Below, piece by piece: positions 1 through 64,000 of a DNA stretch of 64,000 bases (position 1 is the stretch's first letter; each line of letters opens with the position of its first letter). The position numbers and the translations under genes were made by a program. The stretch spans positions 405 through 64,404 of the forward strand of contig JAJZVC010000011.1 of the NCBI GenBank assembly GCA_021845865.1, in the 5' to 3' direction. The DNA comes from Pseudomonadota bacterium (lineage in GTDB: Bacteria; Pseudomonadota; Gammaproteobacteria; Burkholderiales; UBA9220). The notes beneath the pieces were generated by a model. It saw nothing but the letters and a program-made list of their open reading frames with translations. It ran no database searches and was not told the DNA's origin.

Positions 1-828
1 GGCACCCTGGCGCGGATGAACGAGGTGTTCGCCAACAGCCCGGCCAAGGCCGCCATCACCCCCGGCATGATTCCCATCATCCAGGATGCGACCCGTCTTT
101 CCGAGCAGTCCGGGGGGCTGTTCAATCCCGCCATTGGCCGGCTGATTCAGCTGTGGGGCTTCCAGAGCGACGAATTCAAGCCGGTCCGGCCCGACCCGGA
201 CAAGATCGCCGCCCTGGTGAAAGAAAATCCCAAGATGACCGACATCGTCATCGACGGCATCCGTTTCTACAGCAAGAACCCGGCGGTGAAGCTGGACCTG
301 GGGGGCTACGGCAAGGGCTATGCCCTCGACGTGGCGGCGGACTACCTGCGCGGCCAGGGGGTGAAGAGCGCCCTGGTGAACATCGGCGGCAACATCATCG
401 CCATCGGCCGCCACGGCGACCGGCCCTGGCAGGTGGCCATCCAGCACCCGCGCAAGCCCGCCCCCCTGGCCACGCTGGAGCTGAGGGACGGCGAGGCCAT
501 TGGCACCTCCGGCGACTACCAGCGCTATTTCATGCTGGACGGCAAGCGCTACTGCCACATCATCGACCCCCGCACCGGCTACCCCGCCCAGGGAGTGGAG
601 GCGGTGACGGTGCTGATTCCCCCCGGCAAGGGCGCGGGAGTGCTGTCCGACGTGGCCTCCAAGCCGGCGTTCATCGCCGGGGTGGCGGGGTGGCGCGAGG
701 CGGTGAAGAAAATGGGGGTGGAGGAGGCCATGCTGATCGATGGCAAGGGGGAGGTGTACATCACCACGGCCTTGAGAAAGCGGCTCAAGTTCCTGGAACC
801 GGGGCTGAGAATCCACGAGGTGCCCTAG
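1..828 (+). CDS. apbE: FAD:protein FMN transferase (ApbE family), 5' end truncated by the window
   Basis: Frame open from base 1; motifs LDLGGYGKGYA, GTSGDYQRYF, HIIDPRTG. Confidence 0.9.
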   Translation, partial: GTLARMNEVFANSPAKAAITPGMIPIIQDATRLSEQSGGLFNPAIGRLIQLWGFQSDEFKPVRPDPDKIAALVKENPKMTDIVIDGIRFYSKNPAVKLDLGGYGKGYALDVAADYLRGQGVKSALVNIGGNIIAIGRHGDRPWQVAIQHPRKPAPLATLELRDGEAIGTSGDYQRYFMLDGKRYCHIIDPRTGYPAQGVEAVTVLIPPGKGAGVLSDVASKPAFIAGVAGWREAVKKMGVEEAMLIDGKGEVYITTALRKRLKFLEPGLRIHEVP

Positions 829-880
829 CGGGGTATAATTTGGCCCATCGCGGGGGTTAACCCTAAACAAAGGTTTCGAC

Positions 881-1285
881 ATGATCGGGGTACTTATTGT
901 CTCCCACGGCAACCTGGGAGAAAGTCTTATCCAATGCGCCGCCCACGTGCTGGGCGGCCCGGTGCCGCAGCTGGAGCAGCTCAACGTCAGCGCCAAGGAT
1001 GATCCGGCCGCCGTGCTGGCGGCTCTGCAGGGAATGGTGCAGCGTTTGAACCAGGGGGATGGCGTGCTGATCCTGAGCGACATTTACGGCGCCACGCCGA
1101 GCAACGTGGTCTGCCGCCTGCTGGACCCGGGCAGGGTGGAAGGGGTGGCGGGGGTCAACCTGCCGATGCTGATTCGGGCCCTGACCTACCGCAGCGAGCC
1201 TTTGCCCATCATGGTGCAGAAGGCCATTTCCGGCGGCGTGGAGGGCGTGCTGCACATTACCAGCGAGGTTTGCCGTGTTGCATGA
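881..1285 (+). CDS. PTS EIIA component, mannose/fructose type
   Basis: IGVLIVSHG, SDIYGATPSN, GVNLPML motifs; directly upstream of ptsH-ptsI. Confidence 0.9.
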   Translation: MIGVLIVSHGNLGESLIQCAAHVLGGPVPQLEQLNVSAKDDPAAVLAALQGMVQRLNQGDGVLILSDIYGATPSNVVCRLLDPGRVEGVAGVNLPMLIRALTYRSEPLPIMVQKAISGGVEGVLHITSEVCRVA

Positions 1286-1544
1286 GGAGATCGAAATCAT
1301 CAACAAGCTCGGCCTGCACGCCCGTGCTTCGGCCAAGCTGACCCAGACCGCGGGGAAATTCCAGAGCGAGGTCTGGCTGTCGCGCAACGGCAAGCGGGTC
1401 AACGCCAAGAGCATCATGGGCGTGATGATGCTGGCGGCGAGCAGGGGCAGCGTCATCGGCGTCGAAACCGAGGGCGAGGACGAGGGGGAGGCCATGCAGG
1501 CGCTGCGGGAACTCATCGCCGACCGTTTCGGGGAAGAGGAATAG
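1275..1544 (+). CDS. ptsH: Phosphocarrier protein HPr
   Basis: GLHARAS (His15) and NAKSIMGVM (Ser46) motifs. Confidence 0.95.
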   Translation: MLHEEIEIINKLGLHARASAKLTQTAGKFQSEVWLSRNGKRVNAKSIMGVMMLAASRGSVIGVETEGEDEGEAMQALRELIADRFGEEE

Positions 1545-1546
1545 CC

Positions 1547-3277
1547 ATGAGCTTCACGCTCCACGGGGTCGGCGTCGGCGGCGGCATCGCCATCGGCCAT
1601 GCCCATCTGGTTTCCCACGAAACCCTGGATGTCCTCTATTTCGTCCTGCCGAGTTTCCTGGTGCCCCAGGAAGTGGAGCGTTTCGACCAGGCCATCGCCG
1701 CCACCCGGGCGGAAATGGAGAGCCTGCGCGCCAGCATCCCCGCCAGCGCGCCCGCCGAACTGTCGGCCTTTCTCGATCTGCACCTGATGATCCTGGGGGA
1801 TTCCACCCTGTCCGAGGCGCCGAAGCGGATGATCGAGGAGCAGCGCTGCAACGCCGAGTGGGCCCTGAAGCAGCAGATGGAAGCCCTGATCGCCCAGTTC
1901 GAGAGCTTCGACGACGCCTACTTGCGGGAGCGCCGCCACGACGTGGTGCAAGTGGTGGAGCGGGTGATGAAATCCCTCCTCGGCCACCCCGGCCAGTCCC
2001 CCTTCGAGGGCGGCAAGGCCAAGGAAAACAGCATCCTGGTGGCCCACGACCTCAGCCCGGCGGACATGATCCTGTTCAAGCAGAACCAGTTCGCCGCCTT
2101 CATCACCGACGTGGGCGGGACCACTTCCCACACCGCCATTCTGGCCCGCAGCCTGAGCATCCCGTCGGTGGTGGCGCTGCACAACGCCCGCCAGCTCATC
2201 AACGAGCACGACCAGATCATCGTCGACGGCAGCCAGGGGGTGGTGATCGTCAACCCCGACCGGGCCATTCTCGACGAGTACAGGCTGCGCCAGGAACAGT
2301 GGGAACTGGAGCGGCAGAAGCTCAAGCGCCTCAAGACCGCCAAGGCCACCACCCTGGACGGCACCCATATCGAACTGATGGCAAATATCGAGCTGGCCGA
2401 GGACATCGACCAGGTGAAGGCCCACGGCGCGGAGGGCATCGGCCTGTTCCGCAGCGAATTCCTGTTCATGAACCGGGACGACCTGCCTTCCGAGGATGAG
2501 CAGTTCGAGGCCTACCGCAAGGTGGCCAAGGCCATGAAGGGTCTCCCGGTCACCGTCCGCACCCTGGACCTGGGCGCCGACAAGCAGCCCCGCTTCGCCG
2601 TCCAAACCAGCGACAACCCCGCTCTCGGCCTGCGGGCCATCCGCCTCTGCCTGGCCGAGCCGCAGATGTTCCTCACCCAGCTGCGGGCCATCCTGCGGGC
2701 CTCCCACTACGGCGCCATCCAGATACTGGTGCCCATGCTCACCTCCCTCGGCGAGCTCAATCAGACCCTGGCCCTGGTGGAGCGGGCCAAGCAGAGCCTG
2801 AAGGAGGAGGGGATTCCCTTCGACGAGGCCATCAAGCTGGGGGGCATGATCGAGGTGCCGGCGGCGGCCCTCACCGTCAAGTCCTTGGCCAAGAAGCTGG
2901 ATTTCCTTTCCATCGGCACCAACGACCTGATCCAGTACACCCTGGCCATCGACCGCACCGACGAAGCCGTGGCCAAGCTCTACGACCCCCTTCATCCGGC
3001 GGTGCTGAAGCTGGTGGCCGCCACCATCCATACCGGCCGCATGCTCGGCATTCCCGTGGCGGTGTGCGGGGAAATGGCGGGGGACGCGAGCCTCACCCGC
3101 CTGCTGCTGGGTTTCGGCCTGCGCGAGTTCTCCATGCACCCGGCCCATTTGCTGGCGGTGAAGCAGCAGATTCTGAAGACCAATCTGCCCACGGCCGAGA
3201 GCCTGGCGCAGAAGGTGCTCAAGGCCTGGGAGCCGGAAAAGATCCTGGCGCTGGTGGCCAAGCTGAACGAGGCCTGA
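1547..3277 (+). CDS. ptsI: PEP-protein phosphotransferase, enzyme I
   Basis: [39 protein letters not shown]. Confidence 0.95.
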
Positions 3278-3296
3278 GCCTTTTCTTCGAGATATA

Positions 3297-4445
3297 ATGG
3301 CCGCCATGCACCCATCCAATTCCGTCGGCATCGTCGTTCCCCAGACCGCGCGCTTCGAGGAGCCCCTTACCCTGCGCAGCGGAGCGGTGCTGGCCGGTTT
3401 CGAACTGGTGTACGAGACCTATGGCAGCCTCAATGCCGACCGTTCCAACGCCGTTCTTATTTGCCACGCCTTGTCGGGCACCCATCACGTGGCGGGCTTC
3501 CACTCCGAACAGGACAAGAAGCCCGGCTGGTGGGACAACATGGTGGGCCCGGGCAAGCCCATCGACACGGACAAATATTTCGTCATCGGGGTCAACAACC
3601 TGGGGGGCTGCCATGGCTCCACCGGGCCTTCCAGCCCCAATCCCCGCACCGGCAAGCCCTACGGCGCCGATTTCCCGGTGGTGACGGTGGAGGACTGGGT
3701 GCTGACCCAGTCCCTGCTGGCCGACCGCCTGGGCATCGAGCGTTTCGCCGCCGTGGTCGGCGGCAGCCTGGGGGGGATGCAGGCCCTGCACTGGACCCTC
3801 GCCTTCCCCGAACGGGTGCGCCACGCCCTGGTGATCGCCTCCGCCCCCGGCCTCACGGCCCAGAACATCGCCTTCAACGACGTGGCCCGGCAGGCGATAT
3901 TGACCGACCCGGATTTCCACGGCGGCAATTACTACGAGCACGGCGTGGTTCCCCGCCGAGGCCTGCGCCTGGCGCGGATGCTGGGCCATATCACCTACCT
4001 GTCCGACGACGTGATGGGTTCCAAGTTCGGCCGCATGCTGCGCACCGAGGACTTCGGCTTCGGCTACGGGGTGGAATTCGAGATCGAGTCCTACCTGCGT
4101 TATCAGGGGGACAAGTTCGCCGAGAGCTTCGACGCCAACACCTACTTGCTGATGACCAAGGCCCTCGACTACTTCGACCCCACCCATCGCCACAAATGCA
4201 GCCTGGCCGAGGCCCTGAAGCCCGCCACGGCGGATTTCCTGGTGGTGTCCTTCACCACCGACTGGCGCTTTTCCCCCGAGCGCTCCCGGGAAATCGTCCA
4301 GGCCCTGCTGGATAACCGGCGCAAGGTGAGCTACGCGGAAGTCACCTCCAGCCACGGCCACGACGCCTTCCTGATGGTGGACGAGTACTACCACGGCGTG
4401 GTGCGGGCCTACATGGACAACATTGCCGTGGGAGGCCAGGCATGA
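3297..4445 (+). CDS. metX: Homoserine O-acyltransferase (MetX)
   Basis: [22 protein letters not shown]; paired with metW. Confidence 0.93.
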
Positions 4446-5056
4446 ACAAGACCATGCTCCCGCCCAGCGGCGGCCCCCGCGCCGATTTCGCCCTGATCGC
4501 CGGCTGGGTCACCCCCGGCGCCCGGGTGCTGGACCTGGGCTGCGGCGACGGTTCCCTCCTGGCCTACTTGCGTGACGCCCGGGGGGCCGACGGCTACGGG
4601 GTGGACATCAGCGACGCCGATATCCTGGCCTGCACCCAAAAAGGCATCAGCGCCATCCAGATGAACCTGGAGGAGGGGCTGTCCATTTTCGGCGACGATT
4701 CCTTCGACTACGTCATCCTGTCCCAGACCCTGCAGACGGTGATGCACGTGGAGGGTCTGCTGCAGGAAATCCTGCGGGTGGGCAAGCAGGGCATCGTCAC
4801 CTTCCCCAACTTCAGCTATTGGCATCGCCGCTGGCAGATCATGATGGGCCACATGCCGGTGTCCGAGGACCTGCCCTACCAGTGGTTCAACACCCCCAAC
4901 ATCCACCTGTGCACGATCAAGGATTTCGATGCCTTCTGCGGCAGCCGCAGCATCCGCGTCCTGGAGCGGGCGGTGCTGACCGGCGGCAGGCCGGTGGCGT
5001 TGCTGCCCAACCTATTGGGCAGCCTGGCGGTGTATCGTCTCAGCCGTCTTGCCTGA
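4442..5056 (+). CDS. metW: Methionine biosynthesis protein MetW
   Basis: [21 protein letters not shown]; ATGA overlap with metX. Confidence 0.92.
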
Positions 5057-5122
5057 ACTCCCGCCGCTCCTTCGCCTCTAATAGTTGAGCGATTTGCTCG
5101 ACAAACGGGAAGGAGGGCGAAA

Positions 5123-5554
5123 ATGAAAACCCTGGCCACATTCATCCTGCCGCTGCTGCTGTGGGCGGCCACGCCGGCCCTGGCGGAGCGTTCCCAGACC
5201 TTCGGCGATCTCACCGTCCATTACAACGTCATCACCACCGACACCCTGACGCCGGAAATCGCCCGGGCCTACAACATCACCCGCAGCAAATACCGGGGGT
5301 TGCTCACGGTCTCGGTGCTGCGGCCCAACAAGCTGGGCGTCGGCGAGCCGGTGGCGGCCAAAATGGACGCCTACGCGGTGAATCTGAGCGAACAATTGCG
5401 CAACATCGACATGCGCGAGGTCCGGGAAGGCAGGGCCATCTATTACCTCGGCACGTTCAGCGTCGCGCCCCAGGAAACCCTGCGCTTCACGGTGAATATT
5501 CATGCCGAGGGGGCCAAGAACAAGCTGGAGTTCCAGCAGGTCCTCCTGCCCTAG
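5123..5554 (+). CDS. Exported DUF4426-like protein
   Basis: Signal peptide; VHYN..TDTLTPEIARAYNITRS; REGRAIYYL; typical position after metW; GGAGG RBS. Confidence 0.7.
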   Translation: MKTLATFILPLLLWAATPALAERSQTFGDLTVHYNVITTDTLTPEIARAYNITRSKYRGLLTVSVLRPNKLGVGEPVAAKMDAYAVNLSEQLRNIDMREVREGRAIYYLGTFSVAPQETLRFTVNIHAEGAKNKLEFQQVLLP

Positions 5555-5562
5555 GGCAGCCG

Positions 5563-6231
5563 TCAGAAGCCTGCCAGGCGGACCAGCCCCAGGACGCCGA
5601 AGCCGGCCACCAGCAGGCCGGCGACGATGCGGACGGCGGGCTTTTGCATGAACGCCTTGATCTGGCGGGCGAAGAGGCCCATGGCCAGCAGGTTGGGCAG
5701 GGTGCCGAGGCCGAAGGCCAGCATCAGGACTCCCCCTTTCAGGGCGCTGCCGCTGGCGAGGGCCAATACCAGCACGCTGTAGACCAGGCCGCAGGGCAGC
5801 CAGCCCCACAACAGGCCGAGGGCGAAGGACTGGGGAACCGACTGCACGGGCAGGAAGTGCTTGGTATAGGGCTGCAGTTTCTTCCACAGCCAGCTGCCGG
5901 CGCGCTCGATGTACACCACCGCCTGCCACAGGCCGGCGAGGTAGAGCCCGAGGGCGATCAGCAGCAGACTGGCCAAGCCGTAGAGCAGCAGCTGTACCGG
6001 CAGGACGTTGTTCAGCAGCAGTCCTCCCGAGCCCACGGCGCCAGCGAGGAATCCGCCGGCGGTGTAGCTGACGACGCGCCCGCCGTTGTAGCCGAGGAGA
6101 AAGCGCCAGGGCGTGGCCTGGCCCGGCATCTGCAGGGACAGGGCGCCGACGATGCCGCCGCACATGCCGATGCAGTGGGTGCCGCCGAGAAGTCCGACGA
6201 GGAAAGCGCTGAGGTAGGAGAGTTCGACCAT
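5563..6231 (-). CDS. Sulfite exporter TauE/SafE or DsbD_2-like membrane protein
   Basis: HCIGMCGGI and GWLPCGLVY motifs; start placed at MVELSYL. Confidence 0.8.
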   Translation of the reverse strand: MVELSYLSAFLVGLLGGTHCIGMCGGIVGALSLQMPGQATPWRFLLGYNGGRVVSYTAGGFLAGAVGSGGLLLNNVLPVQLLLYGLASLLLIALGLYLAGLWQAVVYIERAGSWLWKKLQPYTKHFLPVQSVPQSFALGLLWGWLPCGLVYSVLVLALASGSALKGGVLMLAFGLGTLPNLLAMGLFARQIKAFMQKPAVRIVAGLLVAGFGVLGLVRLAGF

Positions 6232-6334
6232 GGTGCGGGGAGCCTGCTGAAACAGGCCACGATTGTGGCACAGGCCGGAAGTTTTCCCAAATCGCCTTTG
6301 TCGGGCGGGCTTTTTTCCGGTAAGGTGCGGGCCC

Positions 6335-7609
6335 ATGAGCGCGACGAAATCCTCCCTGAGCCAGGCCATCCTCAACCGGCGGATGCTGATCTGCATCCTC
6401 ACCGGCTTCAGCTCCGGCCTGCCCCTGTTCATCCTCATCAACCTGCTGCCTGCCTGGCTGCGGACCGAGGGTATCAGCCTGAAGGCCATCGGCCTCTTCG
6501 CCCTGATCCAGTTTCCCTACACCTGGAAATTCCTCTGGTCGCCCTTTCTCGACCACTACGCCCTGCCTTGGCTGGGCCGGCGGCGGGGCTGGATGCTGGC
6601 GACCCAGCTCGGCCTGCTGGCGGCCATCGCCGCCCTGGGCGGCTTGTCCCCCGCCGCGGATCTGGACCTGGTCGTGCTGTTGTCGGTGCTCGTGGCTTTC
6701 CTCTCCGCCACCCAGGACATCGTCCTCGACGCCTACCGCCGGGAGCTGCTGCCCGACGGCGAACTGGGCCTGGGCAACGCCATCCACGTCAACGCCTACA
6801 AGGTGGCCGGCCTGGTGCCCGGCGCCCTGTCGCTGATCCTGGCCGACCACCTGCCCTGGTCCCAGGTTTATCTCGTCACCGCCCTCTTCATGCTGCCGGG
6901 GATGGCCATGACCCTGCTGGTGAAGGAGCCCGTCCTGGCGGATGGACGCCCCAGGACCCTGCGGGAAGCGGTCATCGAGCCTTTCCACGAATTCCTCACC
7001 CGCCACGGCTGGCGCGACGCCGCCCTGGTGCTGGCCTTCATCTTTCTCTACAAGCTCGGCGACAGCATGGCCACCGCCCTGGCCACGCCCTTCTACCTGG
7101 ACATGGGTTTTTCCAAGACCGAGATCGGCCTGGTGGCGAAGAACGCCGGCCTGTGGCCCAGCGTCATCGGCGGCCTGCTGGGGGGAATCTGGATGGTGCG
7201 CCTGGGAATCAACCGGGCCCTGTGGATTTTCGGCGTGGTGCAGATGGCGGCCATTCTCGGCTTCGCCTGGCTGGCCCAGATGGGGCCCCAGACGGAAATC
7301 ACCCCCGCCCACCTCACCGCCCTGGCCTTGGTGATCGGCATCGAGGCCCTGGGGGTGGGCCTGGGCACCACCGCCTTCGTCGCCTACATCGCCCGCACCA
7401 CCCACCCGGCCTACACCGCCACCCAGTTCGCCCTCTTCACCAGCCTGATGGCGGTGCCCCGCACTTTCACCAACGCCACCACCGGCTGGCTGGTGGAGCA
7501 GATGGGCTGGCATGCCTTCTTCCTGCTATGCGCCGTTCTGGCGCTGCCGGGAATGGCGCTGCTGGTGAAAGTGGCGCCGTGGAACGGGGATCAGAAGGCC
7601 CCGTCGTAA
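6335..7609 (+). CDS. ampG: AmpG-family muropeptide MFS permease
   Basis: GFSSGLP, PYTWKFLWSP, SATQDIVLDAYR, ATQFALFTS. Confidence 0.88.
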   Translation: MSATKSSLSQAILNRRMLICILTGFSSGLPLFILINLLPAWLRTEGISLKAIGLFALIQFPYTWKFLWSPFLDHYALPWLGRRRGWMLATQLGLLAAIAALGGLSPAADLDLVVLLSVLVAFLSATQDIVLDAYRRELLPDGELGLGNAIHVNAYKVAGLVPGALSLILADHLPWSQVYLVTALFMLPGMAMTLLVKEPVLADGRPRTLREAVIEPFHEFLTRHGWRDAALVLAFIFLYKLGDSMATALATPFYLDMGFSKTEIGLVAKNAGLWPSVIGGLLGGIWMVRLGINRALWIFGVVQMAAILGFAWLAQMGPQTEITPAHLTALALVIGIEALGVGLGTTAFVAYIARTTHPAYTATQFALFTSLMAVPRTFTNATTGWLVEQMGWHAFFLLCAVLALPGMALLVKVAPWNGDQKAPS

Positions 7610-7725
7610 TCCGCCGTCAGGGGCGCGTGGGCGCTTGGAAGCGTTGCGGGGGATGACCGGTTTTCCGCGCCGGGCGCGGGGCGATGGCATCCACGTCCCC
7701 GTGCTATCATTCGCCCCCATCCATC

Positions 7726-8757
7726 ATGCGTATCCAACATATCCGACAACGCCTGCGCGACCTGGGCGCCCTGCCTTGCCACGAGGGGCGCGTGCTGCGG
7801 GTTTGGGCTCAGGGACTATCCCTGGGCACCAAAAGGCTGCGCGCCGAGGACTTTCTTCCCCTGGCCTTGCGCAATGCCATGCCCGACCTCCTCGCCGAGT
7901 TGCGGGGGTTGGCGCGGCTGCATTCCGAGCACCCCGGCGAGGACGGCTCGGCCCGCCTGCTGCTGGAGCTAACCGACGGCCAGACGGTGGAAAGCATCCT
8001 GCTGCCCCGGGATGGGCTGTGCGTCTCCACCCAGGTCGGCTGCGCCGTGGGTTGCGTGTTCTGCATGACTGGCCGCAACGGCCTGCGGCGTCAGCTGGGC
8101 AGCGCAGAAATCGTCGCCCAGGTGGTCCTGGCCCGCGGTCGCCGGGCAGTGAAAAAGGTCGTGTTCATGGGCATGGGGGAACCGGCCCACAACCTGGACA
8201 ACGTGCTGGAGGCCATCGACCTGCTCGGCGCGGAGGGCGGCATCGGCCACAAAAACTTGGTTTTCTCCACCGTCGGCGACCGGCGCGTCTTCGAGCGGCT
8301 GCCCCAGGCCACGGTGAAGCCCGCCCTGGCCCTCTCCTTGCACACCACCGACGCCGCCCTGCGCCGGCGTCTGCTCCCCAAGGCGCCGGACATCACGCCG
8401 ACCGAACTGGTCGAACTGGGCGAGGCCTACGCCCGCAGCACCGGCTACCCCATCCAGTACCAGTGGACCCTGCTCGAAGGGATCAACGACACGGATGCGG
8501 AGCTGGAAGGTATTGCGCGGCTGCTGGCCGGCAAATACGCGGTGATGAATCTGATCCCCTACAACAGTGTCGACGGCTTCGGCTATCGGCGCCCCAGCTG
8601 GGAACGGGCTGCGGAGATGGCGCGAATTCTCCACCGGCAGGGCATCCTCACCAAGTTGCGCCACTCCGCGGGGCAGGACGTGGAGGGCGGCTGCGGGCAA
8701 TTGCGGGCGAGAACGCTGGCGAAGGGCGTCTTCCCGGCGCCGTCGCAGGGCCTGTAG
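7726..8757 (+). CDS. RlmN/Cfr-like radical SAM RNA methyltransferase
   Basis: CVSTQVGCAVGCVFC (CxxxCxxC), MGMGEP, GGCGQL. Confidence 0.85.
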   Translation: MRIQHIRQRLRDLGALPCHEGRVLRVWAQGLSLGTKRLRAEDFLPLALRNAMPDLLAELRGLARLHSEHPGEDGSARLLLELTDGQTVESILLPRDGLCVSTQVGCAVGCVFCMTGRNGLRRQLGSAEIVAQVVLARGRRAVKKVVFMGMGEPAHNLDNVLEAIDLLGAEGGIGHKNLVFSTVGDRRVFERLPQATVKPALALSLHTTDAALRRRLLPKAPDITPTELVELGEAYARSTGYPIQYQWTLLEGINDTDAELEGIARLLAGKYAVMNLIPYNSVDGFGYRRPSWERAAEMARILHRQGILTKLRHSAGQDVEGGCGQLRARTLAKGVFPAPSQGL

Positions 8758-8805
8758 GATCCTTGGCGCGTCAACGGACGGTGCGGCAAAGATCGACCTG
8801 CCGGT

Positions 8806-9585
8806 TCAGATGTTCCAGCCGTAGTCGATCGTCAGGGGCGCGTGGTCGCTGAAGCGGGATTCCTTCCACACCGCCGCCTGCTGGGCGGTGGCCGCCACAC
8901 CGGGGGTTGCGAGCTGGTAGTCGATGCGCCAGCCCACGTTCTTGGCCCAGGCTTGCCCCCGGTTGGACCACCAGGTGTAGGCCTCGCCGGTGGCGTCGGG
9001 GCAGAGGCGGCGGTGGACGTCCACCCAGCCCGCATCGCTCAGCACCTTGGTCATCCAGGCCCGCTCCTCGGGCAGGAAGCCGGAGTTTTTCTGGTTGCTC
9101 TTCCAGTTCTTGAGGTCGATTTCCTGGTGGGCGATGTTCCAGTCGCCGCAGATGACGATTTCTCGTCCCGATTTTCTTAGTTCCACCAGATGGGGGTAGA
9201 ACTCCTCCATGAAGGCGAACTTGGCCGCCTGGCGCTCGGGGGAGCTGGAGCCGGAGGGAACGTAGACCGACACCACGCTCAAGCCGCCGAAATCGGCCCG
9301 CACGTAGCGGCCCTCGGCGTCGAAACCGGGATGGCCGATGCCTTCGACCACCCGGTCGGGGGCCCGGCGGCAGTACAGCCCGACGCCGCTGTAGCCCTTC
9401 TTCTCCGCATAGTGGAAATAGCCGTGATAGCCGTCGGGAGCGAGCATGTGCGGCGCCATGTCCGCCGCCTGGGCCTTCAGTTCCTGGACGCAGACCACGT
9501 CGGCGTCCTGGCGGGCCATCCAGTCGAAAAATCCCTTGCTGGCGGCTGAACGGATGCCGTTCAGATTTGCGGATATAATGCGCAA
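8806..9585 (-). CDS. xth: Exodeoxyribonuclease III
   Basis: [33 protein letters not shown]; TTG start inferred. Confidence 0.9.
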
Positions 9586-9613
9586 TGAAGCCTTCCTTTT
9601 GTGTGAGAACCCG

Positions 9614-10252
9614 ATGTCCGATTTCCGGCAGGAATTCCTGCAGTTCGCTCTCGACCGCGGCGCCTTGCGCTTCGGCGAATTCAAACTCAAGTCCGGGCGC
9701 CTGTCGCCCTACTTCTTCAACACCGGCCTGTTCAACGACGGCGACGCCCTGCGCCGGCTGTCGCAATTTTACGCCAAAGCCATCCTTTCCGCCGGGCTGG
9801 AGTTCGACATGCTCTTCGGCCCCGCCTACAAGGGCATTCCCCTGGCGGCGGGGGTGGCCATCGCCCTGGCGGCGGCGGGGGTCAACAAGCCCTTCGCCTT
9901 CAACCGCAAGGAAGCCAAGGACCACGGCGAGGGCGGCGTCATCGTCGGCGCCCCCCTGGCGGGCCAGGTTCTGATCGTGGACGACGTGATTTCCGCCGGC
10001 ACCTCGGTGCGGGAGTCGGTGGCCATCATCCAGGCCAACGGCGCCACCCCCTGCGGCGTGGCCATCGCCATCGACCGCATGGAGCGGGGAACCGGCGCCC
10101 TGTCGGCGGTGCAGGAGGTGGAGCAGGCCAACGGCATTCCGGTGATCAGCATCGCCAATCTCAACGACCTTCTCGGCTACCTGGGCCACAGCACGGAAAT
10201 GGCCCGGCATCGCCCGGCGGTCCTGGAATACCAACGCCAGTATGGAATCTGA
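9614..10252 (+). CDS. pyrE: Orotate phosphoribosyltransferase
   Basis: [43 protein letters not shown]. Confidence 0.95.
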
Positions 10253-10268
10253 AGAACGGAGACTTGCC

Positions 10269-10829
10269 ATGAAAAAATTCCTCTTGTTGCTCGCCGCCCT
10301 CGCCGTCAGCCAGCCCGCCCTGGCGAAAATGTACAAATGGGTGGATGAAAAAGGCGAGGTCCATTACGGCGACACCGTCCCGCCCCAGTACGCCAACCAG
10401 GGGCGGGAGGAGCTGAGCAAGAAGGGGACGGTGCTGAAGAAGACCGAGGGGGCGCTGACCCCCGAGCAGCGCCAGGCCAAGGAAGCCGAGGAGGCCCAGA
10501 AGAAGGCCGAGCAGCAAAAGGCCCTGGAGCAGAAGCGCCGGGACAAGGCCCTGCTCAACACCTACACCAATGAAAAGGAAATCGACCTCACCCGCGACCG
10601 CAACCTGAAGCCCCTGGACATGCAGATCCAGAGCCTGCAGGATGACTTGAAGCGGGCCAAGGGCGCCGATGCCGCCGCTATTCAGAGCCAGATCGAGCAG
10701 AAGAAAAAGGAGCGGGAAGCCGTTCGCCAGCGGTTCGATGCCGACAAGTTGCGCTTTCGCGAGTTGACCGGCACCACTCCGCCGGCTACCCAGCCGACGC
10801 CGATCGTGCTGCCGAAGCCGGCGAAATAA
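10269..10829 (+). CDS. Exported DUF4124-domain protein with coiled coil
   Basis: Signal peptide followed by MYKWVDEKGEVHYGDTVPP. Confidence 0.75.
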   Translation: MKKFLLLLAALAVSQPALAKMYKWVDEKGEVHYGDTVPPQYANQGREELSKKGTVLKKTEGALTPEQRQAKEAEEAQKKAEQQKALEQKRRDKALLNTYTNEKEIDLTRDRNLKPLDMQIQSLQDDLKRAKGADAAAIQSQIEQKKKEREAVRQRFDADKLRFRELTGTTPPATQPTPIVLPKPAK

Positions 10830-10888
10830 ACAGGATAGCCACGGGCGGCTGCTCCCTTGTGATTGATTTTGACCAGGAGACTATTTCC

Positions 10889-11623
10889 ATGAGGCGCACC
10901 CTGCTGACCGTTGCCCTTTGTTTATCCGCCGCCTTTGCCCACGCCGAAGGCGGTTCCCATTGGACTTATGAAGGAACCGAAGGCCCCGGGCACTGGGGGG
11001 AACTGGACCCGGCCTTCAAGCTGTGCTCCAGCGGCAAGAACCAATCCCCCATCGATCTGAAGGAATTCGTCGCCGCGGACCTCAAGCCGATTCGCTTCGC
11101 CTACCAGCCGGGCACGCGCGCCATTCTTAACAACGGCCACACCATCCAGGTGAACTACGCGCCCGGCAGTTCGATCACCATCAACGGCCACCGCTTCGAG
11201 CTGAAACAGTTTCATTTCCATGCCCCGAGCGAGAACCGGATCAACGGCAAATCCTATCCCCTGGAGGGACATCTGGTGCATGCCGACGAGCAGGGAAACC
11301 TAGCGGTGGTGGCGGTGATGTTCCAGGAGGGGGCGGCCAATCCTCTGCTGGCCAAGTTGTGGCAGGGCATGCCGGAGGCGGCGGGTGAACAGCGGGAACT
11401 GGCGGAGAAGCTGGATGTTTCCGCGCTGCTGCCGAAGAAGCGCGCCTACTACCGCTTCAACGGTTCCCTGACGACCCCACCGTGTTCCGAAGGGGTGTGG
11501 TGGCTGGTGATGAAACAGCCCATGACGGTGTCGAAGGAGCAGGTGGAGCAGTTCGCCCACCTCATGCATCACCCCAACAACCGCCCGGTGCAGCCGGTGA
11601 ACGCCCGCCCTGTCCTGCAGTAA
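10889..11623 (+). CDS. cah: Periplasmic alpha-class carbonic anhydrase
   Basis: HWTYEG, QSPID, QFHFHAPSE, GSLTTPPCSEGV, NNRPVQP; signal peptide. Confidence 0.92.
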   Translation: MRRTLLTVALCLSAAFAHAEGGSHWTYEGTEGPGHWGELDPAFKLCSSGKNQSPIDLKEFVAADLKPIRFAYQPGTRAILNNGHTIQVNYAPGSSITINGHRFELKQFHFHAPSENRINGKSYPLEGHLVHADEQGNLAVVAVMFQEGAANPLLAKLWQGMPEAAGEQRELAEKLDVSALLPKKRAYYRFNGSLTTPPCSEGVWWLVMKQPMTVSKEQVEQFAHLMHHPNNRPVQPVNARPVLQ

Positions 11624-11639
11624 GGGCGTGGCGGCAAGG

Positions 11640-11666
11640 AAAACGGGGGCAGTGGCCCCCGTTTTT
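11640..11666. terminator. Bidirectional intrinsic terminator between the convergent cah and gatB genes
   Basis: AAAACGGGGGC-AGTG-GCCCCCGTTTTT. Confidence 0.8.
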
Positions 11667-11680
11667 CATTTATGGCGCGC

Positions 11681-13114
11681 TCAGCCCGCCAGTTTCTTCT
11701 TCAGGATGTCGTTCAACTGGGCCGGGTTGGCCTTGCCCTTGCTGGCCTTCATGGCCTGGCCGACGAAGAAGCCGAACACCTTGTCCTTGCCGGCGCGGTA
11801 CTCGGCTACCTGGGCCGGGTTGGCGGCGAGGATATCGTCGACGATTTTTTCAATCGCGCCCGCGTCGGACACTTGCTTCAGGCCCCTGGCTTCGATGATG
11901 GCATCGGCGTCGCCCTCGCCGGCCCACATGGCGGCGAAGACTTCCTTGGCGATCTTGCCCGAGATGGTGCCGTCGGCGATGCGCTTCAGGAGGCCCGCCA
12001 GCAGGGCGCTGGAAATCGGGCTGTCGGCCAGGTCCTTGCCGTCCTTGTTGAGGGCGGCGGAGAGGTCGCCCATGATCCAGTTGGCGGCGATTTTCGCTTC
12101 GCCGCCGAAGGCCTTGGCGGTGTCCTCGAAGTAGGCGGCCATCTCCCGAGAGGAGGTGAGCACGCCGGCGTCGTAGGCGGGCAGGGCGTAGTCGCCCATG
12201 AAGCGCTCGCGCATGGCCTGGGGCAGTTCCGGCAGGCCGGTGCGGGCCTGGTCGAGGAAGGCCTCGTCCACCACCAGGGGCAGCAGGTCCGGGTCGGGGA
12301 AGTAGCGGTAATCGTTGGCCTCTTCCTTGGAGCGCATGGAGCGGGTCTCGTCCCGGTCCGGGTCGTAGAGGCGGGTTTCCTGCACCACCGTGCCGCCGTC
12401 CTCGATCAGTTCGATCTGGCGCCGCACTTCGTACTCGATGGCTTTTTCCAGGAACTTGAAAGAGTTGAGGTTCTTGATTTCGCAGCGGGTGCCGAAGGCT
12501 TCCTGGCCCTTGGGGCGCACGGAAACGTTGGCATCGCAGCGGAAGGAACCTTCCTGCATGTTGCCGTCGCAGATGCCGATCCAGCGCACCAGGGAGTGCA
12601 GCGCCTTGGCGTAGGCCACGGCCTCCTGGGCGGAGCGCATGTCGGGTTCGGAGACGATTTCCAGCAGCGGCGTGCCGGCCCGGTTGAGGTCGATGCCGGT
12701 CATGCCGTGGAAGTCCTCGTGGAGGGACTTGCCGGCGTCCTCTTCGAGGTGGGCGCGGGTGATGCGCACGGTCTTCTCGTAATCGGGAAGCTGGACGGTC
12801 AGCTCCCCCTCGGCCACGATGGGCAGCTCGAACTGGCTGATCTGGTAGCCCTTGGGCAGGTCGGGGTAGAAGTAGTTCTTGCGGGCGAAGATGGACTTGC
12901 GGTTGATCTTGGCGCCGATGGCCAGGCCGAACTTCACCGCCCGCTCCACCGCGCCCTTGTTCAACACCGGCAGCACGCCAGGCAGGGCCAGGTCCACGGC
13001 GCAGGCCTGGACGTTGGGCGCGGCGCCGAAGGCGGTGGAGGCGCCGGAGAAAATCTTGGAGTTGGTGCTGAGCTGGGCGTGGGTTTCCAGCCCGATGACG
13101 ACTTCCCACTGCAT
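11681..13114 (-). CDS. gatB: Asp/Glu-tRNA amidotransferase subunit B
   Basis: [37 protein letters not shown]. Confidence 0.96.
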
Positions 13115-13117
13115 GGC

Positions 13118-14572
13118 TTAAATCCCCTCAGGCATGCGCGTGTGCCAATCGGTCGCCTGCTGGTACTGGTGGGCGACGTTGAGCATTTTCGCTTCGGAAA
13201 AATAGTTGCCGATGATCTGCAAACCCACCGGCAGGCCGTTGCCGCCGAAGCCGCAGGGCACGGACATGCCGGGCAGGCCGGCCAGGTTGACGGCGATGGT
13301 GTAGATGTCGGACAGGTACATGGACACCGGATCGTCGCTCTTCTCGCCGATCTTGAAGGCGGTGGAAGGCGCGGTGGGGCCCATGATGACGTCGCAGTGC
13401 TTGAAGGCCTCGACGAAGTCCTGGGCGATGAGGCGGCGCAGTTTCTGGGCCTGGAGGTAGTAGGCGTCGTAGTAGCCGTGGGACAGCACGTAGGTGCCGA
13501 TCATGATGCGGCGCTTCACTTCGGAGCCGAAGCCCTGGGCGCGGGTCTTGCAGTACATGTCCAGCAGGTCGGTGTATTCCGGGGCCCGGTGGCCGTAGCG
13601 CACGCCGTCGAAGCGGGACAGGTTGGAGCTGGCTTCCGCCGGGGCGAGCACGTAGTAGACCGGGATCGCCAGCTTGGAGTTGGGCAGGCTCACTTCCACC
13701 GTCTCGGCGCCCAGCTTGCGGTATTCGGCGATGGCTTCTTCCACCCGCTGGGCCACGTCGGCGGACAGGCCCTCGGCGAAGAATTCCTTGGGCAGGCCGA
13801 TTTTCAGGCCCTGCAGGGGCTGGGCGAGGTCCCGGGCGTAATCCTCTTTCTCCCGCTCCAGGCTGGTGGAATCCCGGCTGTCGAAGCCGGCCATGGCGTT
13901 CAGCAGCAAGGCGCAGTCCTCGGCGCTCTTGGCCATGGGGCCGCCCTGGTCGAGGGAGGAGGCGAAGGCGATCATGCCGTAGCGGGACACCACGCCGTAG
14001 GTGGGCTTGAGACCGGTAATGCCGGTCAGCGCCGCCGGCTGGCGGATGGAGCCGCCGGTATCGGTGCCGGTGGCCGCCGGAGCGAGGCGGGCCGCCACCG
14101 CGGCGGCGGAGCCGCCGGAACTGCCGCCGGGAACCGTCTCCTGGTTCCACGGGTTCTTCACCTTGCCGTGGTAGGAGGTTTCGTTGCTCGACCCCATGGC
14201 GAACTCGTCCATGTTGGTCTTGCCCAGGTTAACCGCCCCGGCCCGGTTGAACTGTTCGATGACGTGGGCGTCATAGGGCGAGACGAAGTTGTGCAGCATC
14301 TTGGAGCCGCAGGTGGTGAGCCAGCCCTGAGCGCAGAAGATGTCCTTCTGGGCCACCGGGATGCCGGTCAACGGGCAGGCGCCGCCCTTGGCCCGCAGCT
14401 CGTCGGCGGTCTTGGCCTGGGCCAGGCTTTTCTCCCGGTCCACGGTGATGAAGGCGTTGAGGCTGGGATTGAGCTGCTCGATGCGGTCGAGGAAAGTCTG
14501 CGTCAGTTCGACGCTGGATACCTTGCCGTCGGCCAGCAGGGCCGAAAGTTGTTTGAGACTGGCGTTGAGCAT
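13118..14572 (-). CDS. gatA: Asp/Glu-tRNA amidotransferase subunit A
   Basis: Amidase signature [23 protein letters not shown]. Confidence 0.96.
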
Positions 14573-14573
14573 G

Positions 14574-14861
14574 TTATTCGATGACTTTGGGAACGAGATA
14601 CAGGCCGTTTTCGGTCTGGGGGGCCACGGCCTGGAATTGGGCGCGCAGGTCGGCTTCGGTGACCGCGTCCTGCCGCAGGCGCTGGGTCACTTCCTGGGCG
14701 TGGGCCATGGGCTCGACGCCCGTGGTGTCCACCGCCTGCATTTCCTCCACCAGGGCGAAAATGCCGGAAAGCTGCTTCAGATACTCCGCCGCCTCCTGGT
14801 CGGAAACCTCGATGCGGGCCAAATGGGCGATGCGTTTCACATCGGCGAGGGCCAGAGTCAT
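14574..14861 (-). CDS. gatC: Asp/Glu-tRNA amidotransferase subunit C
   Basis: [19 protein letters not shown]; upstream of gatA. Confidence 0.95.
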
Positions 14862-14916
14862 AATTTCACCTGATAAAGCACTTAAATACCAAAGCGCATT
14901 AGGTTATCATATCTAA

Positions 14917-15996
<1,080 letters not shown>

Positions 15997-16022
15997 TGCC
16001 CGGATTGCCGCAAACCATGGTC

Positions 16023-16053
16023 GGGGTGCGCCAGGCGCACCCCTGTCGTTTTT
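16023..16053 (+). terminator. Intergenic hairpin or weak terminator between mreB and mreC
   Basis: GGGGTGCGCC-A-GGCGCACCCC followed by TGTCGTTTTT. Confidence 0.4.
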
Positions 16054-16061
16054 GAGGGGCC

Positions 16062-17135
16062 ATGGACCACACGCCACCACCGTTCTTCAACCGCGGCCCC
16101 AGCCCCTTCGTCCGCATCGTCCTGTTCATCCTGTTCTCCATCCTGTTCATGGTGGTGGATGCCCGGCAGCATTACCTGGACGTCATCCGCCAGGGGGTGG
16201 GCGTGGCGTTGCGGCCCCTGCGCCAATTGGCCGACCTGCCTTCCGTCATCGCCGAGGGGCTGGATGACTTCTTCACCACGCAAGCCACCCTGCGCCGGGA
16301 AAACGAGGCCATGCGCCAGGCGCGGCTGCGCGACAGCATCCGTTTGCAGCGCTACCAGGCCCTGGAGGCGGAGAACGCCTACCTGCGCAAGCTGGCGGAT
16401 ACGCGGGGCCGCGTCGATCCCCGCGGCATCGTGGTGGAAATTCTCTCCACCGGCCAGGACCCCTTCTCCCGCAAGGTCCTGGTGGACAAGGGGTCGGCGC
16501 AGAAAATCACGCCCGGGTTGGCGGTGGTGGACACGGTTGGCGTGGTGGGCCAGGTGACCCGGGTCGATATGCTCAGCAGCGAAGTCACGCTCATCACCGA
16601 CAAGGACCAGGCGGTTCCGGTGGAGGTGGTGCGCAATGGCTTGCGGGCGGTCGTGTTCGGCAATGGCCGCGACGGCACGCTTAACCTGCCCTTCTTCTCC
16701 ACCAACGCCGACATCGCCGTCGGCGACGTGCTGGTCACGTCCGGCATCGACGGCGTTTACCCGGCGGGCTTGCCGGTGGCGGTGGTGGCCACGGTGGACC
16801 GCAATTCCGGCACGTCCTTCGCCAAGATCACCTGCAAACCGAGCGCGGGGGTCCACCACCACAAGCAATTGCTGGTGCTGACCACGCCGCCGGCGCCCCC
16901 ACCCAGCGCCGCCCAGGCCGCGTCGTCGTCGGCCGTGACGGCGGCGGGCGTTATGGGCGTGCCGCCGGCAGCGGAAACCAAACCGGCCGGCGGGCCGCCG
17001 GAAGCCAAGGTCGGCGGCTCCGCGCCTGCCGCGGCCGCGCCGGGGGCAATTCCGGCCAGCAAGGCAACGGAGGCCAAGACGCCCAGCCTCAAACCGACGC
17101 CCACCCCGGCGACAGTGGAAAAGGGGAAGAACTAG
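16062..17135 (+). CDS. mreC: MreC with Pro/Ala-rich C-terminal tail
   Basis: N-terminal TM, coiled coil, GVVGQV, GDVLVTSGIDGVYPAGLPVA; operon position. Confidence 0.92.
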   Translation: MDHTPPPFFNRGPSPFVRIVLFILFSILFMVVDARQHYLDVIRQGVGVALRPLRQLADLPSVIAEGLDDFFTTQATLRRENEAMRQARLRDSIRLQRYQALEAENAYLRKLADTRGRVDPRGIVVEILSTGQDPFSRKVLVDKGSAQKITPGLAVVDTVGVVGQVTRVDMLSSEVTLITDKDQAVPVEVVRNGLRAVVFGNGRDGTLNLPFFSTNADIAVGDVLVTSGIDGVYPAGLPVAVVATVDRNSGTSFAKITCKPSAGVHHHKQLLVLTTPPAPPPSAAQAASSSAVTAAGVMGVPPAAETKPAGGPPEAKVGGSAPAAAAPGAIPASKATEAKTPSLKPTPTPATVEKGKN

Positions 17136-17136
17136 C

Positions 17137-17646
17137 ATGGGCCGTTCCAACGAAATCCTGTTGCCGGTGAAGGGAAGCTTCATCCTTCTCTCCATCCTTG
17201 GCGGCTTGACCCTGAATCTGCTGCCCTGGGGCGAGGTCGGCACCCTGCTGCGGCCGGATTTCCTGCTGCTGGTGCTGGTGTACTGGATCATCTACCATCC
17301 CATGCGGGTCAATATCGGCATCGCCTGGCTGCTGGGGCTGGTGGTGGACGTGGCCTACGGCAATCTCTTCGGCCAGTACGCCCTGGCCTACGCCCTGACC
17401 GCCTACCTTGCCTTGGTCATGCGGCGGCGGGTGCTGATGTTCCCCCTCGGCCAGCAGGCCCTGCATATCCTGCCCCTGCTGCTGCTGATGCAGGCCATCG
17501 TTATGCTGATCAAGCTGTCCAGCGGCACCTATTGGCCCGGTCCGGCCTATTTCCTTTCCTCCGCCGTGGGCGCCCTGCTGTGGCTGTGGCTGCCGCCGCT
17601 GATGCAGATTCCCCAGCGCAAGAAGCCCAATACCGACCCGCAATGA
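17137..17646 (+). CDS. mreD: MreD
   Basis: Hydrophobic; RPDFLLLVLVYW, AWLLGLVVDV; operon position. Confidence 0.9.
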   Translation: MGRSNEILLPVKGSFILLSILGGLTLNLLPWGEVGTLLRPDFLLLVLVYWIIYHPMRVNIGIAWLLGLVVDVAYGNLFGQYALAYALTAYLALVMRRRVLMFPLGQQALHILPLLLLMQAIVMLIKLSSGTYWPGPAYFLSSAVGALLWLWLPPLMQIPQRKKPNTDPQ

Positions 17647-19532
17647 AGGCGGAACTCCGAGACCACCAGCGCGAACTGTACCATTTCAGGGCCCGGGTAG
17701 CCGTCGGGGCGGTATTCGTCCTGTTCCTCTTCACGCTCCTTACCCTGCGCTTCTTTTACGTGCAGGTGTGGAAGCACGATTACTACACCACCCTGGCGGA
17801 GCAGAACCGCATTTCCATCGTGCCCATCGTGCCCAACCGGGGGGTGATCACGGACCGCAACGGCGTGGTGCTGGCCCACAACTACTCCGCCTATACCCTG
17901 GAAATCACCCCTGGCCGGGTGAAGGACCTGGAGGGCACCATCAACGACCTGGCGAAGATCGTCGATATCGCCCCCAAGGACCGGCGCCGCTTTCGCAAGC
18001 TGATGGAGGATAGCCATAACTTCGAGAGCCTGCCCATCCGCACCCGCCTCAACGACCTGGAGGTGGCGCGTTTCGCCGTCAACCGCTACCGTTTTCCCGG
18101 CGTGGAAATCAAGGCCCGTCTTTTCCGCCACTATCCCCTCGGCGACATGATGGCCCATGCCGTGGGCTATATCGGCCGCATCAACGATGCCGACTTGGAA
18201 AACCTGGAGGCAAGCGGCGAGATCGCCAACTACCGCGGCACCGACCACATCGGCAAGACCGGCATCGAGCAGAGCTACGAGAAGCAGCTTCACGGCATCA
18301 CCGGTTTCGAGCAGGTGGAAACCGACGCCGGCGGCCGGGCGGTGCGCACCCTGTCCCGGACTCCGCCGGTGTCTGGCAACAGCCTGCGGCTCACCCTGGA
18401 CGCCAAGCTGCAGGAAGTGGCGGTGCGGGCCTTCGGCGACCGGCGCGGCGCCCTGGTGGCCATCGACCCCGCCAACGGCGAGGTGCTGGCCCTGGTCAGC
18501 CGCCCCGGCTTCGACCCCAACCTGTTCGTGGACGGCATCGACCCCACCAACTGGGACCTGCTCAACAATTCCCCCGACAAGCCCCTCACCAACCGGGCCA
18601 TTCGCGGCGTCTACCCGCCGGGTTCCACCTTCAAGCCCTACATGGCCCTGGGGGCCCTGGAGCTGGGGAAACGCACTCCCTCCCAGACTATTTTCGACCC
18701 GGGCTTCTTCAACTTCGGCGGCCACCGTTTCCGCGACGACAAGCCCGGCGGCCACGGCTCGGTGGACATGTACAAGTCCATCGTCGTGTCCTGCGATACC
18801 TACTACTACATGCTGGCCAACGACATGGGCATCGACAACATTTCCCGCTTCATGCGCCAGTTTGGTTTCGGCCAGCCCACCAACATCGATATCGAGGGCG
18901 AATCCACGGGGGTGCTGCCGTCCCAGGAATGGAAGCAGAAGCGCTTCCACCAGAAATGGTACGCCGGGGAGACCATCAGCATCGGCATCGGCCAAGGCTA
19001 CAACGCCTATACGCCGATACAGCTGGCCAAAGCCATGGCGACCCTGGCCGACGACGGCGTGATGCACCGCCCGCACCTGGTGAAGCTGATCGAGGACGTG
19101 CGCAGCGGCGCCCGCACCGTTACGGCGCCGAAAATAGAGCGGGTGTTGCCCTTCAAGCCGGAAAACATCGCCATCATCAAAGAGGCCATGGCCGGGGTCA
19201 ATAAGGAAGGCACCGGCGCCGGCGCCTTCTCCGGCGCGCCCTACACCTCGGCGGGCAAGACCGGCACGGCCCAGGTGGTGGCCATCAAGCAGAACGAAAA
19301 ATACGTCGAGTCCCGGGTCAAGGAATACCACCGGGACCACGGCCTGTTCATTGCCTTCGCCCCGGTGGAGAAGCCGCGCATCGCCGTGGCGGTGATCGCG
19401 GAGAACGCGGGGTTCGGGGCCCAGTCGGCGGCGCCCATCACCCGCATGGTGATGGACTACTACCTGCTGGGCAAGGTCCCCGCCCAGCCGGCGCCGGAGG
19501 AAAACACGGAGGAAGGAGGCGGCCATGATTAG
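17643..19532 (+). CDS. mrdA: Penicillin-binding protein 2
   Basis: YPPGSTFK (SxxK), SCD, KTGTAQ; ATGA overlap with mreD. Confidence 0.94.
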   Translation: MKAELRDHQRELYHFRARVAVGAVFVLFLFTLLTLRFFYVQVWKHDYYTTLAEQNRISIVPIVPNRGVITDRNGVVLAHNYSAYTLEITPGRVKDLEGTINDLAKIVDIAPKDRRRFRKLMEDSHNFESLPIRTRLNDLEVARFAVNRYRFPGVEIKARLFRHYPLGDMMAHAVGYIGRINDADLENLEASGEIANYRGTDHIGKTGIEQSYEKQLHGITGFEQVETDAGGRAVRTLSRTPPVSGNSLRLTLDAKLQEVAVRAFGDRRGALVAIDPANGEVLALVSRPGFDPNLFVDGIDPTNWDLLNNSPDKPLTNRAIRGVYPPGSTFKPYMALGALELGKRTPSQTIFDPGFFNFGGHRFRDDKPGGHGSVDMYKSIVVSCDTYYYMLANDMGIDNISRFMRQFGFGQPTNIDIEGESTGVLPSQEWKQKRFHQKWYAGETISIGIGQGYNAYTPIQLAKAMATLADDGVMHRPHLVKLIEDVRSGARTVTAPKIERVLPFKPENIAIIKEAMAGVNKEGTGAGAFSGAPYTSAGKTGTAQVVAIKQNEKYVESRVKEYHRDHGLFIAFAPVEKPRIAVAVIAENAGFGAQSAAPITRMVMDYYLLGKVPAQPAPEENTEEGGGHD

Positions 19533-20619
19533 AGCGCTGTGGATCAGGCTGACGGCCCATGTGGACAGCTTCCTCCTCGCCTCGCTGTCCCTGGTGCTGC
19601 TGCTGGGGCTGGTGGTGCTGTACAGCGCCTCGGGCCAGAGCATCGACCGGGTGCTGGCGCAAATGGCCAATATCGGCGTGGCCGTGGCGATCATGTGGGC
19701 GGTGGCCAATGTTCCCCCCCAGCATATCCTCCGCTTGGCCATTCCCACTTACATCGTCGGCATGCTGCTGCTGGTTGGCGTCGCCCTGTTCGGCGAAGTC
19801 AGCCACGGGGCGCGGCGCTGGCTGCACATCGGCGTCACCCGCATCCAGCCCTCGGAGCTGATGCGCATCGCGGTGCCCCTGATGCTGGCCTGGTACTTCG
19901 ATTACCGCCAGGCCGCCCTGCGCCTGCGGGATTTCGCCTGGGCGGCGCTGATCCTGATCTTGCCGGTGGGCTTGATCGCCAAGCAGCCTGACCTGGGAAC
20001 GGCGCTGATGATTTTTGCTTCCGGCTTCTACGTCATGTTCCTCGCCGGCCTATCGTGGCGGGTGATCGTCGGCCTGATGGCGGCGGCGGGGGCCAGTGCC
20101 CCAATACTGTGGCATCTGCTGCACGATTACCAGCGCCAGCGCATCCTGACCTTGCTCGATCCCACTTCCGATCCCCTCGGCGCCGGCTATCACATTATCC
20201 AATCGACCATTGCCCTCGGCTCCGGGGGGCTCTTCGGCAAGGGTTGGCTCAACGGCACCCAGGCCCACCTGGATTTCCTTCCCGAGCGCCACACTGACTT
20301 TATCTTCGCCGTGCTGGCGGAGGAGTTCGGCCTGGTGGGCGGCTTGATCCTGCTGGTGCTGTTCTCGATCATCATCGGCCGGGGCCTGCTGATCGCCGCC
20401 AGCGCGCCCACCCTCTCCACCCGCTTGATGGCGGGAAGCATCACCCTCACCTTCGCCACCTATGCCTTCGTCAATATCGGCATGGTGAGCGGCATCCTGC
20501 CGGTGGTGGGCGTGCCCCTGCCCCTCGTCAGCTACGGCGGCACGTCCATGGTGACCCTGCTGCTGGGCTTCGGCATCCTGATGAGCATCCATACCCACCG
20601 GAAGCTGGTCCAGACTTGA
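19525..20619 (+). CDS. rodA: Peptidoglycan glycosyltransferase RodA
   Basis: IQPSE, QPDLGT, LPERHTDFIF, VSYGGTS. Confidence 0.94.
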   Translation: MIRALWIRLTAHVDSFLLASLSLVLLLGLVVLYSASGQSIDRVLAQMANIGVAVAIMWAVANVPPQHILRLAIPTYIVGMLLLVGVALFGEVSHGARRWLHIGVTRIQPSELMRIAVPLMLAWYFDYRQAALRLRDFAWAALILILPVGLIAKQPDLGTALMIFASGFYVMFLAGLSWRVIVGLMAAAGASAPILWHLLHDYQRQRILTLLDPTSDPLGAGYHIIQSTIALGSGGLFGKGWLNGTQAHLDFLPERHTDFIFAVLAEEFGLVGGLILLVLFSIIIGRGLLIAASAPTLSTRLMAGSITLTFATYAFVNIGMVSGILPVVGVPLPLVSYGGTSMVTLLLGFGILMSIHTHRKLVQT

Positions 20620-20630
20620 GTGGTATAATG
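20620..20630 (+). promoter_or_regulatory. Extended -10 promoter element upstream of rlpA
   Basis: GTGGTATAAT (TGn-TATAAT) about 28 nt before the ATG. Confidence 0.5.
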
Positions 20631-20656
20631 GCCGCAGTTTCTCCTGCGGATCGTCC

Positions 20657-21556
20657 ATGGCCACCCGGTTCACCCTGCTTCTCGTTGTCCTGCTGTTCCT
20701 AGGCGGCTGCGCCGGCAGCGCCACGCGCCCCACTTCCGCCAAGGCGCCCGCCGCCAAGTCTTCCCTGCCGAAGTACGGCGGCGGCTACTATCAGGACGAC
20801 GGCCCCGGCGACAACCCGCCCCCCGATCTGGACGCCATCCCCGACGCCGTGCCCAAGGTGGAGCCCCTGCACCGCTTCGCCAACAAACCCTATACCGTCC
20901 TCGGCCAGACCTTCGTCCCCGACACCAGTTTCAAGCCGTACAAGGCAGAGGGGTATGCTTCCTGGTACGGGCGCAAGTACAACGGCAAGAACACCTCTTC
21001 CGGCGAGCTTTACGACATGTACGCCATGACCGCCGCCCACCCCACCCTGCCGATTCCGTCCTACGTGCGGGTGACCAACCCGGCCAACGGCAAGTCGGTG
21101 GTGGTGCGGGTCATCGACCGCGGCCCCTTCCTCAGCAATCGCCTGATCGATTTGTCCTACACCGCCGCCTACAAGTTGGGACTGCTGCAGAACGGCAGCG
21201 GCCTGGTGGACGTGGAGCTGATCAATCCCGCCGCTCCCGCCGCGGAGCCGACGGCGGTGGCCAGCGAGGCCAAGCCCGCGCCTGAACCGGTGAAGGAGGC
21301 GGCGATACCCCTCGACAGTGAAAAGAGCGGCTATTTCCTCCAGCTCGGCGCTTTCAGCGGCAGGCAGAACGCCGAGAGCTTCAGCGCCCGCCTGCGGGAC
21401 CAGCTGGGCAAGATGGCCGCCATCCTGCATATCCAGAACAAGGACGGCCTGTTCCGGGTCCACCTCGGTCCCTACCGTAGCCAGGCGGAAGCCCGCACGG
21501 CGGCGGCCCAGATTCAGGAGGCGCTGTCCCTCAAGCCGGTGGTCGTGGTGCGCTGA
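20657..21556 (+). CDS. rlpA: Septal ring lytic transglycosylase RlpA (lipoprotein, DPBB and SPOR domains)
   Basis: LGGC lipobox, ASWYG, TAAHPTLP, DRGPF, LQLGAFS. Confidence 0.92.
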   Translation: MATRFTLLLVVLLFLGGCAGSATRPTSAKAPAAKSSLPKYGGGYYQDDGPGDNPPPDLDAIPDAVPKVEPLHRFANKPYTVLGQTFVPDTSFKPYKAEGYASWYGRKYNGKNTSSGELYDMYAMTAAHPTLPIPSYVRVTNPANGKSVVVRVIDRGPFLSNRLIDLSYTAAYKLGLLQNGSGLVDVELINPAAPAAEPTAVASEAKPAPEPVKEAAIPLDSEKSGYFLQLGAFSGRQNAESFSARLRDQLGKMAAILHIQNKDGLFRVHLGPYRSQAEARTAAAQIQEALSLKPVVVVR

Positions 21557-21623
21557 GGAACTTACACCATGCCCGTCGTACTAACAGGGTTATTGCCCTC
21601 ATAACTCGAACGACACGGAGCCT

Positions 21624-22778
21624 ATGAAACTCACTTCTCTCTTCGCCCTCGCGGCCCTTTTGCTCAATAGCGCCCTCGCCGCCGCCGCTCCCGCCCAGCC
21701 CCTTCTGCCGCCGCCGCCCGCGCCGCAGGTCGACGCCCGGGGCTACGTCCTGGTGGATTACCACAGCGGCCAGACCCTGGCGGGCCGCAACGCCAACGAA
21801 CGCGTCGAGCCTGCTTCCCTGACCAAGCTGATGACCGCCTACATCGCCTTCACCGCCATCCACCAGGGCCGCCTGTCCCTCGCCCAGACCCTGCCGGTGT
21901 CGGAGAAAGCCTGGAAGGCCGAGGGCTCGCGGATGTTCATCGCGCCCAACATGCAGGTGACGGTGGATGAACTGCTCCACGGCATGATCATCCAGTCCGG
22001 CAACGATGCCGCCATTACCCTGGCGGAAGGCATCGCCGGCAGCGAGGACGCCTTCGCCGCCCTGATGAACCAGGAGGCCCAACGCCTGGGAATGAAGAAC
22101 ACCCACTTCATGAACGCCACCGGCCTGCCCCACCCCCAGCACTATTCCACCCCCTACGACCTGTCCCTGCTGGCCCGGGCCATCATCCACGACTTTCCGG
22201 ATTTCTTTAAGCTCTATTCCATCAAGGAATACCGCTACAACAACATCAACCAGCCCAACCGCAACCAGCTGCTGTGGCGCGATCCTTCCGTGGACGGCAT
22301 GAAAACCGGCCACACCGAGGCGGCGGGCTTCTGCCTCGTGTCCACCGCCAAACGGCAGGGCATGCGGCTGATTTCCGTGCTGGTGGGCGCTTCCTCCGAC
22401 AATCTGCGCACCTCCGAGAGCCAGAAGCTGCTCAACTACGGCTTCCAGTTCTTCGAATCCTACCGCCCCTACCGCAAGGGCCAAGTCCTGGCCAGCCTGC
22501 CCATGTGGAAGGGCAGTTCCCGCACCCTCAAGGCCGGCCTGGCGGAAGACATGTACATTACCGTCCCCCGCGGCCAGTATCCCTACATCGCCGCCAGCAT
22601 GGTGAGCAAGCAGCCCCTGCTGGCGCCGGTGAGCGAGGGTCAGGCGGTGGGCGCCCTGAGAATCGCCCTCGGCGACAAGGTGCTGACCGAGCGGCCCCTG
22701 GTGGCCCTGGAGAGCGTCGGCGTGGCCAACGTCTTCGTCCGCGGCTGGGATAGCCTGCGCCTGCTGTTCGGCAAATGA
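21624..22778 (+). CDS. dacA: D-alanyl-D-alanine carboxypeptidase (PBP5/6)
   Basis: PASLTKLMT, SGND, KTGHT. Confidence 0.9.
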   Translation: MKLTSLFALAALLLNSALAAAAPAQPLLPPPPAPQVDARGYVLVDYHSGQTLAGRNANERVEPASLTKLMTAYIAFTAIHQGRLSLAQTLPVSEKAWKAEGSRMFIAPNMQVTVDELLHGMIIQSGNDAAITLAEGIAGSEDAFAALMNQEAQRLGMKNTHFMNATGLPHPQHYSTPYDLSLLARAIIHDFPDFFKLYSIKEYRYNNINQPNRNQLLWRDPSVDGMKTGHTEAAGFCLVSTAKRQGMRLISVLVGASSDNLRTSESQKLLNYGFQFFESYRPYRKGQVLASLPMWKGSSRTLKAGLAEDMYITVPRGQYPYIAASMVSKQPLLAPVSEGQAVGALRIALGDKVLTERPLVALESVGVANVFVRGWDSLRLLFGK

Positions 22779-23632
22779 TCTACCTCAACGGCAAATACCT
22801 GCCCCTGGAGGAAGCCTGCGTGCCGGTGATGGACCGGGGCTTCCTCTTCGGCGACGGGGTGTACGAGGTGATTCCCGTCTATTCCCGCCGCCCCTTCCGC
22901 CTCGCCGAGCACCTGGGGCGGCTGCGGCACAGCCTGGACGGCATCCGCCTCCAGAACCCCCACAGCGAGGAGGAATGGGCGGCCATCCTGGCGAAGGTCG
23001 TCGCCGGCAACGAGGGCGAGGACCAGTACCTCTACCTCCACATCAGCCGGGGCGTGGCCCCCACCCGCGACCATGCTTTCCCCGCCAAGGCGACGCCCAC
23101 GGTCTTCGTCATGAGCACCCCCCTCCCTTCCCCGCCCAAGGCATGGCGCGAGGAGGGGGTGGCCGCCGTCACCGCCGAGGACAACCGCTGGCTGCGCTGC
23201 GACATCAAGGCCACCTCCCTGCTGCCCAACGTCCTCCTGCGCCAGCTGGCCGCCGACGCCGGCGCCGCCGAGACGGTGCTGCTGCGGGACGGCGTCCTCA
23301 CCGAAGGGGCGGCGAGCAGCATTTTCGTGGTGTGGGAGAACATCCTCATGGCGCCGCCCAAGAGCCATCTGGTCCTGCCCGGCACCACCTACGACGTGGT
23401 GCTGGAGCTGGCCCGGGACGACGGCATGCGGGTGGAGGTGCGGGACGTTTCCGAATACGAATTGCGCACCGCGGCGGAAGTGTGGCTCGCCTCCTCCACC
23501 CGCGAGGTGCTGCCCATCACCCGCCTCGACGGCCGGCCCGTCGGCGATGGCCGCCCGGGACCCCTCTATCAGCGCATCGACGCCCTCTACCAGCATTTCA
23601 AGGCCACCGTCATGCGGGAGCAAACGGCATGA
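22775..23632 (+). CDS. dat: D-amino-acid aminotransferase (class IV PLP)
   Basis: DRGFLFGDGVYE, DIKATSLL, LPGTT. Confidence 0.85.
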   Translation: MIYLNGKYLPLEEACVPVMDRGFLFGDGVYEVIPVYSRRPFRLAEHLGRLRHSLDGIRLQNPHSEEEWAAILAKVVAGNEGEDQYLYLHISRGVAPTRDHAFPAKATPTVFVMSTPLPSPPKAWREEGVAAVTAEDNRWLRCDIKATSLLPNVLLRQLAADAGAAETVLLRDGVLTEGAASSIFVVWENILMAPPKSHLVLPGTTYDVVLELARDDGMRVEVRDVSEYELRTAAEVWLASSTREVLPITRLDGRPVGDGRPGPLYQRIDALYQHFKATVMREQTA

Positions 23633-23892
23633 GCGACGACACCCTCCTCGAATTCCCCTGCGACTTCCCAGTCAAGATCATGGGCAAGACCCAGGACGGC
23701 TTCGCCGAGGCCATGGTCGCCATCGTCGTCAAGCACGCGCCGGATTTCGACGCCGCCACGGTGGAAATGCGCGCCAGCAAGGGCGGCAACTACCTGTCCC
23801 TGACCTGCACCGTGCGCGCCACCTCCAAGAGCCAGCTGGACGCCCTGTACCGGGAAATCACCGGCCACCCCATGGTATCCATGGCGCTGTAA
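23629..23892 (+). CDS. ybeD: YbeD/DUF493 protein
   Basis: [23 protein letters not shown]; sits before lipB. Confidence 0.88.
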
Positions 23893-23896
23893 GGTC

Positions 23897-24979
23897 GTGG
23901 CGCGGCTGGCGGTCAAACACCTGGGACGGGCGGACTACCTTCCCACCTGGGAGGCGATGAAGGCCTTCACCGCCGCTCGCGGCCCGGAAACCGCCGACGA
24001 GTTGTGGCTGGTGGAGCACCCTCCCGTCTATACCCTCGGCCAGGCGGGCAAGCCGGAGCACCTGCTGCGGCCCACCGGCATTCCCGTGGTGAACATCGAC
24101 CGGGGCGGTCAGGTGACCTACCACGGCCCCGGCCAGATCGTCGCCTACTTGCTGCTGGACTTGAAGCGGCGCGGCATCGGCGTCAAGGAACTGGTCAACC
24201 GCATGGAGCAGGCGGTGATCGACCTCCTGGCCGGCTACGGCATCGCCGCCGAACGGCGTGAAAAAGCCCCGGGCGTGTACGTCAACGGCGCCAAAATCGC
24301 CGCCCTCGGCCTGCGCATCAAAAACGGTTGCTGCTACCATGGCCTGGCCCTCAACGTGGACATGGACCTCAGCCCCTACCAGGCCATCAACCCCTGCGGC
24401 TACGCCGGACTGGCCGTGACCCAGATACGGGATTTGGGCATTGCGGGCGGCTTGGATTTGCTGGGTGAGCGGCTAATTGGCCACTTGGCGGAACAATTGG
24501 GCGATAGTCCCTCACCCCTTCCCCCTCTCCCGGGGGGAGAGGGGCTGATACGCCCTTCTCCCTCTGGGAGAAGGGTTGGGGATGAGGGACGGCCATCAAA
24601 ACACAAGCTGCCCCTGCCGGAAGCCCTGAAAACCTTCGCCCGCCACCTCCGCACCGAACAAACCGACGCCGAAACCCTGCTCTGGTATTTCCTTCGTGAC
24701 CGGAGCCTGTTGGACCTGAAATTCCGCCGCCAGCACCCCGTGCCGCCCTACGTGCTGGACTTCTACTGCCACGACCTCAACCTGGCCGTGGAATTGGACG
24801 GCGGCCAACACACCCCCGAAATTGACGCCGAGCGCACAGCCTACCTGGAACAAAAAGGCATCCGCCTCCTACGCTACTGGAACCACGACCTCCTCCAAAA
24901 CACCGAGGACGTCCTAACTGACCTCTACAATCACTGCTCCGAAATTCCCCTCTCTCCCCGGGAGAGGGGCCAGGGGTGA
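23897..24979 (+). CDS. lipB: Octanoyltransferase LipB fused in frame to a C-terminal DUF559/Vsr-like endonuclease domain
   Basis: LipB motifs [39 protein letters not shown] to about 24500; then a repeat-encoded linker and [42 protein letters not shown]. Confidence 0.88.
24509..24588. repeat. Inverted pair of ~36-bp palindromic repeats (consensus CCCTCAyCCC-n-CCCyTCTCCC-loop-GGGAGArGGG)
   Basis: 24509-24544 CCCTCACCCCTTCCCCCTCTCCCGGGGGGAGAGGGG (+); 24553-24588 read on the minus strand CCCTCATCCCCAACCCTTCTCCCAGAGGGAGAAGGG. Confidence 0.85.
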
Positions 24980-24983
24980 GGGG
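24947..24983 (-). repeat. Third copy of the same palindromic repeat, overlapping the fusion stop codon
   Basis: Minus strand CCCCTCACCCCTGGCCCCTCTCCCGGGGAGAGAGGGG. Confidence 0.85.
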
Positions 24984-25025
24984 CCGCCGCCACCCTGAGC
25001 CCCGCTATCACAGGACCGCCACCCT

Positions 25026-25949
25026 ATGACCAACCGCCAAAAGGGCGCCGCCAAGACCGCCCGCATCCCCATCAAGATCGTCCCCGCCGAGCCCCAGCGC
25101 AAGCCCCGCTGGATTCGCGCCCAGGCCCCCTCCGGGCCCAAGTACCAGGAGATCAAGCAGCTCCTGCGGGAGCGCAATCTCCACACCGTGTGCGAGGAAG
25201 CCGCCTGCCCCAACATCGGCGAGTGCTTCAGCCACGGCACCGCCACCTTCATGATCCTGGGCGACATCTGCACCCGCCGCTGCCCCTTCTGCGACGTGGC
25301 CCACGGCACTCCCCTGCCCCCGGACGCCGACGAACCCGTCCACATCGCCGAATCCGTGGCGGCCATGAAGCTGCGCTACGTGGTCATCACCAGCGTCGAC
25401 CGGGACGACCTGCGGGACGGCGGCGCCGGCCACTTCGCCGCCGTGGTCCGTGCCGTGCGGGAACGCTCCCCCGATACCAAGATCGAAATCCTCGTCCCCG
25501 ACTTCCGCGGCCGCCTCGACGCCGCCCTGGAGGCCCTCGGCGAAGCCCTCCCCGACGTTCTCAACCACAACCTGGAAACCGTCCCCCGCCTCTACAAGCA
25601 GGCCCGCCCCGGCGCCGACTATGCCCACTCCCTCACGCTACTGCGGGAATTCAAGCGGCGCCACCCCGGCATCCCCACCAAGTCCGGCCTGATGGTGGGC
25701 CTGGGAGAGAGCGACGAGGAAATCCTGGAAGTGATGCAGGACTTAAGGGCCCACGGCGCCGACCTGCTGACCATCGGCCAATACCTCCAGCCCACCCGCC
25801 ACCACCTGCCGGTGGCCCGCTACGTGACGCCGGAAACCTTCGAGCGCTTCACGGCGCGGGGATTGGAGATGGGGTTCCGCAACGCCGACTGCGGGCCGAT
25901 GGTGAGGTCCTCGTACCATGCCGACCGGCAGGCGAAGGAAGTGGTATAG
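25026..25949 (+). CDS. lipA: Lipoyl synthase
   Basis: [27 protein letters not shown]. Confidence 0.96.
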
Positions 25950-25984
25950 GTACAGCCGGAAACGGCGAAATAGGAGGGGTTTCG

Positions 25985-26239
25985 TCAACCAACCAGCTTG
26001 TCGTAATCAGCGTGGCTGCCAATCCAGAACCAGAGAATGCCGTCCTCCACATCAATGCCGAGGGCACGGAAATGCAACCCCACGCGCACCGACCAATAAC
26101 GACCGATTTTCTTGAGGTGCAAAGAGGGATGGTGGGGATTGGTTTTCAGTAAGGCGAAATTCCGCTCGGCGGTCTCGCGGACGCTTTCAGGCAGTTGCCG
26201 ATGGCAATCCCAAAAGGCCGGCGAGGCGTAGTGCTTCAA
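25985..26239 (-). CDS. RelE/ParE-superfamily toxin
   Basis: 84 aa; NPHHPSLHLKK, WSVRVG.HFRALG, WFWIGSHADYD; TTGA overlap with the upstream gene. Confidence 0.75.
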   Translation of the reverse strand: MKHYASPAFWDCHRQLPESVRETAERNFALLKTNPHHPSLHLKKIGRYWSVRVGLHFRALGIDVEDGILWFWIGSHADYDKLVG

Positions 26240-26436
26240 AGCTCGGAGCAGCGGCCGGCGCGGAAGGCTTGGAGGGCCTCGTTGGCGAGGGCATCGAGCT
26301 TCCCGGCTTGGGAGTCTTCCTTGATCTGGCTGTCCCAGGCCTTGGCGTCGAATTTGGCGAACCAGTCACGGAAGGCCGCCAGTTCCGACGACGAGAGTTT
26401 CCCGATTTCCTGCTCAATCAACTCGACTTTACTCAT
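26236..26436 (-). CDS. Putative antitoxin
   Basis: 66 aa, MSKVELIEQEI..WDSQIKEDSQAGKLD; coupled to the toxin; GGAG RBS and TGCTATACT extended -10 upstream. Confidence 0.65.
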   Translation of the reverse strand: MSKVELIEQEIGKLSSSELAAFRDWFAKFDAKAWDSQIKEDSQAGKLDALANEALQAFRAGRCSEL

Positions 26437-26515
26437 GGTTAACTCCAAAAACTCAATTACAACAAAAGTATAGCATTGCACTTCTATAGGCTAAAGAGGA
26501 AATCGGAGCTGACCT

Positions 26516-27178
26516 CTATTGCCCTGGTGGAATGACTTCCGCATTGCGCTGTAGAGCTAAATGTCTGTATGAGCCACCATATGTCTTGCCTAGGGTCATG
26601 AACGCGGTACAAGCGACAAGGGAAAGTGCGATGAGGGCAGCATGTTCCCAATTGACGGGGGCGGCGCATGAAAACGGGGGTAGCGCTTTGTAAAGCAGAA
26701 ACAGCCAAAGCACGGTTACGTAAAGGCTAATAATCTGATTGATCTTCGACACGGAGAATGGAGAAGGGCCCGTCATGAATTCAGAGACATGCTCGGAGAA
26801 GCTATTCGAAGGCGGGCGCTTCAAAATGGTTTTGTACAGTGGTCCAATGGTTTCATCTTCCAGCATGTCGACGTGATTCTCCCAATTCTCCTGCCACTGT
26901 TTGCTGCCGCGATTTACGCAGAACCAGCCAAACGAGAAGACGATGCCAAGGCAAGATAAAACCACAAGCAGATCGGTATTGGGCTTTGACGGAGTTGACG
27001 CATGGATGGCGGCATAGCCAGCAAGCGTCGCGGCAATGAACGTCCAAAAGTATGTGGCTCTCTTCCAGTAGAGGTCAATCTCGAACTTTCGGATATCGAG
27101 CGCATGCTCCAATGCTTCCTTCCGCTTATTACCTGTGAAGGCGGATAGGTATTCAGCTTGGGTGATGGCTTTGCTCAT
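26516..27178 (-). CDS. AT-rich multi-TM membrane protein, resembling the RipA-like octameric membrane protein family
   Basis: ALDIRKFEIDLYWKRATYFW, GSKQWQENWE, FSVSKIN; about 4 hydrophobic segments; AAGGAGG RBS. Confidence 0.6.
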   Translation of the reverse strand: MSKAITQAEYLSAFTGNKRKEALEHALDIRKFEIDLYWKRATYFWTFIAATLAGYAAIHASTPSKPNTDLLVVLSCLGIVFSFGWFCVNRGSKQWQENWENHVDMLEDETIGPLYKTILKRPPSNSFSEHVSEFMTGPSPFSVSKINQIISLYVTVLWLFLLYKALPPFSCAAPVNWEHAALIALSLVACTAFMTLGKTYGGSYRHLALQRNAEVIPPGQ

Positions 27179-27281
27179 GAGATACCCTCCTTAGACTTAG
27201 ACGCATAACATGAATTAGGCGACCCAAAGTCGCCTAATCTGTGGTTTCCCAGCTCAGTGGTCCTTGTCGGAAGGGGGAGAA

Positions 27282-27446
27282 TCAGCCCTCCACCTTCCCC
27301 GTAAACTGCCCGTTCTTCACTTCCACCACCAGCATGGTGCCGCAGTGCTTGCACACCACGTACTGGCGGCCGTTCTTCACGGTGACGAGGTAGGTTTCTT
27401 CTTTTTCGCACTTGCTGCATTTCACCGTGTTATTGCCTTGAGCCAT
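27282..27446 (-). CDS. Small zinc-ribbon protein (54 aa)
   Basis: CSKC and CKHC pairs; purine-rich RBS-like tract; host-like codon usage. Confidence 0.6.
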   Translation of the reverse strand: MAQGNNTVKCSKCEKEETYLVTVKNGRQYVVCKHCGTMLVVEVKNGQFTGKVEG

Positions 27447-27537
27447 TTTGCCTTCCCCTCTGGAGCGGTTGAAAAGGGCCACTATAAACCATCTCCACGG
27501 CGATGGCATTAGGGGAAATACTAAGCCGGGGCGGGCT

Positions 27538-27700
27538 TTAGGCCACATTCAGCCAGACGGTGACGAGGCCGTCGTTGACACGGACCGCCCGCATGTCGGC
27601 GCCGAAAACGCCGCTTTGCACGGTGGGGTGGGCTTCGCGGGCCAGGGCGAGGAGATGCTCGAACAGGGGCGGTCCGGTTCCGGCGGGAAGCTGGGGAGGG
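27538..27700 (-). pseudogene. dtd: Degenerate 3' remnant of D-aminoacyl-tRNA deacylase
   Basis: LFEHLL..AREAHPTVQSGVFGADMRAVRVNDGLVTVWL resembles the Dtd C-terminus (V.TG.FGADM.V.L.NDGPVT); no N-terminal part or start codon; GP motif changed to GL. Confidence 0.65.
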
Positions 27701-27707
27701 AGTTCCG

Positions 27708-28610
27708 TCAGTCGTTCCACAGCCACGCCGCCCCCCGCGCCCCGCCGGAATCGCCGTGGACGTTGCGTTCCAGGCGGGTGTCCACCCGGTCGGAGAACAC
27801 GTAGCGGCCCCACAGCTTGGGCACGTTGGCGTAGAGCCGTTCCAGGTTGGACAGGCCGCCGCCGAGGACGATTACCTCCGGGTCCAGCAGGTTGATGACG
27901 TGGGCCAGACCCCGGGCAAGTCGGTCCTCGTAGGCTTGCAGGGTTTGTTCGCAGGCTTCGTCTCCTTCGGCGGCCCGGTCGGCGATGGCCTTGGCGTCCA
28001 GGGACTCGCCATGGGCGGCCTGATGCAGGCGGGAGAGGCCGGGGCCGGAGAGGAAGGTTTCCAGGCAGCCGTGTTTGCCGCAGTAGCAGGGCGGGCCGGG
28101 AAGTTCGTCGGGACAGGGCCAGGGCAGGGGGTTGTGGCCCCACTCGCCGGCGATGGCGTTGGGGCCGGCGAGGACATGGCCCCGCACCACGACGCCGCCC
28201 CCCACCCCGGTGCCGAGGATGACGCCGAATACCGTTTCGGCGCCCTTCCCGGCGCCGTCCACCGCTTCGGACAGGGCAAAACAATTGGCATCGTTGGCGA
28301 TGCGCGCGGGGCGGTCCAGCTTGGCTTCCAGGTCCCGCAGCAGGGGCCGGCCGTTGAGGACGGCGGAGTTGGAATTCTTCAACAGGCCGGTGGCGCGGGA
28401 CAAGGCGCCGGGGGTGCCGACGCCCACGGTGCCCCTCTGGTCCAGGTGGGCTTCGGCGTCCCGCACCAGGACGGCGATGGTGTCCAGGGTGGCGGCGTAG
28501 TCCCCCTGGGGGGTGGGCAGGCGGCGGCGCAGGAGTTCCCGGCCTCCGTCGTCGAGGGCGACGATCTCGATCTTGGTGCCGCCGAGATCGACGCCCAGCC
28601 GCAGGGCCAT
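27708..28610 (-). CDS. mak: ROK-family sugar kinase (manno/fructokinase)
   Basis: GVDLGGTKIE, ANDANCFALSE, GEWGH, CYCGKHGCLE. Confidence 0.82.
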   Translation of the reverse strand: MALRLGVDLGGTKIEIVALDDGGRELLRRRLPTPQGDYAATLDTIAVLVRDAEAHLDQRGTVGVGTPGALSRATGLLKNSNSAVLNGRPLLRDLEAKLDRPARIANDANCFALSEAVDGAGKGAETVFGVILGTGVGGGVVVRGHVLAGPNAIAGEWGHNPLPWPCPDELPGPPCYCGKHGCLETFLSGPGLSRLHQAAHGESLDAKAIADRAAEGDEACEQTLQAYEDRLARGLAHVINLLDPEVIVLGGGLSNLERLYANVPKLWGRYVFSDRVDTRLERNVHGDSGGARGAAWLWND

Positions 28611-28611
28611 G

Positions 28612-28905
28612 TCAGGCTTCGTAGTCCACCACCCGCCGCTCGGCGCGGGCGGCCTTGACCACGGCCGCGGCGGCGTTGTGGGCGGGGTGGGTCTGGTAGG
28701 CCTCCAGGGCGGCCCGGGATTCGAATTCCGAGTACAGCGCCACGTCGGACGCCTCGCCGTCGGCGACGAAATTGATGCCCACCTCCAGGCGAAGGAGGCC
28801 GGGAATCTTGCCGTTGAGGCCTTCCAGGGCCTCCTTGATGGCCCGGGCGGAAGCGGCCTTGTCGAGGCCCTCTTTCAGGCGCCACATCACGATGTGCTTG
28901 ATCAT
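28612..28905 (-). CDS. Dabb stress-responsive A/B barrel protein
   Basis: MIKHIVMWRLK, LEAYQTHPAH, VVDYE. Confidence 0.85.
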   Translation of the reverse strand: MIKHIVMWRLKEGLDKAASARAIKEALEGLNGKIPGLLRLEVGINFVADGEASDVALYSEFESRAALEAYQTHPAHNAAAAVVKAARAERRVVDYEA

Positions 28906-30056
28906 GCTTCTTTCTCTTTGCGGTTGGAGCCCGCCACCAGCTTGAATTCGAACAGGCGGCATTCCAGGGCCCCGTTGAACAAGGGAGTGCGGCGGGAGGG
29001 GGCAAGGCGGATCAGTTTCGCCAGGCGCAGGTCGGCGGTGATGACGTAGGCCCGCCAGCCGGCGAAGTTGCGCTTGAAGGCCGTCCCCAACTCGGGGTAG
29101 AAGGCGGCCAGTTCATCCTGGTCGGACAGGCGCTCGCCGTAGGGGGGGTTCATCACCAGCACCCCTTCTGGGGCGGGGGCCGCGATTTCCCGCACGTCGC
29201 CCCGGCTCACCGTGACCACCCCTTCCAGCCCCGCCGCTTCCAAGTTGGTCCGGGTGGCTCGCACCGAGCGGGATTCCAGGTCGCTGCCATAGATGGGCAA
29301 GGGCACGCGGGGTTTCTCGGCGGCCTCCGCTTCCCGGTAGATGGCGCCCCAGACGTCGGGGTTGAAATTCTTGAATTTCTCGAAGGCAAACCAGCGGTCG
29401 CCGCCGGGGGCGATGTTGAGGGCGATTTGGGCGGCCTCGATGAGGAAGGTGCCGCCGCCACACATGGGGTCCAGCAGGGGTTCCCCCGGCTGCCAGCCGG
29501 TGAGCTTGAGGATGCCGGCAGCCAAATTCTCCCGCAGGGGAGCTTCCACCGCCCCCTGGCGGTAGCCGCGCTTGTACAGGGGCTCGCCGGAGGTGTCGAG
29601 GTAGAGGGTGGCCCGGTCGGCGGTGAGGAACACGGATACCCGGATGTCCGGCTCCCGGGTGTCGATGCTGGGGCGCTCGCCGCTCTCGGCGCGGAATTTG
29701 TCGCACACCGCGTCCTTCACCTTGAGGGTGATGAAGTCCAGGCTCTTCAGGGGGCACTTGATGGCGGTGGTGTCCACCCGCAGGGTGCGGGAAACGTCGA
29801 ACCACTCCGGCCAAGGCAGGCCCAGGGCGAGGCGGTAGATGTTCTCCTCGTTTTTGTAGGGGGCCTCCCCCACCTTCCACAGGATGCGGCTGGCGACGCG
29901 GCTCCACAGGTTGGCGCGGTAGCAGAGGGCGAAGTCGCCGGCGAAGCCGGCGCCGCCGTCCACGGCCTTGACGTTTTGGGCGCCGAGGGCGGTCAGCTCG
30001 TCGGCGAGGACGGCTTCCAGTCCTCGGGGGCAGGGGGCGAAAAAGTGTTGGGTCAT
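28902..30056 (-). CDS. rlmL: THUMP-domain rRNA m2G methyltransferase (stand-alone RlmL-like)
   Basis: CPRGLE, DTSGEPLYKRGYR, APLRENLAA, DPMCGGGT, NPPYGER. Confidence 0.8.
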   Translation of the reverse strand: MTQHFFAPCPRGLEAVLADELTALGAQNVKAVDGGAGFAGDFALCYRANLWSRVASRILWKVGEAPYKNEENIYRLALGLPWPEWFDVSRTLRVDTTAIKCPLKSLDFITLKVKDAVCDKFRAESGERPSIDTREPDIRVSVFLTADRATLYLDTSGEPLYKRGYRQGAVEAPLRENLAAGILKLTGWQPGEPLLDPMCGGGTFLIEAAQIALNIAPGGDRWFAFEKFKNFNPDVWGAIYREAEAAEKPRVPLPIYGSDLESRSVRATRTNLEAAGLEGVVTVSRGDVREIAAPAPEGVLVMNPPYGERLSDQDELAAFYPELGTAFKRNFAGWRAYVITADLRLAKLIRLAPSRRTPLFNGALECRLFEFKLVAGSNRKEKEA

Positions 30057-30058
30057 GG

Positions 30059-30844
30059 TCATTTCAGCAAACGGCGGCGGGTGAGGCCCAGGGCGATGTA
30101 ATAGCCCACCGACCCGTAGGCCAGCAGGACCAGCACGTGGCGCAGGATGCCTTCCGGCGTCTGGCCCTGCATCAGGGGGCGCACCAGCTCGATGCCGTGG
30201 GTCAGGGGCAGCCAGGCCGAGATGGCATGGAGGAAGGCGGGCAACTGGTCCACCGGGTAGAACACCCCGCACAGCAGCACCATGGGCGTGATGGCGAGGG
30301 TGAAGTAGTACATGAAGAAATCGTAGTTGGGGGAGACGGCGTTCATCACCAGGGCCATGCCGGTGAAGCAAAAGCCCATGAGGACGATGACCGGGATCAC
30401 CCACAGGCTCATGGCGAAGGAGTCGTAGAGGCCCATGGCCCAGACGATGACGAGAATCGCCAGGCCGGAAAGCAGGCTCTTGCTCACGGTCCATGCCAGT
30501 TCGCCCAGGAGCACGTCGTCCAGGGTGAGGGGAGCGTTGAGGATGGCCTCCCAGGTCTTCTGCACGTGCATGCGGGAGAAGCCCGAGTACAGGGCCTCGA
30601 AGCTGGCGCTGTTCATGGTGCTGTAGCACACGGTGCCCGAGGCGAGGAAGGCCAGGTAGCTCATGCCGCCCACCTGGGGCAGCAGGGCGCCGAGGCCGTA
30701 GCCCAGGCCCAGCATGTAGAACGCCGGGTCGGCCAGGTTGCCGAGGATGGCGGGGATGGCGAGCTTCTTCCAGACCAGGAAGTTGCGCCGCCACACCGGA
30801 ACGAAGCGCAGGCTCAGGATGGGGAGGGAAAAATATTTCAGCAT
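30059..30844 (-). CDS. ABC-2 permease, NodJ-like
   Basis: VWRRNFLVW, YLAFLASG, GVFYP..QLP, LPLTH. Confidence 0.82.
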   Translation of the reverse strand: MLKYFSLPILSLRFVPVWRRNFLVWKKLAIPAILGNLADPAFYMLGLGYGLGALLPQVGGMSYLAFLASGTVCYSTMNSASFEALYSGFSRMHVQKTWEAILNAPLTLDDVLLGELAWTVSKSLLSGLAILVIVWAMGLYDSFAMSLWVIPVIVLMGFCFTGMALVMNAVSPNYDFFMYYFTLAITPMVLLCGVFYPVDQLPAFLHAISAWLPLTHGIELVRPLMQGQTPEGILRHVLVLLAYGSVGYYIALGLTRRRLLK

Positions 30845-30846
30845 GG

Positions 30847-31764
30847 TCAGTCCCGCAGGTCCCGCCCGGTGAGGCGGATGAAGACGTCCTCCAGGTTGGC
30901 CGGGCGGCTCAGGTAGCGCAGGCCGGCACCAGCCTGTTCGCACAGGGCCTGGGTCACCGTCTCGCCATGGGGGGTGTAGCAGAACAGGGTTTCCCCCGCC
31001 CGTTCCAGGCGCGCGCATAGCGTTTGGCCATGGCCGACCGCCCAGTCCTCCGCGCCTTCGCCGAACACTTCCACCACCTGGGGTTCGATGTGGGCGTCGA
31101 TCAGCTGCCGGGGACCTCCCTCGGCGATGAGGCGGCCATGGTCCATGATCGCCAGCCGGTCGCAGAGGCGTTCGGCCTCCTCCATGAAGTGGGTGGTGAG
31201 AACGATGGTCTTGCCCTGGCCGAGGAGGGTCCGCAGCCGCTGCCAGATCATGTGGCGGGCCTGGGGGTCGAGGCCGGTGGTGGGCTCGTCGAGGAAGATC
31301 AGGTCCGGGTCGTTGACCAGGGCCCGGGCCAGGGTCAGGCGGCGCTTCATGCCGCCGGACAGGGTCTGGATGTTGGCGTCGGCCTTGTGGCGGAGCTCGG
31401 CGAATTCCAGCAGGTCCGGAATGCGCGCCGCCACGTCGTCGTCGTCGAGGCCGAAATAGCGGCCATAGGCGAGCAGGTTCTCGCGCACGGAGAAATCCGG
31501 GTCCAGGTTGTCGAACTGGGGCACCACGCCGATCTTGATCCGGGCTTCCCGCGCCCTGGCCGGCACGGGCTGGCCAAGGACGGTGATGTCGCCGCCGTCG
31601 GGTTCGGCGAGGCCCAGCAGCAGGCGCAGGGTGGTGGTCTTGCCGGCGCCGTTGGGACCCAGGAGGCCGAAGCACTCCCCCTTCCTGACGGCGAGGTCGA
31701 TGCCGGCCACCACTTCCTGGCCGCCGTAGCGCTTGCGCAGGCCGCGGGCAGTGAGCAGGTCCAT
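30847..31764 (-). CDS. ABC ATPase, NodI-like
   Basis: [41 protein letters not shown]. Confidence 0.88.
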
Positions 31765-32072
31765 CAGATTTTCAGGCGCTCGACGATTTCGCCCTTGACC
31801 AGGTGCCGGTCGATGATTTCGTCGATGTCCTCCTGGTCCACGAAGGTGTACCAGACGGCCTCGGGGTAAACCACCAGCACCGGCCCCTCGCCGCAGCGGT
31901 CGAGGCAGCCGGCACTGTTGATGCGCACCTTGCCGGGGCCGTTGAGGTCCATGGCCTTGATGCGCTTCTTCGCGTGGTCGCGCATCTCCTGGGCGCCGTG
32001 CTGGGTGCAGCAGGGGCCGCCGTCCTCGCGCTGATTGGTGCAGAAAAAGACATGCCGCTGGTAGTAGCTCAT
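31764..32072 (-). CDS. Thioredoxin-like [2Fe-2S] ferredoxin
   Basis: [31 protein letters not shown]. Confidence 0.9.
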
Positions 32073-32129
32073 GGGGAACGCTCGGTTGGGGAAACAAGCC
32101 GCCATTATAGCAGCGCGGCATCCCGTGGC

Positions 32130-32213
32130 TCAGCCGAAGAGCCCGTAGGAAAGGAGGCCGGCAAGTCCCAGGCAGACGGCGCAGAGGAGGAGAATCTTCG
32201 CCCACTGGGGCAT
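32130..32213 (-). CDS. Putative 27-aa single-TM small protein
   Basis: [27 protein letters not shown]; TGATG overlap with the upstream gene's stop codon. Confidence 0.45.
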
Positions 32214-32563
32214 CACGGCTCCGTGTACTTGGCGGCGGAGCCCCGGGATTTTTCCACCGGGTACTTGCGGGCGTTGAGGGCCAGCTTGGCGTCCGCCGCC
32301 CGGGCCAGGTCGATGTCCAGCACGTCCGCCAGGCGGGTGAGGTAAATCAGGATATCCGCCGCCTCCTGAGCCACTTCCTCCCGGGTTTTCTCGTCCAGGG
32401 CGGCGCTCTGTTCCGGGCTGAGCCACTGGAAGTGTTCCACCAGCTCGGCCGCTTCGACGATCAGCGCCATGGCAAGGTTCTTCGGCGTGTGAAAAGGCTC
32501 CCACTCCCGTTCCCGGGCGAAGGCGCGGACCTTGTCGCGCAATTGAATGAAACTGTCTGCCAT
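32213..32563 (-). CDS. MazG-like nucleotide pyrophosphohydrolase
   Basis: [44 protein letters not shown]. Confidence 0.88.
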
Positions 32564-32674
32564 GCTGTCCCTCCTCGAAGGCCCATCATATCCCCGCCGC
32601 AACTCCTTGATAAGCCTTTTGCGGCGAGGCGCGGAACGTAATAGAATCGCCGTAATTCAAAGGGGAGGATTCTA

Positions 32675-33337
32675 ATGTCTGCGGAAGAAATCGCGAGCTA
32701 TCTCAAAAACCATCCCGAATTTTTCGAGGATTATGCCGACGTGCTGGCGGATATATTCATCCCCCATCCCCACGGCGGGCGGGCTATTTCCCTCACCGAA
32801 CGGCAGATTCTGACCCTGCGGGAAAAAAACCAGCTGCTGGAGTCAAAGCTGCGGGAGCTGATCGGCTTCGGCGAGGACAACGACGCCATCAGCGAGAAGC
32901 TGCACCGCTTTGCCCTTACCCTGTTCGCGCCGAAAACCCTCGATGCCCTGGCGCAGAGCATCCGCGAGAACCTGCTGGAAATTTTCGCCATCCCCCACGC
33001 CGCCCTGCGCATCTGGACCGGCCAACCGGACCAGCCCGGCCTGGTGGAATTTTCCGAAGTGCCCCTGGAGCTGTGCTCCTTCACCGACAACCTGACCAAC
33101 CCCCAGTGCGGCCTGGAGGCTCCCCACGGCATTCCCGGCTGGTTCGGCGAGGACGGCCCCAAGCTGCGCTCCTTCGCCCTGGTTCCCCTGCGGGCCGAAG
33201 AATCCTTCGGTCTCCTGGCCCTGGCGAGCGAGGACGAGCAGCGCTTCTATCCCGACATGGGCACCCTCTACCTGAAGCGCCTGGGGGACCTGGTGAGCGC
33301 GGCGGTGCAACGGCACCTGCTGACGGATGTCGAGTGA
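32675..33337 (+). CDS. DUF484 (YigA) protein
   Basis: IASYLKNHPEFF, AISLTERQ, RFYPDMGTLYL; upstream of xerC. Confidence 0.85.
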   Translation: MSAEEIASYLKNHPEFFEDYADVLADIFIPHPHGGRAISLTERQILTLREKNQLLESKLRELIGFGEDNDAISEKLHRFALTLFAPKTLDALAQSIRENLLEIFAIPHAALRIWTGQPDQPGLVEFSEVPLELCSFTDNLTNPQCGLEAPHGIPGWFGEDGPKLRSFALVPLRAEESFGLLALASEDEQRFYPDMGTLYLKRLGDLVSAAVQRHLLTDVE

Positions 33338-33447
33338 AAAGCCCCCGTGCTTCCGCCGCCCGCGCCCGAGCGTGGCTGTTGCCGCTTTAGCGGCTTGCGG
33401 CCACGGCCTGCCCCGCGCGGGCTGACGACGGCTCGCGGCGCTATTTC

Positions 33448-34368
33448 ATGGCGGCTTTGGATGCAAAAACCCTGAACCCCGAGGCCCGGCAGCGCCTCGA
33501 CGCCTACCTGGGCCATCTCGCCGGAGAACGCCGGCTTTCCCCCCATACCGTGTCGGGTTACGGCCGCGACGTGCGCAGCCTGCTGGAGCTGGCGGGCGAC
33601 ATTCCCCTGGAGCAGCTGCGCAGCCATCACATCCGCCGCTTCGTCGCCCAGCTCCACGGCCGCGACCGGCACGGCAAAAGCCTGGCCCGCTACCTCAGCG
33701 CCTGGCGCGGATTCTTCGACTTCCTCGCCCGGGATTACGGCCTGGACCAGAACCCCTGCGCCGGCATCCGCCCGCCCAAGGCGCCGAAAACCCTGCCCCA
33801 GGCCCTGTCCCCCGACGAAGCCGGCCGCCTCATGGACATCGGCGACGATGACGAATTGGCGGTTCGCGACAAGGCGATCCTGGAGCTGCTCTACTCCTCC
33901 GGCCTGCGCCTGTCGGAACTGGTGGGGCTGGACTTGGCGGACCTGGACCTGGCGGACGGCAGCGTGCGGGTCACCGGCAAGGGCAACAAGACGCGCATCG
34001 TGCCCGTGGGGCGCTTCGCCGCCGCCGCCGCCCAGGCCTGGCTGCCGTTGCGCCAGGGCATGGCCAGGGGGGAGGAGGCCGCCCTTTTCGTCGGACGCAA
34101 CGGGGCCCGCATGACCCCCCGCGCCGTTCAATACCGCCTCAAGCACTGGGCCCTGAAGCTGGGGCTGGCGGCCAACGTCCATCCCCACGTCCTGCGCCAC
34201 TCCTTCGCCAGCCACGTGCTGCAGTCCAGCGGCGACCTGCGGGCGGTGCAGGAGATGCTCGGCCATGCCAGCATTTCCACCACCCAGGTCTACACCCACC
34301 TGGATTTCCAGCATCTCGCCAAGGTGTACGACGCCGCCCATCCCCGGGCGAAGAAACGCGGCGCCTGA
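33448..34368 (+). CDS. xerC: Tyrosine recombinase XerC
   Basis: SGLRLSEL, GKGNKTR, HPHVLRHSFASH, LGHASISTTQVYTHLDFQHL..YDAAHPRA. Confidence 0.92.
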   Translation: MAALDAKTLNPEARQRLDAYLGHLAGERRLSPHTVSGYGRDVRSLLELAGDIPLEQLRSHHIRRFVAQLHGRDRHGKSLARYLSAWRGFFDFLARDYGLDQNPCAGIRPPKAPKTLPQALSPDEAGRLMDIGDDDELAVRDKAILELLYSSGLRLSELVGLDLADLDLADGSVRVTGKGNKTRIVPVGRFAAAAAQAWLPLRQGMARGEEAALFVGRNGARMTPRAVQYRLKHWALKLGLAANVHPHVLRHSFASHVLQSSGDLRAVQEMLGHASISTTQVYTHLDFQHLAKVYDAAHPRAKKRGA

Positions 34369-34441
34369 GGGGCGGTCCCCCTTGTCATAATTCCGCGCCG
34401 GGGATTGGTTATACTGGAACCACCTCTTCCCGAGCCGCCCC

Positions 34442-35353
34442 ATGCCTACCGCCAAGCTCCCGCCGCCGCAGAAAGCCCTGCCCCCTCCCCTCGCCCCCGC
34501 CATGAGCGCGAGCAAGGCGTTCCAGGCCATTTTCGCGGCCTGCCTGGCGCAATTGGAGGCCAACCACAGCGGGGTGATGCGAGGGGAGGACATCGAGTAC
34601 GTGCACCAGATGCGGGTGGCGATCCGGCGCCTGCGCTCGGCCCTCAGGCTGTTCACCGCCGTCGTCCCGGCGGAGGCCGTGCGTCCTTTCGACGACGAAC
34701 TGCGCTGGCTGGGGGGGCAGCTGGGCCAGGCCCGGGATTGGGACGTGTTCGTGGAAGAAACGCTGCCGCCGCGCTTGGCGGAGTTCCCCGCCCATGCCGG
34801 GCTGGCGGAACTGGCCCGGCGGGCGGGGGCGACGCGGCTGGAGAAGCGGGAGGCCGCCCGCTCCGCCCTGCGCTCCATCCGCTGCCGGCGCCTGCTGGCG
34901 GACCTTCGTGCCTGGATTGCCCGGGAAGCATGGCGGGAAGAGGGCGGTGCCCGCCTGGATAAGGCGGCGGTAACGCTGGCGGCCAAGCTGCTCAGCCGCC
35001 GCCACCGGGCGTTGAGAAAGCGCGGCCGCCGCTTGCCCCTGCTTCCTCCTCCCCGCCGCCATCGGGCCCGCATCGCGGCGAAGAAGCTGCGTTACGCGGT
35101 GGAGTTCTTCCTGCCCCTGTTTCCCGGCGAGCCCGGCAAGGGCTACGCGAAGCGTCTGTCGGACCTGCAGGACCTTCTCGGCGCCCTCAACGACGCTGCC
35201 GTCACCCGCCGGCTGCTCGACGAATTGGGCCCGGACACGCCGGCCGCCATCCTGGTGGGAGAGGTGGTGGATATCGCCGCGGCGGACAGCCTGGCGCGCC
35301 TGGACGAGGCCTGGGGCCAATTCCGTCGCTACCGGCCTTTCTGGGAGGAATAA
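34442..35353 (+). CDS. CHAD-domain (polyphosphate-binding) protein
   Basis: VHQMRVAIRRLRS, ARDWDV, HRARIAAKKLRYAVE, LQDLLGALND. Confidence 0.85.
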   Translation: MPTAKLPPPQKALPPPLAPAMSASKAFQAIFAACLAQLEANHSGVMRGEDIEYVHQMRVAIRRLRSALRLFTAVVPAEAVRPFDDELRWLGGQLGQARDWDVFVEETLPPRLAEFPAHAGLAELARRAGATRLEKREAARSALRSIRCRRLLADLRAWIAREAWREEGGARLDKAAVTLAAKLLSRRHRALRKRGRRLPLLPPPRRHRARIAAKKLRYAVEFFLPLFPGEPGKGYAKRLSDLQDLLGALNDAAVTRRLLDELGPDTPAAILVGEVVDIAAADSLARLDEAWGQFRRYRPFWEE

Positions 35354-35372
35354 CTTTGCTATCCTTAAGCCG

Positions 35373-35401
35373 TGGGCCCCTGGGGCCCAGTGGTTTTTTT
35401 T
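35373..35401 (+). terminator. Possible intrinsic terminator between the CHAD gene and pap
   Basis: TGGGCCCC-T-GGGGCCCA followed by GTGG and a T8 run. Confidence 0.45.
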
Positions 35402-35428
35402 CGCGCATGCTGAGAAGAAGGGAAGATC

Positions 35429-36943
35429 ATGTTCGAGTCCGCAGAGCTGGGCCATAAAATCGATAAGGAAACGTATAAGAGCGAGGAACCCGCCCTGCGG
35501 GAAGCCTTGCTGGAAGCGCAGATGGACACCCTGCGCCTGGCCAAGTACCCGGTGGTCATCCTCATTGGCGGGGTGGACGGCGCCGGACGGGGCGAAACGG
35601 TCAACCTGCTCAACGAGTGGATGGACCCGCGCCATGTCCAGGTCCACGGCATGGGCGAGCCCACCGACGAGGAGCTGCAGCGGCCGCCTATGTGGCGTTT
35701 CTGGCGCGTGCTGCCGCCCAAGGGCAAGACGGGGGTGTTCCTCGGCTCCTGGTACACCGAGCCGATCCTGCAGAAGGTCTTCAGCGAAATCGACGACGCG
35801 GCCATGGTGGAGAGCCTGGACCGGATCACCCGCTTCGAGAAGATGCTTACCGACGAAGGCGCCCTGGTGCTCAAGTTCTGGTTCCATCTTTCCAAGGAGA
35901 AGCAGAAAAAGCGCCTTTCCGACCTGGAGAAGGACCCCAAGACCCGCTGGCGGGTTACCGAGCGGGACTGGGAGCACTTCAAGATGTATGAGAAATTCCG
36001 CGCCGTGTCGGAAATGACCATCCGCCATACCAGTTCCGCCGAGGCGCCGTGGATCATCGTCGAGGGGGCCGACCCCCGCTACCGCAGCCTGACCGTGGGC
36101 AAGATACTGCTGGAGGCCCTGAAGAAGCGCCTGGAGCAGGGGGAAGCCAAGCCGGCCGCCATTCACGCCCCGCCCCTGCTGCCTTCCATCGACAACCTGC
36201 ACATCCTGAAAACCCTGGACCTGACCCAGAAGCTGGACAAAAAGACCTACGAGGCGGAACTGGAGAAGTACCAGGGCAAGCTCAACCTCCTGTCCCGGGA
36301 CCCGGATTTCAAGAAGATTTCGGTCATCGTCATGTTCGAGGGCAACGACGCCGCCGGCAAGGGCGGCGGCATCCGCCGCGTCACCAGCGCCCTGGAGGCG
36401 CGGGTGTACAACATCATCCCCATCGCCGCCCCCACCGACGAGGAGCGTGCCCAGCCCTACTTGTGGCGTTTCTGGCGGCATCTGCCGCGGCGGGGCCAGC
36501 TCACCATCTTCGACCGCTCCTGGTATGGCCGGGTGCTGGTGGAGCGCATCGAGGGCTATTGCTCGGAGGCCGACTGGATGCGGGCCTACGGCGAGATCAA
36601 CGATTTCGAGGAGCAGATGGCCGAGCATGGCGTGGTGGTGGTGAAGTTCTGGCTCTCCATCAGCAACGAGGAGCAGCTGCGCCGTTTCAAGGAGAGGGAG
36701 GATACCCCCTTCAAGCGCTTCAAGATCACCGAGGAGGACTGGCGCAACCGGGAGAAGTGGGGCGACTACGAGCGGGCGGTGTGCGACATGGTGGAGCGCA
36801 CCAGCACCGACATCGCCCCCTGGACCCTGGTGGAGGCCAACGACAAGCTGTTCGCCCGCATCAAGATTCTCAAGACCCTGTGCAACCGCGTCGAGGCGGC
36901 CCTGGACAAGGTGAAGGGCAAGGAAAAGGGCAAGAAGAAATAG
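35429..36943 (+). CDS. pap: Polyphosphate:AMP phosphotransferase (two-domain PPK2)
   Basis: MFESAELGH start; GVDGAGRG and FEGNDAAGKGG P-loops; FDRSWYGRVLVERIEG. Confidence 0.9.
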   Translation: MFESAELGHKIDKETYKSEEPALREALLEAQMDTLRLAKYPVVILIGGVDGAGRGETVNLLNEWMDPRHVQVHGMGEPTDEELQRPPMWRFWRVLPPKGKTGVFLGSWYTEPILQKVFSEIDDAAMVESLDRITRFEKMLTDEGALVLKFWFHLSKEKQKKRLSDLEKDPKTRWRVTERDWEHFKMYEKFRAVSEMTIRHTSSAEAPWIIVEGADPRYRSLTVGKILLEALKKRLEQGEAKPAAIHAPPLLPSIDNLHILKTLDLTQKLDKKTYEAELEKYQGKLNLLSRDPDFKKISVIVMFEGNDAAGKGGGIRRVTSALEARVYNIIPIAAPTDEERAQPYLWRFWRHLPRRGQLTIFDRSWYGRVLVERIEGYCSEADWMRAYGEINDFEEQMAEHGVVVVKFWLSISNEEQLRRFKEREDTPFKRFKITEEDWRNREKWGDYERAVCDMVERTSTDIAPWTLVEANDKLFARIKILKTLCNRVEAALDKVKGKEKGKKK

Positions 36944-36946
36944 GCC

Positions 36947-37333
36947 CTAGCATTGCTCCCACGGCAGGCCGTCGCGGCGCCAGCCGTTGACGGTGCTGCG
37001 GCGGTGGTGGTCGTCCAGGTCGCCCTCGAAGCCGTGGAGGACGTTGTACACCTCGGCGAGGCCCGCCTCCTCCAGTTTTAGCCCCGCTTCCACCGAGCGC
37101 TTGCCGCTACGGCAGATGAGCACCACCGGGCGGTTGAAGCTGGAGGCCATTTTCACTTCGGCGACGAAGTGGGGGTTGAGGTCCCAGTCCGGGGTGTTGT
37201 ACCAGGGGATGGGCAGGGCGCCCACGGGGTGGCCGACGAAGAGGAACTCCAGCTCGCTGCGCACGTCGATGAACACCGCGTCGCGGTTGGCCTGGAGGAA
37301 ATCATGGGCCTCTTTGGGGGTGAGGTGCTTCAT
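36947..37333 (-). CDS. Rhodanese-like protein
   Basis: IDVRS..EF.FVGHP, ICRSGKRS, YNVLHGFEGD, GW...GLPW. Confidence 0.88.
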   Translation of the reverse strand: MKHLTPKEAHDFLQANRDAVFIDVRSELEFLFVGHPVGALPIPWYNTPDWDLNPHFVAEVKMASSFNRPVVLICRSGKRSVEAGLKLEEAGLAEVYNVLHGFEGDLDDHHRRSTVNGWRRDGLPWEQC

Positions 37334-37393
37334 GGCGGAATCCGACAAAACGGCTAGGTTTTAAGCATAGCCATTTTTCCGCCCGACGGGACC

Positions 37394-39940
37394 TCAGGCT
37401 TTGCCCGCCATGATGCCGTCCATCAGCTTCAGGCCGGCGAAGGCGTCCTTGGCGTAGTGGACGTTCTCCCCAACGGAATAGGCGGCGCGGCAGTCCTCCT
37501 CGACGAAGCGCCGGGTCAGGGCGGCGCCGCCGAGGATCACCGGCGTGGTCCAGCCGGTCTTGGCCATCTCCTCGATGTTTTCCTTCATGATCACGGTGGA
37601 TTTCACCAGCAGGCCGGACATGCCGATGGCGTCGGCCTTGTGCTCCTCGGCGGCTTCCAGGATGGCGTGGAGGGGCTGCTTGATGCCGATGTTGACCACC
37701 TTGTAGCCGTTGTTGGTGAGAATGATATCCACCAGGTTCTTGCCGATGTCGTGGACGTCGCCCTTCACCGTGGCCAGGACCATGGTGCCCTTGTGGCTGC
37801 CCTCGGCCTTCTCCATGAAGGGCTCCAGGTAGGCCACCGCGGCCTTCATGGTCTCGGCGCTCTGGAGTACGAAGGGGAGCTGCATCTGGCCGGAGCCGAA
37901 GAGCTCGCCCACGGTTTTCATGCCGTCCAGGAGCAGGGTGTTGATGATCTCCAGGGGCGGGTACTTGCCCATGGCCGCCTTGAGGTCGTCCTCCAGCCCC
38001 TGCTTGTCGCCGTCGACGATGCGCTGCTTGAGGGCTTCCTCCACGGTGGCGGGCTTGGCCTTCCGCACCTCCACCGCCTTGGCGTCCTTGAACATCTCCA
38101 CGAATACCAGCAGGGGGTCCTTGCCGTCCTGCCAGCGGTTGAAGATCAGGTTTTCCGCCGCCACCCGGTGGGCCTCGTCGATCTTGTGCAGGGGCATGAT
38201 CTTGGAGACGTGGATGATGGCGCCGGTCATGCCCCTGGCTTGAGCGTGGGCCAGGAACACCGAGTTGAGCACGTGGCGGGCGGCGGCGTTGAGGCCGAAG
38301 CTGATGTTGGACAGGCCCAGGACGATCTGGCACTCGGGCAGTTCCTTGGCGATGCGCTCGATGGCGTCCAGGGTGTTGATGCCGTGGTTGCGGTCGGCTT
38401 CCACGCCGGTGCAGATGGTGAAGGTCAGGGGGTCGAACATCAGGTCCGACGCCGGCAGGCCGTGCCGGTTGACGGCGAAATCGTAGAGGCGGTGGGCGAT
38501 GCGCAACTTGTCGTCCACCTCCTTGGCCATGCCCTCTTCGTCGATGGTCAGGGCCACCACGGCGGCGCCGAACTTCTTCGCCAGCGTGAGAATGGCGGCG
38601 GCCTTTTCCTCGCCGTCCTCGAAGTTGATGGAGTTGATGATGGATTTCCCGCCGATGAGCTTGAGGGCGGTTTCGATCACCGGCACTTCGGTGGAGTCGA
38701 TCATCAGGGGCACGGAAATCTGGCCCCGGTAGCGAGAGACGAGCTCCGCCATGTCGCTGGCCTCGGGGCGGCCCACGTAGGCCACGCACACGTCCAGGGC
38801 GTGGGAGCCTTCCTTCACCTGCTCCCGGCCGACGCCCACCAGGGCGTCCCAGTTCTCCTCCGCCAGGAGGTCGCGGAATTTCTTCGAGCCGTTGGCGTTG
38901 GAGCGCTCGCCGATGGCGAACACCGCGTTCTCCTGGCGCAGGGCGGCGGCGGAATAGAGGGAGGATACCGCCGGTTCCCACTCGGGCTTACGGGCCGCGG
39001 GGGCCTGGTTCTCGCGGGCGTCGAGCATCTTGCGCACGGCGGCGATGTGGGCCGGGGTGGTGCCGCAGCAGCCGCCGACGAGGTTGACCCCGTCCTCCTC
39101 CACGAAGCGGCGGTGCCAGTCCGCGAGCTCGGCGGGAATCAGCGGGTATTCGGTCTTGCCGTCCACCAGCATGGGCAGGCCGGCGTTGGGCATGACGGAG
39201 ATGTTGCGGCGCCAGTGCTCGGCCAGCCATTTCACATGCTCGGCCATCTCCGCCGGGCCGGTGGCGCAGTTGATGCCCATGCCGTCCACGTCCAGGGCGT
39301 CGATGGCGGTGGCGGCGGCGGCGATGTCGCTGCCCACCAGCATGGTGCCGGTGGTTTCGATGGTCACCTGGACGAAAATCGGCAGATCTTCCCGGCTCAT
39401 CTCGGCCCGGGCGAGCTTGCAGCCGTTCACCGCCGCCTTGATGGTCAGCAGGTCCTGGTTGGTTTCCAGGAGGAAGGCGTCGATGCCGCCCTCGATCAGG
39501 CCCCGCGCCTGCTCGGCGTAGGAGTCCTCCAGCACGTCGTAGGGCAGGTGTCCCAGGCTCGCCAGCTTGGTGCCGGGCCCCACGGAACCGAGCACGTAGC
39601 GGGGCTGGCCGGGGGTGGCGAACTTGGCGGCGGTGGCCTGGGCGATTTCCGCCGCGCGGCGGTTGATTTCCCGGGTGCGGGGGGTGAGGTCGAACTCGGC
39701 CAGCACTACCTTGTTGGCGCCGAAGGTGTTGGTTTCCACGCAGTCCGCGCCGGCCTCGAAGTAGGCGCTGTGCACTTTCTCGACGAAGTCGGGGCGGGTC
39801 AGCACCAGCACTTCGGAGCAGTTCTCCAGGCCGAGGAAGTCTTTTTCCAGGTCCCAGGTCTCGGCCTGGATCAGGGTGCCGGTGCCGCCGTCGCAAAGCA
39901 GCACCCGTTGCTTGAGGCGTTCGAGGAAGGAAGGTTTCAT
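37394..39940 (-). CDS. metH: Cobalamin-dependent methionine synthase lacking the C-terminal SAM reactivation domain (about 848 aa)
   Basis: Hcy domain (NCATGP, GGCCGT), pterin domain (GERSNANGS, GLSNISFG), cap, B12 domain (TVKGDVHDIGK); stop follows YAKDAF. Confidence 0.88.
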   Translation of the reverse strand: MKPSFLERLKQRVLLCDGGTGTLIQAETWDLEKDFLGLENCSEVLVLTRPDFVEKVHSAYFEAGADCVETNTFGANKVVLAEFDLTPRTREINRRAAEIAQATAAKFATPGQPRYVLGSVGPGTKLASLGHLPYDVLEDSYAEQARGLIEGGIDAFLLETNQDLLTIKAAVNGCKLARAEMSREDLPIFVQVTIETTGTMLVGSDIAAAATAIDALDVDGMGINCATGPAEMAEHVKWLAEHWRRNISVMPNAGLPMLVDGKTEYPLIPAELADWHRRFVEEDGVNLVGGCCGTTPAHIAAVRKMLDARENQAPAARKPEWEPAVSSLYSAAALRQENAVFAIGERSNANGSKKFRDLLAEENWDALVGVGREQVKEGSHALDVCVAYVGRPEASDMAELVSRYRGQISVPLMIDSTEVPVIETALKLIGGKSIINSINFEDGEEKAAAILTLAKKFGAAVVALTIDEEGMAKEVDDKLRIAHRLYDFAVNRHGLPASDLMFDPLTFTICTGVEADRNHGINTLDAIERIAKELPECQIVLGLSNISFGLNAAARHVLNSVFLAHAQARGMTGAIIHVSKIMPLHKIDEAHRVAAENLIFNRWQDGKDPLLVFVEMFKDAKAVEVRKAKPATVEEALKQRIVDGDKQGLEDDLKAAMGKYPPLEIINTLLLDGMKTVGELFGSGQMQLPFVLQSAETMKAAVAYLEPFMEKAEGSHKGTMVLATVKGDVHDIGKNLVDIILTNNGYKVVNIGIKQPLHAILEAAEEHKADAIGMSGLLVKSTVIMKENIEEMAKTGWTTPVILGGAALTRRFVEEDCRAAYSVGENVHYAKDAFAGLKLMDGIMAGKA

Positions 39941-39988
39941 GGGGAAGCGGAAAGCAGCGGTTGAACGGGGCGCCGCCAAGGGCGCGGG

Positions 39989-40936
39989 TTAGTCAGCCGC
40001 TATTTTAATGCAATTCCGCCCCGACCGCTTGGCCTCGTAGAGCGCGTTGTCCGCGCGGCTGATGAGATTTTGGCCGCTTTCATCCGCTTTGAGCTGCGCG
40101 ATGCCGGCGCTGAAGGAGGTGGCGATTTTATTGTTGTCGCACTGGAGCGGGGTGGCGGTCACCGTGGCGCGCAGCCGGTCCACGACGAACCAGGCGCCGT
40201 TGAGGTCGGTGCCGGGAAGGATGATGAGGAATTCCTCGCCGCCGTAGCGGACCAGGACGTCGGTTTCCCGCTGCGCCTGGCGCATCAGGGTGGCGAGGTG
40301 GACCAGCACCTTGTCGCCGGTTTCGTGGCCGTAACGGTCGTTGAGCTGCTTGAAATGGTCCAGGTCCAGCATGGCCAACGACAGGGGGGTGCCGTAGTGG
40401 TGGGCGTGTTCCACTTCCCGGGCCAGGGCCAATTCCATGCCGCGGCGGTTCTGAATGCCGGTGAGGGCGTCCTCGTGGGCCATGCGGCGGGTTTCCTGCA
40501 GTTCGGTCTTGATTTGTTCCAAGGCCTCGCGGGTGACCAGCAGGCCGTCGTAGGTGTCCTCGGTGGTGGCGAGAATGGAGTCGGTGCTGTTGAGGATGGA
40601 GGCGAGCAGCTTCAGCATCGCCTGTTTTTCCTCCGCCCGGGTCAAGTCGCTCACCTTGGCGCGGATTTCCTCGTTGCGGGTATTCAGGCCCTGGGCCAGT
40701 TGGGAGGCGCGGTCGGCAACGCTGTCGAGGATGCGGTCCACCTCTTCGAGCAAATGGGGGTCGATGGCAGGCGGGGCGTTTCCTGGCTTTCCTCCAGGGG
40801 GGGTGCCGCCGAGGATGTCGTAGTAATGCAGCGCATAGTTTTCGGGCGTAGGGGGCAATCCCAGCTCGGAAAGACGGTACAGGGCCGCCTTCGCGACGTC
40901 GGTGATGGTTTGAGGTTTCTTGGTCTTGGGGGGCAT
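39989..40936 (-). CDS. Cytoplasmic diguanylate cyclase
   Basis: PPTPENY N-terminus, DALTG, DLDHFKQLND, RETD I-site, RYGGEEF. Confidence 0.88.
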   Translation of the reverse strand: MPPKTKKPQTITDVAKAALYRLSELGLPPTPENYALHYYDILGGTPPGGKPGNAPPAIDPHLLEEVDRILDSVADRASQLAQGLNTRNEEIRAKVSDLTRAEEKQAMLKLLASILNSTDSILATTEDTYDGLLVTREALEQIKTELQETRRMAHEDALTGIQNRRGMELALAREVEHAHHYGTPLSLAMLDLDHFKQLNDRYGHETGDKVLVHLATLMRQAQRETDVLVRYGGEEFLIILPGTDLNGAWFVVDRLRATVTATPLQCDNNKIATSFSAGIAQLKADESGQNLISRADNALYEAKRSGRNCIKIAAD

Positions 40937-41070
40937 GTCGTCTCCCCAGCCCTAAATGCGCGGCTTTAGAGCCAGAAAAATTACTAGACTCTAGTTATCT
41001 GTATAGCATATATGACAGGGGCATTCCAATTCCGGCTGGAATGCCAAAGGAGAGGCTTCCGGCCCGACGG

Positions 41071-42222
41071 CTACAGGGCGTAGCGCTTGTCGCCCCGGGC
41101 GAAGCCGGAGAGCGGCGGCGCGATGCCCCGGCCGAGGGCGATGGCCTTGAACAGCTCCCCCATCTCCGCCGGACTTAGCAAGCGCTGGGCCTGGTTGGCC
41201 AGGGGCAGGTAGGCCGCCGCGTCGAGGGGGGAAACCTCGGCCAGGAGGTCGGTGAGGCCGCAGTTGAGCAGGAAGTGGGCCTGGCTGGTATAGCCCAGGA
41301 GGTCGAGGCCGGCCACCATGCCCGCCTCGGCAATGGCGCTGAAATCCACGTGGACGGTGATGTCCTGCAGGCCGGGGAGATAAAAGGGGTCACCGTGGGC
41401 ATGGTGGCGATAGTGGCACATGAGGGTGCCTTGGCGGCGCTGGGGATGGTAGTACTCGGCGCGACCGAAGCCGTAGTCGAGGAACAGCAGCACGCCCCGT
41501 TCCAGGCGCTCTCCCAGGGCGCGCGCCAGGTCCGGCGCCGCCAGGCCGATTTCGCTGACGTAGCCGTCGGCGGCGTCGATTTTTCTGGCGGCGTCGCGCA
41601 GCGCCGGATTCTCGGCGGGATGCTCCCGCCAGGCGAATTTTCCGTTCTCCACGGCGACGCCGCGCTCGAAGATTTTTCCGTCTTGCCAGGCAACTACATG
41701 GGCCGGCAGGGCGTCTAACAGTTCATTGCCCAGGATCAAGCCGGTGAACGTGTCCGGCAGTCCGGCCAGCCATTCCACCCGGTCAACCCAATGGGGGACC
41801 TCCCGGGCCAGGAAGTCATGCTGGCGCTGCTGCAGGTCGGGGCTGGCCTCGAGGATAGCGTAACGGCGGGGAGGGCGGCCGAGGGTTTCCAATTCCAAGA
41901 GGAGGTCGCGGGCCAGCTTGCCCGTGCCGGCGCCGATCTCCAGGATGTCGCCGCCCGTGGCCTCCAGCACTTGGGCCGTCTGCCGGGCCAGGGCGCGGCC
42001 GAAGAGGACGGACAGTTCCGGGGCGGTGACGAAATCCCCTTCCGTCCCCAGCTTGTGGGCGCCGGCGGCGTAATAGCCGAGGCCGGGGGCATAAAGGGCC
42101 AGGTCCATGAAACGGGCGAAGGGCAGCCAACCCCCGGCGGCGGCGATTTCCTCCCCGATCAGGGCGGCCAGCCGCTCGCTGTGGCGCTGGGCTTCCGGGC
42201 TGGGGGCGGGTAGAGGGGCCAT
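41071..42222 (-). CDS. MidA/NDUFAF7-family SAM-dependent methyltransferase
   Basis: FARFMDLALYAP..GYY, GDFVTAPE, EIGAGTG, NELLDA, DYG, QDITVHVDF. Confidence 0.85.
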   Translation of the reverse strand: MAPLPAPSPEAQRHSERLAALIGEEIAAAGGWLPFARFMDLALYAPGLGYYAAGAHKLGTEGDFVTAPELSVLFGRALARQTAQVLEATGGDILEIGAGTGKLARDLLLELETLGRPPRRYAILEASPDLQQRQHDFLAREVPHWVDRVEWLAGLPDTFTGLILGNELLDALPAHVVAWQDGKIFERGVAVENGKFAWREHPAENPALRDAARKIDAADGYVSEIGLAAPDLARALGERLERGVLLFLDYGFGRAEYYHPQRRQGTLMCHYRHHAHGDPFYLPGLQDITVHVDFSAIAEAGMVAGLDLLGYTSQAHFLLNCGLTDLLAEVSPLDAAAYLPLANQAQRLLSPAEMGELFKAIALGRGIAPPLSGFARGDKRYAL

Positions 42223-42271
42223 GGGGGATGTGGTAAATTGCGGCGGAACCAAAACGAAGGCGGACTATATC

Positions 42272-43012
42272 ATGCAGGACAAAGTTGTGCTGATTACCGG
42301 CGGGGCCAAGCGGGTGGGGGCGGAAATCGCCCGCCAGCTTCACGGCCTCGGCGCCCGGGTGATGATCCATTACCGTTCCTCGGCGGCGGAGGCCGAGGGC
42401 CTGGCGGCGGAGCTGAACCGGACGCGGCCCGGTTCGGCGGCCCTGGTGCAGGCCGACCTGCACGACGTCGAGCGCCTGCCGGCCCTGGTGGCCGCCACCC
42501 TGGAGCGCTTCGGCCGCCTGGACGTGCTGGTCAACAACGCCTCCAGCTTCTACCCCACGGCGGTGGGGGAGATTCGCGAACAGGACTGGCACGACCTCCT
42601 CGGCACCAACCTGAAGGCGCCTCTGTTCCTCTCCCAGGCCGCCGCCGACGCCCTGCGCCACAGCCACGGCTGCATCGTCAACATCGCCGACATCCACGCC
42701 GAGCGGCCGATGAAGAGCTACGTCGTCTATAGCATCGCCAAGGCCGGCCTGGTGGCCCTGACCAAATCCCTGGCCCACGAACTGGGCCCCCAGGTGCGGG
42801 TCAATGCGGTGGCCCCCGGCCCCATCCTGTGGCCGGAGGAGGACCCTACCTTCGACGACCAGGAGCGCCGCCGCATCGTCGCCCATACCCTGCTGAAGCG
42901 GGAAGGCAGCCCCCAGGACATCGCCCGGGCGGTGACCTTCCTGGTCAAGGACGCGCCCTACGTCACCGGCGTCTTCCTGCCGGTGGACGGCGGGCGCAGC
43001 GCCAGCCTGTGA
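42272..43012 (+). CDS. Pteridine reductase (SDR family)
   Basis: TGGAKRVG, NNASSFYPT, YSIAK, NAVAPG. Confidence 0.85.
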   Translation: MQDKVVLITGGAKRVGAEIARQLHGLGARVMIHYRSSAAEAEGLAAELNRTRPGSAALVQADLHDVERLPALVAATLERFGRLDVLVNNASSFYPTAVGEIREQDWHDLLGTNLKAPLFLSQAAADALRHSHGCIVNIADIHAERPMKSYVVYSIAKAGLVALTKSLAHELGPQVRVNAVAPGPILWPEEDPTFDDQERRRIVAHTLLKREGSPQDIARAVTFLVKDAPYVTGVFLPVDGGRSASL

Positions 43013-43764
43013 TGGAGCCGGTCAAGCCGCCGAAGACGCTGATCCAGGCCACCGGCAAGGCCATCGGCGACTTCGACATGATCCGCGACGGCGACCGGGT
43101 GTTGCTGGGCCTGTCCGGCGGCAAGGACTCCCTGTCCCTGCTCCACGTTCTGCTGCATATGCAGCAGAAGGCGCCCATCCGTTTCGAGCTGGCCGCCTGC
43201 ACGGTGGACCCCCAGTCGCCGGATTTCGACCCCTCCCCCCTCAAGGCCTACCTGGCGGAGCTGGGAGTGCCCTATTTCTTCGAGAGCCAGCCCATCGTCG
43301 AACAGGCGGAGAAAAGCATGGTGGGGGATTCCTTCTGCGCCTTCTGCTCCCGCATGCGCCGGGGCATCCTCTACCGGGCGGCGCGGGAACACGGCTACAA
43401 CGTCCTGGCCATGGGCCAGCACCTGGACGACCTGGCGGAAACCTTCCTCATGTCCGCCTTTTTCGGCGGCAAGCTGCGCACCATGGCCGCCCACTACACC
43501 ATCGACGCCGGCGACCTGCGGGTGATCCGCCCCTTCGCCTACGTGCGCGAGCGCCAGACCCTGGCCTTCGCCCGCAGCGCCGAACTGCCCGTCATCTTCG
43601 AGAATTGCCCGGCCTGCTTCAGCAAGCCGATGCAGCGCTATCAGATGAAGCAGTTGCTGGCGGGAGTGGAGAAGGATCATTCCAAGGTGTTTTCCAGCCT
43701 GCGCACGGCCATGAAGCCATTAATGGGCGGGAAAGGGGAGCCTCAGCGCGGCGCCGAGGACTGA
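43012..43764 (+). CDS. TtcA-like PP-loop tRNA thiolase
   Basis: SGGKDS, CAFCSRMRRG, HLDD, ENCPAC. Confidence 0.75.
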   Translation: MEPVKPPKTLIQATGKAIGDFDMIRDGDRVLLGLSGGKDSLSLLHVLLHMQQKAPIRFELAACTVDPQSPDFDPSPLKAYLAELGVPYFFESQPIVEQAEKSMVGDSFCAFCSRMRRGILYRAAREHGYNVLAMGQHLDDLAETFLMSAFFGGKLRTMAAHYTIDAGDLRVIRPFAYVRERQTLAFARSAELPVIFENCPACFSKPMQRYQMKQLLAGVEKDHSKVFSSLRTAMKPLMGGKGEPQRGAED

Positions 43765-43791
43765 GCCGCGCCGTCCCCGGAACGGCGCGGC
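43765..43791. terminator. Hairpin between the convergent ttcA-like and M48 genes
   Basis: GCCGCGCCGT-n7-ACGGCGCGGC; no T run. Confidence 0.45.
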
Positions 43792-43796
43792 CGGGT

Positions 43797-44654
43797 TCAC
43801 TTGCCGTTGGGCTTGTGCTTGAGGAAGCGGGCGGCCAGGGTGGGCTGGCTGCCGTAGGCATCCAGCTTGTCGCCGGCGGCCTGGTCGATGGCCTTGATCC
43901 GGTCGGCGGGCGCGGGATGGGTTTCGAACAGCAGGGCGGCCCCCGGGTCCTTGGGGTTGAGCTTTTCCAGGTCGTGAATCACCTCCGGCAGGGCGAAGGG
44001 GTCGTAGCCGCCCCGGGCGGCGATGACGATGCCCATGCGGTCGGCCTCGTACTCGTCGTCCTTGTCCAGGCCGCGGGCGTAGAGCTCCTTGGTGCCCTGG
44101 ACCAGGTTGGCCAGCACTCTGGATTTCGTGTCTCCCTCCCCCCGGGCCTCCACCGCCATGGTGGCCACTTCGGCAAAGGCGCCGTAGGAGGCGTTCTTCT
44201 GGATCGCCTTGAGGTGGTGTTTCTGCAGCACGTGGGCGATTTCGTGGGACAGCACCCCGGCCAGTTCCGCTTCGCTGTTGAGGCGCTTGAGCAGCCCCTT
44301 GGTGACGAAAATATAGCCCCCCGGCGCGGCGAAGGCGTTGACCGCGTCGCTGTCCAGCACGCCGAAGTGCCATGCCAGGTCGGGCCGTTCGGTCTGCAGG
44401 GCGAGCCAGCGGCCCACGTCGTTGACGTATTTTTCCAGGGCCGGGTTGTTCACCAGGGGGGCGCCCCCCAGCAGGGTGGAGGCCATCTGTTCGCCGATGG
44501 CCACCTCCTCTTTTTCCGGGACTTCCCGGTTGGCTTCCTGGACGTTCTTGATGACGTTGCCGATGCGGTTGAGGTTGATGTTCCCCAGGTCGAAGGCGTG
44601 GCCGGCCACGGGTATCGCCAGGGCGGCCAGCAGGATGGCGAGGCGCTTGGTCAT
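43797..44654 (-). CDS. Exported M48-family zinc metallopeptidase
   Basis: Signal peptide; VNAFAAPGG, HEIAH, EYEAD, THP...RI; ATGA overlap. Confidence 0.85.
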   Translation of the reverse strand: MTKRLAILLAALAIPVAGHAFDLGNINLNRIGNVIKNVQEANREVPEKEEVAIGEQMASTLLGGAPLVNNPALEKYVNDVGRWLALQTERPDLAWHFGVLDSDAVNAFAAPGGYIFVTKGLLKRLNSEAELAGVLSHEIAHVLQKHHLKAIQKNASYGAFAEVATMAVEARGEGDTKSRVLANLVQGTKELYARGLDKDDEYEADRMGIVIAARGGYDPFALPEVIHDLEKLNPKDPGAALLFETHPAPADRIKAIDQAAGDKLDAYGSQPTLAARFLKHKPNGK

Positions 44655-45193
44655 TGGCCGTCTCCCCACATGGAAGTCTTATTGTCGGGCGAAGCCGTCG
44701 GCGGTTTCAGGTAGTCCACCTGCTGGGCCTTGAGCCCGCCGGCGGCGGCGAAGGTCCGCGCCTCCTTGGCGCCGACCGTGTATTGCTTGAGCTTCCTCAT
44801 CTCTTCCGGATTGGGCTGGGCGTTGGCCAATTCTTCCTTGGTCAGGCCGCGCACACCGGTGGCCACGGTGGTGCCGCTGCTGCCGGTGCGGGCGATGTTG
44901 AGCAGGCCGGCGAGGCCGGCCCCGCCGCTGCCGCCCTTGGCGGTGCCGTCCCCCATGCGCAGGGCGAGCATGCGCACCCAGCCCTCCTTGTCCGCGGCCT
45001 TGACCTGCGTCCAGGGGCCCTGGCGCTTGAGAATTTCCACCGTGGTGTTTTCCGGCAGGGCGGCCACGGTCTCGGCGTCGGCGAAGGGGGTTTTTTTCAG
45101 GTCGGTGGCCTTGACGGTCTGGGCGCTTTCCCCCCAGGCGGCAAAACTGGCGGCCAGGGCCAAGGCGGCGATCAACAGGCGGGTCCGCTTCAC
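44651..45193 (-). CDS. Exported SH3-domain protein
   Basis: Signal peptide; [13 protein letters not shown]...EGWV; ATGVRGL; GTGA overlap. Confidence 0.7.
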
Positions 45194-47028
45194 GGGTTTT
45201 TTCTCCTCGGTTCAAACAGTTGCACTTCCTGGGTACGGCCTTTGACTTTATAGGACCCGTGGTCGATAAAGTCAAAGCTTTCGCCGCAGCGCTGCCGGGT
45301 CTCGGCGGAGACCAGGACCCGCGCCACGCCCTTGGTCTGGCCCTCGATGCGGCTGGCCAGGTTCACCGTGTCGCCGATGGCGGTGTAGTCCTGGCGCTGC
45401 TCGGAGCCGATGAAGCCCACCACCGCCGGGCCGGTGTGGATGCCGATGCCCACGTCGAAGGTTTCCCCCTGGGCGCCCAGCTCCTGCTTGAATGCTTCCA
45501 GGGTGTCCACCATCTCCAGGGCGCAGGCCACGGCGTTTTCCGCCTGCCGGGGATCGTCCGTTGGGGCGCCCCAGAAGGCCATGATGGCGTCGCCGATGAA
45601 TTTGTCCAGGGTGCCGCCGTGGCGGAAGATGACCGCCACCTGGCGGCTGAAGTAGTCGTTGAGCAGGTCCACGATCTCCTGGGGGCTGCGGCTTTCCGAC
45701 AGGGTGGTGAAGCCGCGGATGTCGGAGAACAGCACCGTCAGTTCGCCGCTGCGGCCCGACAAGCTTTCCGCCGTCTGGCCTTTGTCCACCAGCTCCTTCA
45801 CCACCCGGGGGTCGAGGAAGCGGTTGAAGGCGCGGATGGTGGCTTCCCGTGCCCGCCGTTCCTTGAGGTAAACGTGGACCGTGGCGGCGAGGTAGTAGGT
45901 CCAGCCGAAGGCCAGGGGGACGAACACCGGCAGCAGCCATAACTGGGTGACGGCGAAGTATTCCGCCCCCAGCAGGAGCAGGGTGGCGGGCGCCAGGCCG
46001 AGGGCGATGCGCGGGGGGGTGAAGCCGCGGGCGAAGGCGCCGCCCAGCCCGGCGAGCAGCAGCGCCGTGAGGGCGAACACGAGGGCGGCCGGAGCCTGGG
46101 CCATGTAGCCCCGGTTCTTCAGGTTGTCCAGGGCGGTGGCGAGGATTTCCACCGCCGGGTAGAGGCTGTCCACGGGGGTGGCGCGGATGTCGTGGAGGCC
46201 GGCGGCGCTGGCGCCGATGATGACGATCTTGCCGCTGAATTCATCGGCGGGACGCCGGGGGTGCTGGCGGGAAAAATCCTCGTACAGGTCGGCGTAGGAA
46301 ACGTGGCGGTGGGCCAGGGCCGGGCCGCGCCAGCCCAGGAGCAGGGTTTCGCCGGGAGGGAGGGGATAGCCCATATCCTTCGCCACCCGGGCCGGCAGGG
46401 AAGGCAGGCGCCAGCCGTGGGCGTCCAGGTAGAGGTAGTAGCGGCGGCCGATGCCGTCCGGGTCCTCGAGGAAATTGATCGCCCCGAGGCGCCAATTCTC
46501 CGGGTTCAGGGCGCCGGGCAGGGCCAGGGCGGCCTTGGCGCCGGCTTCCGCGGCGGGAGTGCGCTCGAAGCCGAGGAGCGCGCCGTAGCCGTCGAGGGGG
46601 ATGCCCTTGGCGTCGCCGTTGGCCGGCAGGCGCAGGAAAGGAAAATAGACGTTGCGCTGGGCGGCGACTGCCTGGTTGAAATAGGCGTCGCTGTCCTTGC
46701 GGTAGATGTCCGGGTCGGTGAACAGGATGTCGAACAGGATGGCCTTGGGGTGCTGGCGGGCGAGGCCTTCCACCAGTTCGCCATGCACCGCCCGGGGCCA
46801 GGGATAGCTGCCGACGCTGTCGGCCATGCGGGCGAGGCTTTTCTCGTCGATATCGACCACGACGATGTCGGGGTCGGCTTGGCGGTCCAGGGAAATTTCC
46901 CGCACGAAGGCGTCCGACAGGCGGTTTTCCAGAGCCTGAAGGCGGTGCAGCGAGAAAATTTCCACCGCCGCCGCCGCCAGAAAGGCGAGGGCGAGCAGCA
47001 GCAGGGGAGAGGGCCGGACGGGTCGCAT
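45190..47028 (-). CDS. CHASE2-domain class III adenylate/guanylate cyclase
   Basis: [21 protein letters not shown] (CHASE2); TM helices; [29 protein letters not shown]. Confidence 0.9.
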
Positions 47029-47058
47029 CCGGCCATGGTAGGGGAGGTACCCCTTAAA

Positions 47059-47877
47059 TTACAAGCCCAGGCGCTGGCCCAGGGTGGAGATCAGCCCCGC
47101 CTGGTTGAGGGTGTAGAAGTGCAGCCCCGGTGCACCGCCCCGCAGCAGCTTGTCGCACAGGTCGGTGACCACGTCCAGGCCGAAGGCTTGGAGGGCGGGC
47201 AGGTCGTTGGCCATGCCTTCCATGCGCTTGCGCATCCAGCGGGGAATCTCCGCCCCGCAGGCGTCGGAAAAGCGTGCCAGCTGGGTGAAGTTGGAGATGG
47301 GCATGATGCCCGGCACGATGGGGATGGACACTCCCCGCGCGGCGCACTCGTCGACGAAGCGGAAGTAGGCGTCGGCGTTGTAGAAGTACTGGGTGATGGC
47401 GGCGTCCGCCCCGGCCTTCGCCTTGGCGGCGAAGTTGTCCAGGTCCGCCACGGCGGAGGGGGCCTCGGGGTGGAACTCGGGATAGGCGGCCACCTCGATG
47501 TGGAACCAGTCGCCGTACTCGGCGCGGATGAAGGCCACCAGGTCGGCGGCGTAGCGGAAATCCCCCAGCTCCACCATGCCCGACGGGATATCGCCGCGCA
47601 GGGCGACGATGCGCTTGATGCCGTTGGCCTTGTACTCGTCCAGCAGGCTCTTGATGCTGTCGTGGGTGGCGGCGATGCAGGACAGGTGGGGGGCGGCCTG
47701 GTGGCCCTCCTTCTGTATCTCCAGCACCGTCTCCAGGGTGCGGTCCCGGGTGGAGCCGCCGGCGCCGAAGGTGACCGAGAAGAACTCCGGTTTCATCTGC
47801 GCCAGCTGTTGGCGGGTGGCCCGCAGCTTGTCGATGCCCTCCTGGGTCTTGGGGGGGAAGAATTCGAAACTGAGCAT
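47059..47877 (-). CDS. metF: 5,10-methylenetetrahydrofolate reductase
   Basis: SFEFFPPKT, SVTFGAGGST, ALRGD, AYPE.HP, ITQYF, HFYTLN; an alternative start at 47913 would translate the repeat array. Confidence 0.95.
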   Translation of the reverse strand: MLSFEFFPPKTQEGIDKLRATRQQLAQMKPEFFSVTFGAGGSTRDRTLETVLEIQKEGHQAAPHLSCIAATHDSIKSLLDEYKANGIKRIVALRGDIPSGMVELGDFRYAADLVAFIRAEYGDWFHIEVAAYPEFHPEAPSAVADLDNFAAKAKAGADAAITQYFYNADAYFRFVDECAARGVSIPIVPGIMPISNFTQLARFSDACGAEIPRWMRKRMEGMANDLPALQAFGLDVVTDLCDKLLRGGAPGLHFYTLNQAGLISTLGQRLGL

Positions 47878-47878
47878 A

Positions 47879-47906
47879 CGTGAGGCGTGAGGCGTGAGGC
47901 GTGAGG
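47879..47906. repeat. Tandem heptamer array (CGTGAGG)x4
   Basis: Four exact copies between the four-helix-bundle stop codon and the metF ATG. Confidence 0.9.
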
Positions 47907-47909
47907 GGG

Positions 47910-48272
47910 TCATTTCTCTACTCGCTTCCTCTGGTGGTTGATGAGGCCGCTAATCAGGGCAAATAGTCGTTCCAATTGTTCGGTGGGAACTTGGCTTGCT
48001 TCCAGATAGCCGATTTCTCGCGCCACGATCAACTGGGTCTCCAGCTCGCTCAAGGACCCTCGGGCGACGCCGAGAAAGTGGAGTAACTCCTTGTCCGTTA
48101 AACGCGCGCTGCCCTCGGCGATATTCGAGGGGACGGAGATTGCGCTACGGCGAATCTGGCTCGCCAAGCCATAAGTTTCGTGCGGGGGAAAGGAAGCGGT
48201 GAGGGCATAAACGTCCTTGACCAAGCCAATGGCAAGCTGCCAAGCGTCAAGGTCGTGGTGTTTCCGCCTCAC
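47910..48272 (-). CDS. Four-helix-bundle protein (TIGR02436 / 23S rRNA IVS-protein-like)
   Basis: HHDLDAWQ, FPPHETYGLASQIRRSAISVPSNIAEG, ARGSLSELETQL; codon usage less GC-biased than its neighbours. Confidence 0.88.
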   Translation of the reverse strand: MRRKHHDLDAWQLAIGLVKDVYALTASFPPHETYGLASQIRRSAISVPSNIAEGSARLTDKELLHFLGVARGSLSELETQLIVAREIGYLEASQVPTEQLERLFALISGLINHQRKRVEK

Positions 48273-48294
48273 CCCTCACCCCTTTCCCCTCACG
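48266..48294. repeat. Degenerate heptamer array (sCCTCAC)x4, inverted relative to 47879-47906
   Basis: GCCTCAC CCCTCAC CCCTTTC CCCTCAC G. Confidence 0.85.
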
Positions 48295-48297
48295 GCC

Positions 48298-49701
48298 TTA
48301 ATACCGGTAGTGGTTGGGCTTGTAGGGGCCGTCCTTGGGCACGCCGATGTACTTGGCCTGCGTGTCGGAGAGCTCCGTCAGGTGGACGCCGATCTTCTTC
48401 AGGTGCAGGCGGGCCACCTTTTCGTCCAGATGCTTGGGCAGGGTGTACACGCCCACCGGATACTTGTCGGCATGGTTGAACAGCTCGATCTGGGCGATGG
48501 TCTGGTTGCTGAAGGACGCGGACATCACGAAGGAGGGGTGGCCAGTGGCGCAGCCCAGGTTCACCAGGCGGCCCTTGGCGAGAACGATGATCTTTTTGCC
48601 GTCGGGGAAGATCACGTGGTCCACCTGGGGCTTGATCTCCTCCCACTGGTATTTTTCCACCGAGGCGATGTCGATTTCGGAGTCGAAGTGGCCGATGTTG
48701 CACACGATGGCCTCGTTCTTCATCTTCGCCATGTGGTCGTGGTTGATCACGTGCACGTTGCCGGTGGCGGTGACGAAGATGTCGCCGATGGCGGCCACCT
48801 CGTCCATGGTCACCACGCGGTAGCCTTCCATGGCCGCCTGCAGGGCGCAGATGGGGTCGATTTCGGTCACCATCACGGTGGCGCCCATGCCGCGGAAGGC
48901 CTGGGCGCAGCCCTTGCCCACGTCGCCGTAGCCCAGCACGACGCAGATCTTGCCCGCCACCATCACGTCGGTGGCGCGCTTGATGCCGTCCAGCAGGGAT
49001 TCGCGGCAGCCGTAGAGGTTGTCGAACTTGGACTTGGTCACCGAGTCGTTGACGTTGATGGCCGGGAATTTCAGGCGGCCTTCCTCGGCCATCTGGTAGA
49101 GGCGGTGAACGCCGGTGGTGGTTTCCTCGGTCACGCCCTTGATGTGCTTGATGCGCTCGGAGTACCAGCCGGGAGAGGTTTCCAGGCGTTTCTTGATGGC
49201 CGCGAACAGCACCCGTTCTTCCTCGCAGGTGGGGTTGGCGATGCAGGACGGGTCGCTTTCCGCGCGGGTGCCCAGGTGCAGCAGCAGGGTGGCGTCGCCG
49301 CCGTCGTCCAGGATCATGTTGGCGGGCTCGCCGGGCCACTCGAAGATGCGGTGGGTGTAATCCCAGTACTCTTCCAGGGACTCGCCCTTGTAGGCGAAGA
49401 CCGGGATGCCGTCGGCGGCGATGGCGGCGGCGGCGTGGTCCTGGGTCGAGTAGATGTTGCAGGAAGCCCAGCGTACCTGGGCGCCCAGGGCGGTGAGGGT
49501 TTCAATCAGCACCGCGGTCTGGATGGTCATGTGCAGGGAGCCGGCGATGCGCGCGCCCTTGAGGGGCTGGGAAGCGGCGAATTCCTCGCGGATGGCCATC
49601 AGGCCGGGCATTTCCACCTCGGCGATGGCGATTTCCTTGCGGCCCCAAGAGGCCAGGGACATGTCGGCGACTTTGTAGTCGGTGAATTTAGCGTCAGCCA
49701 C
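48298..49701 (-). CDS. ahcY: S-adenosylhomocysteine hydrolase
   Basis: [43 protein letters not shown]; GTG start with AGGAG RBS. Confidence 0.96.
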
Positions 49702-49782
49702 AGCGAACTCCTAACGTTGTGGCCGGGGGGATGCGGGAGTGTTGCTCACCTGGCATCCCGTGCCCGGCACGGGGTTGAAATC

Positions 49783-49848
49783 AGGTGAGCGCGGTTCTTT
49801 GGAAAGCCGAGCCTGACGGTGTGGGGGCCGTTGCAGCGCTCCTCGGGC
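49783..49848 (-). ncRNA. SAH riboswitch
   Basis: Minus strand CCGAGGAGCGCTGCAACGG..CCGTCAGGCTCGG..AACCGCGCTCACC upstream of ahcY matches the SAH aptamer consensus; a competing GCTCACCTG/CAGGTGAGC stem lies at 49744-49790. Confidence 0.88.
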
Positions 49849-49898
49849 GGGTTGAATTATAACTGAATTTTTTGAGAGGGCGGGACGTCACGGGCCTA

Positions 49899-50687
49899 TT
49901 AATAGAGGCGTCTGCGCAGCAAATAATCATCTGGGAGTTTAATGATGTAGCTGCCGTCCTTTTTGAGGAGGGCAAGTTCCTTATCGTTCTTAGCAATCAG
50001 TAGCCCTTCATGAAGCGTGGTCCCCGTTTTATCTACGAGGAAGAAACAATTGCTCCACTTTGTCTTCTCATTCGGGAAGCAACCTTTTTCACGGAAGACT
50101 TTAATTTTTTCAAGCGCCATGGAATTTCCTTTGGAATAAGCCGCCATCGGGAGCAACCACCAAAGAAGCGCGATGAGTACTGTGGTCGTTAAGAGAAAAA
50201 GAATGCTATAAAACAGAACCCATACAATGCCAATGACTTTTGTAAGATCGTTGTTTTTCCAATGCAATCTGGATAATAAAGTTTCCAGAATTTTTAGAAT
50301 ATTGGAAAGAATCGGGTAAGGTGGCCTCTTGAGCGCTTTAACGAGCCAATAAAGGCCGCCGACGCATAAGCAAATGGTAAGAATAACCCAATAGACAAGA
50401 GGGGGAGACAACAGTCGATTAATCGTTTTTGCGGCAACTTCCCCTAGGCTAAGCAAAAAAAGACCGACAGCATGATACGAAAATACGTAGATGTCAGGGG
50501 TCGCAAGAGGAAATCCGTCAGCCGCTACACCAAAAGCTTCCATATACCCTTGGTAATAGCTTAGGCCAAGTAAATAGGCTCCAGGGGTAAGGATACCAAT
50601 AAGGGCAGCGGAAATTGCAAATAGATTCTTCCACTTTTTTGCTTTTGGCTGTTCCTCAGATGGCTGTGGCATTGGGTTGTTAGGCAT
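49899..50687 (-). CDS. AT-rich hypothetical membrane protein
   Basis: 262-aa ORF with several hydrophobic segments; markedly lower GC than the flanks; no family recognised. Confidence 0.6.
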   Translation of the reverse strand: MPNNPMPQPSEEQPKAKKWKNLFAISAALIGILTPGAYLLGLSYYQGYMEAFGVAADGFPLATPDIYVFSYHAVGLFLLSLGEVAAKTINRLLSPPLVYWVILTICLCVGGLYWLVKALKRPPYPILSNILKILETLLSRLHWKNNDLTKVIGIVWVLFYSILFLLTTTVLIALLWWLLPMAAYSKGNSMALEKIKVFREKGCFPNEKTKWSNCFFLVDKTGTTLHEGLLIAKNDKELALLKKDGSYIIKLPDDYLLRRRLY

Positions 50688-50806
50688 AAGTTATTTCAAA
50701 TCACTCTTGACGGGTGCTTAATAACCCTACGCCCAATGATTTAAGCTGTCAACACGTAGTGTGTTGATTTGTTATGTATATTTGCTTTGTGTGGGGGGTC
50801 TGATGA

Positions 50807-51394
50807 CGCGCTTCGCGCGGATAGTTTGAGACGGGGGCGGCCCCGTAAGCCGCTCACTTTTCTTGTCTCGCCAAGAAAAGGTAAGCACCCCACAAGGGTG
50901 TCCTCGCCGGACCGGGCGGCTGAGGAATTGGCTGCGGCATAACCTTGGCGCTACGCGCAAAGGTTAGCCTACGCCGCAACAAGCCGCTGTGCGGCGTGTT
51001 GTCGGCCTGCGGCCTCAGACACCCTCAGCCGACTTCCCCCGGCCCGGCTGTGCTACTCGGCGGCGCAGAGGGGAATTCTCCCTCACCCCCGGCCCCTCTC
51101 CCGCATGCGGGAGAGGGGGGAACTACACCGGTGGTGGGGGGTACAACGGTTTTTGATTTTCATCCCCTCTGCGCCGCCGAGGATTTGTGGCTCAAGCGGG
51201 GGAAGTCGGGCGCGTTTGTCTGAGGCCGTAGGCCGAGTTTACGCGCCCGCCCGCTTGGGCCATAAACCGCAGGGAAGCCCGAAGGGCCGGGGAAGCGGGG
51301 TGCCTTTTTCTTGGGTTACTTTCTTTTGGGCAAGCAAAAGAAAGTGACTAGCTGTCGGGCTACCCCCGACACCCAATCAACCGCGCGAAGCGCG
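50807..51394. mobile_element. Non-coding nested inverted-repeat element (MITE-like or structured DNA)
   Basis: Terminal 14-bp IR CGCGCTTCGCGCGG / CCGCGCGAAGCGCG; internal IR pairs 51002-51021/51217-51236, 51029-51041/51197-51209, 51056-51074/51163-51181. The repeat structure is seen directly; mobility is inferred. Confidence 0.65.
51080..51118 (+). repeat. Fourth copy of the lipB/DUF559-type palindromic repeat
   Basis: CCCTCACCCCCGGCCCCTCTCCCGCATGCGGGAGAGGGG. Confidence 0.85.
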
Positions 51395-51400
51395 ACAAGA

Positions 51401-52336
51401 TTAAAACCAGAACGCCTTCCCCTTCATCAGGAACTCGACGTGGGGCATGTAGTGGGACCCGTCGCAGGAAAAGGTCAGGCTGATCATGCCGTTGAACAGG
51501 TTGATGGAGGCCATGCGCAGGTAGATGTTCGGGTCGGCCAGGCGCAGGGATTGCATCACGCTCAGAATCTGCCGGATTTCGGCTTGGGGAATCACGGCGT
51601 CCTCGGGGTAGGAGCGGGGAGGGTAGACCAGGCAGATGTCTGGGTCGCTCAGGGCCTCGTGGTCCAGGATGCGGTAGCGGTAGGGGTCGTCCACGGTCCA
51701 AATGGTGGCCTGGCTGCTGGAGAAGTGTATCTGGCACTGGAACACGCCGCGCTGGGCCAGCAGTTCCTCCAGGATGGACATGGCCTGGCCGAGGTTGTGG
51801 TCGAGGGGGCTTTCGACGCGGCACTGCTGGAAGACCGTGCCGCGGATGGACGGGTCGCCCTTGATCTGCCGCCAGTAGCCCGGCTCCTCGTAGAGGCCGG
51901 CGGTCACGGGCAGGCCGCTGAGATCGAAGTCGGCGCCGAGATAGCCGAGGACGGCGGAGCCGCCGCGCACCACCTGGAGGGCGGTGAGGGAGGGGCGGTG
52001 CTTCATCAGGCTGATGTAGGCGTCGGAAAGCAGGAAGCCCCAGGGGGGCACGGCTTCCTTCATGTAGGGCCGGTCGGAGCGGTTGCGGCCGAAATGCTCG
52101 GGCGCCAGCCCTTCCTGGCCGACGTTGTCGCTGATCTGGAGGCCGTCGGTGCCGACGCAGTAGAGGTAGGTGCAATAGGGGATGCTGGGGTAGCCGGCAA
52201 GAAGTATTTCGTTTAGCCGTTCCCGATCACCCCAGGCGGGAGCGCATTGTTCCGCCAGTTGGGCCAGCGGCTCGCGCAGGATGCGCGCCAACTCTTCCCG
52301 TTGCAGATAGATGCTGTCTTTCCATGACGTTTTCAT
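51401..52336 (-). CDS. Soluble protein with a putative PDC/Cache-like sensor domain
   Basis: YLYCVGTDGLQISDN, RNRSDRPY, LSDAYIS..RPSLTA, GYLGADF; no TM segment; host-like codons. Confidence 0.6.
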   Translation of the reverse strand: MKTSWKDSIYLQREELARILREPLAQLAEQCAPAWGDRERLNEILLAGYPSIPYCTYLYCVGTDGLQISDNVGQEGLAPEHFGRNRSDRPYMKEAVPPWGFLLSDAYISLMKHRPSLTALQVVRGGSAVLGYLGADFDLSGLPVTAGLYEEPGYWRQIKGDPSIRGTVFQQCRVESPLDHNLGQAMSILEELLAQRGVFQCQIHFSSSQATIWTVDDPYRYRILDHEALSDPDICLVYPPRSYPEDAVIPQAEIRQILSVMQSLRLADPNIYLRMASINLFNGMISLTFSCDGSHYMPHVEFLMKGKAFWF

Positions 52337-52519
52337 GATGGGGCCGGTGTCTTGCGTGGTTCTTCACGGGGACGGCTCGATGGGGCTGGCGCTGGGGGCG
52401 TCGTGCTTGCGGGGGGCGCCAGCAAGGAAGCCGGGGTCGCTGGATTAGAGGCGGACTTGCTCATGATAGTTCAAGCCAGGGCGGCGGAGAAGAGAATGTT
52501 GGCGTTGCGCGGGGAGAAA

Positions 52520-52552
52520 CCAAGAAGCCCCGCCGGGGGCGGGGCTTCTTGG
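52520..52552 (-). terminator. Intrinsic terminator downstream of metK
   Basis: Perfect 15-bp IR CCAAGAAGCCCCGCC-GGG-GGCGGGGCTTCTTGG; followed by TTTCT on the minus strand. Confidence 0.75.
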
Positions 52553-52572
52553 GCTCCACGGCGGCGCCTAGG

Positions 52573-53739
52573 TTAAATCCCGGCTGCCGAGCGCAGCACG
52601 TCGGCCTTGTCGGTGGCCTCCCAGGAGAATTCCGGCTCGTCCCGGCCAAAGTGGCCGTAGGCGGCGGTCTTCTGGTAGATGGGGCGCAGCAGGTCGAGGG
52701 AGAGGACGATGCCTTTCGGCCGCAGGTCGAAGTGTTCCTCGATCAGCTGGACGATCTTCTCGTCGCTGATCTTGCCGGTGCCGAAGGTATTGACCATCAG
52801 GGACACGGGGCGGGCGACGCCGATGGCGTAGGCCACCTGCACTTCGCAGCGGCGGGCCAAGCCAGCGGCGACGATGTTCTTCGCCACGTAGCGGCCGGCG
52901 TAGGCGGCGGAGCGGTCCACCTTGGAGGGGTCCTTGCCGGAGAAGGCGCCGCCGCCGTGGTGGGCCGCGCCGCCGTAGGTGTCGACGATGATTTTGCGCC
53001 CGGTGAGGCCGCAGTCGCCCTGGGGGCCGCCGACCACGAAGCGGCCGGTGGGGTTGATGAAGTACTTGGTGTCCTGGGTGAACAGGTGCTCGGGGATCAC
53101 CGGCTTGATGATTTCGTCGATCACCGCCTCGGTCAGCTTGTCGTGGCTGATTTCCGGCGCGTGCTGGGTGGAGAGGACGATGGCGTCCACGGACACCGGC
53201 TTGCCGTCCACGTAGCGGAAGGTGACCTGGGATTTGGCGTCCGGGCGCAGCCACGGCAGGCGGCCGTCCTTGCGCACCTCGGCTTGGCGCTGCACCAGGC
53301 GGTGGGCGTAGTAGATGGGAGCGGGCATCAGTTGCGGCGTTTCGTCGCAGGCGTAGCCGAACATCAGGCCCTGGTCGCCGGCGCCCTGCTCGGGGTCGAG
53401 GCCCTGGCCTTCGTTCACGCCCTGGGCGATGTCCGGGGACTGCTTGTCGATGGACACCAGCACGCCGCAGCTGCGGTAGTCGAAGCCGCCAGCGGAGTCG
53501 TCGTAGCCGATGCGCTTGATGGTGTCGCGGGCGATGGCCTGGTAGTCGATGTTGGCGCTGGTGGTGATTTCTCCGGCCAGCACCACCAGGCCGGTGGTCA
53601 CCAGGGTTTCGCAGGCTACCCGGCTGTAGGGGTCCTGCGCTAGAATGGCGTCCAGAACGCCGTCGGAAATCTGGTCGGCCACCTTGTCGGGATGGCCCTC
53701 GGACACTGATTCGGAAGTGAAAAGAAACTCTAGAGACAT
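52573..53739 (-). CDS. metK: S-adenosylmethionine synthetase
   Basis: [35 protein letters not shown]. Confidence 0.97.
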
Positions 53740-53802
53740 TCCTGCTCCTTTGAAAAACCCCTTGATTCAACCGGCGCAGCCGGCTTCGGGGCGGAAGCAG
53801 GC

Positions 53803-53860
53803 GACGCTTTAGCCGTATTTGTACCCCGCCCGCAAGTTGTCCCTGTTAACTCGGCGGCAG
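53803..53860 (-). ncRNA. SAM-II-like riboswitch upstream of metK
   Basis: Minus strand GCCGCCGAGTTAAC..CTTGCGGGCGG..AAATACGGCTAAAGCG resembles the SAM-II core (GANUUAAC..UUGC..AAAU..GCUAAA). Confidence 0.65.
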
Positions 53861-53906
53861 GGCCATTGTATTTTTTTAGCGCCACTCCGTCAAACCGCCA
53901 CCATCC

Positions 53907-54767
53907 ATGTTTTCCTTGTTGCTCAAAAGCCTAGCCCTGTTCCCCCTGGGGGTATTGCATGCCCTGGGGGCGGCGGCGGGCTGGGCGGTCTACCTGGCTT
54001 CGCCCCGCTACCGGCGGCGCCTGCGGGAGAACCTGCGCCGCAGCGGCTTGTGCCCGGACGAGGCGGCCTACCGGCGCATCCTGCGGCGGACGGTGGCGGA
54101 GGCCGGCAAGAGCGTGCTGGAGCTGCCCGCCATCTGGTTCCGTTCCCACGCCGGGGTGCTGGCCCTGTTGCGGGAGCGCCACGGCTGGGAACATATCGAG
54201 GCGGCCCGCGCCGCCGGCAAGGGGATCATCTTCCTCACCCCCCACATGGGCTGCTTCGAGATCACCAGCCTGGCCTACGCCGAGCGCCATCCCATCGCCA
54301 TCCTCTACCGCCCCCCCAAGCTGCGCTGGCTGGAGCCTCTGCTGCAGTCGGGCCGGGCCCGGGGCCACGCTTCCCTGGCGCCCGCCGACCTGTCCGGGGT
54401 GCGGGCTCTCCTCAAGGCCCTGAAGAAGGGCGAAGCGGCGGGCATCCTGCCGGACCAGGTGCCGGGCGCGGGAGAGGGCGTGTGGGCCCCCTTCTTCGGC
54501 CGGCCGGCGTACACCATGACCCTCGCCGCCCGCCTCGCCCAGACCCGCGGCGTGGCGGTCCTGATGGCCTTCGGCGAGCGGCTGTCCTGGGGGCGGGGCT
54601 ACCGCCTGTGGGTGGAGCCCTGCCTGGCCGACCTGTCCGGCGCACCCGCCGAGGCGGCGGCGGCCCTGAACCGGGAAATCGAGCGCATTGTGGCGCGCAA
54701 GCCCGAGCAGTACCTGTGGAGCTACAACCGCTACAAGACGCCCCGGGGCGCGGAGCCGCCGCCATGA
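53907..54767 (+). CDS. Lipid A late acyltransferase family protein
   Basis: FLTPHMGCFE, ILPDQVP, PFFG, PEQYLWSYNRYK. Confidence 0.85.
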   Translation: MFSLLLKSLALFPLGVLHALGAAAGWAVYLASPRYRRRLRENLRRSGLCPDEAAYRRILRRTVAEAGKSVLELPAIWFRSHAGVLALLRERHGWEHIEAARAAGKGIIFLTPHMGCFEITSLAYAERHPIAILYRPPKLRWLEPLLQSGRARGHASLAPADLSGVRALLKALKKGEAAGILPDQVPGAGEGVWAPFFGRPAYTMTLAARLAQTRGVAVLMAFGERLSWGRGYRLWVEPCLADLSGAPAEAAAALNREIERIVARKPEQYLWSYNRYKTPRGAEPPP

Positions 54768-55636
54768 TGGTGCGCCTGGGGCTGTTCCTGATCTGGCTGC
54801 TGCATTTTCTGCCGTTGCCCCTGCTGGCGGCGGCGGGTCGTGGTTTCGGCCTGCTGCTTTACGCCCTTGGCCGGGAGCGCCGGCGGGTGGCGCGGACCAA
54901 CCTGCGCCTGTGCTTCCCCGCCATGAACGAGAAGGAGCGGGAGGTCCTGGTGCGGCGGCATTTCCAGGCCTTCGGCCGCAGCCTCCTGGAGCGGGGGCTG
55001 GCCTGGTGGGCATCCCCCGCCCGCCTCGGGCGCTTGATCCAGGTGGAAGGGCGGGAACATCTGGCGGCCCTGGAAGGGAAGCCGGTCATTCTCCTCGCCC
55101 CCCACTTCGTCGGCCTGGACATGGGCTGGAGCCGCCTTACCCTGGAGCGCCCCCTGGCCTCCATGTACAGCAACCAGAAGAACCCCGTTTTCAACCGCCG
55201 CATGCTGGCGGGGCGCAGCCGTTTCAACGGACCGGTGCTGGTGTCCCGCCAGGAGGGCCTGCGCCCCATCCTGCGGGCCCTGAAGGAAGGGCGGCCGTTC
55301 TATTACCTGCCGGACATGGATTACGGCCCCCGGGACGCGTTTTTCGTGCCCTTTTTCGGCGTGCCCGCCGCCACCATTTCCGGCCTGCCCCGGCTGGCGG
55401 CCATGGCCGGGGCGGCGGTGGTGCCCTGCGTCACCCGCCAGTTGCCGGGGGGGAGGGGCTACGCGGTGCGCTTCTACCCGTCCTGGGACGCTTACCCCTC
55501 CGCCGAGGTGGAGGGCGATGTGCGGCGGATGAACGCCTTCATCGAGGAACGGGTGAGGGAGATGCCGGAACAGTACTTCTGGCTCCACAAGCGCTTCAAG
55601 ACCCGCCCCGAAGGGGAAGAAAGGCTTTATTCCTGA
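54764..55636 (+). CDS. lpxL: Lipid A lauroyl acyltransferase (LpxL/HtrB family)
   Basis: APHFVGLD, YLPDMDYG, FVPFFG, PEQYFWLHKRFKTRP. Confidence 0.82.
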   Translation: MMVRLGLFLIWLLHFLPLPLLAAAGRGFGLLLYALGRERRRVARTNLRLCFPAMNEKEREVLVRRHFQAFGRSLLERGLAWWASPARLGRLIQVEGREHLAALEGKPVILLAPHFVGLDMGWSRLTLERPLASMYSNQKNPVFNRRMLAGRSRFNGPVLVSRQEGLRPILRALKEGRPFYYLPDMDYGPRDAFFVPFFGVPAATISGLPRLAAMAGAAVVPCVTRQLPGGRGYAVRFYPSWDAYPSAEVEGDVRRMNAFIEERVREMPEQYFWLHKRFKTRPEGEERLYS

Positions 55637-56295
55637 TGGAACGGATAGCCGAGCCGGATTTGATGGACGACGCCGAGCAGGCGGAGGCCTATGCCACGGC
55701 GGATTTCTCCGAGCCCCACGACGCCTTCGTGGCCCACTTCCGCGCCCGTTTCCCCGCCTTCGCGACGGGAGAGGTGCTGGATCTGGGTTGCGGACCGGCG
55801 GACGTGAGCATCCGCTTCTGCCAGGCCTACCCCGGCGTTCGCCTGACCGGGGTGGACGGGGCGGAGGCGATGCTGGCCTGGGGGCGCCGGATGGTGGCGG
55901 AGAAGGGCCTCGCCCACCGTCTCGCCCTGCGCCGCTGCTACCTGCCGGACGAGGGGCTGGGGACGGCCCGTTTCGACGGCGTGATTTCCAACAGCCTGCT
56001 GCACCACCTGCAGGACCCCGCCGTCCTGTGGCAAACCGTGCGGCAGGCGGCCCGCTCCGGCTCGCCGGTGCTGGTGATGGACCTGATGCGGCCCGCCAGC
56101 CCCGCCGAGGCGGAGCGCCTTGCCGCCCTTTACGCCGCCGGCGCGCCAGCGGTGCTGCGGCGGGATTTTTACCATTCCCTGTTCGCCGCCTACCGGCCGG
56201 CGGAAGTGGAGCAACAACTGGCGGCGGCCGGCTTGTCCGGCTTCCGCGTCGAGGCGGTGAGCGACCGCCATCTGCTTGCCTGGGGGACCCTATGA
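55636..56295 (+). CDS. Class I SAM-dependent methyltransferase
   Basis: EPDLMDD..QAEAYA.ADF, LDLGCGPAD, SNSLLHHL; TGATG overlap. Confidence 0.82.
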   Translation: MERIAEPDLMDDAEQAEAYATADFSEPHDAFVAHFRARFPAFATGEVLDLGCGPADVSIRFCQAYPGVRLTGVDGAEAMLAWGRRMVAEKGLAHRLALRRCYLPDEGLGTARFDGVISNSLLHHLQDPAVLWQTVRQAARSGSPVLVMDLMRPASPAEAERLAALYAAGAPAVLRRDFYHSLFAAYRPAEVEQQLAAAGLSGFRVEAVSDRHLLAWGTL

Positions 56296-56708
56296 GCTTT
56301 CGCAATCCCGACGACGCCCAGCGCCGCGAGCTGCTGCAACGGGTGAAAACCATCGCCGTGGTGGGGCTGTCCCCCAAGGCGGACCGGCCCAGCTACGCCG
56401 TGGCCCAGGCCCTGCAGCGCTTCGGCTACCGCGTCATTCCGGTGCGGCCGGCCCTGGACGAGGTGTTGGGGGAGAAGGCCTACCCCAGCCTCCGGGACGT
56501 GCCGGAGAAAATCGACTTGGTGGACGTGTTCCGCGCCGCCGAGCACATCGATGCCGTGGTGGACGAATGCCTGGCCTTGGGCTTGCCGGCGGTGTGGATC
56601 CAGGAGGGCATCGTCAACGAGGCGGCCGCCGAACGGGCGCAAGCGGCGGGCATGACGGTGGTGATGGACCGCTGCATCTACAAGGACTGCGTGGCGCTGC
56701 TTTCCTGA
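56292..56708 (+). CDS. CoA-binding protein (YccU-like)
   Basis: TIAVVGLS...RPSY, LVDVFR, VWIQEG, VMDRC. Confidence 0.88.
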   Translation: MSFRNPDDAQRRELLQRVKTIAVVGLSPKADRPSYAVAQALQRFGYRVIPVRPALDEVLGEKAYPSLRDVPEKIDLVDVFRAAEHIDAVVDECLALGLPAVWIQEGIVNEAAAERAQAAGMTVVMDRCIYKDCVALLS

Positions 56709-59290
56709 CCGGTCCGGCGGGGCGGGGTGAGGGGGAAGGTAACGGTGAAGCGGACGCCGCAGGGGGTGTTGGCGAAGGCGATTTCCCCGCCCATGTGCTG
56801 TTCGAGGATGATTCGCGCCATGTAGAGGCCGATGCCGGTGCCCATTTCCTTGGTGGTGAAGTAGGGATCGAAGATGCGCTCGGCGATTTCCGGCGGGATG
56901 CCGCCGCCGTTGTCCTCCACGGTGAGGGTGGCCCGTTGGCCGTCGCTGCTCAGGCCGACCAGGATGAAGGGGCTGGCGACGGCCCGTTCCAGGCAGGCGT
57001 CCTTGGCGTTCATGATCAGATTCAGCACCACCTGCCCCAGCTCGTTGGACGAGCCGTAGGCCTGGATGCCAGGCGGAGCGGCCACCTCCAGGCGGATGTC
57101 GTGGTTGGCCAGGCTGGCGCGGACCAGGCCCACCGTCTCGTCGATGGCCTCCCCGACGTCGAAGGCTTCCGGGTTTTCCTGGAGGCGGAAGAAGTTGCGG
57201 AAGTCGTCGATGGTGGTGGACATCTTCTGGATCAGCTTCTTGCCCGTGGCCATGGTTTCCTCCAGGGTTGCCCGGTCCAGTTCGCCGTAGTCGAAAGCGT
57301 CGTGGATATTGGCCAGGAGGAGAGCGAGGGCGTTGAGGGGCTGGCGCCACTGGTGGGCGATGGCGCTGACCATCTCGCCCATGGCGGCGTGGCGGGATTG
57401 CTGCAGCATCAGGCGTTCCTTGAGGAGATTTTCTTCCGTCTGCTGGCGCACCCGTTCTTCCAGATGGGCGTTCAAATCCCGCAGGGCCTGTTCCGTGCGT
57501 TTCAATTCGGAAATGTCGGCCACGGCCACGACGCCGCCGATTACCTCGCCCTTGCTGCCCCGTACCGGGACGTAGGTGCCGGTGGTGTAGGTGATTTCGC
57601 CGCCACCGAGATCGGCGGCTTCGTCGAAGCTCACCAGTTCGCCTTCCAGGCAGCGGGCGACGTAGGGGGCATGGCCCAGGGCCAGGGCGGGGGGAAGCAC
57701 CTCGGCGAAGCGGGCGCCCTCGATTTCCTCGACCGGCTTGCCGAAGGTTTCCGCGTAGCGGCGGTTGGCGACGATATAGCGCCCTTCCCGGTCGAAATAG
57801 GAAATCCACATCGGCGCGTAGTCGATCATGGTGCGCAGCACCTGGCGGCTTTCCGCCAGCCGCTCCTCGGCTTGGCGGCGGGCGGTGATGTCCACCCCGA
57901 CGCTGACGATGTAATCCACGTCCCCCTGACCGTTCAGGAGCACGGCGTTGGACCAGTCGAACAGGCGCCGGGAGCCGTCCCGCATCAGCCAGTGGTTTTC
58001 GTAACGGCTGACGACCTGTCCCGCCTTGATATCCTCGAACACGGCCAGGACGGCCTCCCGTTCCTCCGGCGGCAGGAAAGGTTCCCAGAACGGGGTATCG
58101 GCGACGTCGGCGAAAGCGTAGCCGGTCAACTCCTCCGCCGCGCGGTTGAAGCGCACGATGCGGCCACGGCGGTCGAGCACCACCACCACGGTATTGGCCC
58201 GTTCCATCACGGCCTGGATGAAATCCCGCTCGCGGCGCAAGGATTCGAGGGTTTCGCGCAGGCGGGCGGTCATGCTGTTGAAGGCGTCGGCCATTTCCCC
58301 CACTTCGTCGTCGCGGGTCACGTCCACCCGCCGGGCGAGGTCGCCGTCGCGGATGGCGCGGGCGGCGGTGGCCACCTGCTGGATGGGATGGACGATGTGG
58401 CGGAGCGCGGCATAGAAGAGGGCGAGGGCAATGGCCAGGGCGAGCAGGGTCACCAGGCCGACGATCTTGAGGCCGGTAAGGGCCGGAATCAGGGCCTCCT
58501 TGGCCGCGCGTTCGACCACCACGGTGAAGGATTGCTGCCCCAGCGGCGCGATTTGGGTGGCGATGAAGGCGTCTTCTCCCCCCAGGCCGGTCTGCCGTTG
58601 CCGCCCGAGTTGGATGGCAGCCCGGGTTTCGCGCAGGACGACGGAGGGATTGCGGTGGGCGATGACCCGCTGCTGGGCATCGAGGATGTAAACCTCCTCG
58701 CCCGGGTCGAGATTCAGGTCGGAAATCATTTCCCAGATGGCCTTGACCCGAACCTGAAGGGCCAGGACGCCGACGGGCTTGCCGCTGAGGGGCGCGGTCA
58801 CCGGCCGGCCAATATTCATCAGGGGCTCGCCGCTGGCGGCGTCGTAATAGATGGGGCCGAAATAAGCCTGGCCATTGCCCAGGGCGTGCTGGAAGAAGTC
58901 CGCGGCGCCGTTTTCCGAGGCGTGGGCAAAGCTCGCATGGACGCGCGATACGTGCAGCCGCTCCCGCCCGTCGGCGCTCTGGTACCGGACTTCGCGGATG
59001 AAGGCGTTGCGGGCCAGCATCCGGGACATTACCCGCTGTTTTTCCTGGCCGCGCAGCGCCGAGAAATGAGACAGGGTATCGGCATCCTCCAGCCGCAGGT
59101 CGAAGCGCTGCAGGAAAGCCCCGAGCTGGACGGCCAAGCGCTGGGCCATTTGCTGCTGGCGGTCGTAGGAGTCGGCCAGATGGAGGGTGTAGGTGTGCCA
59201 GCCGAGGAGCCCGCCCGCCAGCAGCGTCGGCAGGAGGGCCAAGCCGACGAAGGCGGCGATAAGGCGGTTGCGCAGGGAATGCTCAAACAT
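56678..59290 (-). CDS. Membrane sensor histidine kinase (Cache-HAMP-PAS-PAS-HisKA-HATPase)
   Basis: Two TMs around a periplasmic domain; DEVGEMADAFN (HAMP); two PAS domains; AIAHQWRQPLN, DNGGGIP, GTGIGL. Confidence 0.88.
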   Translation of the reverse strand: MFEHSLRNRLIAAFVGLALLPTLLAGGLLGWHTYTLHLADSYDRQQQMAQRLAVQLGAFLQRFDLRLEDADTLSHFSALRGQEKQRVMSRMLARNAFIREVRYQSADGRERLHVSRVHASFAHASENGAADFFQHALGNGQAYFGPIYYDAASGEPLMNIGRPVTAPLSGKPVGVLALQVRVKAIWEMISDLNLDPGEEVYILDAQQRVIAHRNPSVVLRETRAAIQLGRQRQTGLGGEDAFIATQIAPLGQQSFTVVVERAAKEALIPALTGLKIVGLVTLLALAIALALFYAALRHIVHPIQQVATAARAIRDGDLARRVDVTRDDEVGEMADAFNSMTARLRETLESLRRERDFIQAVMERANTVVVVLDRRGRIVRFNRAAEELTGYAFADVADTPFWEPFLPPEEREAVLAVFEDIKAGQVVSRYENHWLMRDGSRRLFDWSNAVLLNGQGDVDYIVSVGVDITARRQAEERLAESRQVLRTMIDYAPMWISYFDREGRYIVANRRYAETFGKPVEEIEGARFAEVLPPALALGHAPYVARCLEGELVSFDEAADLGGGEITYTTGTYVPVRGSKGEVIGGVVAVADISELKRTEQALRDLNAHLEERVRQQTEENLLKERLMLQQSRHAAMGEMVSAIAHQWRQPLNALALLLANIHDAFDYGELDRATLEETMATGKKLIQKMSTTIDDFRNFFRLQENPEAFDVGEAIDETVGLVRASLANHDIRLEVAAPPGIQAYGSSNELGQVVLNLIMNAKDACLERAVASPFILVGLSSDGQRATLTVEDNGGGIPPEIAERIFDPYFTTKEMGTGIGLYMARIILEQHMGGEIAFANTPCGVRFTVTFPLTPPRRTGQESSATQSL

Positions 59291-59305
59291 GGCGGGCTTT
59301 CGGCG

Positions 59306-60295
59306 TCATGGACGGATCACCACTTCCGCCTGCAGGACGATATCGCTGGGGATGCTCAACCCGATGGCGCGGGCGGTGCGCAGATTGATGGCGAGTTGGC
59401 TATCCGCCGCTTCCACGGGGAGGTCGGCCGCGGAGGCGCCGCGCAGGATTTGGACGGCAAGGCGCGCCGCCTGGCGGCCGATCTGGCGGTGGGAGAAGCC
59501 GTAGCTGAACAGGGCGCCGGCCTCGGTCTGCGACAGGCTGGGAGCGCATAAGGGAAGCTTGCGCCGCAGGGACAGGGCGACGAAATCCTTGATGCGGGAC
59601 TCCACCGTGCTGTCCCGGGGCAGGAAAATGGCGTCCGCTTCCCTGGGCAGGGCCGCAAGGGCCGCGGGAATTTCGCCGGGGGCATGGATTGCCTGCGGCA
59701 GGAGGGTGATTCCGAGGGCTGGCGCGGCCTGCCGGACCAGGGCGAGGGAGGTCAGGGCGCTCTTGTCGGCGGGATTGTAGGGCAGATAGACGTGTTTTGC
59801 CCGGGGGGCGATGCGGGTCAGCCATTCCAGGCGCAGGTCGTCGCCCAGGGGAAGGCGGATGCCGGTCAACTGGCCGCCAGGGGCTTTCAGGCTGGCGACG
59901 ATGCCGGCGGCAACGGGGTCGTTGACGGGGGCGAACACCACCGGAATGCCTGTTGCCGCCACGGCCTTCTTTACCGCCAGGGTGGCGGGGGTGCTGGAGA
60001 CGAAAATCAGATCGGGTTTTTTCGCCAAGTGTTGGCGGATCGCCGGCCCCAGATTGTCGATGGTGCCAGCGGGGCCGTTGTAGAGGTAGGTCACGTCCTT
60101 GCCCTCCCGGTAGCCGAGGGCCGCCATTCCTTCCTTGAAGCCTTTCAGGGTCTGGGCATCCACGGCGGTGAGCTGGATCACGCTGATAAGCCACGGCTTC
60201 CTGGCGGCGTCCCGGGGGCCCGAGACCAGCCAAAAGCCCCCGGCCGCCAGCGCGGCGGCAAGGAGGAAGAGAGATATCCACGTTCTACGAGCCAT
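59306..60295 (-). CDS. ABC-type substrate-binding protein (ABC_sub_bind-like)
   Basis: GFKEGMAALGY.EG, IPVVFAPVNDPV.AGIV.SL..PGG.LTG, INLRTARAIGL. Confidence 0.85.
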   Translation of the reverse strand: MARRTWISLFLLAAALAAGGFWLVSGPRDAARKPWLISVIQLTAVDAQTLKGFKEGMAALGYREGKDVTYLYNGPAGTIDNLGPAIRQHLAKKPDLIFVSSTPATLAVKKAVAATGIPVVFAPVNDPVAAGIVASLKAPGGQLTGIRLPLGDDLRLEWLTRIAPRAKHVYLPYNPADKSALTSLALVRQAAPALGITLLPQAIHAPGEIPAALAALPREADAIFLPRDSTVESRIKDFVALSLRRKLPLCAPSLSQTEAGALFSYGFSHRQIGRQAARLAVQILRGASAADLPVEAADSQLAINLRTARAIGLSIPSDIVLQAEVVIRP

Positions 60296-60327
60296 CGTCC
60301 GGTCCCATGAACTCTCGCGCTTCCGGG

Positions 60328-61644
60328 CTACCACGAGGTTTCCAGCTGGAAACCGGCATTCCAGCCGCCGGTGCCGCTGCTGAAAACGGGGCCGCCCACC
60401 TGTCCCCGGAAGGCCTCGGACCAGCCGGCCCGGGTGACATAGGCACGGAGGGCGGGACGGGAAAAGAACGCGCTGCGGGGCGTCCATTCCATGGCGGCGG
60501 TGAATTTCCACAAACCGCCCTGGGTGCGGGCGGCATGGTTGGTAACCCGGTCGTAGCCCGCCTCGCCCACCAGCCGCCAATGATCACCGAGAAACAGCAT
60601 GGGGCGGGCGCCCAGGCTGAGCCAGGTGCTGTCCGTGCCGTCGAAGGCGGCATGGTCCCGCCTCTCCCACACCAAGGCGCTTTGCATTGCCCAGCGGCGG
60701 CCTTCGTAAAGGTGGAAATCCACCACGCGCCAGGTCTCGGCCGCCTCCAGGGCGGCGGCGCTGGCCGGGGTGGTTAGCCGGGCCAGGGCGGCGGCGGTCT
60801 CCGTCGGCGTGTTCCAGGCGCTGCGGGCGGCGCCCTTGCCGTATTGCAGAGCCAGGGTGTTGGTGCCGCCGGCGAAGCCTTCCTGGCGGTGCTGAACGGT
60901 GGCCGCCCAGCCGCGGGCGCCGTAGAGGGTCACGGGACCGCTGCCGCCGCTGAAGGAAGCTCCCGATATTTCGGCGTGGCGCCAGTCGAGCATCAGCGTG
61001 CCGCCAGGGTTGATCTTGATGTTGTGCAAGCCCAGTTCGTGGTTGCGCAGGGCGACCTTGTTCTCCGGCCAGGAGAGGCCGAGGCCGGCGGGGGTGTCGT
61101 GCATCTGCAGGTAGGTGTAGGCCAGGCCGCCGATGCCGAAAGGGATGTCGCGCACGCCGAATCCGTCGCCCTTCAGGTTCATGTAGAAATAGTCGTTGAT
61201 GTGGATGTCGCGGCGCTGGTAGTAGCGCCGCCCGAACCAGAGCTTGGCGGGAGTGCCCCGCAGGTTGCCGACCTCGACGTAGGCCTGGGCCAGGGTCTGG
61301 TATTCGAGGGCGTCGCCGTAGGGGCCCTTGAATTCCGGCTGCGCCTCGGCGCGGACGTAAGGCGCGCTGTCGCCTTCGGCCAGTTGATGGCGGTAGTAGA
61401 GGCTGGCCCGCCCGTACACCTCGCATTCGTTGCCCAGGCGGTACTTTGCCCCCGCCCCGGGGGCCTGGAAGCAAACCTGGTTCTGGCTGCCTGAATTTCC
61501 CCCGCCGGCACGCAGGTAGCCAACGGAACCGATTTCGTCGGCGCCTTCCCGCCACAGGGCGGCGCCCGTGGCGGACATGGGGGAGGAAAGTCCCAACAGG
61601 GACACGCCTAGCACCGCGGCCGACCTGCCTGGACGAAGCGCCAT
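60328..61644 (-). CDS. LamB/maltoporin-family porin
   Basis: GYLRAG, KYRLGNECEVYG, WFGRRYYQR.DIHINDYFY, RPALRAY, GFQLETSW C-terminus. Confidence 0.85.
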   Translation of the reverse strand: MALRPGRSAAVLGVSLLGLSSPMSATGAALWREGADEIGSVGYLRAGGGNSGSQNQVCFQAPGAGAKYRLGNECEVYGRASLYYRHQLAEGDSAPYVRAEAQPEFKGPYGDALEYQTLAQAYVEVGNLRGTPAKLWFGRRYYQRRDIHINDYFYMNLKGDGFGVRDIPFGIGGLAYTYLQMHDTPAGLGLSWPENKVALRNHELGLHNIKINPGGTLMLDWRHAEISGASFSGGSGPVTLYGARGWAATVQHRQEGFAGGTNTLALQYGKGAARSAWNTPTETAAALARLTTPASAAALEAAETWRVVDFHLYEGRRWAMQSALVWERRDHAAFDGTDSTWLSLGARPMLFLGDHWRLVGEAGYDRVTNHAARTQGGLWKFTAAMEWTPRSAFFSRPALRAYVTRAGWSEAFRGQVGGPVFSSGTGGWNAGFQLETSW

Positions 61645-61715
61645 GTTTGTAATTTTCTCCCTTTGGGGCGCGGCAGGGATTCCGCGCCCGGTTGCAATGC
61701 ACTCACCAAGTATAG

Positions 61716-61730
61716 GCAATGTTCGCGCCA
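61716..61730 (-). promoter_or_regulatory. Putative sigma-54 (-24/-12) promoter for the porin-SBP-kinase operon
   Basis: Minus strand TGGCGCG-AACA-TTGC with exact GG-N10-GC spacing, about 70 nt before the ATG. Confidence 0.55.
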
Positions 61731-61821
61731 ATCCGCTTGACAGCGGGGCGGCGAAACGGAGAATTCGGGGTTTCCCCTACGGCTGGCGTAGGGATTTCTC
61801 GAGGCACGGAAGCGATTCGGC

Positions 61822-62649
61822 ATGAAGTTGAAATTCACCAAAATGCATGGCCTGGGCAACGATTTCGTCGTCATCGACGGCGTTTCCCAGTCCGTATCCC
61901 TGACCCCGGAGCAGGTGCGCTTCCTGGCGGACCGCCATTTCGGCGTCGGCTGCGACCAGCTGCTGCTGGTGGAAACCTCCGCCGTGGCCGACTTCCGCTA
62001 CCGCATTTTCAACGCCGACGGCGGCGAGGTGGAGCAATGCGGCAACGGCGCCCGCTGTTTCGTGCGCTTCGTCCACGACCAGGGGCTGACCGCCAAGAGC
62101 GAAATCCGCGTCGAGACCCTGAAGGGCATCATCCAGCCCCGCCTGGAGGCGGACGGCCAGGTGACCGTCGACATGGGGCCGCCGCGCTTCGAGCCGGCGG
62201 ACGTGCCCTTCGTCGCTGAACGGCGGGCGCTGACCTACGAATTGGACCTGGTGGAGGAGAGCGTCGAGGTTTCCGCCCTATCCATGGGCAACCCCCACGC
62301 CGTGCAGGTGGTGGCGGACGCCGAGACCGCGCCGGTGGAGCGCCAGGGGCCCCTCATCGAGCGCCATCCCCGTTTCCCCAACCGCGTCAACGCCGGCTTC
62401 ATGCAGGTTCTCGGCCGCCACGCCGTCAAGCTGCGGGTCTACGAGCGGGGGGCGGGGGAAACCCTGGCCTGCGGCACCGGCGCCTGCGCCGCAGCGGTGG
62501 CGGGCATTACCCGGGGGCTGGTGGACAGCCCGGTGACGGTCCACACCCGGGGCGGCGACCTGGTGATCCGCTGGGAAGGGGAAGGCCGGCCGGTGCTGAT
62601 GACCGGCCCGGCGGTGACGGTGTTCGAGGGCGAGATCGACCTGCCATGA
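61822..62649 (+). CDS. dapF: Diaminopimelate epimerase
   Basis: [36 protein letters not shown]. Confidence 0.96.
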
Positions 62650-63611
62650 GGCGCATCGACGTCTTCAACGGCGATGCCGACGGGCTTTGCGCCCTGCACC
62701 AGCTGCGCCTCGCCGAACCGGCGGAGTCGGAACTGGTCACCGGCGTCAAGCGCGACATCGCCCTCCTGGAGCGGGTCACGGCGGAGGAGGGGGACGCGGT
62801 GACGGTGCTGGACGTCTCCCTGGACAAGAACCGCGGCGCCCTCCTGCGCCTTTTGGCGGCGGGGGCGACGGTGCGCTATTTCGACCATCATTTTCCCGGC
62901 GACATTCCCGTCCATCCCCGCCTGGAGGTCCACATCGACACCGCCGCCGAGGTCTGCACCAGCCTGCTGGTGGACCGCCATCTCGGCGGCCGCTTCCGTC
63001 CCTGGGCGGTGGCGGCGGCCTTCGGCGACAACCTCCACGCCAGCGCCCGGCAGGCCGCCGCGCCCCTCGGCCTGGACGAGGACCGGCTGAATACCCTGCG
63101 GGAGCTGGGGGAGTGCCTCAATTACAACGGTTACGGCGAATCCCTCGCCGACCTGCATTTCCATCCCGCCGAACTCTACCGGCTGGTGAGCGGCTACGCC
63201 GACCCCTTCGCTTTCGCCGCCGAGGAAGCGGCCTACGCCCGTTTGCGGGACGGCTACCGGGAGGACATGGCCCAGGCCGCGGCCCTGAAGCCGGAGGCGG
63301 AAACGGCGGGCGGGGCGGTCTACCTGCTGCCCGACGCGCCTTGGAGCCGACGGGTATCCGGGGTCTTCGCCAACGACCTAGCCACGGCCCATCCCAATCG
63401 GGCCCACGGGGTGCTGAGCCGCCGCCGCGACGGCGCGTATACCGTCAGCGTGCGGGCTCCCCTGGCGAATCCCTCGGGCGCGGACGAGTTGTGCCGCGCT
63501 TTCCCCACCGGCGGCGGGCGCAAAGGGGCGGCGGGCATCAACTGTCTGCCGGCGGACCAACTGGAAACGTTTTTTGCCCGTTTTCGCGCCGCTTACCCGG
63601 ATGTCATTTAG
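62646..63611 (+). CDS. DHH-family phosphoesterase
   Basis: [29 protein letters not shown]. Confidence 0.8.
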
Positions 63612-63670
63612 CTTGGCGGGAAAAGGGGGATTGGTGGTAAATTATCGCCATCGCTAGGAGGGAAAATCCC

Positions 63671-64000
63671 ATGGACGTCAAAATCGACTTCGTTCCCGAA
63701 GCCGGCCTCTACCACCTGACCTTCGACCACGCCCGCGTCTCCCTTTCCCGGGCGGAGCTGGAAGCCCTGGTCCTTCAGGCGGTCAAGCACTTGCCCGGCC
63801 TGGTGCCCGGCGTCGAGGTGACGGAGGACGAGGACGTTTACCGCATCCCCATGCGGCGTCTGATGGATATGGGGGACCGGGATATCCAGCTGCTGCTGCG
63901 GGAAGTGCAGTCGGAGGACCTGGTCAAGGCCCTATGGTTCATGGACGACCCCGCCCTTTCCGAACGGGTGTTCGCCAACCTCAGCCACCGTACCCGGGAA
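63671..64000 (+). CDS. Protein with a FliG C-terminal-like domain, truncated by the window end
   Basis: AGGAGG RBS; own translation gives ..LMDMGDRDIQLLLREVQSEDLVKALWFM...ERVFANLSHR. Confidence 0.55.
   Translation, partial: MDVKIDFVPEAGLYHLTFDHARVSLSRAELEALVLQAVKHLPGLVPGVEVTEDEDVYRIPMRRLMDMGDRDIQLLLREVQSEDLVKALWFMDDPALSERVFANLSHRTRE

Follow-up and report, generated by a model that had tools for sequence, protein, structure and literature searches.

The window, the 64,000-nt stretch of DNA that was analysed, carries a 360-aa open reading frame (ORF) on the forward strand (23897..24979) in which a complete LipB and a complete DUF559 domain are joined in one frame through two head-to-head, GC-rich palindromes, just as the sequence-only reading had described it. 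The LipB part matches the NCBIfam equivalog NF010923 over residues 2–203 (316.6 bits, cut-off 298) and the Pfam family LplA-B_cat over residues 13–180 (E 8e-39). The nuclease part matches PF04480 (DUF559) over residues 244–347, covering profile positions 3–108 of 109 (E 3e-33, 114.4 bits, cut-off 20.6), and the family assignment made in that reading is upheld. The linker between the two domains is a Pro/Gly-rich peptide encoded by the repeats. Domains of the LipB and DUF559 types are the only ones that Pfam finds in the fusion ORF: a Hint/intein domain, a Y1 transposase or other known transposase family and, at E ≤ 0.01, the Vsr family are all absent from its matches, and the ~115-aa DUF559 ORF between the repeats holds no further Pfam domain.

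Features of the lipB–DUF559–lipA locus, in window coordinates
Feature	Position	Strand	Description
lipB coding part, residues 1–201	23897..24499	+	NF010923 match; complete, own stop codon absent
Inserted cassette, 492 bp	24500..24991	+	Left repeat pair, DUF559 ORF, right repeat
Left unit	24507..24545	+	Tail (CCCTCACCCC), then hairpin (CCCCTCTCCC-GGG-GGGAGAGGGG); 13 translated residues
Second unit	24552..24590	-	Hairpin, then GGGGATGAGGG; inverted relative to left unit; 12 translated residues
DUF559 (Vsr-fold) nuclease domain	24599..24943	+	Pfam match ~24626–24937; own start codon absent
Right-end unit	24947..24991	-	Imperfect hairpin, then GGGGTGAGGGG; provides fusion stop codon
lipA	25026..25949	+	Usual gene 3′ of lipB; from ORF list

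The cassette is bounded by imperfect terminal inverted repeats (24500–24544 and 24947–24991) whose 45-nt arms are 84% complementary, and its two head-to-head units form 39-nt arms that are 79% complementary. These two units pair into one long hairpin with a DNA folding energy of −33.5 kcal/mol (z −5.0), and 0 of 200 shuffles were as stable. A search of Rfam over 24300–25200 returned no family at the gathering score, only sub-threshold, hairpin-shaped microRNA-like matches. As had been noted from the sequence, the nuclease has no ATG of its own, none occurring in frame from 24400 to the stop. There is also no in-frame ATG, GTG or TTG in 24500–24709, and the first in-frame start-type codon of the cassette, TTG at 24710, already lies within the nuclease domain. 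Two TTG codons (24485 and 24497) stand among the last lipB codons without a clear Shine–Dalgarno sequence, and the nuclease may be separately initiated at one or the other. Translation of the fusion stops, again as had been read, inside the third repeat unit, at TGA 24977–24979 within GGGGTGAGGGG.

That the fusion is an artefact of MAG assembly or base calling, with a stop or frameshift missed at the repeat-rich junction, is scarcely credible, even though the source genome is a draft of 84 contigs and the contigs of other samples break within the repeats (~24527–24604). Both sides of the junction recur in contigs assembled for two further samples of the study: those of X2 cover 23850–24597 and 24604–25150 with no differences, and those of X3 cover 24111–24527 and 24577–25150 with two substitutions, so that at the level of contigs, rather than raw reads, there are no indels across the lipB end, the repeats or the DUF559 part. 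A contig from X1, possibly the source sample itself, runs across 24341–25150 with no differences. Runs X5–X20 contain 5–11% of the sampled words, and a search for RNA runs gave none that was informative. The same join is also found in an orthologous fusion from another data set (locus L112) and in three further fusion protein clusters, which argues against the missed stop or frameshift that the sequence-only reading had itself raised. A joint in X1 that ‘goes back 474’ was considered as a circle junction and set aside, being the metG repeat pair of contig C55, which has the same 28-nt spacer.

Judged by their sequence, the repeats of the cassette are BoxC/PIT/TMECO triplex-hairpin repeats, and are thus already known and not new. 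As given in PMC4666352, this motif consists of a C-rich 9-nt stem, a loop of 3–6 nt, a G-rich 9-nt stem and a loop of ~3 nt, and ends with a second G-rich 9-mer, one mismatch being allowed. The two left units fit this motif, and the right-end unit fits it with a 2-nt bulge in the C-rich stem. The second G-rich 9-mer after the hairpin, GGGTGAGGG, is common to the cassette units and BoxC/PIT/TMECO, and the window's units match the E. coli copies in Table 1 of PMC4666352 nearly letter for letter. Pairing of the stem is kept among 179 palindromes (C-G in 152, T-A in 24, T-G in two and C-A in one), and between the window and L112 all three units have switched type through compensatory changes. Holder et al. 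2015 (PMC4666352) counted 3610 TMECO copies in 262 proteobacterial genomes, reported that the repeats form intrastrand triplexes in vitro and that E. coli strains show unusual rearrangement at these loci, and described them as ‘always located intergenically’ in E. coli MG1655. According to that paper, no mobility function has ever been found near TMECO, and it mentions neither ‘endonuclease’ nor ycjD. The cassette units are not intergenic, as they are translated within the lipB fusion ORF, and units in the same genome are translated within metG. Of the 23 TMECO sites in E. coli K-12, no. 9 is separated by 168 nt from ycjD, a DUF559 gene.

The junction between lipB and lipA is empty in relatives, as had been anticipated: none of 29 related lipB loci has a DUF559 between the two genes, both same-genus genomes (G001 and G002) included, and a lipA match (tblastn) adjoins lipB in 28 of the 29. 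In the same-genus genomes a lipB stop codon is followed by ~30–85 nt, and the start of the cassette coincides with the position of the relatives' stop codon, the TAG of G002 and of G022 aligning to 24500–24502. No target-site duplication or shared target motif was visible at the lipB site, where the intergenic flank could not be aligned with the empty sites. A scan of metagenome contigs with the linker and DUF559 found three loci, of which L112 is the one ortholog, with the cassette at the same lipB site, at ~90% DNA identity and on an 89.8-kb contig. Four fusion protein clusters (P0001–P0004) retain the fusion frame at 84–85% identity, with in-frame indels in the linker; past the DUF559 domain, the window and L112 use different frames for the C-terminal tail. 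Within the genus, the search for a near-identical cassette elsewhere turned up only copies of 57–59% identity, in another gene, and the nearest relative of the nuclease outside lipB is ~60% identical. In the tree, the lipB DUF559 pair sits on a long branch (0.77). The window's own genome has ~7 repeat loci and a single DUF559. Its metG carries an in-frame, repeat-only pair where Gallionellaceae have a full cassette, and G001 is empty at that site, so the repeat-only insertion in metG is polymorphic within the genus.

We modelled the DUF559 domain with AlphaFold2 (pLDDT 87) and compared it with known structures. PDB 3hrl matches the domain (E 6e-22) and also appears among the Foldseek matches of the model (TM 0.66/0.80), together with 3r3p and 1vsr. 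Judged by fold, the homing endonuclease I-Bth0305I (3r3p) is the closest characterised relative of the domain, with a Foldseek TM of 0.60–0.68 and a DUF559 profile match (alignment A4) of E 0.0018. Resemblance to 1vsr is by fold alone (TMq 0.49, E 0.099); Vsr is the very short patch repair endonuclease, which nicks 5′ of the T in T:G mismatches. The fold is Vsr-like and of the restriction-endonuclease type, and across 35 sequences the acidic residues D54, E65 and D67 and the histidine H71 of the domain do not vary. Weak matches from the PDB profile search at E 0.01–0.6, to enterotoxin B-subunit chains and PvuRts1I, were set aside as chance. An AlphaFold2 model of the whole fusion (8-row alignment) was discarded because its mean pLDDT was 46.

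Compared with L112, the DUF559 part differs at 21 synonymous and 7 nonsynonymous positions, giving a dN/dS of 0.084, while LipB and LipA both give 0.20. The nuclease is therefore under strong purifying selection though it has no start codon of its own. Such selection would also fit a domain useful to the host. The dS values of the cassette, lipB and lipA (0.33, 0.33 and 0.36) are equal enough that long residence at the lipB site is possible. The sequence-only reading had proposed that the cassette borrows host translation, a claim now supported indirectly by the absence of a cassette start codon, the low dN/dS, the in-frame linker indels and in-frame residence elsewhere.

The 3′ end of lipB has a different history from its surroundings. 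At informative sites in the flanks, the window matches G001 over L112 by 168:64, 24:3 and 80:26, whereas in lipB 24121–24499 the ratio is 14:28 (Fisher p 5e-6 when compared with the lipB 5′ part, 3e-7 with all flanks together). In the same way, the cassette-free protein P0005 is identical to the window's LipB at 174 of 175 positions over residues 1–175 and at only 10 of 28 over residues 176–203. The 3′ end of lipB is thus mosaic, and the cassette therefore appears, from these sequence comparisons, to have come by homologous recombination.

The cassette is a member of a widespread class that lies in frame within many unrelated genes. We examined the 80 loci that best match a single query, the window's DUF559; they come from many phyla and are not independent because many are orthologous, 16 of them, for example, coming from one Xanthomonadales gene. 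At 65 of these 80 loci a palindrome stands no more than 250 nt from the DUF559 match, with 109 palindromes in the 39 kb of flanking sequence and 41 in the remaining 366 kb, a ~25-fold higher density in the flanks; the anticipated enrichment of the motif beside DUF559 genes was thus found, and the association is strong in other genomes. The layout across the 80 is stereotyped, with a hairpin and then a tail ~40–70 nt upstream of DUF559. Upstream of the match, 100 aa or more stay open in the DUF559 frame at 69 of the 80, compared with 12 of 160 cases in the remaining two frames, and at 53 of the 80 the DUF559 frame is open that far on both sides. Pfam places host domains on both sides of DUF559 in genes for MutS, RecG, MetRS, LeuRS, HrpA, MetH, Maf, Ham1 and MmeI-type methylases, and only upstream of it in the HsdM genes scanned (L017 and L043). 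Carriers available in culture are Methylomicrobium lacus (HsdM), Viridibacterium curvum JCM 18715 (MutS), Ferriphaselus sp. R-1 (MetRS) and species of Luteimonas and Pseudoxanthomonas. Further hosts are ValRS and a Mur-ligase-like gene, and none of 20 host ORFs contains a Hint family by Pfam. In the tree, the DUF559 copies group by host gene (23 label changes, where shuffling gives a mean of 59.8), and some starred sister pairs occupy different genes.

Across 151 genomes of the order, the palindrome occurs in 39 of the 53 with a strong DUF559 match and in 27 of the 98 without (odds ratio 7.3), the latter having up to 70 copies. A reversed-pattern control matched nothing in these 151 genomes, while the palindrome occurs nine times in the window's own genome, so the palindrome is not a product of chance. 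A palindrome within 200 nt accompanies only three of the 10 further DUF559 copies in five genomes. None of the titles and abstracts found on DUF559, BoxC/PIT/triplex repeats, EDxHD nucleases and in-frame elements contains an account of the class; triplex motifs within coding sequence, or bacterial proteins of the DUF559 type, may be given in the supplementary tables of PMC4666352 and PMC3239194.

Several known systems share part of this architecture. RAYTs are HUH/Y1 transposases and are intergenic. The parallel with REP/RAYT drawn by the sequence-only reading holds insofar as a gene lies between inverted copies of a short GC-rich palindrome that is also scattered genome-wide; it fails in that the cassette has no HUH (Y1) transposase and is translated within host ORFs. 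Rickettsia palindromic elements (RPE) are, as far as is known, confined to Rickettsia, encode no enzyme and have no partner nuclease; like the cassette repeats they are short palindromes in frame in protein genes and read as extra peptide, but the DUF559 cassette includes a nuclease ORF and its class occurs in many phyla. Inteins are likewise selfish in-frame insertions in conserved genes, often with a homing endonuclease, whereas the cassette has no Hint domain, its junctions are repeat-encoded Pro/Gly linkers and it shows no sign of protein splicing. With MITE and IS elements it shares terminal inverted repeats. EDxHD homing endonucleases cut the empty allele beside their own insertion site. 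One of these, I-Bth0305I, shares the Vsr-like catalytic fold with the cassette nuclease, and each would be a selfish gene housed in a conserved host gene that it leaves intact. An N-terminal NUMOD/HTH region for DNA binding is part of I-Bth0305I, which resides in a self-splicing group I intron and has relatives in inteins (Taylor et al. 2011, PMC3239194); the cassette, in contrast, is a nuclease domain alone, without that region, an intron or Hint, stays in the protein and has terminal inverted repeats. BoxC/PIT/TMECO copies are often inverted tandem pairs, as in the cassette, but are described as intergenic (PMC4666352), while the cassette units are translated within ORFs and bracket a nuclease gene. 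Homing endonuclease genes and in-frame palindromic elements are closer analogues of the cassette than REP/RAYT.

Taken together, we consider 24500–24991 to be probably an insertion element, a stop-free, translated, homing-type mini-element whose mobility and cleavage we infer. Its arrival on the lipB stop codon would have left LipB whole, the ribosome reading via the repeats into the nuclease and ending at the TGA supplied by the right-end repeat. A related lineage already filled at this site would have been the donor, homologous recombination bringing in the cassette together with the neighbouring 3′ stretch of lipB. Alleles without the cassette, or sites with repeats only, would be cut by the nuclease, and the element would spread as in homing when the break is repaired from a filled copy; moves to new genes would be rare. 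The repeats may act as element ends or structural recognition sites as well as stop-free linkers, and repeat-only copies may be non-autonomous derivatives of the cassette. Counting against the element are the single DUF559 in the genome, with no near-identical copy elsewhere, the lack of a separate DNA-binding domain such as I-Bth0305I has, and the presence of repeats in genomes without a strong DUF559 match (27 of 98).

The repeats could instead be the mobile or recombinogenic agent, through another factor or structural instability, with DUF559 a trapped passenger or a hairpin/triplex-processing nuclease rather than the spreader. We find this unlikely, although those same 27 genomes, the excess of repeat loci over DUF559 in the window's genome, the polymorphic repeat-only insertions in metG and the rearranged TMECO loci of E. 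coli (PMC4666352) all speak for it. Against it stand the ~25-fold local excess of repeats, in a stereotyped layout, next to members of this DUF559 subfamily from many phyla among the best 80 loci, the strong purifying selection on a nuclease producible only as a LipB appendage, and the nearest characterised structural relative being a homing endonuclease. An adaptive, vertically inherited bifunctional fusion, in which the nuclease serves the host (for example by Vsr-like mismatch nicking or in DNA repair), is more doubtful still. The low dN/dS and the frame kept in four clusters agree with it, as do the equal dS of the cassette and its neighbouring genes and the many hosts elsewhere that are DNA enzymes (methylases, MutS, RecG, HrpA). 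Against this, the cassette is absent from the same-genus genomes and from P0005, the lipB 3′ end is mosaic, and the C-terminal tail runs in different frames in the window and L112. Moreover, MetRS, LeuRS, ValRS, MetH, Maf, Ham1 and the Mur-ligase-like host are unrelated to DNA, and from the lipoate pathway we know of no need of LipB for a nuclease.

Returning to the insertion element, a broader reading that we put forward tentatively is that DUF559–BoxC cassettes might form a distinct class of autonomous mobile elements, ‘in-frame homing elements’, whose minimal Vsr-fold nuclease promotes copying of the element after recognising either the hairpin or triplex of its own terminal repeats or a site that is empty or holds repeats only. 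These elements would survive in essential genes because they are stop-free and translated as a linker-flanked extra domain, and scattered BoxC/PIT/TMECO repeats, those of E. coli K-12 included, would be their MITE-like offspring. If true, this would account for a repeat family without an origin since the 1990s. BoxC/PIT/TMECO repeats are abundant and mark unstable loci, and to our knowledge neither an origin nor a function in mobility has been assigned to them; with a partner nuclease, their origin would become directly testable, for example in E. coli K-12 with ycjD. Next to introns and inteins, the class would also offer nuclease genes a third way of residing in essential genes, one in which the nuclease remains in the protein behind flexible linkers. 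For annotation, LipB–DUF559 ‘fusions’ and odd insertions in aaRS, MutS, RecG and restriction-modification genes would then be element insertions, not new domain architectures.

The lipB gene of the window continues in frame into a nuclease, as the sequence-only reading had proposed: a single 360-aa ORF at 23897–24979 (+) holds a full LipB at residues 2–203 (NCBIfam equivalog NF010923, 316.6 bits, cut-off 298; PF21948 match over residues 13–180 in Pfam) and a full DUF559 domain at residues 244–347, for which the profile search proposed at that time gave PF04480 with an E-value of 3e-33 over profile positions 3–108 of 109. The palindrome pair in the linker and the stop inside a third repeat copy are likewise confirmed by the unit coordinates tabulated below, and the nuclease lacks not only the in-frame ATG of its own that had been noted as missing, but any ATG, GTG or TTG in frame within 24500–24709. 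Since the cassette has no start codon, the DUF559 domain can be made only from the lipB frame, either as a true LipB fusion or, what appears less likely, by initiation at one of two TTGs, 24485 and 24497, among the final codons of lipB. Two further LplA/LipB-type catalytic-domain matches lie elsewhere in the window's genome.

Repeat units in and after the lipB–DUF559 linker (window positions)
Feature	Position	Stop codon
Head-to-head GC-rich unit 1, between LipB and DUF559	24507–24545	
Head-to-head GC-rich unit 2, between LipB and DUF559	24552–24590	
Third repeat unit, containing the fusion stop	24947–24991	TGA at 24977–24979

Logan contigs (contigs, not raw reads) from three sequencing runs of one study were informative. 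The contig from X1, possibly the source sample, spans 24341–25150 with 0 differences, those from X2 cover 23850–24597 and 24604–25150 with 0 differences, and those from X3 cover 24111–24527 and 24577–25150 with 2 substitutions, the breaks in X2 and X3 falling inside the repeats. No insertions or deletions relative to the window are listed in the contigs of the three runs, and those of X2 and X3 contain neither the frameshift nor the missed stop that had been named beforehand. Together with an orthologous filled site of ~90% DNA identity in L112, an 89.8-kb metagenome contig, these contigs make an assembly artefact very improbable.

The empty lipB–lipA junction anticipated in relatives was found: DUF559 is absent from lipB at all 29 lipB loci of related genomes, and lipA immediately adjoins lipB in 28 of them. 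In both same-genus genomes (G001 and G002), lipB is followed by its stop codon, ~30–85 nt, and then lipA. The TAG stop of G002 and of G022, another related genome, aligns with window 24500–24502, where an imperfect inverted repeat with 45-nt arms has its first triplet (24500–24544 versus 24947–24991, 84% complementary), and for that reason we place the inserted unit at 24500–24991, 492 bp; since no repeats are present at the empty sites in G001 and G002, the insert takes in its own. The element thus delimited, a nuclease ORF without a start codon between inverted ends of BoxC type, sits on the lipB stop codon. The lipB–lipA spacer of G022 contains repeat-only units and no nuclease. One unpublished genome (G030) is counted once each among the 29 lipB loci, the 151 order genomes and the metG comparison below, and all conclusions are unchanged when it is left out. 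Among 120 LipB homologues listed, 6 carry PF04480, 4 of them C-terminal fusions of the window type (P0001–P0004, 84–85% identical); the remainder, without PF04480, are 198–250 aa long. In a lineage whose LipB is ~60% identical, the other two, P0014 and P0018, carry a copy from a different DUF559 subfamily at the LipB N-terminus, in frame via repeat-derived peptides, and lipB was therefore hit independently at both ends.

Outside the 3′ part of lipB, the window's closest relative is the same-genus G001: upstream, 168 informative sites agree with G001 and 64 with L112, the corresponding counts being 24:3 for the 5′ part of lipB and 80:26 for lipA. Over lipB 24121–24499 the ratio is reversed, at 14:28 (Fisher p 5e-6 versus the lipB 5′ part and 3e-7 versus all flanks). 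In accordance with this mosaic, the stand-alone LipB P0005, which comes from a different data set, matches the window LipB at 174/175 residues over 1–175 and at only 10/28 over 176–203, while the fusion P0004 is identical at 21/28 over residues 176–203 and at 106/112 in the nuclease. The cassette thus appears to have entered with ~80–380 nt of adjoining lipB, and the donor would thus have been a lineage already filled at lipB. This is the pattern expected from homing with co-conversion, and ordinary homologous allele exchange would leave the same one.

Directly past lipA, at 25985–26481 (-), lies an 84-aa ParE-like toxin ORF (PF24732, E 2e-7) with an overlapping upstream 81-aa ORF that has no Pfam match; the two are probably a toxin–antitoxin pair. 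This segment is common to L112 and G002 (~80–93% identity) and not to G001 (~52–55%).

The DUF559 parts of the window and of L112 differ by 21 synonymous and 7 nonsynonymous changes (dS 0.334, dN 0.028, dN/dS 0.084), compared with dN/dS of 0.20 for both LipB and LipA, and a 6-nt indel in the linker keeps the frame. These substitutions indicate that the nuclease is translated and under constraint. A 1-nt indel 3′ of the domain places the L112 tail in another frame, where the ORF overlaps the lipA start; selection therefore acts on the domain and not on the tail.

In the repeat unit, a short loop separates a C-rich from a G-rich 9-mer, and a second short loop leads to GGGTGAGGG, which identifies it by sequence as the BoxC/PIT/TMECO intrastrand-triplex repeat; the E. 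coli TMECO copies tabulated by Holder et al. (2015, PMC4666352; Table 1) are nearly the same. According to that paper, the motif in MG1655 is intergenic without exception and a mobility function beside it was never found. The window's genome has 11 palindromes at 7 loci, an imperfect right-end copy and one DUF559 only. One of these loci, on contig C55 outside the window (13259–13356; L138/L139), is a repeat-only pair in metG with a 28-nt spacer between units, which reads in frame as PSPAGRGAGGEG-PKAASSTGG-PSPQTPLPGGEG in the linker directly N-terminal of the C-terminal tRNA-binding domain. Five Gallionellaceae/Nitrosomonadales MetRS genes (L005, L010, L021, L024, L060) carry a full DUF559 cassette at that site, with similar linker peptides; within the genus the site is empty in G001 and holds degenerate single units in G002. 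Across 179 palindromes in 80 loci, the variable stem pair is C-G in 152, T-A in 24, T-G in 2 and C-A in 1, and between the window and L112 all three units have changed compensatorily between C-G and T-A types. Hairpin pairing thus appears to be maintained, though two repeat subfamilies copied whole would give the same pattern.

Other copies were seen along the way. A BoxC-type unit at window 51080–51117 (C70:51484–51521; tail plus a hairpin whose loop is 6 nt) is apparently intergenic, the longest spanning open frame being 134 aa. Near-identical tail-hairpin/hairpin-tail pairs at C57:1070–1175 and C74:18528–18635 of the same genome share flanking sequence, which suggests that a segment was duplicated or that the repeat is a longer composite. 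In E. coli K-12 (NC_000913.3, 1351204–1351760; L169), a degenerate CCCTCTCCC hairpin forms the end of the DUF559 gene ycjD. Part of the gene's 3′ end is repeated after it, and TMECO no. 9 in the numbering of Holder et al. lies 168 nt downstream; the accessible part of PMC4666352 makes no mention of ycjD.

To place the cassette in a wider class, we scanned one genome per species with search patterns none of which derived from the repeats, obtaining 244 stretches that encode nuclease relatives, and kept the best 80 (48–62% identical), from Pseudomonadota, Planctomycetota, Chloroflexota, Thermodesulfobacteriota, Nitrospinota and other phyla. The enrichment of the motif beside DUF559 genes that the sequence-only reading had proposed to look for is present in these best 80 of 244: a palindrome lies within 250 nt of the DUF559 match upstream in 60, downstream in 34 and on either side in 65, and palindromes are ~25-fold denser in the flanks (109 in 39,043 nt) than in the rest (41 in 365,526 nt). 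In the same 80 loci, the DUF559 frame continues without a stop over 100 aa or more on the upstream side in 69 and on the downstream side in 56, compared with 12/160 and 21/160 for the other two frames at those junctions; it is open on both sides in 53, and 8 copies are free-standing. Pfam detected DUF559 in 20/20 ORFs scanned, flanked on both sides by host domains of MmeI-type methylase, MutS, MetRS, RecG, LeuRS, HrpA, Maf, Ham1 and MetH, and on one side only in HsdM, HsdS, N6_N4 methylase and Mur-ligase-like genes; the remaining hosts were labelled by visual inspection of the flanking peptides. The MmeI-type methylase ORF at L002:2473–4665 has both a full cassette and a separate downstream in-frame repeat-only pair (including SPSPFGRGIQGEG). 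Two MAGs of one project, labelled Desulfomonilaceae and Anaerolineae (L007 and L008), have an identical methylase-plus-cassette sequence, the result of either a very recent transfer event or an error in binning.

In a nuclease-domain tree of 131 columns with many unresolved forks, copies group by host gene and site, with 23 label changes (minimum 13) against a mean of 59.8 in shuffled labels and 0/200 shuffles as low as 23. One methylase group extends across five phyla, and some starred sister groups reside in different genes (LeuRS/free-standing, MutS inside the HsdM group, Maf/free-standing copies, HsdM/HsdS). Such site fidelity with occasional moves is the behaviour of homing elements; it would also arise if the copies travelled with their host genes in horizontal transfer. 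Adjacency to palindromes is not general to DUF559: five genomes reached through the loci have 15 matches, and a palindrome lies within 200 nt of 3 of the 10 not used to reach the genome, so adjacency is the trait of a subfamily. G001 and G002 have a different cassette, 57–59% identical, in frame in another gene.

The DUF559 domain matches PDB 3hrl (E 6e-22), and a profile of 35 domains matches 3r3p (E 0.0018), the catalytic domain of the homing endonuclease I-Bth0305I. An AlphaFold2 model of the domain (pLDDT 87) is likewise closest to 3hrl, then 3r3p (TM 0.60–0.68), then E. coli Vsr (TMq 0.49). Domain residues D54, E65, D67 and H71 do not vary among the 35 sequences, nor does the block YVLDFYCH. 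I-Bth0305I resides in an intron and carries an additional DNA-binding region at its N-terminus (PMC3239194); the cassette has neither. Vsr-family endonucleases occur as phage homing genes, free-standing or intein-borne, according to a preprint (10.1101/2022.08.31.505936).

In the literature searched we found no published description of DUF559 cassettes with BoxC ends or of their in-frame residence. New here are the insertion exactly on a stop codon, the mosaic that dates and routes the acquisition, dN/dS measured on an orthologous cassette pair, a repeat-only element (in the window genome's own metG) and full cassettes (in related families) paired at one site, and the compensatory stem changes. 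In the main rival reading, which we consider improbable, the repeats would move or recombine through some other mechanism, the nuclease being a passenger or a structure-processing helper. Of the 151 genomes examined from the window's order, 53 have a strong DUF559 match (E≤1e-20, chosen to exclude weak matches in 1500–2000-aa ORFs) and 66 have the exact palindrome. Palindromes are present/absent in 39/14 genomes with a strong match versus 27/71 without (odds ratio 7.3, Fisher p 6e-8, which overstates the case because related genomes are not independent), and one of those 27 has 70 copies.

Taken together, the comparisons show a lipB element that is absent from close relatives, apparently acquired by recombination and kept by selection, with relatives in frame in many genes. 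The working we propose, which we regard as somewhat probable as a whole, is that the nuclease would cut empty or repeat-only alleles and repair would copy the element, with the repeats acting as ends or structural signals and the repeat-only copies being its derivatives. Because they are stop-free in most frames, the repeats may also serve as flexible linkers that make the insert tolerable to host proteins.

What the first reader, a model, noticed from the sequence alone, without database searches (positions are those of the whole stretch)
47879..48294. Four-helix-bundle gene between ahcY and metF bounded by mutually inverted heptamer arrays: a candidate mRNA intervening or selfish cassette
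Seen in sequence: on the transcribed (minus) strand the order is ahcY TAA, GGC, then CGTGAGG GGAAAGG GGTGAGG GGTGAGGC (containing the GTG start), the 120-aa gene, (CCTCACG)x4, T and the metF ATG. The two arrays are complementary and could form an imperfect ~28-bp stem that loops out the whole gene. Removing the unit leaves only about 4 nt between ahcY and metF, as expected for a clean insertion into a tight operon. Codon usage differs from the host. Established: this family was first noted in Leptospira 23S rRNA intervening sequences, is related in fold to DGR Avd proteins, and has no known function. Inference: gene plus heptamer arms is a self-contained element that spreads between operon junctions, and the protein may act on the repeat stem.
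Basis: partly seen in the sequence, partly recalled or inferred. Interest (0 to 1): 0.78.

Follow-up and report, generated by a model that had tools for sequence, protein, structure and literature searches.

The report
Heptamer-armed four-helix-bundle gene cassette
A small foreign-looking gene wrapped in mirror-image runs of a 7-base repeat sits between two methionine-cycle genes; it has the same design as the inserts cut out of ribosomal RNA, and here it seems to have taken over the start of the downstream gene.

Summary
A 120-aa PF05635/TIGR02436 gene (47910-48272, minus strand) lies between ahcY and metF, bracketed by complementary heptamer arrays.

It is one copy of a widespread cassette. 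This scan has noted the class before on other DNA (373 notes). I re-tested it:
- 101 of 113 family genes in this order, and 58 of 75 from a dozen phyla, have inverted arrays, mostly period 7.
- True 23S rRNA intervening sequences in the same order have them too.

The cassette never opposes both neighbours (76 co-oriented, 0 reversed). Its GC3 is below its flanks in 75 of 76 cases. It recurs upstream of metF, dnaJ, rmlA, pilC and guaA.

A sister species and a metagenome contig 98.5% identical in metF carry an 86-88-nt native spacer instead. So the unit replaced the spacer, the ribosome-binding site and the first metF codons. It is not a clean 4-nt insertion.

New here:
- In 10 of 11 ahcY-cassette-metF loci an in-frame metF start lies before the 3' array, often as ATGA with the cassette stop. 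The array is therefore translated, and simple RNase III excision would sever metF.
- Arm mismatches show no G-U bias.
- Gene-less hairpins with the same heptamers fill other operon junctions.

The parts
48298..49701 (-). ahcY (adenosylhomocysteinase), the upstream host gene. Its TAA ends 3 nt before the 5' arm.
Evidence: ORF. 73-97% identical to the upstream gene of the same junction in relatives.
48267..48294 (-). 5' arm: four G-rich heptamers, CGTGAGG GGAAAGG GGTGAGG GGTGAGG. It carries Shine-Dalgarno-like GAGG/AAGG motifs and the GTG start of the cassette gene.
47910..48272 (-). Four-helix-bundle gene, 120 aa, PF05635/TIGR02436. The fold matches 2GSC and DGR Avd.
   Evidence: Family matches. 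PDB 2GSC at E 1.7e-28. AlphaFold model with pLDDT 96.7. TM 0.90 to 2GSC and 0.78 to Avd 4DWL. dN/dS 0.08 against the nearest relative.
47911..47913 (-). ATG overlapping the cassette TGA (ATGA), in frame with metF through the 3' array. Probable coupled start of MetF, giving MTPSRLTPHASR-MLSFEFF.
   Evidence: 284-aa ORF 47059-47913. The same arrangement occurs in relatives.
47879..47906 (-). 3' arm: (CCTCACG)x4, C-rich and perfectly regular, complementary to the 5' arm. It lies in the metF reading frame.
47059..47877 (-). metF (methylenetetrahydrofolate reductase), short form starting at the ATG 1 nt after the array. No Shine-Dalgarno-like motif precedes this ATG.

Best explanation
The unit is a promoter-less, selfish gene cassette of the same kind as the ORF-bearing intervening sequences of 23S rRNA. 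It is lodged in a protein-coding operon, co-oriented with it.

Shown:
- Anatomy: G-rich heptamer array, four-helix-bundle gene, complementary C-rich array.
- It replaced the native ahcY-metF spacer, the ribosome-binding site and the first metF codons.
- The gene is under strong purifying selection, yet keeps a foreign GC3.
- The design is the rule for the family, including real rRNA intervening sequences.
- Gene-less hairpins with the same heptamers occupy other operon junctions.

Inferred mechanism:
- The cassette is transcribed by read-through from the host promoter.
- It is translated as a relay. The ahcY stop sits 3 nt before the 5' arm. A ribosome ending there would open the stem and expose the Shine-Dalgarno-like motif and GTG of the cassette gene inside that arm.
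- The cassette TGA overlaps an ATG from which MetF is read through the 3' array.
- The downstream host gene therefore depends on the cassette ('operon capture'), which protects the cassette from loss.
- The arms can pair into a roughly 25-bp stem. In untranslated RNA, such as rRNA, this stem is the RNase III site. In this mRNA it more likely acts as a translation or processing brake than as an excision signal.
- Spread between genomes goes by recombination through the conserved flanking genes. Spread within genomes goes through the repeat arms.
- The protein, Avd-like and probably oligomeric, most likely binds the heptamer arrays. This is not shown.
For: Family and fold.

Architecture is the rule for the family:
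- 101 of 113 usable loci in the order score above the 95th percentile of 226 shifted controls, and 82 score above the control maximum. The arm period is 7 in 90, 8 in 8, 9 in 2 and 5 in 1.
- 58 of 75 usable loci named from about a dozen phyla pass the same test.
- Four genomes carry the gene inside LSU rRNA, with heptamer arms.
- Warrier 2016 (PMC4990558; passages read) reports a 28-bp stem, GACAGAT heptamers and RNase III cuts in mid-stem for the Coxiella intervening sequence.

Dependence on host expression: both neighbours are co-oriented with the gene in 76 of 106 cassettes, and both are reversed in 0. The median distance from the upstream stop to the arm is 3 nt.

Foreign origin: GC3 is below the flanks in 75 of 76 cassettes, mean difference -0.23. 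For the window.

Selection on the protein: dN/dS is 0.05-0.22 in the 10 of 14 pairs where dS could be estimated.

Empty sites:
- Same-genus G001 has an 86-nt spacer and a MetF starting MKKPIL.
- A metagenome contig has 88 letters in place of 47875-48299. Its metF side differs at 7 of 475 letters and its ahcY side at 27 of 207, which suggests a recombination break at the junction.

Relay and capture:
- An in-frame metF start lies before the array in 10 of 11 ahcY-cassette-metF loci, and is the only start in 8. The ATGA overlap occurs in 5.
- Over 85 cassettes, the downstream start lies only before the array in 17, on both sides in 9 and only after it in 54.
- Of those 54, only 8 have a Shine-Dalgarno-like core, and 23 have 7 nt or fewer between arm and start.

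Recurrent sites and site-wise clustering of the proteins.
Against: - No RNA data exist for this organism. Transcription, coupling and any processing are therefore inferred.
- The window has a second ATG right after the array, so MetF need not use the coupled start here.
- The Shine-Dalgarno count has no matched control.
- Protein identities of the cassette to its nearest relatives (77%, 72%, 66%) are about those of MetF (75%, 75%, 71%). Long vertical descent with losses is therefore not excluded for the lineage as a whole.
- No recombination tract is evident against G001.
- Nothing shows that the protein binds the arrays. An earlier report of the scan that claimed base-by-base reading was later marked 'part of it fell'.
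- 13 of 52 genomes rich in GTGAGG arrays have no PF05635 gene.
Confidence: 0.6

Rival explanations
1. mRNA intervening sequence in the strict sense. The two arrays pair in the ahcY-metF transcript and RNase III cuts the stem. This releases the cassette mRNA and separates the two host cistrons, exactly as in 23S rRNA.
For: - The design is the same as real 23S inserts of the same order.
- RNase III cuts in the middle of a 28-bp heptamer stem in Coxiella (PMC4990558).
- The stem here is stable: -49.2 kcal/mol, about 25 pairs at probability near 1.
- The genome has an RNase III gene.
Against: - In 8 of 11 related loci the only metF start lies upstream of the 3' array. A cut in the stem would detach metF from its start.
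- Arm mismatches: 80 of G-U type on the sense strand against 110 of the opposite type, and 151 transversions. This shows no sign of selection for RNA pairing.
- Ribosomes would be melting both arms.
Confidence: 0.3
2. A REP/RAYT-like or foldback-like mobile system at the DNA level. The inverted heptamer arrays are the element's ends. The four-helix-bundle protein recognises its own heptamer and promotes copying, conversion or spread of both cassettes and gene-less hairpins.
For: - The genome holds at least 28 gene-less hairpins of two heptamer families, all G-arm-first. In 28 of the 29 scored (the cassette included) both neighbours are co-directional; the 29th is unclear.
- One hairpin (G000:C55:10135-10207) keeps the cassette's inner edges, including the first ORF codons.
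- The second heptamer family (GGATGAA) flanks a family gene in sister species G002.
- At three orthologous junctions, sister species carry hairpins of different heptamer families, and each genome reuses its own families.
- All 15 genomes whose cassette arms are of GTGAGG type are rich in dispersed GTGAGG arrays, against 20 of 62 genomes with other arm units. Array-rich genomes carry PF05635 in 39 of 52 cases, against 59 of 349 for the rest. This is not corrected for kinship.
- There is no G-U bias.
Against: - The protein has no known catalytic motif.
- 13 array-rich genomes lack the gene.
- Hairpin positions are conserved between species at 3 of 3 junctions tested.
- No target-site duplication is seen at the empty site.
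- G000 has a single copy of the gene.
- No match was found in phages, and only 33 of 72,556 plasmids match.
Confidence: 0.25
3. A domesticated regulator of the methyl cycle. The protein is a host factor that tunes ahcY-metF expression through the repeats.
For: Strong purifying selection. The ahcY-cassette-metF order recurs in 11 genomes of at least 8 families.
Against: - The same cassette sits upstream of dnaJ (15), rmlA (13), guaA (6), pilC (4), ychF, ruvC and nrdR, and inside 23S rRNA.
- It is absent from same-genus and same-family relatives.
- Its GC3 is foreign.
Confidence: 0.05

Closest known systems
ORF-bearing intervening sequences of 23S rRNA (Coxiella burnetii helix 45 with the S23p ORF; Leptospira). 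Source: PMC4990558, passages read; the Leptospira work is known to me only through that paper's citations.
   Same: - The same protein family.
- Terminal inverted repeats giving a stem of about 28 bp.
- Tandem heptamers ahead of the ORF, with a Shine-Dalgarno-like motif in them.
- Lower GC than the host.
- Sporadic distribution.
- In this order, real 23S inserts have heptamer arms too.
   Different: - It sits between two protein-coding genes, not in an rRNA helix.
- It is translated in a relay with its neighbours.
- Its 3' arm is part of the downstream reading frame.
- Excision is not shown and would harm metF.
Avd, the accessory protein of diversity-generating retroelements (PDB 4DWL; DGR ribonucleoprotein 8UBE)
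   Same: Four-helix-bundle fold: TM 0.78 to 4DWL. Weak match to the PHROG family 'Avd protein of DGR', E 5.5e-5. PMC10053308 states the likeness.
   Different: No reverse transcriptase was found in the genome, which is 91% complete. No template or variable repeats are present. Sequence identity is about 12%.
REP elements and their RAYT transposase (REPtrons). Recalled, not read here.
   Same: A gene flanked by inverted copies of a palindromic repeat that is also dispersed, without the gene, in intergenic sites of the same genome.
   Different: The protein is not a Y1 transposase. The one Y1_Tnp gene of the genome has no heptamers beside it. The arms are tandem heptamer arrays whose unit differs from copy to copy.
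Short tandemly repeated repetitive (STRR) heptamers of heterocystous cyanobacteria. The name is recalled; only search listings were seen.
   Same: Intergenic tandem heptamers. An Anabaena sp. 90 plasmid has a run of about 300 nt of GGTGACA/GGGAACA ahead of a family gene and the complement behind it.
   Different: In the listings I saw, STRR have not been tied to a protein or to an inverted-arm cassette.

Membership tests
PF05635 / TIGR02436 four-helix-bundle protein (23S rRNA intervening-sequence protein) | Profile score above the curated cut-off | tested here: met
   PF05635: 116 bits against 33.8. TIGR02436: 110.3 bits against 24.
PF05635 / TIGR02436 four-helix-bundle protein (23S rRNA intervening-sequence protein) | Up-down four-helix bundle like the solved members 2GSC and 2RLD | tested here: met
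   Model pLDDT 96.7 with four helices. TM 0.90 and 44-45% identity to 2GSC; 2RLD is also hit.
PF05635 / TIGR02436 four-helix-bundle protein (23S rRNA intervening-sequence protein) | Conserved polar core (Q..R.......N..EG ... GS..E) | tested here: met
   Q39, R42, N50, E53, G54, G72, S73 and E76 are invariant in 35 sequences of the order.
rRNA intervening sequence (IVS) | Inserted in a helix of 23S or 16S rRNA | tested here: not met
   It lies between ahcY and metF. Real IVS copies in the order lie inside LSU rRNA.
rRNA intervening sequence (IVS) | Terminal inverted repeats forming a long stem around the ORF | tested here: met
   25 of 31 positions are complementary; -49.2 kcal/mol.
rRNA intervening sequence (IVS) | Excision by RNase III | not testable with these tools
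   No RNA run of the organism was found. An rnc gene is present. The translated 3' arm argues against routine excision.
DGR accessory protein Avd | Encoded beside a reverse transcriptase with template and variable repeats | tested here: not met
   No PF00078 match in the genome, which is 91% complete.
REP/RAYT (REPtron) | The flanked gene encodes a Y1 (HUH) transposase | tested here: not met
   The flanked gene is PF05635. The only Y1_Tnp match (G000:C83) has no heptamer arrays nearby.
REP/RAYT (REPtron) | The same palindromic repeat is dispersed, without the gene, through intergenic DNA of the genome | tested here: met
   17 strict and 11 looser gene-less hairpins.
Transposon or MITE with terminal inverted repeats | Target-site duplication and a clean empty site | tested here: not met
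   The empty sites carry an unrelated 86-88-nt spacer and native metF codons. No duplication is seen.

The most novel reading that the evidence does not exclude
The four-helix-bundle protein and the heptamer hairpins form a new kind of mobile system that has no classical transposase. An Avd-like oligomer recognises its own 7-base unit, one unit per subunit. It drives the copying or conversion of cassettes and gene-less hairpins into operon junctions genome-wide. This would explain bacterial heptamer repeats and rRNA intervening sequences together. The cassette then makes itself indispensable by taking over the translation start of the downstream essential gene (operon capture). Slippage by one 7-nt unit could then switch that gene on or off.
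Probability: 0.22. Interest if true: 0.9.

Novelty: new variant of a known kind. Interest (0 to 1): 0.68.

Why it matters
PF05635 is a very large family with no known function. Ribosomal-RNA intervening sequences and bacterial heptamer repeats are old, unexplained observations. Showing that they are one kind of element makes all three testable with ordinary genetics: stop codons in the cassette gene, arm mutations, an rnc knockout, and protein-repeat binding. This element lives mostly in the junctions of core operons (in this genome, by my reading, cbbLS, nifHD, rpoBC, accBC, sdhAB, iscSU, ahcY-metF). It can also become the translation start of the next gene. It matters for annotation too: starts of metF, rmlA, ruvC and cas4 downstream of such cassettes are probably miscalled. 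In print I found heptamers described only for the Coxiella intervening sequence. Searches found no description of the cassette outside rRNA. The supplements of these papers were not seen.

Tried and rejected
- RNA evidence: of the 20 runs listed, the RNA-labelled ones held only 5-6% of the sampled words, so none could be shown to hold this organism. Processing could not be looked at.
- Laying DNA contigs: this gave an empty site in a close relative. It also gave one joint (47908 to 48257, with 5 letters between) that most likely comes from the paralogous hairpin G000:C55, not from an allele.
- G-U wobble test for an RNA stem: no support.
- Reverse-transcriptase templating of the repeats: no RT in the genome.
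- REP/RAYT identity: the only Y1 transposase has no heptamers nearby.
- Recombination tract against G001: no clear dip.
- ORF swapping inside constant arms within one genus: inconclusive. The script stopped with an error after 6 of 7 comparisons.
- Other recurrent junctions in G000: dnaK-dnaJ, rmlA, ychF and ruvC carry no heptamer hairpin. guaA was not found by my motif.
- Mobile carriers and defence: no match in phages, 33 of 72,556 plasmids, mostly cyanobacterial, and no PADLOC family.
The single protein was used instead.
- Tree: the careful tree did not finish. The quick IQ-TREE with SH-aLRT support was used.
- Labels: site labels (metF, dnaJ, rmlA and so on) and the names of genes beside the hairpins come from my short motifs and my reading of termini, not from HMMs.
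- Chance: a chance explanation for the arrays is rejected on the controls.

Full report
WHAT IS THERE

On the minus strand the window reads:
- ahcY, ending with TAA;
- GGC;
- four G-rich heptamers, CGTGAGG GGAAAGG GGTGAGG GGTGAGG (48294-48267);
- a 120-aa ORF starting at a GTG in the last unit (47910-48272);
- TGA, then CCC;
- (CCTCACG)x4 (47906-47879);
- T, then the ATG of metF.

Tandem Repeats Finder reports both arrays at period 7. The arms agree at 25 of 31 aligned positions. As RNA they form a duplex of -49.2 kcal/mol, against -33.3 +/- 3.8 for 300 shuffles. In a 631-nt context about 25 pairs have a probability near 1. The whole unit folds with the arrays paired, z -3.55.

The protein matches PF05635 and TIGR02436. 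It matches the solved XCC0516 structure 2GSC at E 1.7e-28. It models as a four-helix bundle with pLDDT 96.7, with TM 0.90 to 2GSC and 0.78 to the DGR protein Avd.

THE ARRAYS ARE NOT PRIVATE TO THIS GENE

The genome (2.69 Mb, 84 contigs, 91% complete) has a single PF05635 gene. It has many hairpins of the form (NGTGAGG)n - short loop - (CCTCACN)n, and a second family (GGATGAA)n - loop - (TTCATCC)n.
- A strict scan finds 18 hairpins including the cassette, all with the G-rich arm first.
- With 11 looser ones picked, 28 of 29 lie between co-directional genes and one is unclear. The stop codon is usually within 13 nt of the arm.
- By my reading of the flanking termini (not checked with HMMs), the junctions include cbbL-cbbS, nifH-nifD, rpoB-rpoC, accB-accC, sdhA-sdhB, iscS-iscU, thiS-thiG, yajC-secD and leuD-leuB.
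- One hairpin (G000:C55:10135-10207) keeps the cassette's inner edges, including the first ORF codons. It probably explains a 'skipping' contig in a DNA run.
- Several family-2 loops share the motif GTCCTGCGGAC, so these are copies of one element.

THE DESIGN IS THE RULE FOR THE FAMILY

PF05635 occurs in 98 of 401 sampled genomes of the order. I fetched 119 loci; four come from the unpublished genome G030. Of these loci, 113 are usable.
- 101 have an inverted repeat between their flanks above the 95th percentile of 226 shifted pseudo-gene controls, and 82 are above the control maximum.
- The arm period is 7 in 90, 8 in 8, 9 in 2 and 5 in 1.
- Each copy has its own unit, and the two arms of a copy are complementary.

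Of 80 further loci from named records of about a dozen phyla, 75 are usable and 58 pass the same test: period 7 in 54 and 8 in 4.

Eight loci in four genomes lie inside LSU rRNA and also have heptamer arms. One uses GACAGAN units. These resemble the GACAGAT repeats, the 28-bp stem and the mid-stem RNase III cuts described for the Coxiella intervening sequence (PMC4990558, passages read).

This scan has noted the class before on other DNA: 373 notes in at least 350 genomes. The figures above are my own tests.

HOW THE CASSETTE SITS IN ITS HOST
- Both neighbours are co-directional with the gene in 76 of 106 cassettes. One neighbour is opposite in 10, both are opposite in 0, and the rest are unclear.
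- The upstream stop lies a median of 3 nt from the 5' arm.
- The 5' arm is G-rich in 101 cassettes and C-rich in 2. It holds a Shine-Dalgarno-like core in 90 of 106.
- The 3' arm is the more regular one in 60 cassettes, against 30 for the 5' arm (Wilcoxon 2.7e-5).
- GC3 of the gene is below its flanks in 75 of 76 cassettes, mean difference -0.23. In the window it is 0.678, against 0.865 +/- 0.052.
- dN/dS is 0.05-0.22 in the 10 of 14 pairs where dS could be estimated. The protein itself is under selection.

RECURRENT SITES AND TURNOVER

By motif labels, 65 of 119 cassettes occupy nine sites. They lie upstream of dnaJ (15), rmlA (13), metF (11), guaA (6), pilC (4), ychF (3), ruvC (3) and nrdR (2), and inside 23S rRNA (8). 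All 11 metF-site cassettes have ahcY upstream.

The proteins cluster by site: 26 label changes against 59.6 for shuffled labels, with 0 of 200 shuffles as low. This is a quick tree, and kin share labels. Even so, well-supported branches force at least three origins for the metF site. One of them is G030, whose cassette also has a different 3' boundary. That origin rests on an unpublished genome.

The window's protein is nearest to those of two other families: G234 at 77% and G354 at 72%. The cassette is missing from the same junction in two same-genus and two same-family genomes.
- G001 has an 86-nt spacer and a MetF starting MKKPIL. That N-terminus is shared by other cassette-free genomes.
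- A contig from an activated-sludge run has 88 letters in place of 47875-48299. Its metF side differs at 7 of 475 letters and its ahcY side at 27 of 207.

The native junction cannot be rebuilt by deletion. The two states must therefore be exchanged by recombination through the flanking genes.

At three other junctions (rpoB-rpoC, upstream of dcd, accB-accC), sister species carry hairpins of different heptamer families at the same place. Each genome reuses its own families.

Genomes rich in GTGAGG arrays carry PF05635 in 39 of 52 cases, against 59 of 349 for the others. All 15 genomes whose cassette arms are of GTGAGG type are array-rich, against 20 of 62 with other units. This is not corrected for kinship. 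Thirteen array-rich genomes lack the gene.

WHAT BEARS ON THE MECHANISM

In the 11 ahcY-cassette-metF loci an in-frame metF start lies before the 3' array in 10. It is the only start in 8. It overlaps the cassette stop as ATGA in 5, including the window (ATG 47913-47911). Only G030 starts after the array alone. The array is read in the same frame throughout, giving peptides such as MNASRLTPNASR and MTPSRLTPHASR.

Over 85 cassettes the downstream start is only before the array in 17, on both sides in 9, only after it in 54 and not found in 5. Of the 54, only 8 have a Shine-Dalgarno-like core and 23 have 7 nt or fewer between arm and start (no matched control). The cassette has thus replaced the translation signals of the downstream gene.

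A cut in the stem would separate metF from its start. That argues against routine excision here. Arm mismatches give the same message: 80 of G-U type on the sense strand, 110 of the opposite type and 151 transversions in 102 cassettes.

Other checks:
- No reverse transcriptase was found.
- The only Y1 transposase has no heptamers beside it.
- An RNase III gene is present.

VERDICT

This is a well-formed member of a widespread cassette class: a variant of the rRNA intervening sequence living in a protein-coding operon.

The best-supported reading is a selfish, promoter-less cassette that rides on host transcription and translation and has captured the start of metF. The stem is real as a sequence feature, but its role in this mRNA is open. 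Whether the protein acts on the repeats is untested.

The literature I could search describes heptamers only in the Coxiella intervening sequence. Supplements were not seen.

Noticed in passing
L242:320-420, L243:315-430, L244:300-410 (G000 contigs C57, C67, C48): A second heptamer-hairpin family, (GGATGAA)n-loop-(TTCATCC)n, has at least 12 copies in the genome. Several share the loop motif GTCCTGCGGAC. There is no cognate four-helix-bundle gene in G000, but one with these arms exists in sister species G002 (L040).
   Followed up: partly
L005:2000-2870: Same-genus G002 has an insert of about 870 nt of two small ORFs between ahcY and metF instead of the cassette. By eye it looks like a nucleotidyltransferase/HEPN-type pair. 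This was not checked with HMMs.
   Followed up: no
L010, L015, L016, L018, L019, L021, L031 (between ahcY and metF): Many other families of the order have a membrane-protein gene of about 110 aa between ahcY and metF. This junction is a general hot spot for small inserted genes.
   Followed up: no
G000:C52:12050-12290: The first 40 nt or so of ruvC are duplicated about 140 nt upstream of the gene, with unrelated sequence between. ruvC is one of the recurrent cassette sites, so this may be a scar.
   Followed up: no
window 49899-50687 (minus strand): The 262-aa ORF just upstream of ahcY encodes a membrane-like protein whose sequence looks rich in AT-coded residues. It is possibly another foreign gene.
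   Followed up: no
L232:20-300 and 820-860: On an Anabaena sp. 90 plasmid, a run of about 300 nt of GGTGACA/GGGAACA heptamers precedes a family gene between cas6 and cas4. The complementary array lies inside the annotated start of cas4.
   Followed up: partly
G115, G321, G077 (handles; counts): These genomes hold 49-132 matches to three tandem GTGAGGN units but have no PF05635 match. The arrays can be abundant without the gene.
   Followed up: no
L041:1400-1500 and 1880-2010; L059: Some cassettes use 9-base units in arms up to about 130 nt long. Others use 8-base units. The period is not strictly 7.
   Followed up: partly
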